Assembly (NCBI RefSeq): GCF_008000775.2 | Contig: NZ_CP042905.2 | Coordinates: 2,816,998 to 2,836,997, forward strand | DNA: 20,000 nt | DNA from: Promethearchaeum syntrophicum | GTDB taxonomy: Archaea > Asgardarchaeota > Lokiarchaeia > Sigyniarchaeales > Promethearchaeaceae | Direction of reading: 5' to 3' | In this document: one piece after another, positions 1 through 20,000 of the stretch | How positions within the stretch are numbered: position 1 is the first letter of the stretch | Layout of the letters: each line of letters opens with the position of its first letter | Notes under the pieces: model-generated | The model's input: only the letters and a program-made list of their open reading frames with translations | Databases searched by the model: none | What the model was told of the DNA's origin: nothing | Translations under genes and position numbers: made by a program

Positions 1-290
1 CTCATGTAATGAAATTTGCCGTTAATAATAAGGGAATTATGCAAGAAATGTTCATGGGTATAAAAGATAGTGCAGATAATTGGCTAGAATGGGAATATAC
101 TGTATTAATTAGTGCACCTAGTGGATATGATGTAGGGAATGTGTTTGATGGTCTTCCTGTTGAAGATATTCACGGGCTCCAAGGATCTGGATTTGAGATT
201 CCAGGATATTCAGGTGCGTTTTTAGTTATTGCGAGTGTATTTGGAATTTTTAGTTTATTAGCTTTAATTTCAAATCGACGTAGATTTTAA
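1..290 (+). CDS. C-terminal end of a secreted/surface protein with a PGF-CTERM-like sorting signal (5'-partial)
   Basis: The frame is open from the window edge (in frame from nt 3), so the first ATG at 9 is probably internal. The C-terminus IPGYSGAFLVIASVFGIFSLLALISNRRRF has PG[F/Y], a hydrophobic helix and an Arg-rich tail, which is the three-part layout of archaeosortase-type C-terminal anchors. Confidence 0.5.
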   Translation, partial: HVMKFAVNNKGIMQEMFMGIKDSADNWLEWEYTVLISAPSGYDVGNVFDGLPVEDIHGLQGSGFEIPGYSGAFLVIASVFGIFSLLALISNRRRF

Positions 291-300
291 TTCTAAAAAT

Positions 301-1671
301 CTATATTTTTTTTTTCTTTTCATTTGGTTCTACTATTTCTTTTAAATCAATTTCTTTTATTCCATTATTTCTTTCATGTAATTCTTTGGTTCTTAGTTTC
401 AATATTCTTTGAATCCTTGCTACATCAGAATTTATGAATTTTAGGGCTAAAATCCATAGAAATGCCCCAGGAATTCCTAATAGTAACGTGATCCATGCTG
501 CTTCAAAATAATTCCCTTCATTCACACTTAAAATATATCCTGCAATAACAGGGCCTAAGCCATTCGCAATGGTTTCCAGAAATTGTCCCCATGAAGAGAC
601 TGTTCCTTGTGCTTCTGGCAAATTTATGGCTTGAATAATAGGGTTTTGGTTCACATTATAGATACCAAGTACGGCGCGAATCGTAAAGATAATCAATCCA
701 AACATCCAACCAGATGGATAAGAGAATAAAAGAATGATATTATTGCCTTCTTCAGGAGTGAGAGGTTGTAATGGGATTACGAATACTAAAACAATTGAAA
801 TAAATAAGGTAATTATCGAGAAGATAATTAAGATGACTCTCCATTTGATATTTCTTTTGCCAAAGGTATCGGAGATTTTTCCAAACACAATGCCTCCAAA
901 AATAGCGCCAGGCATTCCAAAAATAATCATTAGAATTCCGTTTGCAATGGGTGAAATATTATAGGGTTCACTCTGAAGGTAGGGATATATCATATATAGA
1001 GCGATTGCAAATATTAACCAAGTAAAAATACCCTCAATGAAAGCGATTATATTTGTGGGGGAAAATATTGTTGATTTTACCGTTTTTGCATTTAATTGGT
1101 ATTCATAAACAATATCGGTGGAATTAAGTAAATTTGACAAATCTTTTTGAGAATTTTGCCCTCTTTTTGGTTCTTTTAAGTATATCCATAAGATAATCAT
1201 GATGATGAATAAAATGCTTCCAGCAATCCAGAAATATAATTTCCAATAGCCAAATTGGAACAGAATGGCACTCAAAATCGTACCAAATGTTGCCCCAACC
1301 TGTCGACTTGATTCTTGGATCCCAAAAAACCGAGATCGTTTTTCTTTGGATAATGCATCATTTGTATAGGAAAGAATGATCGGTTCAATGCCACCTAAAC
1401 CCAATCCAGTTAAGCTAAAACAGAATAGAAAATAACCATAGCTAATGGGCTCTCCCATTGGGGCAAAGGCATTCAAAAATCGTCCGGCAGCAATTAAAAA
1501 AACCATGATTAGAAGTAAAAATTTCCTTGAAAACTTATCAGCTAATCTACCAATCAACAACCCCGAAACTGCCATGCCCCATGTTCTTGTTCCAATTAAG
1601 ATCCCCATTTCAAGCGGATAAAAAGTTTGATCTTGCCAAATTATATCAGATAGTACCAACATATTAAGCAT
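301..1671 (-). CDS. Major facilitator superfamily (MFS) transporter; 5' end probably mis-set
   Basis: Multiple hydrophobic helices throughout. GRLADKFSRK matches MFS motif A (G-x-L-A-D-R-x-G-R-K) between TM2 and TM3. A central cytoplasmic loop (KEPKRGQNSQKDL...) separates the two six-helix halves. TM1 appears to be encoded upstream of the listed ATG (see findings). Confidence 0.85.
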   Translation of the reverse strand: MLNMLVLSDIIWQDQTFYPLEMGILIGTRTWGMAVSGLLIGRLADKFSRKFLLLIMVFLIAAGRFLNAFAPMGEPISYGYFLFCFSLTGLGLGGIEPIILSYTNDALSKEKRSRFFGIQESSRQVGATFGTILSAILFQFGYWKLYFWIAGSILFIIMIILWIYLKEPKRGQNSQKDLSNLLNSTDIVYEYQLNAKTVKSTIFSPTNIIAFIEGIFTWLIFAIALYMIYPYLQSEPYNISPIANGILMIIFGMPGAIFGGIVFGKISDTFGKRNIKWRVILIIFSIITLFISIVLVFVIPLQPLTPEEGNNIILLFSYPSGWMFGLIIFTIRAVLGIYNVNQNPIIQAINLPEAQGTVSSWGQFLETIANGLGPVIAGYILSVNEGNYFEAAWITLLLGIPGAFLWILALKFINSDVARIQRILKLRTKELHERNNGIKEIDLKEIVEPNEKKKKI

Positions 1672-1926
1672 TATGCCGGCAACCGCGATTGCGATAAGAA
1701 AACGAAGAATATATATCGGCCATACAATAAAAGGGGTTTCTTTTGCTGAGGTGTCTGATTCATTTATTTTATGAGGGGTTGATTTTTTAATAAGTATAAA
1801 GCACCAAGTTAAAGTAGTAAAAAGATTTGGGAGATATTTACTTAAATCTAGACAAGGTTAAAAGAATTTTTTTCATTGAATCATAAAAAAAAAATTTACA
1901 TTCATAATCTAAATTACGTTTGTGAA

Positions 1927-3138
1927 TTACCTAAGAAAACGATTTAGAAATACTGCCCATTCTTTAACAATGGGCATATGATCTTGATCTTTGTCCTTGA
2001 AGAAAGTCGAGATTACATAATTATAATGCGCAACTGTTTTAGGATTCGTAGTTATAAAATAAGTAGCACCAGTATCACGAACTTCTTTAACAAAATCAAT
2101 CCACATTTGCTCCGTTTCTTTAGTTATTTTGATATAAGGTGTACAACCAAAATCAAAGGAATAATCCCGATTATTTTGCATCTCAATTAGTTTAACTCCT
2201 TTCAAACTTTCAAGAATGAATCTTGGAGCATCATAAATCTTACCCCCCATTCGTCCTATTTTGCTAGAATCATGATAAGTAAAACGAACATCAACGGGAA
2301 AATTAATTATGGATTTTTTGATGAAATTTTTTTCCAATAGAAACTCACTTAAATGATATACTTCAAAATCAAAGTCAGGAATAACGCGCGGATAATCATA
2401 CTTCCAAGTTCGATAGGCCTCATCATTTTCAATAACTATAGTTTTTACTTTTGCTTTCCGATAAGTTTTAACATTGTATTCAGCTAGCGCTTTAAATGTA
2501 TCAAAATCACCAATCCATAAATCGTCATGACCGCTGCCTTTTAAATTAATAACAACGGGCTTAATATCAAGATGATTCAGAATTTTAACAACTGCTAGTG
2601 GAATTTGATCGATTTGGTCACTGATTATGGGATAATTCTTTTGGAGCTGAGGTAGGTCATCAATAAAATATGCGATTTCCCCAGTTTTTACAATTTTAAA
2701 ATCAGGTTTATTCTTAAAATAGTGAAGGACACCAATTTTAGAAAGCGATTTCTTACTGGTTTCATTATCAGATTTATTTTGCAGAATAGTCCCACAACCG
2801 GGTTTTTCAGGTTTACCTTTTACCGAAATATCGTGCTTAAACGCAAACTGGCGTAATTCTCGAACTAAATATGCCATATTCATACCAAGCTCTTCTCCCT
2901 TACTATGGTTACTATGAGTCGGACAATCTACCATACACCGATTACATGCGATACAGTTAAAAATGGGGTGACGTTGTAGAACTTCTTCAAGAGATTCACT
3001 ATTCATCTCTAAATCGCGAAGCAATCCAAGAGGATTAAATAATCCAGTTAAATGGGTTGGGCAACTTAAATTGCATTGTCCACAGTTTTTGCATGCAGAA
3101 ATATATTCATTAATTGCCGAATTGAATGTAGTAAGCAT
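1927..3138 (-). CDS. HdrD/GlpC-like Fe-S protein: N-terminal 2x[4Fe-4S] domain plus two cysteine-depleted CCG-like domains
   Basis: There are two CxxCxxCxxxCP motifs (CKNCGQCNLSCP and CIACNRCMVDCP) separated by a helical linker. The C-terminal 280 aa follow the spacing pattern of duplicated CCG domains (IAYFIDD.., VRFTYHDSSKIGR.., YFITTNPKT) but lack the CCG cysteines. Confidence 0.65.
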   Translation of the reverse strand: MLTTFNSAINEYISACKNCGQCNLSCPTHLTGLFNPLGLLRDLEMNSESLEEVLQRHPIFNCIACNRCMVDCPTHSNHSKGEELGMNMAYLVRELRQFAFKHDISVKGKPEKPGCGTILQNKSDNETSKKSLSKIGVLHYFKNKPDFKIVKTGEIAYFIDDLPQLQKNYPIISDQIDQIPLAVVKILNHLDIKPVVINLKGSGHDDLWIGDFDTFKALAEYNVKTYRKAKVKTIVIENDEAYRTWKYDYPRVIPDFDFEVYHLSEFLLEKNFIKKSIINFPVDVRFTYHDSSKIGRMGGKIYDAPRFILESLKGVKLIEMQNNRDYSFDFGCTPYIKITKETEQMWIDFVKEVRDTGATYFITTNPKTVAHYNYVISTFFKDKDQDHMPIVKEWAVFLNRFLR

Positions 3139-3394
3139 TGTGAAATTAAGTAAAATGGGAATACATAAAGGTTATCCTTGCAAAATCACTGAATTAAATT
3201 TATTTCGTAAAATTTTCCCTAATGAAATCAAAAATCTCTATATAATGAATTATAAATAATTATTCCTAATATATGATGAATTTTACTAAAATGAACAAAA
3301 TTTCACAAAAACAATAAAAAATCCAAAACCTCTTAAAGGAGATTTTCTTAAAAAAAGTTCGACATAAATTCAATCGAAATCATGATGATTTAAC

Positions 3395-4081
3395 TTGCTA
3401 AATCGAATAGATCTGAAGGGGTTTAAAAAGGTTCAAGATGAATACAGAAAAGATCGCTCTAAATGTAAGAAAACATTGGAAGTTAAAGGAAGATGGAAAT
3501 TAGATGTACAATATGGTCCACAATTTGAGATAAAACTGGCCACAGAAAGAGCAGGGATCATTACTGTACAAACTGATGAAACCATCATCCTTGGAGGAGG
3601 AGGAACAGCAGTACACCCAGTTCATTATTGTATGGTCGGTTTTTGTGGTTGCTTCTCAGCAGCATTTGCTAAATGGGCAGCAATGGCAGATATAGAATTA
3701 AAAAAATTAGACATTAGAATTATTGCAGACATAGATTTAACAACGGGATTTGGAATTGAGGATGGTATTGATGCTGTTAATGATTATAAACTTGAAATAT
3801 ATATTGAAAGCGATGCAAGTGAAGATGAATTAAATAAAGTTCTGGAGTACACAAAAAAAAGATGTTTTTGTATGTATTGTATCACGACACCAATAGAACC
3901 TAAAATTGAGATGATAATAGAAACACCTGAAGAAGAGATAGAAGATGCCGTCTTTATTTGTCCTAATTGTTTCAAGTATACAATGGTATTTTTAGATGAT
4001 AACACTCAGAAATGTTCGAATTGCAATACTATTGGCTATTTTACTCGACCACCCGAATCAGAAGAATCATCTAAGAAATAA
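3395..4081 (+). CDS. OsmC/Ohr-family protein with C-terminal zinc-ribbon extension
   Basis: TTG start is the first start after an in-frame TGA. OsmC-like core ILGGGGTAVHPVHYCMVGFCGCFSAAF plus a second Cys region KKRCFCMYCITTP. The C-terminus CPNCFKYTMVFLDDNTQKCSNC is CxxC-x16-CxxC. Confidence 0.65.
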   Translation: MLNRIDLKGFKKVQDEYRKDRSKCKKTLEVKGRWKLDVQYGPQFEIKLATERAGIITVQTDETIILGGGGTAVHPVHYCMVGFCGCFSAAFAKWAAMADIELKKLDIRIIADIDLTTGFGIEDGIDAVNDYKLEIYIESDASEDELNKVLEYTKKRCFCMYCITTPIEPKIEMIIETPEEEIEDAVFICPNCFKYTMVFLDDNTQKCSNCNTIGYFTRPPESEESSKK

Positions 4082-4118
4082 AAAAGCACATTAGAAAGGA
4101 GCATTATAATATCAAGAA

Positions 4119-4337
4119 GTGAAACAAATGAATGAAGAATGGCCTTATGTAACTAATAAAGATCAATACGTTATGGATTTAGAAAAAGATTTAAAGAAAA
4201 CTAAGAATCAATTATATCAGACTTTAATAAATGCAAATAAAACAGTTAACGAAATTCAAGAAGTTCAGGAGAAATTGAATCGATGTCAAATTGAAAATGC
4301 AAAATTAAAGCATCAAATTGAAGATTTATCTAAATAA
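4119..4337 (+). CDS. Small coiled-coil protein (hypothetical), immediately upstream of the Rab-like GTPase
   Basis: 72-aa ORF with GTG start. Heptad-like K/E/Q-rich sequence (LEKDLKKTKNQLYQTL...NRCQIENAKLKHQIEDLSK). A 34-bp gap separates it from the next gene on the same strand. Confidence 0.45.
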   Translation: MKQMNEEWPYVTNKDQYVMDLEKDLKKTKNQLYQTLINANKTVNEIQEVQEKLNRCQIENAKLKHQIEDLSK

Positions 4338-4371
4338 TTTTAATTGAAAAAAAAGGCATGGTTTAAACCCA

Positions 4372-4923
4372 ATGAATGATACTCAAATAGATTTTATCTT
4401 TAAAATAACAGTAATTGGAGATAGTGGTGTAGGAAAAACATCGTTAATTAAACAATATACTCAGAGTTCATTTGAAAATGATTATATTTCTACAATTGGG
4501 GCCCAATTTTCTATATATAATGAAGAGATAGATGGGGGTAAATTTAAGTTATTTTTATGGGATATCGCTGGTGAAAAGGATTTTAAATTCCTACGCGCTC
4601 AGTTTTATACAAAAAGTAAAGCCGCAATTATTGTTTATTCTCTCGAGGAAAATGATCATGGAAGAAAAAGCTTCAAGCACATAATTGAATGGTATAAGGA
4701 TATTAAAGAATATTGCGGAGAAATTCCCGTTATCATTTTTGCTAATAAAGTTGATTTAATTGATGAAAGAAATTTCGATGATACGGAGGTACAGAAATTA
4801 GTTAAGGAAAATAACTTTTTAGGAATTTATTATACTTCCGCGAAAACTGGTAAGAAGGTAACTGAAGCTTTCCAATACATAATTAAATTTCTTTATAATC
4901 AGGCTAAGAATAAGATTTATTAA
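4372..4923 (+). CDS. Ras-superfamily small GTPase, Rab-like
   Basis: G1 GDSGVGKTS, switch I YISTIGAQF (Rab-like TIGxxF), G3 WDIAGEK, G4 NKVD, G5 TSAKTG. Size is 183 aa. There is no C-terminal prenylation Cys motif. Confidence 0.9.
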   Translation: MNDTQIDFIFKITVIGDSGVGKTSLIKQYTQSSFENDYISTIGAQFSIYNEEIDGGKFKLFLWDIAGEKDFKFLRAQFYTKSKAAIIVYSLEENDHGRKSFKHIIEWYKDIKEYCGEIPVIIFANKVDLIDERNFDDTEVQKLVKENNFLGIYYTSAKTGKKVTEAFQYIIKFLYNQAKNKIY

Positions 4924-4959
4924 AAAATTTTTACAATAATACAAAGGTTTTGAATTAAA

Positions 4960-5205
4960 TTATCTGAATTGCTTTTTTTTCATCGAGAACAGCAGAATGA
5001 TTGCACTTCCTGTTCCTATAATTATGCCGATAATTATTAAATACCATTCTAAATTACTGATTAACCAAAAAAATCTGCCGGAAGTCCCATATCCCATCTC
5101 GTAAGCTATATTTTGTAAATATAATCCTAAAGGGAAAGCTAGACACGACACCAGTATTCCAACACAAAGTCCAATGACGGGAAAAGTCAATTTGCTTTCC
5201 ATCAT
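4960..5205 (-). CDS. Small integral membrane protein (two or three TM helices), hypothetical
   Basis: 81-aa ORF with hydrophobic segments FPVIGLCVGILVSCLAFPLGLYL and WYLIIIGIIIGTGSAIILLF and a basic C-terminus. A GGAG lies about 9 nt upstream of the ATG. Confidence 0.5.
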   Translation of the reverse strand: MMESKLTFPVIGLCVGILVSCLAFPLGLYLQNIAYEMGYGTSGRFFWLISNLEWYLIIIGIIIGTGSAIILLFSMKKKQFR

Positions 5206-5310
5206 TTTGTGTCTCCGTTCTTTTTTTTTTAATTTAAATTATTAACAAAATTAGTAATATTAAAACTATGGGATAAATTTGAGAGATTTAATGAAATAAA
5301 AGAAGGAGAT

Positions 5311-5425
5311 ATTCTCAGTTTGCATTTTCGCAATATTTGGGATATAACTATTCTGCAACGCATTTCGCCTTATCTTCAGTGTTCGGGATGGGAACTGGAG
5401 TTTTTCGAAACCTATGACCGAGAAT
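5311..5425 (-). rRNA. rrf: 5S ribosomal RNA (about 115 nt)
   Basis: The reverse complement reads ATTCTCGGTCATAGG...CCAGTTCCCATCCCGAACACTGAAGATAAGG...TTGCA...TGCAAACTGAGAAT. It contains the universal 5S core (GGTCATAG, CCCATCCCGAAC, GAAG-TAAG). Terminal helix I pairs ATTCTCGG with CTGAGAAT, helix II pairs GTTTCG with CGAAAT, and helix III pairs CAGT with ACTG. Confidence 0.85.
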
Positions 5426-5445
5426 AATTAATCAAATATTAGAAG

Positions 5446-5466
5446 AAATATAAAATTTACGGATTT
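5446..5466 (-). promoter_or_regulatory. Archaeal TATA-box promoter of the 5S rRNA gene
   Basis: On the minus strand, TTTTATAT (plus 5448-5455) lies 23-30 nt upstream of the predicted 5S 5' end, which is the canonical archaeal TATA spacing. A near-identical copy of the element (tatataaaatttacgaattt) sits about 40 bp further upstream at 5485-5506. Confidence 0.45.
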
Positions 5467-5550
5467 CCAAAATACTTCAAGGAAAGTATATAAAATTTAC
5501 GAATTTGGGAGCAAAATCAAGCGATATTTCAAAAAGGAGAATATTAATAA

Positions 5551-6050
5551 TTAATTTATTTATCTGATTTCAAAAATCCTAAAACTGGATTAATACAATA
5601 AGCTTCATCAATTACCCACGAATGCTTCTGCTAATCACAAGTTTAAGTATTAAGTTTATAAATTTTAGTTCTCGGATGATTTACATTATTTAAATGAAGT
5701 TCTGCAAGTTATAGGGGTATATAGAATAATAAATCAGATTTATGTTTAGTGGGTATTTGCAGATACCTGAAAAGCTTCTAAATTTCAATTCTTAACATAG
5801 ATTGAAAAGGGGTTGGATTCAGTTCCATTCGAGTTTTATGTTTTGTATTTCTTTTCATCCCCCTACCCCCAGATAAAAAAAAATTAAAGTTATCAAAGTG
5901 TTGGAGGAGTACATATGTACATTCAGTTTCAATACTTGCATCATTGAGAAATCAAAATAATCTTGATTAAAATTGGATGATTTTGGGAAATTCCCCTTAA
6001 TCACCATTTTAGGCTAGATACTTGGATAACAAATTTCCTGATACCAAGAA
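5551..6050 (-). pseudogene. Decayed partial duplicate of the 3' part of the regulator gene at 6395-7552
   Basis: Collinear nucleotide similarity to 6395-6900 (for example ggattcagttccatt at 5825-5839 against 6664-6678; taataaatcagaYWtWtgt; cttcatcaattaYcca). The minus-strand translation aligns in frame to ...IWGYGEEKELQK..MELNPIPF..SDLLFYL... but is interrupted by several TAG/TAA/TGA stops (IWG*GDEKKYKT*NSNGTESNPF...). The track shows no ORF of 60 aa or more here. Confidence 0.7.
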
Positions 6051-6207
6051 CTCTCACGGACTGAATAAAAAATTTTTGGTAGATGATGTAATAAATTATT
6101 TAGAAAAAGCTATGTACAACCATCACAAAGCGATAAAATTGTTAAAATCTAAACAGTTAAATGAGAAAAAAAACAAATGTAATCTAATTACATAAAAGTG
6201 ATTAAAT

Positions 6208-6318
6208 ATGAAATTAAAATTCTGGTTAATTTTGGGGATATCGTACTTATTATTGATGATGCCTGTGTTATTAGCTGTTGCTGGGAGAGAAGATGGCGGC
6301 GGCGGAGTAATTGATTAA
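6208..6318 (+). CDS. Unlisted 36-aa secreted pre-peptide ending in REDGGGGVID
   Basis: Hand translation gives ATG...TAA = MKLKFWLILGISYLLLMMPVLLAVAGREDGGGGVID. This has a basic n-region, a hydrophobic h-region and an AVAG-type cleavage context, followed by a 10-aa tail with the same DGGGGV motif that is repeated five times in the ORF at 7678-8085. Confidence 0.45.
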   Translation: MKLKFWLILGISYLLLMMPVLLAVAGREDGGGGVID

Positions 6319-6394
6319 TAATTTTTTACCATTTTTTTTCTATAATCTTATCTAACGATTCTTAAGCAGGTTAATTGTAAAAAGGCTAATAATC

Positions 6395-7552
6395 CTAATT
6401 ATTTTTCAAATCCGATTTCAAAGATCCCAAAACTTGATTAATGTAAAAATCTTCATCAATTATCCAATTTTGTGTTTTTTCATCCCAAGCATCGGCGTTG
6501 AGTAAGTATGTTTGAGTTCGTGGAGAATCGATATAATTAATGTGAAGTTCTTGAAGTTTTGGACGTAAGTAAAATAATAAATCAGACATTTGTGAAGTTG
6601 GTAAATGTAGGTACCAATATAGCTTATATCCATCAATTTTTAAAGTAGATAAAAAAGGAATTGGATTCAGTTCCATTAGAGTTTTTATTTTTTGTAATTC
6701 TTTTTCTTCTCCATACCCCCAGATGAGAAAAGTATTTAGAATATCAAAATTTATTGGGTTGATTATTGCACGATGAGTTTCAATACATTCTTCTTTAACC
6801 AATTTTAATCGCCTACTAAAGGTTGGGTCCGAAATTTCCCATCCTCGTGTCTTTAGTTTAGCGATCATATCAGAATTTTTTCTTCTGGCATTCCAGGATA
6901 ATTCTCCAATAATTGCAATATCTTGTTTTTTTATCCAATTTTTAGCACTCCCAGGTATTTCCAATTGTTTTATTGAATGGTTAGATGTTATAGGTGCAGT
7001 TCTATTATTTTTTTCAAACCAGTCTTCCCAACTAAAATTCCAACTTAGATATTCAGAGTCCCATGCATCAATTTTTATCGTTGAATATACTGATGGTACT
7101 GAATATTGTAAAATTTTAAAATCATCAATTTGTCCAAAATTTTTCATTTTTTGGAATAAAGTTCGGATCAAATTATCAGAACCAATAGGATTTGTTAATT
7201 GAATAAGCATTCCATTTACATCCCCATAAGTCCTATTGTAGAACACAATATATGGATGTTCATCACCTAATTTCTTGATTATTTGAAGTTTTTTTTCAGA
7301 GTCTGCTTTTACTATGACATCTACACGTTGTAACCCTAAATTATAGAGATGCGGAAGGCTTTTTACTTGAAAATATGGTATAGAATTTGGTGGTCCTTCT
7401 AATTTCTTCACAATTCCGAACACAACAGATTTAGATAAATCAGTCATAGAAGCTAGTTCATCATATGTTGCTAAAGGTTTCTCTTCAAGAGCAATAAGTA
7501 CCCGCTTTTCACGTATAGACAATTGACTGATTTTGCTTTTCTTTTGTTCCAC
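6395..7552 (-). CDS. Tandem-duplicated Lrp/AsnC-like regulator (2 x [winged HTH + effector-binding alpha/beta domain])
   Basis: First half: N-terminal wHTH LSIREKRVLIALEEKPLATYDELASMTDLSKSVVFGIVKKLEG, then LGLQRVDVIVKA...HPYIVFYNRTYGDVNGMLIQL (RAM-like). Second half repeats the pattern: QDIAIIGELSWNARRKNSDMIAKL..SDPTFSRRLKLVKEECIETHRAIINP..FLIWGYG. Both halves end alike (IDAWDSEYLSWNF against ADAWDEKTQNWII). Confidence 0.6.
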   Translation of the reverse strand: MEQKKSKISQLSIREKRVLIALEEKPLATYDELASMTDLSKSVVFGIVKKLEGPPNSIPYFQVKSLPHLYNLGLQRVDVIVKADSEKKLQIIKKLGDEHPYIVFYNRTYGDVNGMLIQLTNPIGSDNLIRTLFQKMKNFGQIDDFKILQYSVPSVYSTIKIDAWDSEYLSWNFSWEDWFEKNNRTAPITSNHSIKQLEIPGSAKNWIKKQDIAIIGELSWNARRKNSDMIAKLKTRGWEISDPTFSRRLKLVKEECIETHRAIINPINFDILNTFLIWGYGEEKELQKIKTLMELNPIPFLSTLKIDGYKLYWYLHLPTSQMSDLLFYLRPKLQELHINYIDSPRTQTYLLNADAWDEKTQNWIIDEDFYINQVLGSLKSDLKNN

Positions 7553-7677
7553 TTTATCTCCCTCTTCCTTGGTTAAAAAATTACCATATTTTGACTTTCA
7601 AAAAAGATAAAAATTTTTTATTAAATTGTTCATGGACATACATATTTTGTTTATGTTTTTAAAACGAAATTTTAACT

Positions 7678-8085
7678 TTAGATTATGAAATTAGGGACGC
7701 CGCCGCCACCGTCATCTTTCGTTACTGATAAATCAATTTGATTTGGGACGCCACCGCCACCATCATCTTTGAATATTAGGTTAATTAAATTTGGAACGCC
7801 ACCGCCACCATCATCTTTGATTATTAGGTTAATTAAATTTGGAACGCCACCGCCACCATCATCTTTGAATAATAGGTTAATTAGATTTGGAACGCCACCG
7901 CCACCATCATCTTTAAATATCAGGAAAATTAGATTATAAGTTCCATTGACCTCTCTATCTTCTTTTATTGAAGTGTTTGTATTGTCAATATTAATTCCAT
8001 TTATTGATACTACCGTTAAAAAGCTAATTGCTGTGACCAGTGACAGCACTAATACGATTTTTGAAATTTTTTTACTTGATCTCAT
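7678..8085 (-). CDS. Secreted or membrane-anchored protein with five tandem KDDGGGGVPN units
   Basis: Signal/anchor MRSSKKISKIVLVLSLVTAISFLTVVSING, then a linker, then 5 x KDDGGGGVPN with hydrophobic spacers (LINLLF, LINLII, LINLIF, QIDLSVT), ending in VPNFII-stop. A TTTTTATAC TATA-like element lies 32-40 nt upstream of the ATG. Confidence 0.7.
   Translation of the reverse strand: MRSSKKISKIVLVLSLVTAISFLTVVSINGINIDNTNTSIKEDREVNGTYNLIFLIFKDDGGGGVPNLINLLFKDDGGGGVPNLINLIIKDDGGGGVPNLINLIFKDDGGGGVPNQIDLSVTKDDGGGGVPNFII
7681..7935 (-). repeat. In-frame tandem repeat, 48-bp period, about 5 copies
   Basis: Copies begin at about 7690, 7742, 7790, 7838 and 7886. The three copies at 7790, 7838 and 7886 share an identical first 30 nt (tttggaacgccaccgccaccatcatctttg); the 7742 copy differs by one base and the 7690 copy is more diverged. 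Confidence 0.9.
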
Positions 8086-8732
8086 TTTTAATACCTATTT
8101 ATATTGGAAAGGTTTAAGTATAAAAATTTTTTGTCGATTTTTTCATTTTTACATTATTGTATTCTTATGAAATATATGATGAAAAATAGAAAATCTAAAA
8201 AATTTTATGAATAATTAATTTAAAATATCAAAATAATAATAGAATTAGATAGATTAGAGAAAACTACTAAATTTTATTTTATTATCTCGATGAATTTTCA
8301 AGATTAAATATGAAGGGAAATTCTCGTCATTTAAAAACAAAAAAAACAAAACAAATATTTAAATATTCTATGAGCGTTTTATCATTTAGTTAAACAAAAC
8401 GAAGGTCATTTAAGTGAATACTTGGAAAGAAGAGATTTCTTTAAACTTTGGGTATAATTCCCGATTACACGAAAGAACGGAAGCAATCCAAGAATATCTT
8501 AAGTCAATATTTATTGCCGTTACAGAAATTGCAGTTTAATCGGGATTAAAAATAGTATTTCGACTCATGACAAAAATCGACAAAAAAATTTTTTAAATGG
8601 AAAAGCAAATTTGGGAAATTAATCGGGTTAATTATATCTTCAGCTTCAATTGATAGGAATAATTGGGAACAAGGAAAAGAAATTGTTGTTATTTGAAATA
8701 AAATATAAGATAAAACGGGGTGTGTATTAAGC

Positions 8733-9038
8733 GTGAATTTAGGATTTAATAGATCAACCTATCATTCAAGAACAATAAGCGTAATTATTCCCAAGCTTGA
8801 TAAATGTTTAAATGATGGAATTTCTTACATGGAAAAGCACAAACCGACAAAGAATACAGTTCGGACAGTTTTTTTATTTGAGAAAAAATTTGACCTTTTC
8901 CGGGCACAAATTGACAATTATAATATATTACCGATAAACACTCAGAATCTTGAAACGAAATATCGACATCTCAAAGAAAAATGGTTATTAGATTATGAAA
9001 GAAGTCTCAAAAAAAGTAAAGAAACTAACGGAAACTAA
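8733..9038 (+). CDS. Hypothetical protein (possibly the 5' part of a frameshifted gene)
   Basis: 101-aa ORF with GTG start and no recognisable motif. It overlaps the next ORF by 44 nt in a different frame. Confidence 0.4.
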   Translation: MNLGFNRSTYHSRTISVIIPKLDKCLNDGISYMEKHKPTKNTVRTVFLFEKKFDLFRAQIDNYNILPINTQNLETKYRHLKEKWLLDYERSLKKSKETNGN

Positions 9039-9207
9039 TAAAAAGATCCTGAAAGATCAACCGCAAAATTCCTTCAGTGCAAAGCAGAAGATTAAAATTG
9101 AGAACGAAAATCAGGAATTATCACCAATTGCACTTATGAGACATCGAATCGAGGAAATGAACAGAAAGCTATTGGAAAAACGCAATCAAGGAAAAATGCA
9201 TAAATAG
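8995..9207 (+). CDS. Hypothetical K/E-rich protein (possibly the 3' part of the same gene as 8733-9038)
   Basis: 70-aa ORF, charged and probably helical. It overlaps the preceding ORF, and an A7 run lies in the overlap. Confidence 0.35.
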   Translation: MKEVSKKVKKLTETNKKILKDQPQNSFSAKQKIKIENENQELSPIALMRHRIEEMNRKLLEKRNQGKMHK

Positions 9208-9245
9208 CAGAAAAAAATTAGAGATTAACAAGATTTGGTCTAGGG

Positions 9246-9551
9246 TTACCATTGATATTTTTTCAAATTTACCTTAAAATCATTGATAAATTCAATACCC
9301 TCCATTTCAAGTAATTCCTTTTGGGTGTTTTTACCATCTTCAGATTTCATAGCGATTATGCCTTTGGAGTTTATAACGCGATGCCAAGGAAGATCATATT
9401 TTTGGGAAGATGAATGTAAGATCCAAGATACTTGTCTTGCACTCCTTGGATTTCCAGCGAGAACTGCGATATTACCGTAGGTAGTAACCTTTCCTTTTGG
9501 AATTTGTTTGATAATTTTAATAACACTATTCGTAAAATCAGATATTGGCAC
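9246..9551 (-). CDS. Alkyltransferase-like (ATL) protein: MGMT DNA-binding domain without the catalytic cysteine
   Basis: GKVTTYGNIAVLAGNPRSARQVSWIL...DLPWHRVINSKG matches the O6-alkylguanine-DNA alkyltransferase C-terminal domain. The PCHR active site reads PWHR, which is the ATL signature. The protein is only 101 aa, with no N-terminal MGMT domain. Confidence 0.85.
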   Translation of the reverse strand: MPISDFTNSVIKIIKQIPKGKVTTYGNIAVLAGNPRSARQVSWILHSSSQKYDLPWHRVINSKGIIAMKSEDGKNTQKELLEMEGIEFINDFKVNLKKYQW

Positions 9552-9637
9552 GAGAATTCTAATTAAATTTTAGTTAAATATTTAATGGGAAAAATGATAT
9601 GGAAAAAAAAAAAAGAAAATAGATTCTTGATTCGTTT

Positions 9638-10927
9638 CTATAACAAATTCATCATTTTTTTCAAATTTCCACTCATAATGAGTTTCATAACACCACGAGA
9701 ACCACCGATAACTTCTTGAATATTGGATGCTCCCGTTAAACGTGCGAGTCGAGTATTATCAGTCACAGAGACACCACCCATTAGTTGTTGCGTTTCATAA
9801 GCACATTCTGCAGCCAGTTTTGCACATAAGAATTTAATTTGGCCAGACCATTGAGCGCTTGCTTTATGAATTTCCTTTGGAACATTTTCGGCTTTTAATA
9901 CTTTCTCATCATAGATTTCTGCTATTTTAAATGCTGCCATTGTGGCTGACGAAACACGATAAAGTAAATCTGCGAAAGGATAGGAAACTGCTTGATATTT
10001 CATAATCGGTTTACCGAATTGATTTCTCATATTAGAATAAATTATCCCATTAATTAAGGCACCCCAGCATATACCAAGATTGGCACCAGTAATGACTAAA
10101 CGTTCGGGAACAAGACCATCAAATAAATATCGATATCCCTTTCCAGGTTGTCCTAAAATATATTCTTTAGGAACTTTTGCTGCGTTATAATAGGTTTTTC
10201 CAATATGCACTCTGTTTACAACATTAATATTTAATCTTTCAGTTGTAATTCCCCAATCTCTTTTTAATATAGCTTGGACCATGGTTCCTCTAGGGTCTCC
10301 ATTATCAACGCAAGCATATCCTAAGAAATAATCCGCTTTTGGGCCATTGGTAGTAAAGATTTTAGTTCCCGTAAATTTATATCCATCCTCAACCACATCA
10401 GCATGGCATTCCATATTTACTGTGTCTGTTCCATGATTTTCTTCAGTCATGGCAATACAACCAATTTTATTACCCGACCATAGATCATCTTGAACTTTTT
10501 GAATCTCAGGGGTTGTTCCATGTTGGAATGTAGGATTTCCACATAAAATGCTTGATGCTGTCCTAGCGAGTTCCATTTCAGGATCCATCATACCGTTATT
10601 AATTGCTAAAAGCATTTCATATTTACAACCTGCATCTGTAAATTCTTTCCATGGATTGAGTCTTTGCATAAATCCTCGTTTTCCATAATGTGGAAATAGT
10701 TCATATACATCTTTGGCAAAATCAATTTTTGGTTCAAGGTCAATACAAAACTCCTGTATTTCTCTAACAAACGCTTTTTCTTTATCACTTAGAAGTAAAT
10801 CAAGCTGCGAGTTAAGGATTTTATATGTATTTGCAAGACTTAATTTTTCTTCAATTTCTGGGGGAATAATTTTTACTTTTTCATTCATTTTAAATAAACT
10901 CCATAAAGATGCCTCAAAAAAAGGCAA
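9638..10927 (-). CDS. Acyl-CoA dehydrogenase family flavoprotein
   Basis: LSDKEKAFVREIQEF resembles the N-terminal helical-domain opening. GCIAMTEENHGTDTVNMECHA matches the A-x-TE-x-x-GSD-like motif. YKFTGTKIFTTNG matches the G-x-K-x-[FW]-I-[TS]-N motif. The C-terminal helical domain contains QEVIGGS. ATG at 10888 (MNEKVKII) is an alternative start. Confidence 0.85.
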   Translation of the reverse strand: MPFFEASLWSLFKMNEKVKIIPPEIEEKLSLANTYKILNSQLDLLLSDKEKAFVREIQEFCIDLEPKIDFAKDVYELFPHYGKRGFMQRLNPWKEFTDAGCKYEMLLAINNGMMDPEMELARTASSILCGNPTFQHGTTPEIQKVQDDLWSGNKIGCIAMTEENHGTDTVNMECHADVVEDGYKFTGTKIFTTNGPKADYFLGYACVDNGDPRGTMVQAILKRDWGITTERLNINVVNRVHIGKTYYNAAKVPKEYILGQPGKGYRYLFDGLVPERLVITGANLGICWGALINGIIYSNMRNQFGKPIMKYQAVSYPFADLLYRVSSATMAAFKIAEIYDEKVLKAENVPKEIHKASAQWSGQIKFLCAKLAAECAYETQQLMGGVSVTDNTRLARLTGASNIQEVIGGSRGVMKLIMSGNLKKMMNLL

Positions 10928-11018
10928 TATGTCAATTTTTGATTGTTTATTAATAAATATTTTTTAATGATTAATTGGAAATAAGTAGGAAAGAAATTGA
11001 AAAAAAGAAATTTAATAC

Positions 11019-12653
11019 TTAGGATTTTGGATAAATTGGTTTCAAACCTGTTTGGAAATGGCGAAGACTAAGCTCTGCACCTCGTGCTATTCGTACTTTC
11101 GGAATTTTCTCTTTATTCTTAAATAATTCTGAAATAGCCGCAACAGTATAATCGATATCTGACCTGCTATATGCATTTCTAGGTATCGCAAATCTTACTA
11201 AATTAAGTATACTCTTTCGTTGTTCTTCACTTCTCTGGTCCCATTCAAAAGCAAAAGGACCGAGTTCACAAGCCCTAATTCCATAATGCTTTAATAATTC
11301 TATTGTGAAACCAACTCCACCAAAATTTTTAGTTTTCATAGCTGTTCCAATAAAGAACTTATCCATATCAATATAAACTGCATGCCCTCCAGCGGGGAGA
11401 ATGACAGGAATATTATTTTCAGCTAGTCTTTTCGCAAAATATTGAGTTAATCCTATTCTGGACTTAAGATAGGATAATTTAACGACTTCTTGCAACCCTA
11501 CGGCAAGTGCCATAATATCACGACCACTTAAACCGCCATATGAATCATTACCAATAGTTACTATCTGTCTTTCCTTAATTCTAATTCCAATATTTTTTCC
11601 ATTAATTGAGTATTTTTTAACAAAAACACCATTATCTCGAAGAAAAAGCGCGCCTCCCATGTTTCCAAGACCGTCTTTTTTCAAACTAATAGTAAATCCA
11701 TCAACGTAGGAGAACATTTCTTTTATGATTTCACGAATGGATACATTCTTAAATTCTTCTTCAAATTTCTGAATAAAATAAGCATTTTCAGCAAACCGGC
11801 AAGCATCGAAAAAGTAAGGAATCCCATATTTTGTAGCAATTTCTTTAGCGGCCCGGATATTTGCCATAGATACAGGTTGACCTGCTATTGAATTATTTGT
11901 TATAGTAATATATATAAGGGGAATACTATCTGGACCTTTTTGATTTATTATTTCTTCCAACTGCTTTATATCCATATTGCCTTTGAATGGATTTCGCAAA
12001 TCCATCTCTTTATATGGAAAGGGTTCGAGTACAACTGATTTATCAAATACATTAATAGGTTCTATATGAACTGCACGAATATTAGCCCCTGTTGTATCAA
12101 AATGACCATTATTTGGAATATAATATTTACGATTCGGATTAATTTCATGCAGAACTTCGGCCAATGTTGAGAATAATAAATATTCAGAGACTCTTCCCTG
12201 AGGAACGATGAAAGTATTAGGGCGGGATAATTGATGAACTCCTCCATTTACAAATCCCCCTTCAGAGGAGGTTAAATATACTTCATTCATTAGCTTGTTT
12301 ACATTGTCTTCACCGGAAAGAATTAAATTTACTAATTTTTCTGGTTTATCCCCTCTTTCAAAAACATCGCGGAAAGCATCTAGTAATACATAGTACCCTT
12401 TATTTCGCCCATAAGATTCATCTCCATGCAATAATGCAGCCCATTGGAGATCAGACATTGATGTAGATCCACTATCTGATAAATAGTCTAAGGTTAGGAG
12501 ATCTGCTGGAAAGGAAAACATATTATACTCCGTTTCTATCAAAGCACGTTCTCTTTGATCTTCTCGAACATCTTTATAATTGCGAATTACATAAGCCTTA
12601 TGATCTGGAACTGGAACACCTAATTCATTCATTTTTTTCATATATATCATCAT
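11019..12653 (-). CDS. Tryptophanase / tyrosine phenol-lyase family PLP-dependent beta-eliminating lyase
   Basis: Collinear with my recollection of E. coli TnaA: DYLSDSGSTSMSDLQWAALLHGDESY (TnaA DLLTDSGTGA...GDEAY), ITNNSIAGQPVSMANI, DACRFAENAYFIQ, PLP-lysine region SLKKDGLGNMGGALFLRD (TnaA SAKKDAMVPMGG), YGGLSGRDIMALAVGL, AGGHAVYID, RFAIPRNAYS, LRHFQ. Confidence 0.9.
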   Translation of the reverse strand: MMIYMKKMNELGVPVPDHKAYVIRNYKDVREDQRERALIETEYNMFSFPADLLTLDYLSDSGSTSMSDLQWAALLHGDESYGRNKGYYVLLDAFRDVFERGDKPEKLVNLILSGEDNVNKLMNEVYLTSSEGGFVNGGVHQLSRPNTFIVPQGRVSEYLLFSTLAEVLHEINPNRKYYIPNNGHFDTTGANIRAVHIEPINVFDKSVVLEPFPYKEMDLRNPFKGNMDIKQLEEIINQKGPDSIPLIYITITNNSIAGQPVSMANIRAAKEIATKYGIPYFFDACRFAENAYFIQKFEEEFKNVSIREIIKEMFSYVDGFTISLKKDGLGNMGGALFLRDNGVFVKKYSINGKNIGIRIKERQIVTIGNDSYGGLSGRDIMALAVGLQEVVKLSYLKSRIGLTQYFAKRLAENNIPVILPAGGHAVYIDMDKFFIGTAMKTKNFGGVGFTIELLKHYGIRACELGPFAFEWDQRSEEQRKSILNLVRFAIPRNAYSRSDIDYTVAAISELFKNKEKIPKVRIARGAELSLRHFQTGLKPIYPKS

Positions 12654-12751
12654 TTAATTATTACTACAAATTCCAAATAATTTTGATAATTAATACAACC
12701 TCGTCTATTATAAAAATTATTATAAAAATTAGAATCTAATAGTAACTGAGA

Positions 12752-14395
12752 ATGAATAATCTAACAATCACAATTATAATTAATCTTATGGTTTCATTGG
12801 TTTTTATACTATATTCTTTAATACTATATCAATCTCAAAGAAAAAAACAAGAAATTACCGCAGATATTTCAAAAAAAGAGAAGGAATTTCAAACTTTAGA
12901 TGATTACTTCAAAAAGATGGAAGTACTTGTAATTCGAAAAAAAATATCTATGATTGGTCCTCCGAAAAAAGCTCCTCCGATAAAAAAGGAGCGAAGTCCG
13001 CTAGTTATTCAAAAAGATGAGGAATTTATAATTAAAGATGGGGAAAATCTCTTAAATAATCTTGAAAAAGAGTTAAAGGATGCAATGCCAAGAAATGCAA
13101 TCGAATATAAAAGAGACTTAAATACCCTATTAGAAGTTATTTCTAGTTTAGAATCTATGGATGCTTCTCATTATGGAGGTTTAACAGAAGAACCAGAAGA
13201 CATGGGGAAGGGAATGCTTTATGATTCAATATCCAGAAAATTAGATAAAATTATTAAAATATATAAATTTGATGAGTTATATTTCATTCAAGCAGAAAAA
13301 TTGGAGAATTTCGCATTTAAACAAATAAAAAGATTAGAACATAAAGATTTTGAGAAAACACTTGAGATTATGAAAGAAATTGGAAAAATCAATCAAATTA
13401 TTGAAATTGGGCCGCATATCAAGCTGCTAACATTTCATGAAAATCTAAAAGTAAATACTTCTGAAAAAGTTATAATTTCCCTTTATACAGAACATAATCT
13501 GTCAAAAATTGAAGATATTCAAAAAAGAACCTTGTGGAAACCTAGTTTTTTAAATGCTGTTTTACAAAAAATGCAGTCAAAAAAAATATTGGATTTAGAT
13601 TTGCAGGAGCAAATAATTAGTATTAAGGGAATAATATCATCATCCGAACGTTTTGAAAGAAATCAAAAATTAGAGGAAATCATTAAAAATAAAATCAAAA
13701 AGGAAAAAGATAGTAAAAAACTCCTGGGTGATCAACAGCAACATAATATTACCTTAAATAGGAAAAAATCACGAATACAGCAAGAAGAATTAAAAGTTCA
13801 ACAAACGGAATTACTAGCAGAAGCGAAAAAGGAAGCAAAAAAACTATCAAAAATTCATCGAAAAGAAGCAGAAAAACAATCAAAAATCGAAGATAAAGAA
13901 AGAAAAAAGATATTAATAAGCGAAAAAAGTGTTACTGAAGAGGGAGAAAAAACGAACGAAAATCAAAAATTGGTTAAAGAAATTGAAAAGATTTTCAAAA
14001 ATATTAGTAAAATTACAGGTGGAATTATTACTTTCTCTACCTTGCTTAAAATTCTTAAAAATGGGGCATTTCCTAAATTAAAAAAAAATGAATTGTTAAA
14101 TTCTATTAAATTTCTGAAAGAGAAAGAGAGTATTATTGATGAATTATCATTTTCCGGAGTTAAAATTTATAGTTTTGGTGATGCCGTAATTGATGATGAC
14201 ATGAAACGACTAATAGAACAATTTGTTGAAGATGAAGAATTGAATGAGGAGGAAATAGGAGTTGTTATTGATGATTGGGGTAGTAAAAAGATAAAAAAGG
14301 TGATTAAAAAATTCGAGGATCAAAACCTTATCAAAAAAGATAAGAAAAATCGCTATTACTTACCGGGGCTAATCAATGCAAAAAAAAAAAAATAA
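12752..14395 (+). CDS. Membrane-anchored protein with two EAP30 (ESCRT-II Vps22/Vps36)-like tandem winged-helix modules separated by a K/E-rich coiled coil
   Basis: N-terminal TM ITIIINLMVSLVFILYSLILY. C-terminal module (nt ~14010-14380): GGIITFSTLLKIL..ELLNSIKFLKEKE..SGVKIYSF..DDWGSKKIKKVIKKFEDQNLIKKDKKNRYYLPGL follows human SNF8/EAP30 as I recall it (GGLITLEEL..DDLIRAIKKLKALG..GGTYLIQS..KWETERARQVLEHLLKEGLAWLD..HYWLPALF). A weaker second copy lies at nt ~13200-13640 (..FEKTLEIMKEIGKINQIIEIGPHIKLLTF..LSKIEDIQKRTLWKPSFLNAVLQKMQSKKILDLD). Confidence 0.6.
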   Translation: MNNLTITIIINLMVSLVFILYSLILYQSQRKKQEITADISKKEKEFQTLDDYFKKMEVLVIRKKISMIGPPKKAPPIKKERSPLVIQKDEEFIIKDGENLLNNLEKELKDAMPRNAIEYKRDLNTLLEVISSLESMDASHYGGLTEEPEDMGKGMLYDSISRKLDKIIKIYKFDELYFIQAEKLENFAFKQIKRLEHKDFEKTLEIMKEIGKINQIIEIGPHIKLLTFHENLKVNTSEKVIISLYTEHNLSKIEDIQKRTLWKPSFLNAVLQKMQSKKILDLDLQEQIISIKGIISSSERFERNQKLEEIIKNKIKKEKDSKKLLGDQQQHNITLNRKKSRIQQEELKVQQTELLAEAKKEAKKLSKIHRKEAEKQSKIEDKERKKILISEKSVTEEGEKTNENQKLVKEIEKIFKNISKITGGIITFSTLLKILKNGAFPKLKKNELLNSIKFLKEKESIIDELSFSGVKIYSFGDAVIDDDMKRLIEQFVEDEELNEEEIGVVIDDWGSKKIKKVIKKFEDQNLIKKDKKNRYYLPGLINAKKKK

Positions 14396-15056
14396 AAGCA
14401 CTGCAAATCCTATTCCTCGAGATATTCTGATTTCTTTACTAAAACAATATTGGAGTAAAACATATATTCAAGATGCAACATTTTCTTTTTTACGCAACAT
14501 TTCTAATGACTTCATAGAAGATATTGAAAAAAAATCAAGTTCCAAAAAAGATAAACTTCTAATCGAGATGATTAAAGTCTTAAAAGGAGAACAGAGTCAT
14601 AAAGCGTTGGAAGCGTTAACAAATGCATTAATAAAGGTGGATAATTGGAAACCCAGTAAGGACCCAAATTCAAATACAGTTTTTGCTGAAGAGATTTTAC
14701 TATTAATAAAAGATTTAGATCAATCAGGAATTGATATTCTTCTTGACGCGCTAATAGATGATTCAGATTTTGACAATCGATTAACAAAAATTAATGAAAA
14801 CCCCAATAATTCGGATAGATTATTACTTGAGCGTTCTCTCTCTAATAAAGATCTTCTAAACTCATTTAAAGTGTTAAAAAATAGAAGATTAAAAGAAGAA
14901 ATTATCAAAAATGGTTATTACGCTCTTGATAAAATTACGGAACGTTTAAAATTTTATCAAACTGGTAGAGTTTATGAAAAATTAATCACGATTTATAAAT
15001 TACTGGAGGAGAAATATTCAATTCAAAAAAAAACGGGGTTTAGAATTTTATTATAG
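14376..15056 (+). CDS. Hypothetical all-helical protein, overlapping the upstream gene across an A13 tract
   Basis: 226-aa ORF in the +1 frame relative to 12752-14395, with a 20-nt overlap. HEAT-like helical segments (KALEALTNALIKV, GIDILLDALIDDSD). No recognisable catalytic motif. Confidence 0.55.
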   Translation: MQKKKNKSTANPIPRDILISLLKQYWSKTYIQDATFSFLRNISNDFIEDIEKKSSSKKDKLLIEMIKVLKGEQSHKALEALTNALIKVDNWKPSKDPNSNTVFAEEILLLIKDLDQSGIDILLDALIDDSDFDNRLTKINENPNNSDRLLLERSLSNKDLLNSFKVLKNRRLKEEIIKNGYYALDKITERLKFYQTGRVYEKLITIYKLLEEKYSIQKKTGFRILL

Positions 15057-15111
15057 AAGATTGTTATTTCAATTTTAGAATAAAAATATAAAATAAAAAA
15101 AATAAAAAGTA

Positions 15112-16347
15112 CTATTCTTTTATTCCTAAAACAAAATTTGCCAGATTTTTATGAGCATTTTCAATAGAAACTGTTCCTTTTGGAGGGTTTTTAAATCCGT
15201 AGGAAGATATTTCGTCAATGGCTCCTGAAGATCCTTGATGAAGTGCAATTTTGGTTGCTCGAATTACATCAGCCAAAATTGCTCCTCCATTTGGACCATC
15301 TTTAGTCTGAATTTTAAGATCTACTATAATTTCTGAACCCAAAAAACCATTACCAACTATCCATAGCATAGAATTTCTTGAATTTTTCATATGAGGAACA
15401 TAATCAGAAGTTCCTGCTACAATAGGCGCGTTTAGATTCAATGAGGATTTCACTGATTTACTTTTAATTTCGCGTTTAATTCCGCGAGATCGATGAATTG
15501 TATTTAAAGATTCGGCACCCCCACCGACATCAAGAGCATAGCTTTCCTTTATTTCCACGCCTTGATCTAGCATTTGCTTTAGAATTCTTTTATGAACAAT
15601 TGTTGCTCCAAATTGGTCTTGAAGATCATCACCTATTAAAGGTAAACCAGCATCATGGAATTTACGAGCATAATTTTTATCTACTGCAATTTTAGTAGGT
15701 GTTGCATTAATAAATGCACAACCTGCTTGAAGAGATTGTTCCGCATAGAATTTTACTGCTTCATCGGCACCCGAAGGTAATAAGCATAAAACAATTTCTG
15801 TTTCACTAAGTTTTAATTCATTTATAATATTAGCAGAACCTATTTCAGCAGGGGCAATAAGCTTACGGGTCTGATCTATTACTCCATCCAATATATTTCC
15901 CATTTGGATTTTTACATCTAATATAGGCACTTTAGCTACAATTTCAAGATCATTTTCATTAATTGCTTCACTTAAATCTTTTCCAACTTTTTTTATCGAT
16001 ATATCAAAAGCTGATACGATTTCAATATCAGAAATATGATAACCTGCAAATGTTGGATGAAGTAATCCAATATTATTACTGCGGGATTTATAATATTCAA
16101 TTCCTTGAATAAGCGATGAAGCCGCATTTCCAACACCCACTATAGCGACTTTTATTTTTTCTGGCATAATTTTCACTTTATTTCGTTTTTTTATTCGAGC
16201 TATTGTCATTCTACTGATTGAAAAGAATACCATTGTTTCATCATAGGTATGGGTTTCAAGATATCGGAGAACTTCATCGTCTCGAAATTTTTTAGCCACA
16301 TTATTTTTAAAAAGAGATAGAAAAAAAAGCTTATGTGTTACTGACAA
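15112..16347 (-). CDS. ino1: myo-Inositol-1-phosphate (inositol-3-phosphate) synthase, with an in-frame 60-aa N-terminal extension
   Basis: IKVAIVGVGNAASSLIQGIEYYK is the NAD-binding N-terminus of archaeal/actinobacterial-type MIPS. Further matches: LLPSGADEAVKFYAEQSLQAGCAFINATP, GDDLQDQFGATIVHK, and the SKSVKSSL..SDY region. The conserved core starts at the internal ATG at 16167 (MPEKIKVAIVG), which is an alternative start. Confidence 0.9.
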   Translation of the reverse strand: MSVTHKLFFLSLFKNNVAKKFRDDEVLRYLETHTYDETMVFFSISRMTIARIKKRNKVKIMPEKIKVAIVGVGNAASSLIQGIEYYKSRSNNIGLLHPTFAGYHISDIEIVSAFDISIKKVGKDLSEAINENDLEIVAKVPILDVKIQMGNILDGVIDQTRKLIAPAEIGSANIINELKLSETEIVLCLLPSGADEAVKFYAEQSLQAGCAFINATPTKIAVDKNYARKFHDAGLPLIGDDLQDQFGATIVHKRILKQMLDQGVEIKESYALDVGGGAESLNTIHRSRGIKREIKSKSVKSSLNLNAPIVAGTSDYVPHMKNSRNSMLWIVGNGFLGSEIIVDLKIQTKDGPNGGAILADVIRATKIALHQGSSGAIDEISSYGFKNPPKGTVSIENAHKNLANFVLGIKE

Positions 16348-17345
16348 AAAAAAAAGTTACTATTTCTTCATTAGCTGTTACAATTATCAACAAACCTTTT
16401 ATGCTTCAAATTAAAAAAAAAAATATGTCTAATGTGAAAAAAAAAACCCCCCATACCATAAAGACGAAAACTTCAAAGAAAACTTCTTCAAATACCAAAA
16501 ATATTAAGGGAAAAAAAACATCAAAAAAATCAACTAAGAAGAAATCAATCCAATCAAAAAAACCAGCGAAGAAAATGGAAAAATTTATCGAAAATAATCG
16601 GGAAACTTCGAAAAAATTAAAAAGTGAGACAATTTTAAACTCTCAAGTTCAAATTTCAAAAAAAACTCATAGGAAAACTAAAGGACCTAATACCGATAAA
16701 CTTAAGACTGAAAATAGGGAAGACTTAGTTGCAAGGCATTTACTTAGATTATATCAATTTATCAAAGAAAATGATCCAATTAATGAACAAGAATTACTCG
16801 AAGAAATGGATAAAGGTACCCCCAACGAAGAATTAAGGCTCAAAATTACCCAATTAGAACTTGAAATTGAATCCATTTATGAAGAAAATCATGCTTTACG
16901 ACAAAATGCACTTCAAACACAAATTGAAGCAGAAGATCAAATAGAATCTACTGAATTTGAAAATCGTGAATTAAAAGAAAAAGTGAGAGAGATCAATGAT
17001 TATGTCAAAGCAGAATTAGAAAAAAGAGCTAAAAGATTTGAAATTATAATTGAAGATTTACGAGCCAGATTGCGGGGGGCCTTAGAAAAAAATGAAAAAA
17101 TTACTGAAGTAAGTGAGAAAATTGAATATATGCAACAACAAGTAACTTCCCTTTTTGATCAAAATGACACATTAACGAACAAAAACAACAAATTGGAACA
17201 AAAATTGGGAAATTTAAATGAAAAATTTGAAGATTCGCAACAAAATAACCTGAGATTGGAATCTAAGAATAAAGAACTCCATAAGAAGGTTGAACTTCAA
17301 AAATTAGTTATAGATGGTTATAAACGAAAAGAAATGAAACATTAA
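16335..17345 (+). CDS. Polybasic-tail plus long coiled-coil protein (hypothetical)
   Basis: The N-terminal ~90 aa are extremely K/S/T-rich (KKKTPHTIKTKTSKKTSSNTKNIKGKKTSKKSTKKKSIQSKKPAKK). Heptad-rich E/K/L/Q sequence follows to the C-terminus. The GTG start overlaps the MIPS ORF on the other strand, so ATG at 16401 or 16425 is the more likely start. Confidence 0.6.
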   Translation: MLLTKKKVTISSLAVTIINKPFMLQIKKKNMSNVKKKTPHTIKTKTSKKTSSNTKNIKGKKTSKKSTKKKSIQSKKPAKKMEKFIENNRETSKKLKSETILNSQVQISKKTHRKTKGPNTDKLKTENREDLVARHLLRLYQFIKENDPINEQELLEEMDKGTPNEELRLKITQLELEIESIYEENHALRQNALQTQIEAEDQIESTEFENRELKEKVREINDYVKAELEKRAKRFEIIIEDLRARLRGALEKNEKITEVSEKIEYMQQQVTSLFDQNDTLTNKNNKLEQKLGNLNEKFEDSQQNNLRLESKNKELHKKVELQKLVIDGYKRKEMKH

Positions 17346-17360
17346 AAAATAAAATTCCCT

Positions 17361-17936
17361 CTAATCAAATTTTTTTTTCCATTCTTTTATCTTCTTAAGC
17401 AAATCTAGAATGAATTCTTCTTTCTCCTTCTCCGAAAATTCAGAATCCGGCTTAATTTTTCGCTCAAATGATCCTAACTCAAATAAAATTTTATGCCCAC
17501 CTGTCAAAACAAATAAATCTTCTTTGGCTTCTTTAATAACTTGACTTAATTCATGTAATGAAAGATTTTTTTTACTTATCTTCTCTTGACATAATTCTAA
17601 GATTTGCTGTGGATTTTCAAAAGTTTTCTTGTTTGACATTGTTAATATGCCTTTTGAAGATAATTCTTCCAATTTGGAAGTCAGAATGTTTCCCATTGAC
17701 TTTACTTGTCCCATTTCAGCAAGAATTTCAGATTTAAACTTGTTTTCTTCTTGTAACTGATTTTTAAGGCTTTTAATGTTGATAATTTCTTTTTCAACCT
17801 TATCAATTTTCTCAGTTAAGATATTTAATGTATGTTTCATTTCACCAATTGATTGGATCAATTCTAACCCAAATTTCTGCAGAATATTCCCAAAACTATC
17901 AATTTTCTCTTCAAAAGTTTTTTGATTTTCTCCCAT
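17361..17936 (-). CDS. Coiled-coil protein (hypothetical), divergent from the longin-GTPase gene
   Basis: 191-aa ORF. The N-terminal ~100 aa are heptad-like (LNILTEKIDKVEKEIINIKSLKNQLQEENKFKSEILAEM). No TM segment. A 65-bp divergent intergenic region separates it from 18002. Confidence 0.55.
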   Translation of the reverse strand: MGENQKTFEEKIDSFGNILQKFGLELIQSIGEMKHTLNILTEKIDKVEKEIINIKSLKNQLQEENKFKSEILAEMGQVKSMGNILTSKLEELSSKGILTMSNKKTFENPQQILELCQEKISKKNLSLHELSQVIKEAKEDLFVLTGGHKILFELGSFERKIKPDSEFSEKEKEEFILDLLKKIKEWKKKFD

Positions 17937-18001
17937 ATTTTCATCAATTCCCTACATGATAGAATTATTTTATTACCATTAAATCATTTTTAAAATTATT
18001 A

Positions 18002-18871
18002 ATGATCAAACATGTGAACATCCTAACCCTTGATGGTAAATCCCTTCTTTTTCGTGAATACGGCGCAACTAAAGTTGATCAAGATTTATTGGCAGGATTC
18101 ATGAGTGCATTTAGTGGATTTATGAAAGAAATCTCCCGATCTGAAATAAAATCAACAGTTACAGGTAATTCAAAATTTATTTATAGCTTTACAGATCAGA
18201 TAATGATAGTAATTTGTACAGATATTAAAGATAATGAAGAGGAGATATATCCAATTCTTGAGACAATTTTCTCCCAATTTTTAGAAAAATACAGTGATCT
18301 CTTTAAAAATAATAAATGGGATGGTGAACGGACCATTTTCAAAGAATTCAAAGAGAATGTTGATAAAATCGTGTTAGGACCAATAAAAGTTTCAATTTTA
18401 GGATACGGTGGTGTTGGAAAAACCACTTTAACCAAACTAATTATCGGGGAAGAAATAAATTTAGAATATGTACCAACAATTACTGCAGATATTGCTACTT
18501 TTGATAAAATGGGAAAACGCAGTATTGTGTTATGGGATTTTGCGGGCCAAATCCAGTTTACCGATTTATGGGACTCACTTTTAAAAGAAACCAGAATAGT
18601 TTTGTTGGTAACAGATTCATCGTATAAAAACGTTCAAGATACCAAAAAAATCATGGAGAAATTTATTGAAAAGGATTCCAATATGTTAATAATTGGAATA
18701 GCAAATAAACAAGATTTACAAAACAAATTATCAACGAAATTCGTTGAAAAGATTTTGAATGTTCCAACGTTCGGCATGATCGCGATAAATCCGAACTATA
18801 GGATAATGATTCACGAAATTTTGAACGAATTCATTGAGAAGATTAATAAAATTGATGGATTCATTGATTAA
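18002..18871 (+). CDS. Fusion of an N-terminal longin/roadblock-like domain and a Ras-superfamily small GTPase
   Basis: Residues 1 to ~125: HVNILTLDGKSLLFREYG....LLAGFMSAFSGFMKEISRSEIKSTVTGNSKFIYSFTDQIMIVICTD, a beta-beta-alpha-beta-beta-beta pattern typical of the longin/roadblock (SNARE-like) fold. Residues ~129-289 carry G1 GYGGVGKTT, switch I VPTITADI, G3 WDFAGQ and G4 NKQD. Confidence 0.8.
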   Translation: MIKHVNILTLDGKSLLFREYGATKVDQDLLAGFMSAFSGFMKEISRSEIKSTVTGNSKFIYSFTDQIMIVICTDIKDNEEEIYPILETIFSQFLEKYSDLFKNNKWDGERTIFKEFKENVDKIVLGPIKVSILGYGGVGKTTLTKLIIGEEINLEYVPTITADIATFDKMGKRSIVLWDFAGQIQFTDLWDSLLKETRIVLLVTDSSYKNVQDTKKIMEKFIEKDSNMLIIGIANKQDLQNKLSTKFVEKILNVPTFGMIAINPNYRIMIHEILNEFIEKINKIDGFID

Positions 18872-18901
18872 ACTTAGAATACACAACAATAGTGAATAAA
18901 T

Positions 18902-20000
18902 ATGAAAATTAACTCCCGAATCGAGCTTTTGAATTTAGAATCGAGGAATGGAAAAGAAAAAATTTCATTTCCACCCTTATCAGATGAAGAAATAGAGATT
19001 ATAAACCCGATTGTTCCTCCAACCTCAGGAATTAGAATGAAAATTTATGAAAAACAAAATAGTACTTACATAATGACCAAAAGGGCACAATACATGTTTC
19101 TCCGCGTGTTTAAAGCTGTTAGTGAAATAAGTAAAGAAGAAATAAATAAAAAAAATCCAGGGGTTCTTTTAGTTTCTGATGATCGCCCCTCAGCAAATTA
19201 TCTTATGGGATATTTTACCAAAATTTTATCTGCTGAAGGTTACCAGATTTACTATCAAAAACCTACAGGTTCAAAAGCAGAATCTGAAGCAAAAAATGCT
19301 CCGTTTTACAGTCGCATGAGTACACCTTATGGAAGTGCCAGTGTACTCTTATATGATGAAATCGACTTAGTAATTGTTCTTACAGCTAGTCATAATGATA
19401 TTCTTTGGAATGGTGTTAAATTCTACATTGAACGACCAATGCCAATTAGCGGGAGAATAATGAAGAAAATTTCTAAGAAAGCTCTTGAATTAAGGGAAAT
19501 TTCTATGGATTCTGAATTTTCAATAAAATCCATTGATGCAGATAAGAAAAATAATGATTATATAATGAATATTGTTCAAGATATTTTAGATCTCTCGATT
19601 TTAGAGGGCCGAAAAATTATTCTCTGGTCATATATGGGTACTGCACCCGAGATTCAAGCATTATTTAAGCATTTAGGTGTAAATATTATTCTTATTGATG
19701 AACAAATGGAACCTCCCAATCCAACAGTAAATATCAACCATGAAAAGATTGAAAAATTAATGAAAGAAAAAGATGTAAAAATCGCAATTCTTCTTGATTC
19801 AGATCGAGATAGACTTGTAATTATTCACCACAATAAAGGAACAGGAGAATTTAAAACGCTTTTACCTAATACACTCTATCCTGCAATGCACAATATTCTA
19901 ATAAACAAATTCAATCAAAAAATTATAAATGTGAGAACAATTCCAAGTGATCCTAGAAGTGACAAATACTCAAAATTAAATTTTATTACCGGTGTTGGCT
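18902..20000 (+). CDS. alpha-D-phosphohexomutase family protein (phosphoglucomutase/phosphomannomutase-like), 3'-partial
   Basis: Not in the ORF track because it runs off the window. I translated it by hand from ATG 18902 and the frame stays open to nt 20000. Phosphoserine loop TASHNDILWNGVKFY (consensus TASHNP..NG.K), metal-binding loop LLDSDRDRLVII (consensus D-x-D-x-DR), and GIRMKIYE near the N-terminus. Confidence 0.85.
   Translation, partial: MKINSRIELLNLESRNGKEKISFPPLSDEEIEIINPIVPPTSGIRMKIYEKQNSTYIMTKRAQYMFLRVFKAVSEISKEEINKKNPGVLLVSDDRPSANYLMGYFTKILSAEGYQIYYQKPTGSKAESEAKNAPFYSRMSTPYGSASVLLYDEIDLVIVLTASHNDILWNGVKFYIERPMPISGRIMKKISKKALELREISMDSEFSIKSIDADKKNNDYIMNIVQDILDLSILEGRKIILWSYMGTAPEIQALFKHLGVNIILIDEQMEPPNPTVNINHEKIEKLMKEKDVKIAILLDSDRDRLVIIHHNKGTGEFKTLLPNTLYPAMHNILINKFNQKIINVRTIPSDPRSDKYSKLNFITGVG

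Follow-up and report, generated by a model that had tools for sequence, protein, structure and literature searches.

RRNPP-type pro-peptides carry a signal peptide, have their functional part at the C-terminus and are encoded next to the gene of their regulator. In pairs such as Phr-Rap, PapR-PlcR and AimP-AimR, a small Sec-exported product with a lineage-specific peptide sequence is matched with a cytoplasmic HTH protein. RTX/beta-roll and DxDxDG repeats are exported and combine Gly/Asp-rich loops with short hydrophobic strands, the calcium-loop pattern being D-x-[DN]-G-[DN]-G-x-x-D. VNTR surface proteins (adhesin repeat regions, CsgA-type functional amyloid) are likewise exported, have strand-prone hydrophobic segments and contain homogenised repeats whose copy number is polymorphic between close strains. 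Kex2-processed repeat proteins (KEPs) are defined by at least three tandem repeats of at least 8 aa, each bounded by KR, KK, RK or RR, after a signal peptide (PMC7329392).

The 20,000-nucleotide stretch of the Promethearchaeum syntrophicum MK-D1 genome analysed here (the window) encodes a 135-aa repeat protein that resembles each of these systems in part. As in the RRNPP pairs, a small product with a predicted Sec signal, lineage-specific sequence and a C-terminal functional part is encoded beside a cytoplasmic HTH regulator, but the regulator is tandem Lrp/AsnC-type in appearance and has no TPR domain, the putative peptide gene lies upstream, no Opp-type importer is linked and the ancestral partner appears to be a folded domain. 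The loops, strands and predicted export recall RTX and DxDxDG proteins, whereas its units vary in length, Gly fills most of the ligand positions and structure prediction yields no confident fold. Homogenised, copy-number-polymorphic repeats with strand-prone segments are shared with VNTR surface proteins, although the MK-D1 protein is far smaller, has no anchoring or functional domain apart from its repeats, has no sequence relationship to them and lacks the curli motif S-x5-Q-x-G-x-G-N-x-A-x3-Q. Like KEPs and yeast alpha-factor-type precursors, it has a predicted signal peptide followed only by at least three near-identical tandem units of at least 8 aa, and the units diversify rapidly between taxa; unlike KEPs, it has a single K/R plus an acidic residue between units rather than a dibasic pair, and its archaeal host has no ER/Golgi Kex2 pathway (PMC7329392).

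Anatomy and coding status of the repeat ORF

The features of the locus are collected in Table 1. The product reads, in order, MRSSKKISKIVLVLSLVTAISFLTVVSING-INIDNTNTSIKEDREVNGTYN-LIFLIF-KDDGGGGVPN-LINLLF-KDDGGGGVPN-LINLII-KDDGGGGVPN-LINLIF-KDDGGGGVPN-QIDLSVT-KDDGGGGVPN-FII. This translation agrees with the original prediction of a signal or anchor helix, a linker and then repeats only, and the core positions given there were correct to within one base. From its sequence, the segment of codons 1-30 is predicted to be either a signal peptide of Sec type or a signal anchor that stays uncleaved. A helix was placed at residues 5-29 in the AF2 model, and the pattern KKISKI...LSLV...S.N is invariant at the N-terminus of all relatives, while the linker shows little conservation across lineages.

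Table 1. Features of the repeat locus (window coordinates)
Feature	Position	Strand	Remarks
Tandem-repeat ORF, predicted exported, complete	7678-8085	-	ATG start, 135 aa + stop
Putative signal/anchor region, codons 1-30	7996-8085	-	Basic n-region MRSSKKISK, uncharged hydrophobic span of ~20 aa, end SING
Polar linker INIDNTNTSIKEDREVNGTYN, codons 31-51	7933-7995	-	Two N-x-S/T sequons
Repeat region	7681-7932	-	Five units of hydrophobic hexapeptide + KDDGGGGVPN, end FII
Five KDDGGGGVPN cores	7885-7914, 7837-7866, 7789-7818, 7741-7770, 7690-7719	-	
Shine-Dalgarno-like TAGGTA	8092-8097	-	7-12 nt 5' of ATG; invariant in 7 lineages
Archaeal BRE/TATA-like box AAAATTTTTATAC	8118-8130	-	33-45 nt 5' of ATG; invariant in 7 lineages
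Upstream box ATTTC(A/G)TAAGA, candidate operator	8163-8173	-	Conserved upstream of repeat gene
Downstream neighbour, 385-aa cytoplasmic winged-helix protein	6395-7552	-	HTH_24 match, residues 13-52

Tandem Repeats Finder reported a 48-bp period over positions 7741-7935 (4.1 copies, 93% matches, score 327) and a 96-bp row that reaches 7688 and thus includes the fifth, more diverged copy; the 48-bp array is far above chance. Across the 30-nt core, units 1-3 are identical, unit 4 has one difference and unit 5 has four, every one of them synonymous. Each unit contains a single K followed by DD, and no dibasic pair occurs in residues 31-135. The tryptic peptides expected of the ORF are DDGGGGVPNLINLIFK and close variants, DDGGGGVPNLINLLFK and DDGGGGVPNLINLIIK. 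An ORF on the plus strand (7769-7939, reading FGTPPPPSS) was rejected as a mere mirror image of the repeat, and its N-terminus is not conserved.

Five copies are seen in the closed MK-D1 genome only. For a 99%-identical strain, the independent assembly from short reads (run DRR199588) stops within the repeat, at window position 7803, and backs the last units only, with 1 mismatch in 400 nt.

The public MK-D1 record has no called gene at this ORF. It is nonetheless very likely, judging from the sequence, to be a real protein-coding gene that was apparently missed by annotation, because a promoter-like box and a ribosome-binding site are invariant, dN/dS in the signal region is below 1 and codon variants in the core are mostly synonymous. 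The BRE/TATA-like box is unchanged although the intergenic DNA around it has diverged. Values of dN/dS for the signal region were <1 in 21 of 21 pairs, mostly 0.13-0.6. Between-unit codon variants were synonymous or non-synonymous in a ratio of 21:2 in the core versus 5:7 in the spacers (Fisher p=0.003), so that the proposed comparison of core with spacers showed the core to be conserved. The gene is probably served by a promoter and a terminator of its own, and a T-run follows the ORF after position 7678. The box ATTTCRTAAGA was not enriched elsewhere in the 20-kb window.

These data bear on the alternative that the sequence has no function at the protein level and is either a decaying remnant of the ancestral gene or a DNA-level repeat, for example an array of regulator-binding sites, that stays open. 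Such a reading would fit the lack of a called gene, the absence of a globular domain and the position of the repeat just 5' of a regulator gene. We regard it as very improbable, since the ORF is intact and its N-terminus shared in at least nine distinct lineages, synonymous changes far outnumber the others in the core, dN/dS is below 1 in the signal region, and the promoter-like box and Shine-Dalgarno-like sequence are invariant. In addition, the DNA of the unit is very different between lineages, yet the peptide motif [KR][DE].GG.G is retained, which is the opposite of the pattern of a DNA-binding-site array.

Relatives and turnover of the repeat unit

Relatives of the repeat type were found only in Promethearchaeum-like genomes, the related MAGs being Promethearchaeum sp. 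Four matches to the protein were present among 5.8 billion proteins, and HMMER, run exhaustively against 1.84 billion representatives, yielded six genuine relatives; lower matches (P0037-P0047, seven inspected) were set aside as unrelated low-complexity Gly-rich repeats. A scan of metagenome contigs with the repeat-protein alignment produced no match. The claim that the motif belongs to no described family held against Pfam (E<=0.01), NCBIfam, PDB sequences and the literature, and literature searches on the motif, on MK-D1 secreted proteins and on archaeal multi-core precursors returned nothing relevant.

Relatives contain 1-9 units each, with a unit length of 11, 12, 15 or 16 aa. The one-unit version is present in three independent assemblies, which means that multivalency is not essential; other relatives have two units of 16 or 12 aa or three to four units of 15 aa, and sister MAGs differ in having 8 versus 9 units of 11 aa. 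Units are alike within each protein and unlike between lineages. Continuing change in the number and length of units, together with their homogenisation within each gene, leads us to infer unequal recombination or replication slippage. Recent expansion or concerted evolution, as originally proposed, is thus borne out, and the suggested comparison of copy number revealed polymorphism across the family. In every unit type of every lineage the unit starts with [KR][DE], and it contains no other basic residue.

The range of unit lengths also bears on whether the product is a small surface protein with a structural or adhesive role, folded as a strand-loop repeat (beta-roll, solenoid or meander) whose Asp/Gly loops coordinate Ca2+. 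Asp/Gly-rich loops do alternate with short hydrophobic strands, every spacer is a strand in the AF2 model, the 11-aa variant E-D-G-G-N-G-V-I-D-L loosely fits the calcium-loop pattern, and a canonical DxDGDGxEDD is present in the presumed ancestral family described below, though elsewhere in the domain. However, units of 11, 12, 15 and 16 aa with copy numbers starting from one are incompatible with one fixed solenoid geometry, and glycines occupy the would-be ligand positions in MK-D1. The sequence GGGGVPNLI misfits the RTX pattern GGxGxDxUx, with Pro where Asp is required, and there was no Pfam match to HemolysinCabind (PF00353) or any Ca-repeat family. The AF2 model of the repeat protein (mean pLDDT 43.1, pTM 0.22) contains no confident fold or solenoid, which is weak negative evidence given a shallow alignment of 5 sequences. 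A Ca2+-binding repeat is decidedly unlikely on these grounds, and the rigid solenoid considered in the original prediction is disfavoured.

The adjacent regulator and a family of secreted beta-sandwich proteins

The downstream neighbour, encoded on the same strand, is 100% identical to a P. syntrophicum protein named 'MarR family transcriptional regulator'. Weak ArgR/Lrp-like matches at residues 208-296 suggest a second wHTH module, and by sequence the protein looks like a tandem Lrp/AsnC-like wHTH regulator. Neither TPRs nor other peptide-binding repeats were detected in it (HTH_24/MarR alone in Pfam, weak ArgR/Lrp wHTH in a PDB profile search), and the regulator and both profiles, searched against PDB sequences, matched wHTH proteins only weakly. 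A gene for a small, predicted exported protein lies directly 5' of the regulator gene in 9 of 9 lineages in which both genes were readable, five of the repeat type and four of a globular type, Thorarchaeota included (gene order checked at loci L001-L004 and L008-L012 for the repeat type, and L013, L015, L017 and L019-L022 for the globular type). The downstream gene in Thor matched the regulator profile with an hhalign probability of 100 (E 5.5e-61), and metagenome contigs scanned with the regulator alignment yielded 4 loci only. In our preferred reading the regulator most likely governs the locus, or the two are co-regulated, and it does not sense the product.

Upstream of distant regulator orthologues (other Lokiarchaeia, Thorarchaeota), the adjacent gene encodes a 150-190-aa beta-sandwich protein with a predicted secretion signal. 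This family (alignment A3) has 50 members labelled Loki, Heimdall, Thor or Hod, for example Lokiarchaeum ossiferum NEF87_002510 and Thor, Heimdall and Hod 'hypothetical proteins'. The AF2 model (pLDDT 83.6) has 8 strands, the last at residues 163-167, and predicts an Ig-like beta-sandwich for the ~110-aa domain. A UniRef label of 'DNRLRE domain' on the L. ossiferum protein P0048 was not reproduced by NCBIfam. Family members share the motifs Y..D.DGxEDD (canonical DxDGDGxEDD), LPSG, A.E.GWY (ESGWY) and FDP, none of which occurs in the 135-aa MK-D1 protein.

The tail that follows the invariant FDP is conserved in the globular family, with the consensus [RK]-[ED]-x-x-[DG]-G-G-x-P-x (in another form [RKP]-E-x-x-[DG]-G-G-x-P, the Pro being near-invariant) and then a terminal hydrophobic strand of 5-8 residues. 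Examples such as REYRDGGLPFAIVLF and PGEGNDGGEPIITYSLW look like the repeat units REGGGSGGEPSFIIY and KDDGGGGVPNLINLIF. When scored with an HMM of the tail, the C-terminal 17 aa of 6 of the 8 repeat proteins outscored at least 98.9% of composition-matched shuffles, the score of the last 17 aa of the MK-D1 protein being equalled or beaten by 11 of 1000; the match of two VID-type variants was not significant. Support from the tail HMM is modest because the motif is short. An hhalign comparison of the repeat family (A1) with the globular family detected no significant homology, so the homology of tail and unit rests on the short motif together with genomic position.

Both proteins share the slot directly 5' of the orthologous wHTH regulator gene and a C-terminal acidic/Gly loop, Pro and hydrophobic terminal strand; VSING is common to the MK-D1 protein and P0048, and the export signal of the A3 proteins has a putative counterpart in the basic n-region and hydrophobic span of the MK-D1 protein. 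They differ in that the MK-D1 protein has no sandwich domain and carries the tail five times instead of once. Because the gene slot matches and the tail matches the repeat unit, the MK-D1 gene seems to derive from the A3 family by loss of the domain and amplification of the tail.

Proposed array, possible peptide precursor and implications

One use of such a gene would be as a polyprotein precursor of diffusible peptides of the pheromone or quorum-signal type, in which repetition raises the dose. The product would be exported and cut by a protease at the K/R opening each unit, and the resulting lineage-specific peptides of 11-16 aa would be sensed, directly or indirectly, via the adjacent regulator. 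The mature protein does consist of repeats alone, with [KR][DE] opening every unit and providing its sole basic residue; the number of units can range freely between 1 and 9, and the core shows the pattern of pherotype systems, strong purifying selection inside a lineage and divergence between lineages. Homogenised lineage-specific units, one basic residue per boundary and an adjacent regulator fit this model equally well, and the order of signal peptide and C-terminal functional part beside a regulator gene is RRNPP-like. Peptidase_S8 (subtilisin-family) genes flank the presumed ancestral gene at the Thor and L. ossiferum loci. Against this, the units are without the dibasic sites of the KEP definition (PMC7329392), and neither the MK-D1 window nor the conserved neighbourhood contains a protease, exporter or oligopeptide importer. 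Moreover, the regulator lacks peptide-binding repeats, one end of each predicted peptide would be very hydrophobic, and a folded 110-aa domain fills the same slot in most Asgard lineages. We consider a peptide precursor unlikely. The stronger proposal, that this is the first precursor polyprotein of an exported peptide signal to be seen in Archaea, an Asgard-specific communication module that evolved from the C-terminal tail of a secreted Ig-like protein and is read out through the adjacent Lrp-like regulator, is quite improbable; if true, cleavage would occur at K/R-D/E boundaries and the peptide would be a lineage-specific cue for self-recognition or for signalling to a syntrophic partner.

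It is extremely unlikely that the protein is a multi-core RiPP precursor and that tailoring enzymes from other parts of the genome modify its cores. A leader-like N-terminus precedes identical cores and some window ORFs have no Pfam match, but the 'leader' is a Sec-type hydrophobic signal unlike a typical cytoplasmic recognition leader, and the core has no Cys, Ser, Thr or aromatics of the usually modified kind. In the 20-kb window (Pfam scans of all ORFs of 90 aa or more) and near the gene at syntenic loci (gene lists), there was no radical SAM protein, YcaO, lanthionine synthetase, ATP-grasp, prolyl oligopeptidase, C39 peptidase or ABC exporter. The original observation that no maturation enzyme lies nearby was therefore correct, whereas the RiPP or alpha-factor-type precursor it accompanied lost ground, given the missing dibasic sites and processing functions and an ancestral gene form that appears to encode a folded ~110-aa beta-sandwich domain. 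Two signals were also considered and rejected. A double-glycine leader (C39/ABC) does not fit, as D/K instead of the hydrophobic -4/-7 pattern precede GG and the vicinity lacks a C39-ABC gene; a PGF-/PEP-CTERM sorting signal does not fit the tail, as no transmembrane segment follows the motif.

We favour an unprocessed multivalent array over a peptide polyprecursor, because unit length and number vary, the low-confidence AF2 model is of strand-loop type, and processing sites and enzymes were not found. The explanation as a whole, a tail-amplified, domain-less derivative of an Asgard family acting as an unprocessed multivalent extracellular array, is offered tentatively, at a little less than an even chance. 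The repeat gene would be a positional orthologue of the Asgard-wide beta-sandwich family; in the Promethearchaeum lineage the domain would have been lost, and the conserved C-terminal tail kept and then amplified by unequal recombination or replication slippage. Each unit combines a beta-prone hydrophobic hexapeptide with an acidic, glycine-rich loop, K-D-D-G-G-G-G-V-P-N. The mature product, left unprocessed outside the cell or tethered to the membrane, would present this strand-plus-loop motif as a flexible, multivalent array, and its strands could pair by beta-strand addition, mutually or with a binding partner. Purifying selection would hold the loop core, while the number of units would tune valency.

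P. syntrophicum MK-D1 is a reference cultured Asgard archaeon for ideas about eukaryogenesis, in which its surface and its interplay with syntrophic partners have a central place. The present analysis adds an apparently unannotated gene for a rapidly evolving, predicted exported repeat protein, and it defines an uncharacterised two-gene module, comprising a small, putatively secreted beta-sandwich protein and a winged-helix regulator, that is conserved at loci labelled Loki-, Thor- and Heimdallarchaeota. It also provides an example of gene remodelling in which a folded domain was apparently discarded and a 15-residue tail was kept, multiplied and kept under purifying selection, which implies an independent function for the tail. 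If the product is processed into peptides, peptide-based communication in Archaea would become open to direct testing; if it forms a surface array, it would be a candidate strain-variable surface determinant.

The repeat gene and its variants

The repeat ORF begins with ATG and encodes 135 aa, laid out as MRSSKKISKIVLVLSLVTAISFLTVVSING, INIDNTNTSIKEDREVNGTYN, five spacer-plus-core units and a terminal FII*. The spacers LIFLIF, LINLLF, LINLII, LINLIF and QIDLSVT, in that order, each precede a KDDGGGGVPN core. Units 1-3 have the same 30-nt core; unit 4 departs from it by one change and unit 5 by four, all synonymous. Translation of the ORF, Tandem Repeats Finder and the core alignment agree with the original prediction of a five-unit repeat ORF. 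It has no called-gene record and its best database match is only ~50% identical, so the public MK-D1 annotation appears to miss the gene.

At least 9 distinct lineages carry the ORF uninterrupted and starting with the same N-terminus. Two upstream elements are invariant in 7 lineages and the intergenic DNA around them has diverged; judged by the general features of archaeal promoters, they resemble a BRE/TATA box and a Shine-Dalgarno site. A third box, ~80-90 nt upstream and conserved across 7 lineages, could be an operator, and was not enriched elsewhere in the 20-kb window. Over codons 2-31, dN/dS was below 1 in 21/21 pairs (mostly 0.13-0.6, NG86). Of the codon variants among the units of each protein, 21 in the core were synonymous and 2 were not, against 5 and 7, respectively, in the spacers (Fisher p=0.003). 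Intactness, upstream elements, dN/dS and the codon-variant pattern together exclude a chance ORF and argue against a purely DNA-level repeat; judged from its sequence, this is a real gene. That it is a functionless relic or DNA-level repeat is contradicted by the substitution pattern and is very improbable.

The family is tiny, with 4 matches among 5.8 billion proteins and 6 genuine relatives when 1.84 billion representatives were searched exhaustively with a profile; those remaining matches that were inspected were unrelated Gly-rich low-complexity proteins. The gene is also carried by two Promethearchaeum sp. MAG contigs. The N-terminus M-x-S-x-KKISKI...LSLV...S-I-N-G is common to every member, and the repeat part is different in every lineage. 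Within a gene the units are homogenised: every internal unit reads KED in P0001 and KDD in P0002. Between genes the units are unlike. This is concerted evolution, as had been proposed from the window alone, and turnover is fast. The core loop is selectively maintained; unit number and length vary freely. The MK-D1 copy number should be read knowing that short-read assemblies tend to break within the repeat (L005, L006 and the 99%-identical strain L007).

Repeat units in members of the family
Member	Units	Unit length	Sequence
MK-D1 (window)	5	16 aa	LINLIFKDDGGGGVPN
P0001, P0002	4	15 aa	K[DE]DGGGGIPTVIILA
P0003	3	15 aa	KDDGGGGVIDLIIQG
P0004	2	16 aa	REGGGSGGEPSFIIYL
P0039	2	12 aa	LREDGPGGATPT
P0036	1		LREPGPIGGTPSSIGQI
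L005, L008, L009 (three independent assemblies)	1		KDDGGGGDPNVIIQSNNIF
Sister MAGs L010, L012 vs L011	8 vs 9	11 aa	LREDGGNGVID

The exhaustive search also returned P0034 (139 aa), in which the repeat-protein N-terminus and ~1.5 units run on into the second half of the response regulator encoded nearby, and P0035 (293 aa), in which the same 42-aa N-terminus precedes ~250 unrelated residues without a Pfam match. Both may be artefacts of assembly that join unrelated pieces, or genuine fusions reusing the export module.

The neighbouring regulator and the surrounding genes

At all loci where both genes are readable, an orthologue of the 385-aa protein lies 65-125 bp after the repeat gene on the same strand; the MK-D1 copy is 100% identical to a Promethearchaeum syntrophicum 'MarR family transcriptional regulator'. 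Its N-terminus is an HTH_24 winged helix (Pfam), and profile searches of PDB sequences gave weak but consistent matches of residues 13-121 to Lrp/AsnC (PH1519) and of residues 208-296 to ArgR/Lrp winged helices. We infer a tandem Lrp/AsnC-like cytoplasmic regulator. Oligo-T runs 3' of the small gene's stop codon in several lineages, together with that gene's own conserved promoter box, suggest two adjacent transcription units, not one obligatory operon.

Where the regulator is 40-46% identical (two paralogous Lokiarchaeum ossiferum loci, a Heimdallarchaeota/Zixibacteria-labelled MAG lineage and L021), the upstream gene encodes a non-repetitive signal-peptide protein of 165-180 aa. Downstream of a Thorarchaeota member of this globular family, the next gene matches the regulator profile (hhalign probability 100%, E 5.5e-61). 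Since a small-protein gene precedes the regulator in such distant lineages, the two-gene module is old and conserved across Asgard lineages.

NCBI assigns regulator orthologue P0027 (L015/L016) to 'candidate division Zixibacteria', and P0051, a near-identical homologue of its neighbouring small protein, carries the label Heimdallarchaeota; the clash suggests that MAG contigs were mis-binned or mislabelled. Large exported protease genes (Peptidase_S8 with Big_7; Peptidase_C14 with Big_7) flank the globular member at the Thor and both L. ossiferum loci, by chance or through a functional link; the MK-D1 window has none of these. The window carries two Ras/Arf/Roc-family small GTPase genes, of a family typical of Asgard eukaryotic-signature proteins, and the Thor locus has a Ras-family gene close to the module. 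In all related loci a syntenic ATL-like (alkyltransferase-like) gene is separated from a pair of small conserved ORFs by a gene for a CheY-like response regulator; in MK-D1 just 39 bp separate them, apparently through deletion of the CheY-like gene. The two overlapping ORFs keep sequence and order beside the repeat gene in related loci and are likely real uncharacterised genes.

Features of the window and related loci
Feature	Position	Strand	Remarks
Repeat ORF	7678-8085	-	
48-bp repeat	7741-7935		4.1 copies, 93% matches; 96-bp row extends to 7688, taking in a fifth, older copy (Tandem Repeats Finder)
TAGGTA	8092-8097	-	SD-like; upstream of ATG
AAAATTTT(T/A)ATAC = AAAATTTTWATAC	8118-8130	-	BRE/TATA-like
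ATTTC(A/G)TAAGA	8163-8173	-	Candidate operator
Regulator	6395-7552	-	
Small GTPase	4372-4923	+	
Small GTPase	18002-18871	+	127-aa N-terminal extension
Small ORF	8733-9038	+	101 aa; no Pfam match
Small ORF	8995-9207	+	70 aa; no Pfam match
Small-ORF counterparts	L005 5855-6133, 5659-5871		
Gap at CheY-like site	9207-9246		
ATL-like gene	9246-9551	-	101 aa; O6-methylguanine methyltransferase DNA-binding domain only
ORF with weaker second repeat	12752-14395	+	547 aa; no Pfam match
Second repeat	13828-13907		33-bp period, 2.5 copies, 80% matches; A-rich
CheY-like gene	L001 3149-3520; L005 5202-5576; L008 1161-1532; L010 850-1221		
Protease	L022 1667-3916	+	Thor
Protease	L013 4490-7134	-	L. ossiferum
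Protease	L017 1-850	+	L. ossiferum
Ras-family gene	L022 1-119		Thor

Origin of the repeat unit

The globular family comprises 50 proteins labelled Loki, Heimdall, Thor or Hod; each is annotated as 'hypothetical', and neither Pfam nor NCBIfam has a model that covers them. An eight-strand beta-sandwich is predicted (AlphaFold pLDDT 83.6, pTM 0.69); Foldseek matched it to generic Ig-like sandwiches only, none at E<1e-3. In every member an invariant F-D-P is followed by a conserved C-terminal tail: a loop that is acidic or rich in Gly leads to a near-invariant Pro, and the chain ends with a hydrophobic strand of 5-8 residues, often with an aromatic residue last (for example REYRDGGLPFAIVLF, PGEGNDGGEPIITYSLW, PTEAGPGLPGVYAYF). 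AF2 places the terminal residues in a beta-strand, implying that they pair with another strand.

The repeat units keep this order (REGGGSGGEPSFIIY or KDDGGGGVPNLINLIF versus REYRDGGLPFAIVLY). Scored with an HMM of 47 tails, the last 17 residues of 6/8 repeat proteins beat at least 98.9% of composition-matched shuffles (11/1000 reached the MK-D1 score); two 'VID' variants were not significant. Profile-profile comparison of the full repeat and globular families detected nothing, so the tail-unit link is one of motif and position, not demonstrated homology. Of the presumed parent family the MK-D1 protein retains only the putative signal, the tail motif and genomic position, and it falls outside on domain criteria. 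Probably the Promethearchaeum lineage (regulators at 68% identity or above) lost the sandwich domain by deletion and kept signal, linker and tail, a state that the one-unit form resembles; the tail would then have been multiplied over and over by unequal recombination or slippage.

Mode of action

In the way it would work, the gene is closest to surface proteins with a variable number of repeats, or to polyprecursors made of a signal and tandem cores. Its product is a presumably exported repeat protein under concerted evolution and belongs to none of KEP, RRNPP or RTX. KEP (Kex2-processed repeat proteins) criteria include dibasic sites (PMC7329392), and the protein has none between its units. 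It differs from RRNPP systems in the TPR receptor, the regulator having no TPR (Pfam, PDB profile search), and from RTX in nonapeptide pattern and Pfam match.

Our tentative overall explanation, which falls somewhat short of an even chance, is that the product is exported or membrane-tethered and used intact to display its motif multivalently, with the neighbouring regulator serving as local transcription factor. The mode of action by itself, a flexible strand-plus-loop display that would use beta-strand addition to pair with itself or a partner, is plausible but held with less assurance. Alternatively, peptides specific to each lineage might be released from a polyprotein precursor by cleavage at the conserved K/R-D/E boundary. 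This would account for the residue at that boundary, for lineage specificity and for the adjacent regulator, but no processing or transport machinery is encoded nearby and a folded ancestral form clashes with it; we consider it unlikely. The window contains no gene for a maturation enzyme, exporter or protease, as originally noted, and neither does the conserved part of the neighbourhood in related loci. The suggested RiPP, even with distant enzymes, is hardly credible. The Ca2+-binding beta-roll or solenoid also proposed was not established and is improbable, given that units differ in length, that a one-unit form exists, that Gly occupies the would-be ligand positions and that the model is poor (AlphaFold pLDDT 43, no confident fold).

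That the gene encodes an archaeal peptide-signal precursor is doubtful; if true, it would be highly interesting. What is new is the probable evolutionary origin by domain loss and tail amplification, the module of two genes found across Asgard lineages, and a gene that the annotation of a flagship genome apparently lacks.

Follow-up and report, generated by a model that had tools for sequence, protein, structure and literature searches.

Analysis of the window, a 20,000-nt stretch of the Promethearchaeum syntrophicum MK-D1 genome, revealed that the product of DSAG12_03078 consists of an N-terminal transmembrane (TM) helix, a disordered linker, a full Vps22-type EAP30 domain, a long charged segment (helix or linker) and another tandem winged-helix core of Vps22 type (Table 1). 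We hold this architecture and the homology of its domains with high confidence, and the protein is a new domain architecture within the known EAP30 family. The ORF was confirmed exactly as an earlier sequence-only reading had delimited it, and its product is 100% identical to a protein annotated as hypothetical. A literature query with the locus tag returned no match, and the membrane-anchored double-EAP30 arrangement was not found in the searchable published Asgard ESCRT inventories. The earlier reading had proposed two Vps22/36-like modules in one chain; the two modules were borne out by predicted fold, profiles and Pfam-positive relatives, but both lie much nearer Vps22 than Vps36. Because of this resemblance, "two Vps22-type modules in one chain" is a better wording than "Vps22 + Vps36 in one chain".

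Table 1 Features of DSAG12_03078 and their positions in the window.
Feature	Residues	Position	Strand	Basis
Complete ORF, DSAG12_03078		12752..14395	+	547 aa, stop codon included
N-terminal transmembrane helix	~4-26	12761..12829	+	Kyte-Doolittle mean 2.54, RKK after segment
Juxtamembrane linker	~31-87	12842..13012	+	low confidence, pLDDT 38-52; poorly conserved
EAP30-like module 1	~88-296	13013..13639	+	AF2 fold, Foldseek, hhalign, Pfam in relatives
K/E/Q-rich helix	297-387	13640..13912	+	continuous predicted helix, pLDDT 68-88
Short disordered hinge	~388-401	13913..13954	+	pLDDT <50 at residues 386-401
EAP30-like module 2	~402-543	13955..14380	+	pLDDT 80-89, Foldseek, hhalign, HMMER

Domain organization and EAP30 homology

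The hydropathy of the N-terminal segment (19-residue mean) stands alone, all other segments reaching 1.1 or less, in agreement with the single TM helix recognized earlier. The N-terminus MNNLTITIIINL is kept in relatives, and an equivalent hydrophobic segment was present in 20 of the 22 full-length family representatives. From the positive-inside rule, the predicted topology is N-out, C-in, which would leave the remaining protein in the cytoplasm. The following juxtamembrane linker contains a proline-rich stretch, PPKKAPPIKK.

Module 1 begins with two N-terminal helices. The invariant MGKGMLYDSIS motif lies on the third helix, and two winged helices (WH-A and WH-B) follow, which were modelled with AF2 pLDDT of 85-92 (residues ~150-296). 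In the stretch at ~150-296, which had been read as a second copy, helices and strands come in the same order as in module 2. The start of the module shifted to around residue 88, since the two extra helices there match the helical N-terminal part of Vps22 in Foldseek and in the Pfam alignment of the relative P0118. In the model of module 2, only one helix precedes the winged helices, followed by WH-A, with TGGIIT where Vps22 has NGGLIT, and by WH-B, which closes with YYLPGL; predicted secondary structure at residues 402-543 agrees with the C-terminal tandem winged-helix pattern noted before, and the terminal signature W509...L526...Y535..P538-G539-L540 is invariant or nearly so in the family. 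The helix that joins the modules (residues 297-387) has 22 K and 14 E among its 91 residues, 49% of which are charged. This segment had been described as a K/E-rich coiled coil: the composition and the continuous helix hold, whereas a simple heptad count gave a hydrophobic a/d fraction of 0.38-0.62, with 0.62 only around residues 346-380; the heptads are weak, and a coiled coil is one possible reading. The segment may serve as a spacer, be a single alpha-helix or form a weak coiled coil. The inter-module linker varies from ~80 to ~310 residues among family members, and relatives carry large insertions at the hinge. The full-length AF2 model predicted no confident packing of module 1 against module 2 (pTM 0.38); the AF2 models were built on shallow alignments of 12-15 sequences.

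In separate AlphaFold models, both modules are confidently predicted to be tandem winged helices, and structural comparison showed that Vps22 (human, yeast) is the top PDB match for each of them (Foldseek E 2.5e-6 to 1.5e-4). For the module 1 model, the top three matches were all Vps22 (3cuq_A, E 2.5e-6; 2zme_A, 7.1e-6; 1u5t_A, 9e-5), and the predicted structure aligned collinearly with 212-218 of the 213-219 Vps22 target residues at TM scores of 0.51-0.56. Module 2 matched Vps22 at E 5.4e-6, and the match of the full-length model to Vps22 (rmsd 2.3-2.7 A over 143-147 columns) was attributable to this module. Other tandem winged-helix proteins scored lower than human VPS22 (E 2.5e-6 to 7.6e-6): E values were 0.04-0.085 for Vps25, 1e-4 to 5e-4 for Rpc34, which also superposed with a poor rmsd, and no better than 4e-3 for SelB and Nse1.

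Profile-profile comparison with hhalign gave the same picture. Module 2 matched eukaryotic Vps22 (96.9%, E 1.9e-10), hsVPS22 (97.7%, E 1.7e-12) and Pfam-positive Asgard EAP30 proteins (99.2%, E 5.5e-20), and module 1 matched the same targets at 84% (E 7.5e-6), 84.5% (E 7e-6) and 96.3% (E 1.6e-9), respectively. The two modules also matched each other (97.6%, E 3.3e-12, 22-sequence alignments; reversed-control score 12). Reversed controls had probabilities below 1%; reversed and column-shuffled controls scored 11-24, as against 42-124 for the real comparisons, and human VPS25 was at background (0.2%) for both modules. Both modules are therefore nearer to EAP30-type subunits than to other tandem winged-helix families such as Vps25, Rpc34, SelB and the KITE proteins, and these profiles and predicted folds indicate homology of each module to EAP30 and of the two modules to one another. 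Neither outcome that the earlier reading had named as refuting it, the lack of a significant profile match for either module or a predicted fold other than a tandem winged helix, was observed. The divergence of module 1 is strong, with 15-16% identity to any EAP30: FIQAEKLE replaces the GG(L/I)I motif, and its top-conserved motifs (MGKGMLYDSIS, FIQAEKLE and LEHxDF) are family-specific with no Vps22 counterpart. In module 2, sequence signatures of Vps22 are still clear.

A direct scan with Pfam EAP30 (PF04157; gathering score, 26.8 bits), which had been suggested for residues ~150-300 and 420-547, was silent: no match was found at E<=10 in the full protein, in residues 150-297 or 420-547, or in the 14 closest relatives. 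The EAP30 link consequently needs profiles or structure. Two relatives that share the architecture did exceed the gathering score (P0119, 31.1 bits; P0103, 28.6 bits), each with two matched stretches, and the EAP30 match spans the module 1 region in P0103 and P0118. The remaining Pfam/NCBIfam matches of the protein, its sub-regions and the 14 closest relatives (DUF4277, MarR, TrmB and BlaI-type) were all below threshold and were rejected as uninformative about identity, the target being too divergent. An hmmsearch of narrow module profiles against PDB sequences recovered no ESCRT-II chain.

Family distribution and genomic neighbourhood

An exhaustive HMMER search of 1.84 billion sequences, using the profile of module 2 alone, yielded 46 representatives, ~25 of which contain the TM helix, module 1, linker and module 2. 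The family was found in Promethearchaeum, Lokiarchaeum ossiferum and Harpocratesius, and thus in both cultured Lokiarchaeia lineages; the TM-anchored protein with two EAP30 modules is conserved across Lokiarchaeia. At the tail of the list were the Pfam-positive EAP30 proteins P0115, P0123, P0125 and P0127, reached at whole-library E values of 4e-8 to 6e-4. Since a search for the canonical Vps22 of MK-D1, seeded with P0115, gave only Helarchaeota proteins, one of them outside an ESCRT cluster, we refer to this reference set as Pfam-EAP30-positive Asgard proteins and not as canonical Vps22. In a neighbour-joining tree that included stand-alone EAP30 proteins, module 1 formed one clade in 99 of 100 bootstraps; the sister of module 2 could be either module 1 or the stand-alone EAP30 proteins. 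Two parallel subfamilies appeared in module 1 and in module 2, and this shared division indicates that the two-module arrangement predates family diversification.

Canonical Asgard Vps22 and Vps25 genes usually cluster with ESCRT-III and Vps4 (PMC9192718). The Pfam families of the neighbours agreed with the earlier statement that the window contains no Vps4, ESCRT-III, Vps25 or Vps28 gene, and no ESCRT-related Pfam family occurred among neighbours in the window or in relatives' loci L001-L003, L006-L008 and L010; genomic association with Vps25, ESCRT-III and Vps4 genes was absent at all of these loci. In Lokiarchaeia, the double-EAP30 gene lies near genes for inositol-1-phosphate synthase, two unknown proteins and an Arf-like GTPase. 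These syntenic genes lie on opposite strands, not in a co-directional operon, and the synteny may only mirror relatedness, as the most divergent locus, L010, no longer shows it. An overlapping downstream 226-aa ORF was considered as a conserved, possibly Vps25-like partner and rejected: it occurs only in the genus Promethearchaeum and has no winged-helix-type Pfam signal. The stand-alone EAP30 protein P0138 of Helarchaeota is also encoded outside an ESCRT cluster, beside longin-like and Roadblock-like genes. MK-D1 has its own VPS22, VPS25 and VPS36-like protein (bioRxiv 10.1101/2025.11.01.685982), and for this reason the DSAG12_03078 paralog may have diverged to another role.

Possible roles of the double-EAP30 protein

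Taken as a whole, the data are explained best by a Lokiarchaeia two-module EAP30 protein acting as a membrane-resident ESCRT-II-like adaptor, which we consider somewhat probable; an ESCRT-linked mechanism in particular is possible but tentative. Through its TM helix, the protein would be kept at the cytoplasmic side of the cell membrane, where it would serve as the adaptor, recruited to the membrane with no need for a lipid- or ubiquitin-binding domain. The Vps22-type WH-B surface of each module may be a docking site for a Vps25-type subunit or, directly, for an ESCRT-III subunit. The WH-B of Vps22 and that of Vps36 in ESCRT-II each bind one Vps25, which recruits ESCRT-III (PMC11188069, PMC9192718). 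In a single-chain ESCRT-II role, one polypeptide would supply the two arms that eukaryotes make from Vps22 and Vps36, and that other Asgard archaea reportedly make from a Vps22 homodimer, and the long flexible linker may let the distal module reach off the membrane or fold back on module 1. A bolder and more doubtful proposal, which we regard as unlikely, is a self-sufficient membrane-integral ESCRT-II, in which a single chain with two non-identical EAP30 stalk modules would bring in two Vps25/ESCRT-III arms and start ESCRT-III filaments directly on the lokiarchaeal cell membrane without ubiquitin or ESCRT-I input; protrusions, vesicles and division sites would be candidate sites. If true, archaea would offer a precedent for the asymmetric two-EAP30 stalk (Vps22 + Vps36), which was thought to date only from eukaryogenesis.

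The gene neighbourhoods are also compatible with a neofunctionalised EAP30 paralog, that is, a membrane-tethered scaffold of ESCRT-II ancestry with non-ESCRT partners and another function, although we consider this rather unlikely. It would account for the lack of ESCRT linkage at any locus examined and recalls P0138, likewise outside an ESCRT cluster and beside longin-like/Roadblock-like genes; components of small-GTPase, longin or Roadblock trafficking-like systems, or of lipid-biosynthetic machinery, would be candidate partners. The conserved synteny with inositol-1-phosphate synthase, the two unknown proteins and the Arf-like GTPase points the same way, but the genes involved are on opposite strands, the synteny is gone at L010, and no partner was identified. 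Similarly, the family-specific top motifs of module 1 suit a changed function, whereas module 2 retains clear Vps22 signatures.

A membrane-tethered nucleic-acid-binding regulator, whose winged helices would bind DNA or RNA and which would either anchor nucleic acid at the membrane or be freed by proteolysis as membrane-bound transcription factors are, is improbable in our judgement: the weak matches to MarR, SarR, ZitR, MecI/BlaI and TrmB-type wHTH that suggest it all fall short of curated cutoffs (E 0.001-0.4) and extend over one winged helix only, whereas the best whole-module structural and profile match is Vps22, a protein-binding tandem winged helix. In WH-B of module 1, the helix predicted to be the recognition helix, PSFLNAVLQKMQS, is poor in basic residues, and the basic residues of the module 2 helix are not kept in distant relatives; the protein is lysine-rich, but this fits a genome of 27-33% G+C. 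Highly improbable is an unrelated lineage-specific membrane protein whose EAP30 resemblance is generic winged-helix likeness or a modelling artefact. The silent Pfam EAP30 scan of the protein and its 14 closest relatives, the PDB sequence search and the shallow AF2 alignments would be expected of such a protein, but the controls (11-24 against 42-124, with VPS25 at background), the HMMER link, which joins module 2 to Pfam-positive EAP30 proteins by itself, and the Pfam-positive members P0119 and P0103, which exceed the gathering score, largely refute it, as does the independent ranking of Vps22 as top structural match for each module.

The double-EAP30 family, which we favour as a membrane-resident ESCRT-II-like adaptor, bears on how Asgard ESCRT is recruited to membranes and on the origin of the asymmetric Vps22-Vps36 stalk in eukaryogenesis. 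According to published inventories, each Asgard genome has a single Vps22/36-like gene (Hatano et al. 2022, PMC9192718). They take Vps4 neighbourhoods as their starting point, so an EAP30 paralog outside the cluster and unflagged by Pfam would be missed. The family adds two membrane-fixed EAP30 modules per genome, and it does so in Promethearchaeum and Lokiarchaeum, the two Lokiarchaeia genera in culture. The protein is thus within reach of localisation studies, pull-downs and heterologous recruitment assays such as have been performed for MK-D1 ESCRT-II, among them one in HeLa cells. If Vps25 or ESCRT-III is bound, the protein would provide a lipid- and cargo-independent way to nucleate ESCRT-III; if neither is bound, the EAP30 module would have been reused for other membrane-proximal functions before eukaryotes.

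Comparison with known systems

The stalk of the Y-shaped eukaryotic ESCRT-II complex is formed by Vps22 and Vps36, both EAP30-type modules. Similarity to Vps22/SNF8/EAP30 (PF04157; 3cuq_A, 2zme_A, 1u5t_A) lies in the helical N-terminal part, in the two winged helices after it, which are placed alike relative to each other, in the shared YY/LY helix, in the GG(L/I)I(T/S) strand of WH-A in module 2, and in the W...L...GL..D....Y(W/Y).P pattern closing WH-B. However, eukaryotic Vps22 is a soluble protein of ~230-260 aa with one module and pairs with Vps36, whereas DSAG12_03078 is a single TM-anchored chain of 547 aa with two modules, has 15-21% identity to Vps22 and a sequence under the Pfam threshold, and its gene is unlinked to ESCRT genes. 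Vps36/EAP45 (2zme_B, 3cuq_B), the second stalk subunit, shares the EAP30-family tandem winged-helix core, and its GLUE domain, which targets the membrane, is functionally analogous to the TM anchor; DSAG12_03078 has no GLUE or PH domain and attaches by the TM helix, in contrast to the lipid binding of Vps36. The hhalign match to Vps36 was much weaker than that to Vps22 (module 2, 36.9%, E 3.6e-4; module 1 at background), and the Foldseek superposition was at an rmsd of 12-18 A. CdvA of Thermoproteota is similar in concept, as a membrane-associated recruiter upstream of ESCRT-III in archaea. It combines a PRC barrel, a coiled coil and an E3B peptide and binds the membrane peripherally; its fold is unrelated to EAP30 and it contains no EAP30 module.

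In Euryarchaeota, Vps4/ESCRT-III neighbourhoods encode the arCOG09748 and arCOG11741 proteins, in which helical/coiled-coil segments are combined with Vps22-like winged helices, duplicated in arCOG11741 behind an N-terminal helical domain (Makarova et al. 2024, PMC11188069). They are not described there with a TM anchor or two full tandem winged-helix modules, and this description sets them apart from DSAG12_03078. The closest counterpart by lineage is the Asgard Vps22/36-like protein, of the same phylum and with the same EAP30 tandem winged-helix core. In published accounts, Asgard Vps22 is soluble and single-module, usually clustered with Vps25, ESCRT-III and Vps4 (PMC9192718, PMC11188069), and a fusion to a steadiness box is frequent (Makarova et al. 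2024, PMC11188069; asCOG cog.002769). A homodimer of it reportedly stands in for the pairing with Vps36 (PMC9192718), which would give two EAP30 cores per complex, as in the single chain of DSAG12_03078. Compared with this published Asgard Vps22, the DSAG12_03078 family is an additional, TM-anchored two-module paralog encoded outside the cluster.

Two EAP30-like modules in a membrane-anchored chain

The target ORF, lying in a window with a G+C content of 26-34%, was 100% identical to DSAG12_03078, annotated as a 'hypothetical protein' of P. syntrophicum MK-D1, the first cultured Asgard (Lokiarchaeial) archaeon. The sole strongly hydrophobic segment of the protein, at residues ~4-26 (Kyte-Doolittle mean 2.54), is followed by RKK, in agreement with the single N-terminal TM helix proposed in the sequence-only reading; the positive-inside rule suggests an N-out, C-in orientation, which would place every module in the cytoplasm. 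The conserved C-terminal block ended in W509...L526...Y535-x-x-P538-G539-L540, and the central block (~150-300) was conserved even more. Residues 297-387, between the modules, were predicted to form one unbroken helix, 49% charged; the charged character claimed for this stretch held, but 'coiled coil' is not an established label for it, a simple heptad count having shown weak heptads. The relative P0015 (580 aa; 2.2-kb contig) begins exactly at the invariant MGKGMLYDS motif, without the TM segment and N-terminal helices, which could reflect a clipped contig or gene call, or hint at an alternative start at the conserved internal Met 151 yielding a soluble isoform.

A word-indexed homolog search with the target revealed only 15 relatives, from Promethearchaeota or metagenomes, with identity down to 37%. 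The Pfam scan, proposed earlier as a check on each module separately, gave even at E<=10 no EAP30 (PF04157) match to the whole target, to either module or to any of the 15 close relatives, but only sub-threshold generic wHTH matches (MarR, TrmB, SarA/Rot, penicillinase repressor). No ESCRT-II chains were recovered when narrow family profiles were run against the full set of PDB sequences, and no NCBIfam model matched the target family. As the simplest refutation test, the Pfam result would sink the EAP30 idea, yet it is a weak test because the target is so divergent.

For profile-profile comparison, the reference sequences of yeast Vps22 and human SNF8, VPS25 and VPS36 were each checked against the PDB and agreed with its chains over the full length; the Vps22 reference alignment consisted of human SNF8 and 63 Pfam-annotated yeast homologs. 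With narrow alignments, module 2 matched Vps22 with a probability of 91.7% (E 7.7e-7, score 47; best of 40 column shuffles 22, reversed profile 14), and the module 1 score of 29 (best shuffle 19, reversed profile 24) was only suggestive of a link to Vps22. Later profiles, built from 22-sequence alignments with more diverse members from the exhaustive search, matched eukaryotic Vps22 at 96.9% (E 1.9e-10) for module 2 and 84% (E 7.5e-6) for module 1, and four Pfam-positive Asgard EAP30 proteins at 99.2% (E 5.5e-20) and 96.3% (E 1.6e-9), respectively. Modules 1 and 2 matched each other at 97.6% (E 3.3e-12); the positive control, Asgard EAP30 against eukaryotic Vps22, reached 98.9% (E 1.2e-17), and every reversed control stayed below 1%. 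All alignments were collinear and spanned both winged helices, WH-A and WH-B (SNF8 residues ~92-242). The C-terminal module is EAP30-like, as had been claimed, and a second, more diverged copy is present, although its start, placed at residue ~150, moves to near residue 88.

Comparison with single human sequences on an equal footing revealed a match of module 2 to VPS22 (97.7%, E 1.7e-12), a lower one to VPS36 (36.9%, E 3.6e-4) and background to VPS25 (0.2%); module 1 matched VPS22 (84.5%, E 7e-6), with background against VPS36 and VPS25. Since VPS22 was preferred over VPS36 and VPS25, both modules are of the Vps22 type in particular, rather than tandem winged helices of a generic kind. The earlier parallel with ESCRT-II is corrected in this respect: the chain holds two Vps22-type modules, not Vps22 plus Vps36.

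An AlphaFold2 model of the full-length target, built on a 15-sequence alignment, was confident at residues 150-296 (pLDDT 85-92) and 402-543 (pLDDT 80-89), and both regions showed the helix/strand order of two consecutive winged helices. The five top Foldseek PDB matches to this model were ESCRT-II EAP30-type subunits: human VPS22/SNF8 (3cuq_A, E 5.4e-6; 2zme_A, E 7.6e-6) and yeast Vps22 (1u5t_A, E 1.5e-4), with 18-20% identity and an rmsd of 2.3-2.7 A across 143-147 aligned columns, and the human VPS36 chains 2zme_B and 3cuq_B. Other tandem-wH proteins (Rpc34, Nse1, SelB, Vps25) ranked lower, with worse E-values and large rmsd. We regard the architecture and EAP30 homology of the target as highly probable; the earlier observation was confirmed, and its interpretation supported with corrections to the module 1 start, the module type and the coiled coil.

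Family members, distribution and evolution

An exhaustive HMMER search with the module 2 profile against 1.84 billion representatives (E<=1e-3) recovered 46 proteins. Local HMM and hydropathy analysis showed one architecture in ~25 representatives of 520-770 aa: a TM at the N-terminus, then module 1 (~120-320), a linker whose length varies from ~80 to ~310 residues, and module 2 at the C-terminus; the TM segment was found in 20/22 full-length representatives analysed, and a second, weaker match of the module 2 profile within one protein, falling in module 1, was frequent. The Pfam EAP30 gathering score (26.8 bits) was exceeded by the TM-bearing two-module members P0119 (31.1 bits) and P0103 (28.6 bits), with two matched stretches each, and in the tail of the hit list by P0115 (39.7), P0127 (79.1), P0125 (50.7) and P0123 (34.0). 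In P0118 the Pfam alignment took in module 1 together with its N-terminal helices, reaching from position 38 to position 215 of the 219-position profile. The family is thus tied to EAP30 by both HMMER-level and curated evidence, though the target itself lies below threshold.

Six metagenomic proteins (P0099-P0102, P0106, P0110), soluble and 166-180 aa long, make up a separate family in which a short charged N-terminus precedes one tandem-wH core resembling module 2. The module 2 profile matched them at E 2e-20 to 1e-11, and P0102 reached 21.7 bits against Pfam EAP30; they could be related to module 2 or act as its stand-alone partners. P0126 (312 aa) shows another unusual EAP30 architecture: its N-terminus is a TPR repeat region, joined to an EAP30-like tandem-wH core that scores 17.3 bits against Pfam EAP30 and 35 bits against the Vps22 HMM built here.

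Named family members came from Promethearchaeota and Lokiarchaeota MAGs. Among GTDB species genomes, a pattern-limited scan, whose count is therefore a lower bound, located the gene in three uncultured archaea, two Promethearchaeum species, Lokiarchaeum ossiferum B35 (37% identity) and Ca. Harpocratesius repetitus (30%). The two-module architecture is conserved in Lokiarchaeia and occurs in cultured organisms. In an approximate NJ tree built from 65 tandem-wH cores (141 columns), module 1 formed a clade on a long branch (99/100 bootstraps), and module 2 fell among stand-alone EAP30-like proteins without a resolved position. The subtrees of both modules split into the same two subfamilies; the two-module chain, which may have arisen either by duplication within the gene or by paralog fusion, must therefore be old compared with the radiation of the family.

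Genomic surroundings

No ESCRT components were encoded in the window, as had been noted, or beside the homolog in any locus examined. The downstream order of target (+), inositol-1-phosphate synthase (-), ~300-aa unknown (+), ~190-aa unknown (-) and Arf-like GTPase (+) was common to one uncultured genome and to Promethearchaeum, L. ossiferum and Harpocratesius; this block, conserved across Lokiarchaeia, is present in the window and at the loci L001, L006, L007 and L008, and was lost at L010, the most divergent locus. Because the genes are not co-directional and the order is lost at L010, this synteny may mirror relatedness, not function.

Features in the window
Feature	Positions	Strand	Remarks
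Ras-family small GTPase	4372-4923	+	Pfam Ras E 5e-41
5S rRNA gene	5310-5425	-	Rfam RF00001, 54.4 bits; surrounding stretch otherwise ORF-poor
Tandem duplication of 12-mer ATTATAAAAATT	12707-12730		22-45 nt upstream of target start codon; TATA-box-like
Target ORF	12752-14395	+	547 aa
Overlapping downstream ORF	14376-15056	+	226 aa; ATG 14376; overlaps target stop codon
Run of 13 A	14380-14392		target C-terminal KKKK and stop (14393-14395) meet 226-aa ORF start
Inositol-1-phosphate synthase	15112-16347	-	
Protein without assignment	16335-17345	+	336 aa
Protein without assignment	17361-17936	-	191 aa
Arf/Ras-like GTPase	18002-18871	+	~125-aa N-terminal extension

The 226-aa ORF was confined to the genus Promethearchaeum, with a copy of 54% identity in L001, and did not follow the homolog in L. 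ossiferum, Harpocratesius or L007; it had no family match, looks helical and gave a weak ARM-like hit. Its frame is +1 relative to the target, and L001 repeats this offset with a 14-nt overlap. The slippery 13-A homopolymer at this gene junction could allow transcriptional or translational slippage, or sequencing-length errors. As a TATA-like element, the duplicated 12-mer could imply a short or absent leader, though it could also arise by chance in 30% G+C DNA. The window contained no tRNA genes. Ras-family small GTPases, of which one is encoded here, are eukaryotic signature proteins typical of Asgard genomes. On a Helarchaeota contig (L011, 8001-8711), the 236-aa Pfam-positive EAP30 protein P0138 lies remote from ESCRT genes, in the vicinity of Roadblock/LC7-like and (faintly) longin-like genes; in Lokiarchaeia and Helarchaeia it may therefore be common for EAP30 paralogs to stand alone, off ESCRT clusters.

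Comparison with ESCRT-II

According to Hatano et al. 2022, an Asgard genome carries a single gene of the Vps22/Vps36-like type and lacks a Vps36 homologue, and Vps22 forms homodimers (PMC9192718). Makarova et al. 2024, cataloguing from Vps4 neighbourhoods, described Vps25 variants and an Asgard Vps22 that carries a fused steadiness box, but no TM-anchored two-module protein (PMC11188069). A 2025 preprint works with an OB-fold VPS36-like protein, VPS22 and VPS25 from MK-D1 and mentions no transmembrane form (bioRxiv 10.1101/2025.11.01.685982), and Liu et al. named a 'fusion of two EAP30/Vps37 domains' solely among arrangements that are shared with eukaryotes. The locus tag was not found in searchable literature text. 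Within the limits of the literature searched, the TM-anchored two-module EAP30 architecture appears undescribed, in line with the novelty first claimed for it; with the target, a known family gains a new domain architecture, testable in cultured organisms.

To the domain composition, homology, conservation and membrane-anchor signal demonstrated here, a mechanism can be added tentatively. In ESCRT-II, the WH-B domains of Vps22 and Vps36 bind a Vps25 apiece, and Vps25 in turn recruits ESCRT-III (PMC11188069, PMC9192718). By analogy with EAP30 roles in ESCRT-II, the favoured reading of the target is a membrane-resident adaptor offering two Vps22-type modules, although we consider this somewhat doubtful. 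Against it stand the lack of genomic linkage to ESCRT genes, the strong divergence of module 1, the separate ESCRT-II set already in MK-D1 and the lack of predicted packing between the two modules in the full-length model (pTM 0.38). The main rival is a neofunctionalised membrane scaffold, which seems rather unlikely; a nucleic-acid-binding role, weighed between the generic wHTH matches and the specific preference for VPS22, is a minor rival and quite improbable. The membrane-resident adaptor would correspond, within one polypeptide, to the Vps22-Vps36 stalk or to the Asgard Vps22 homodimer.
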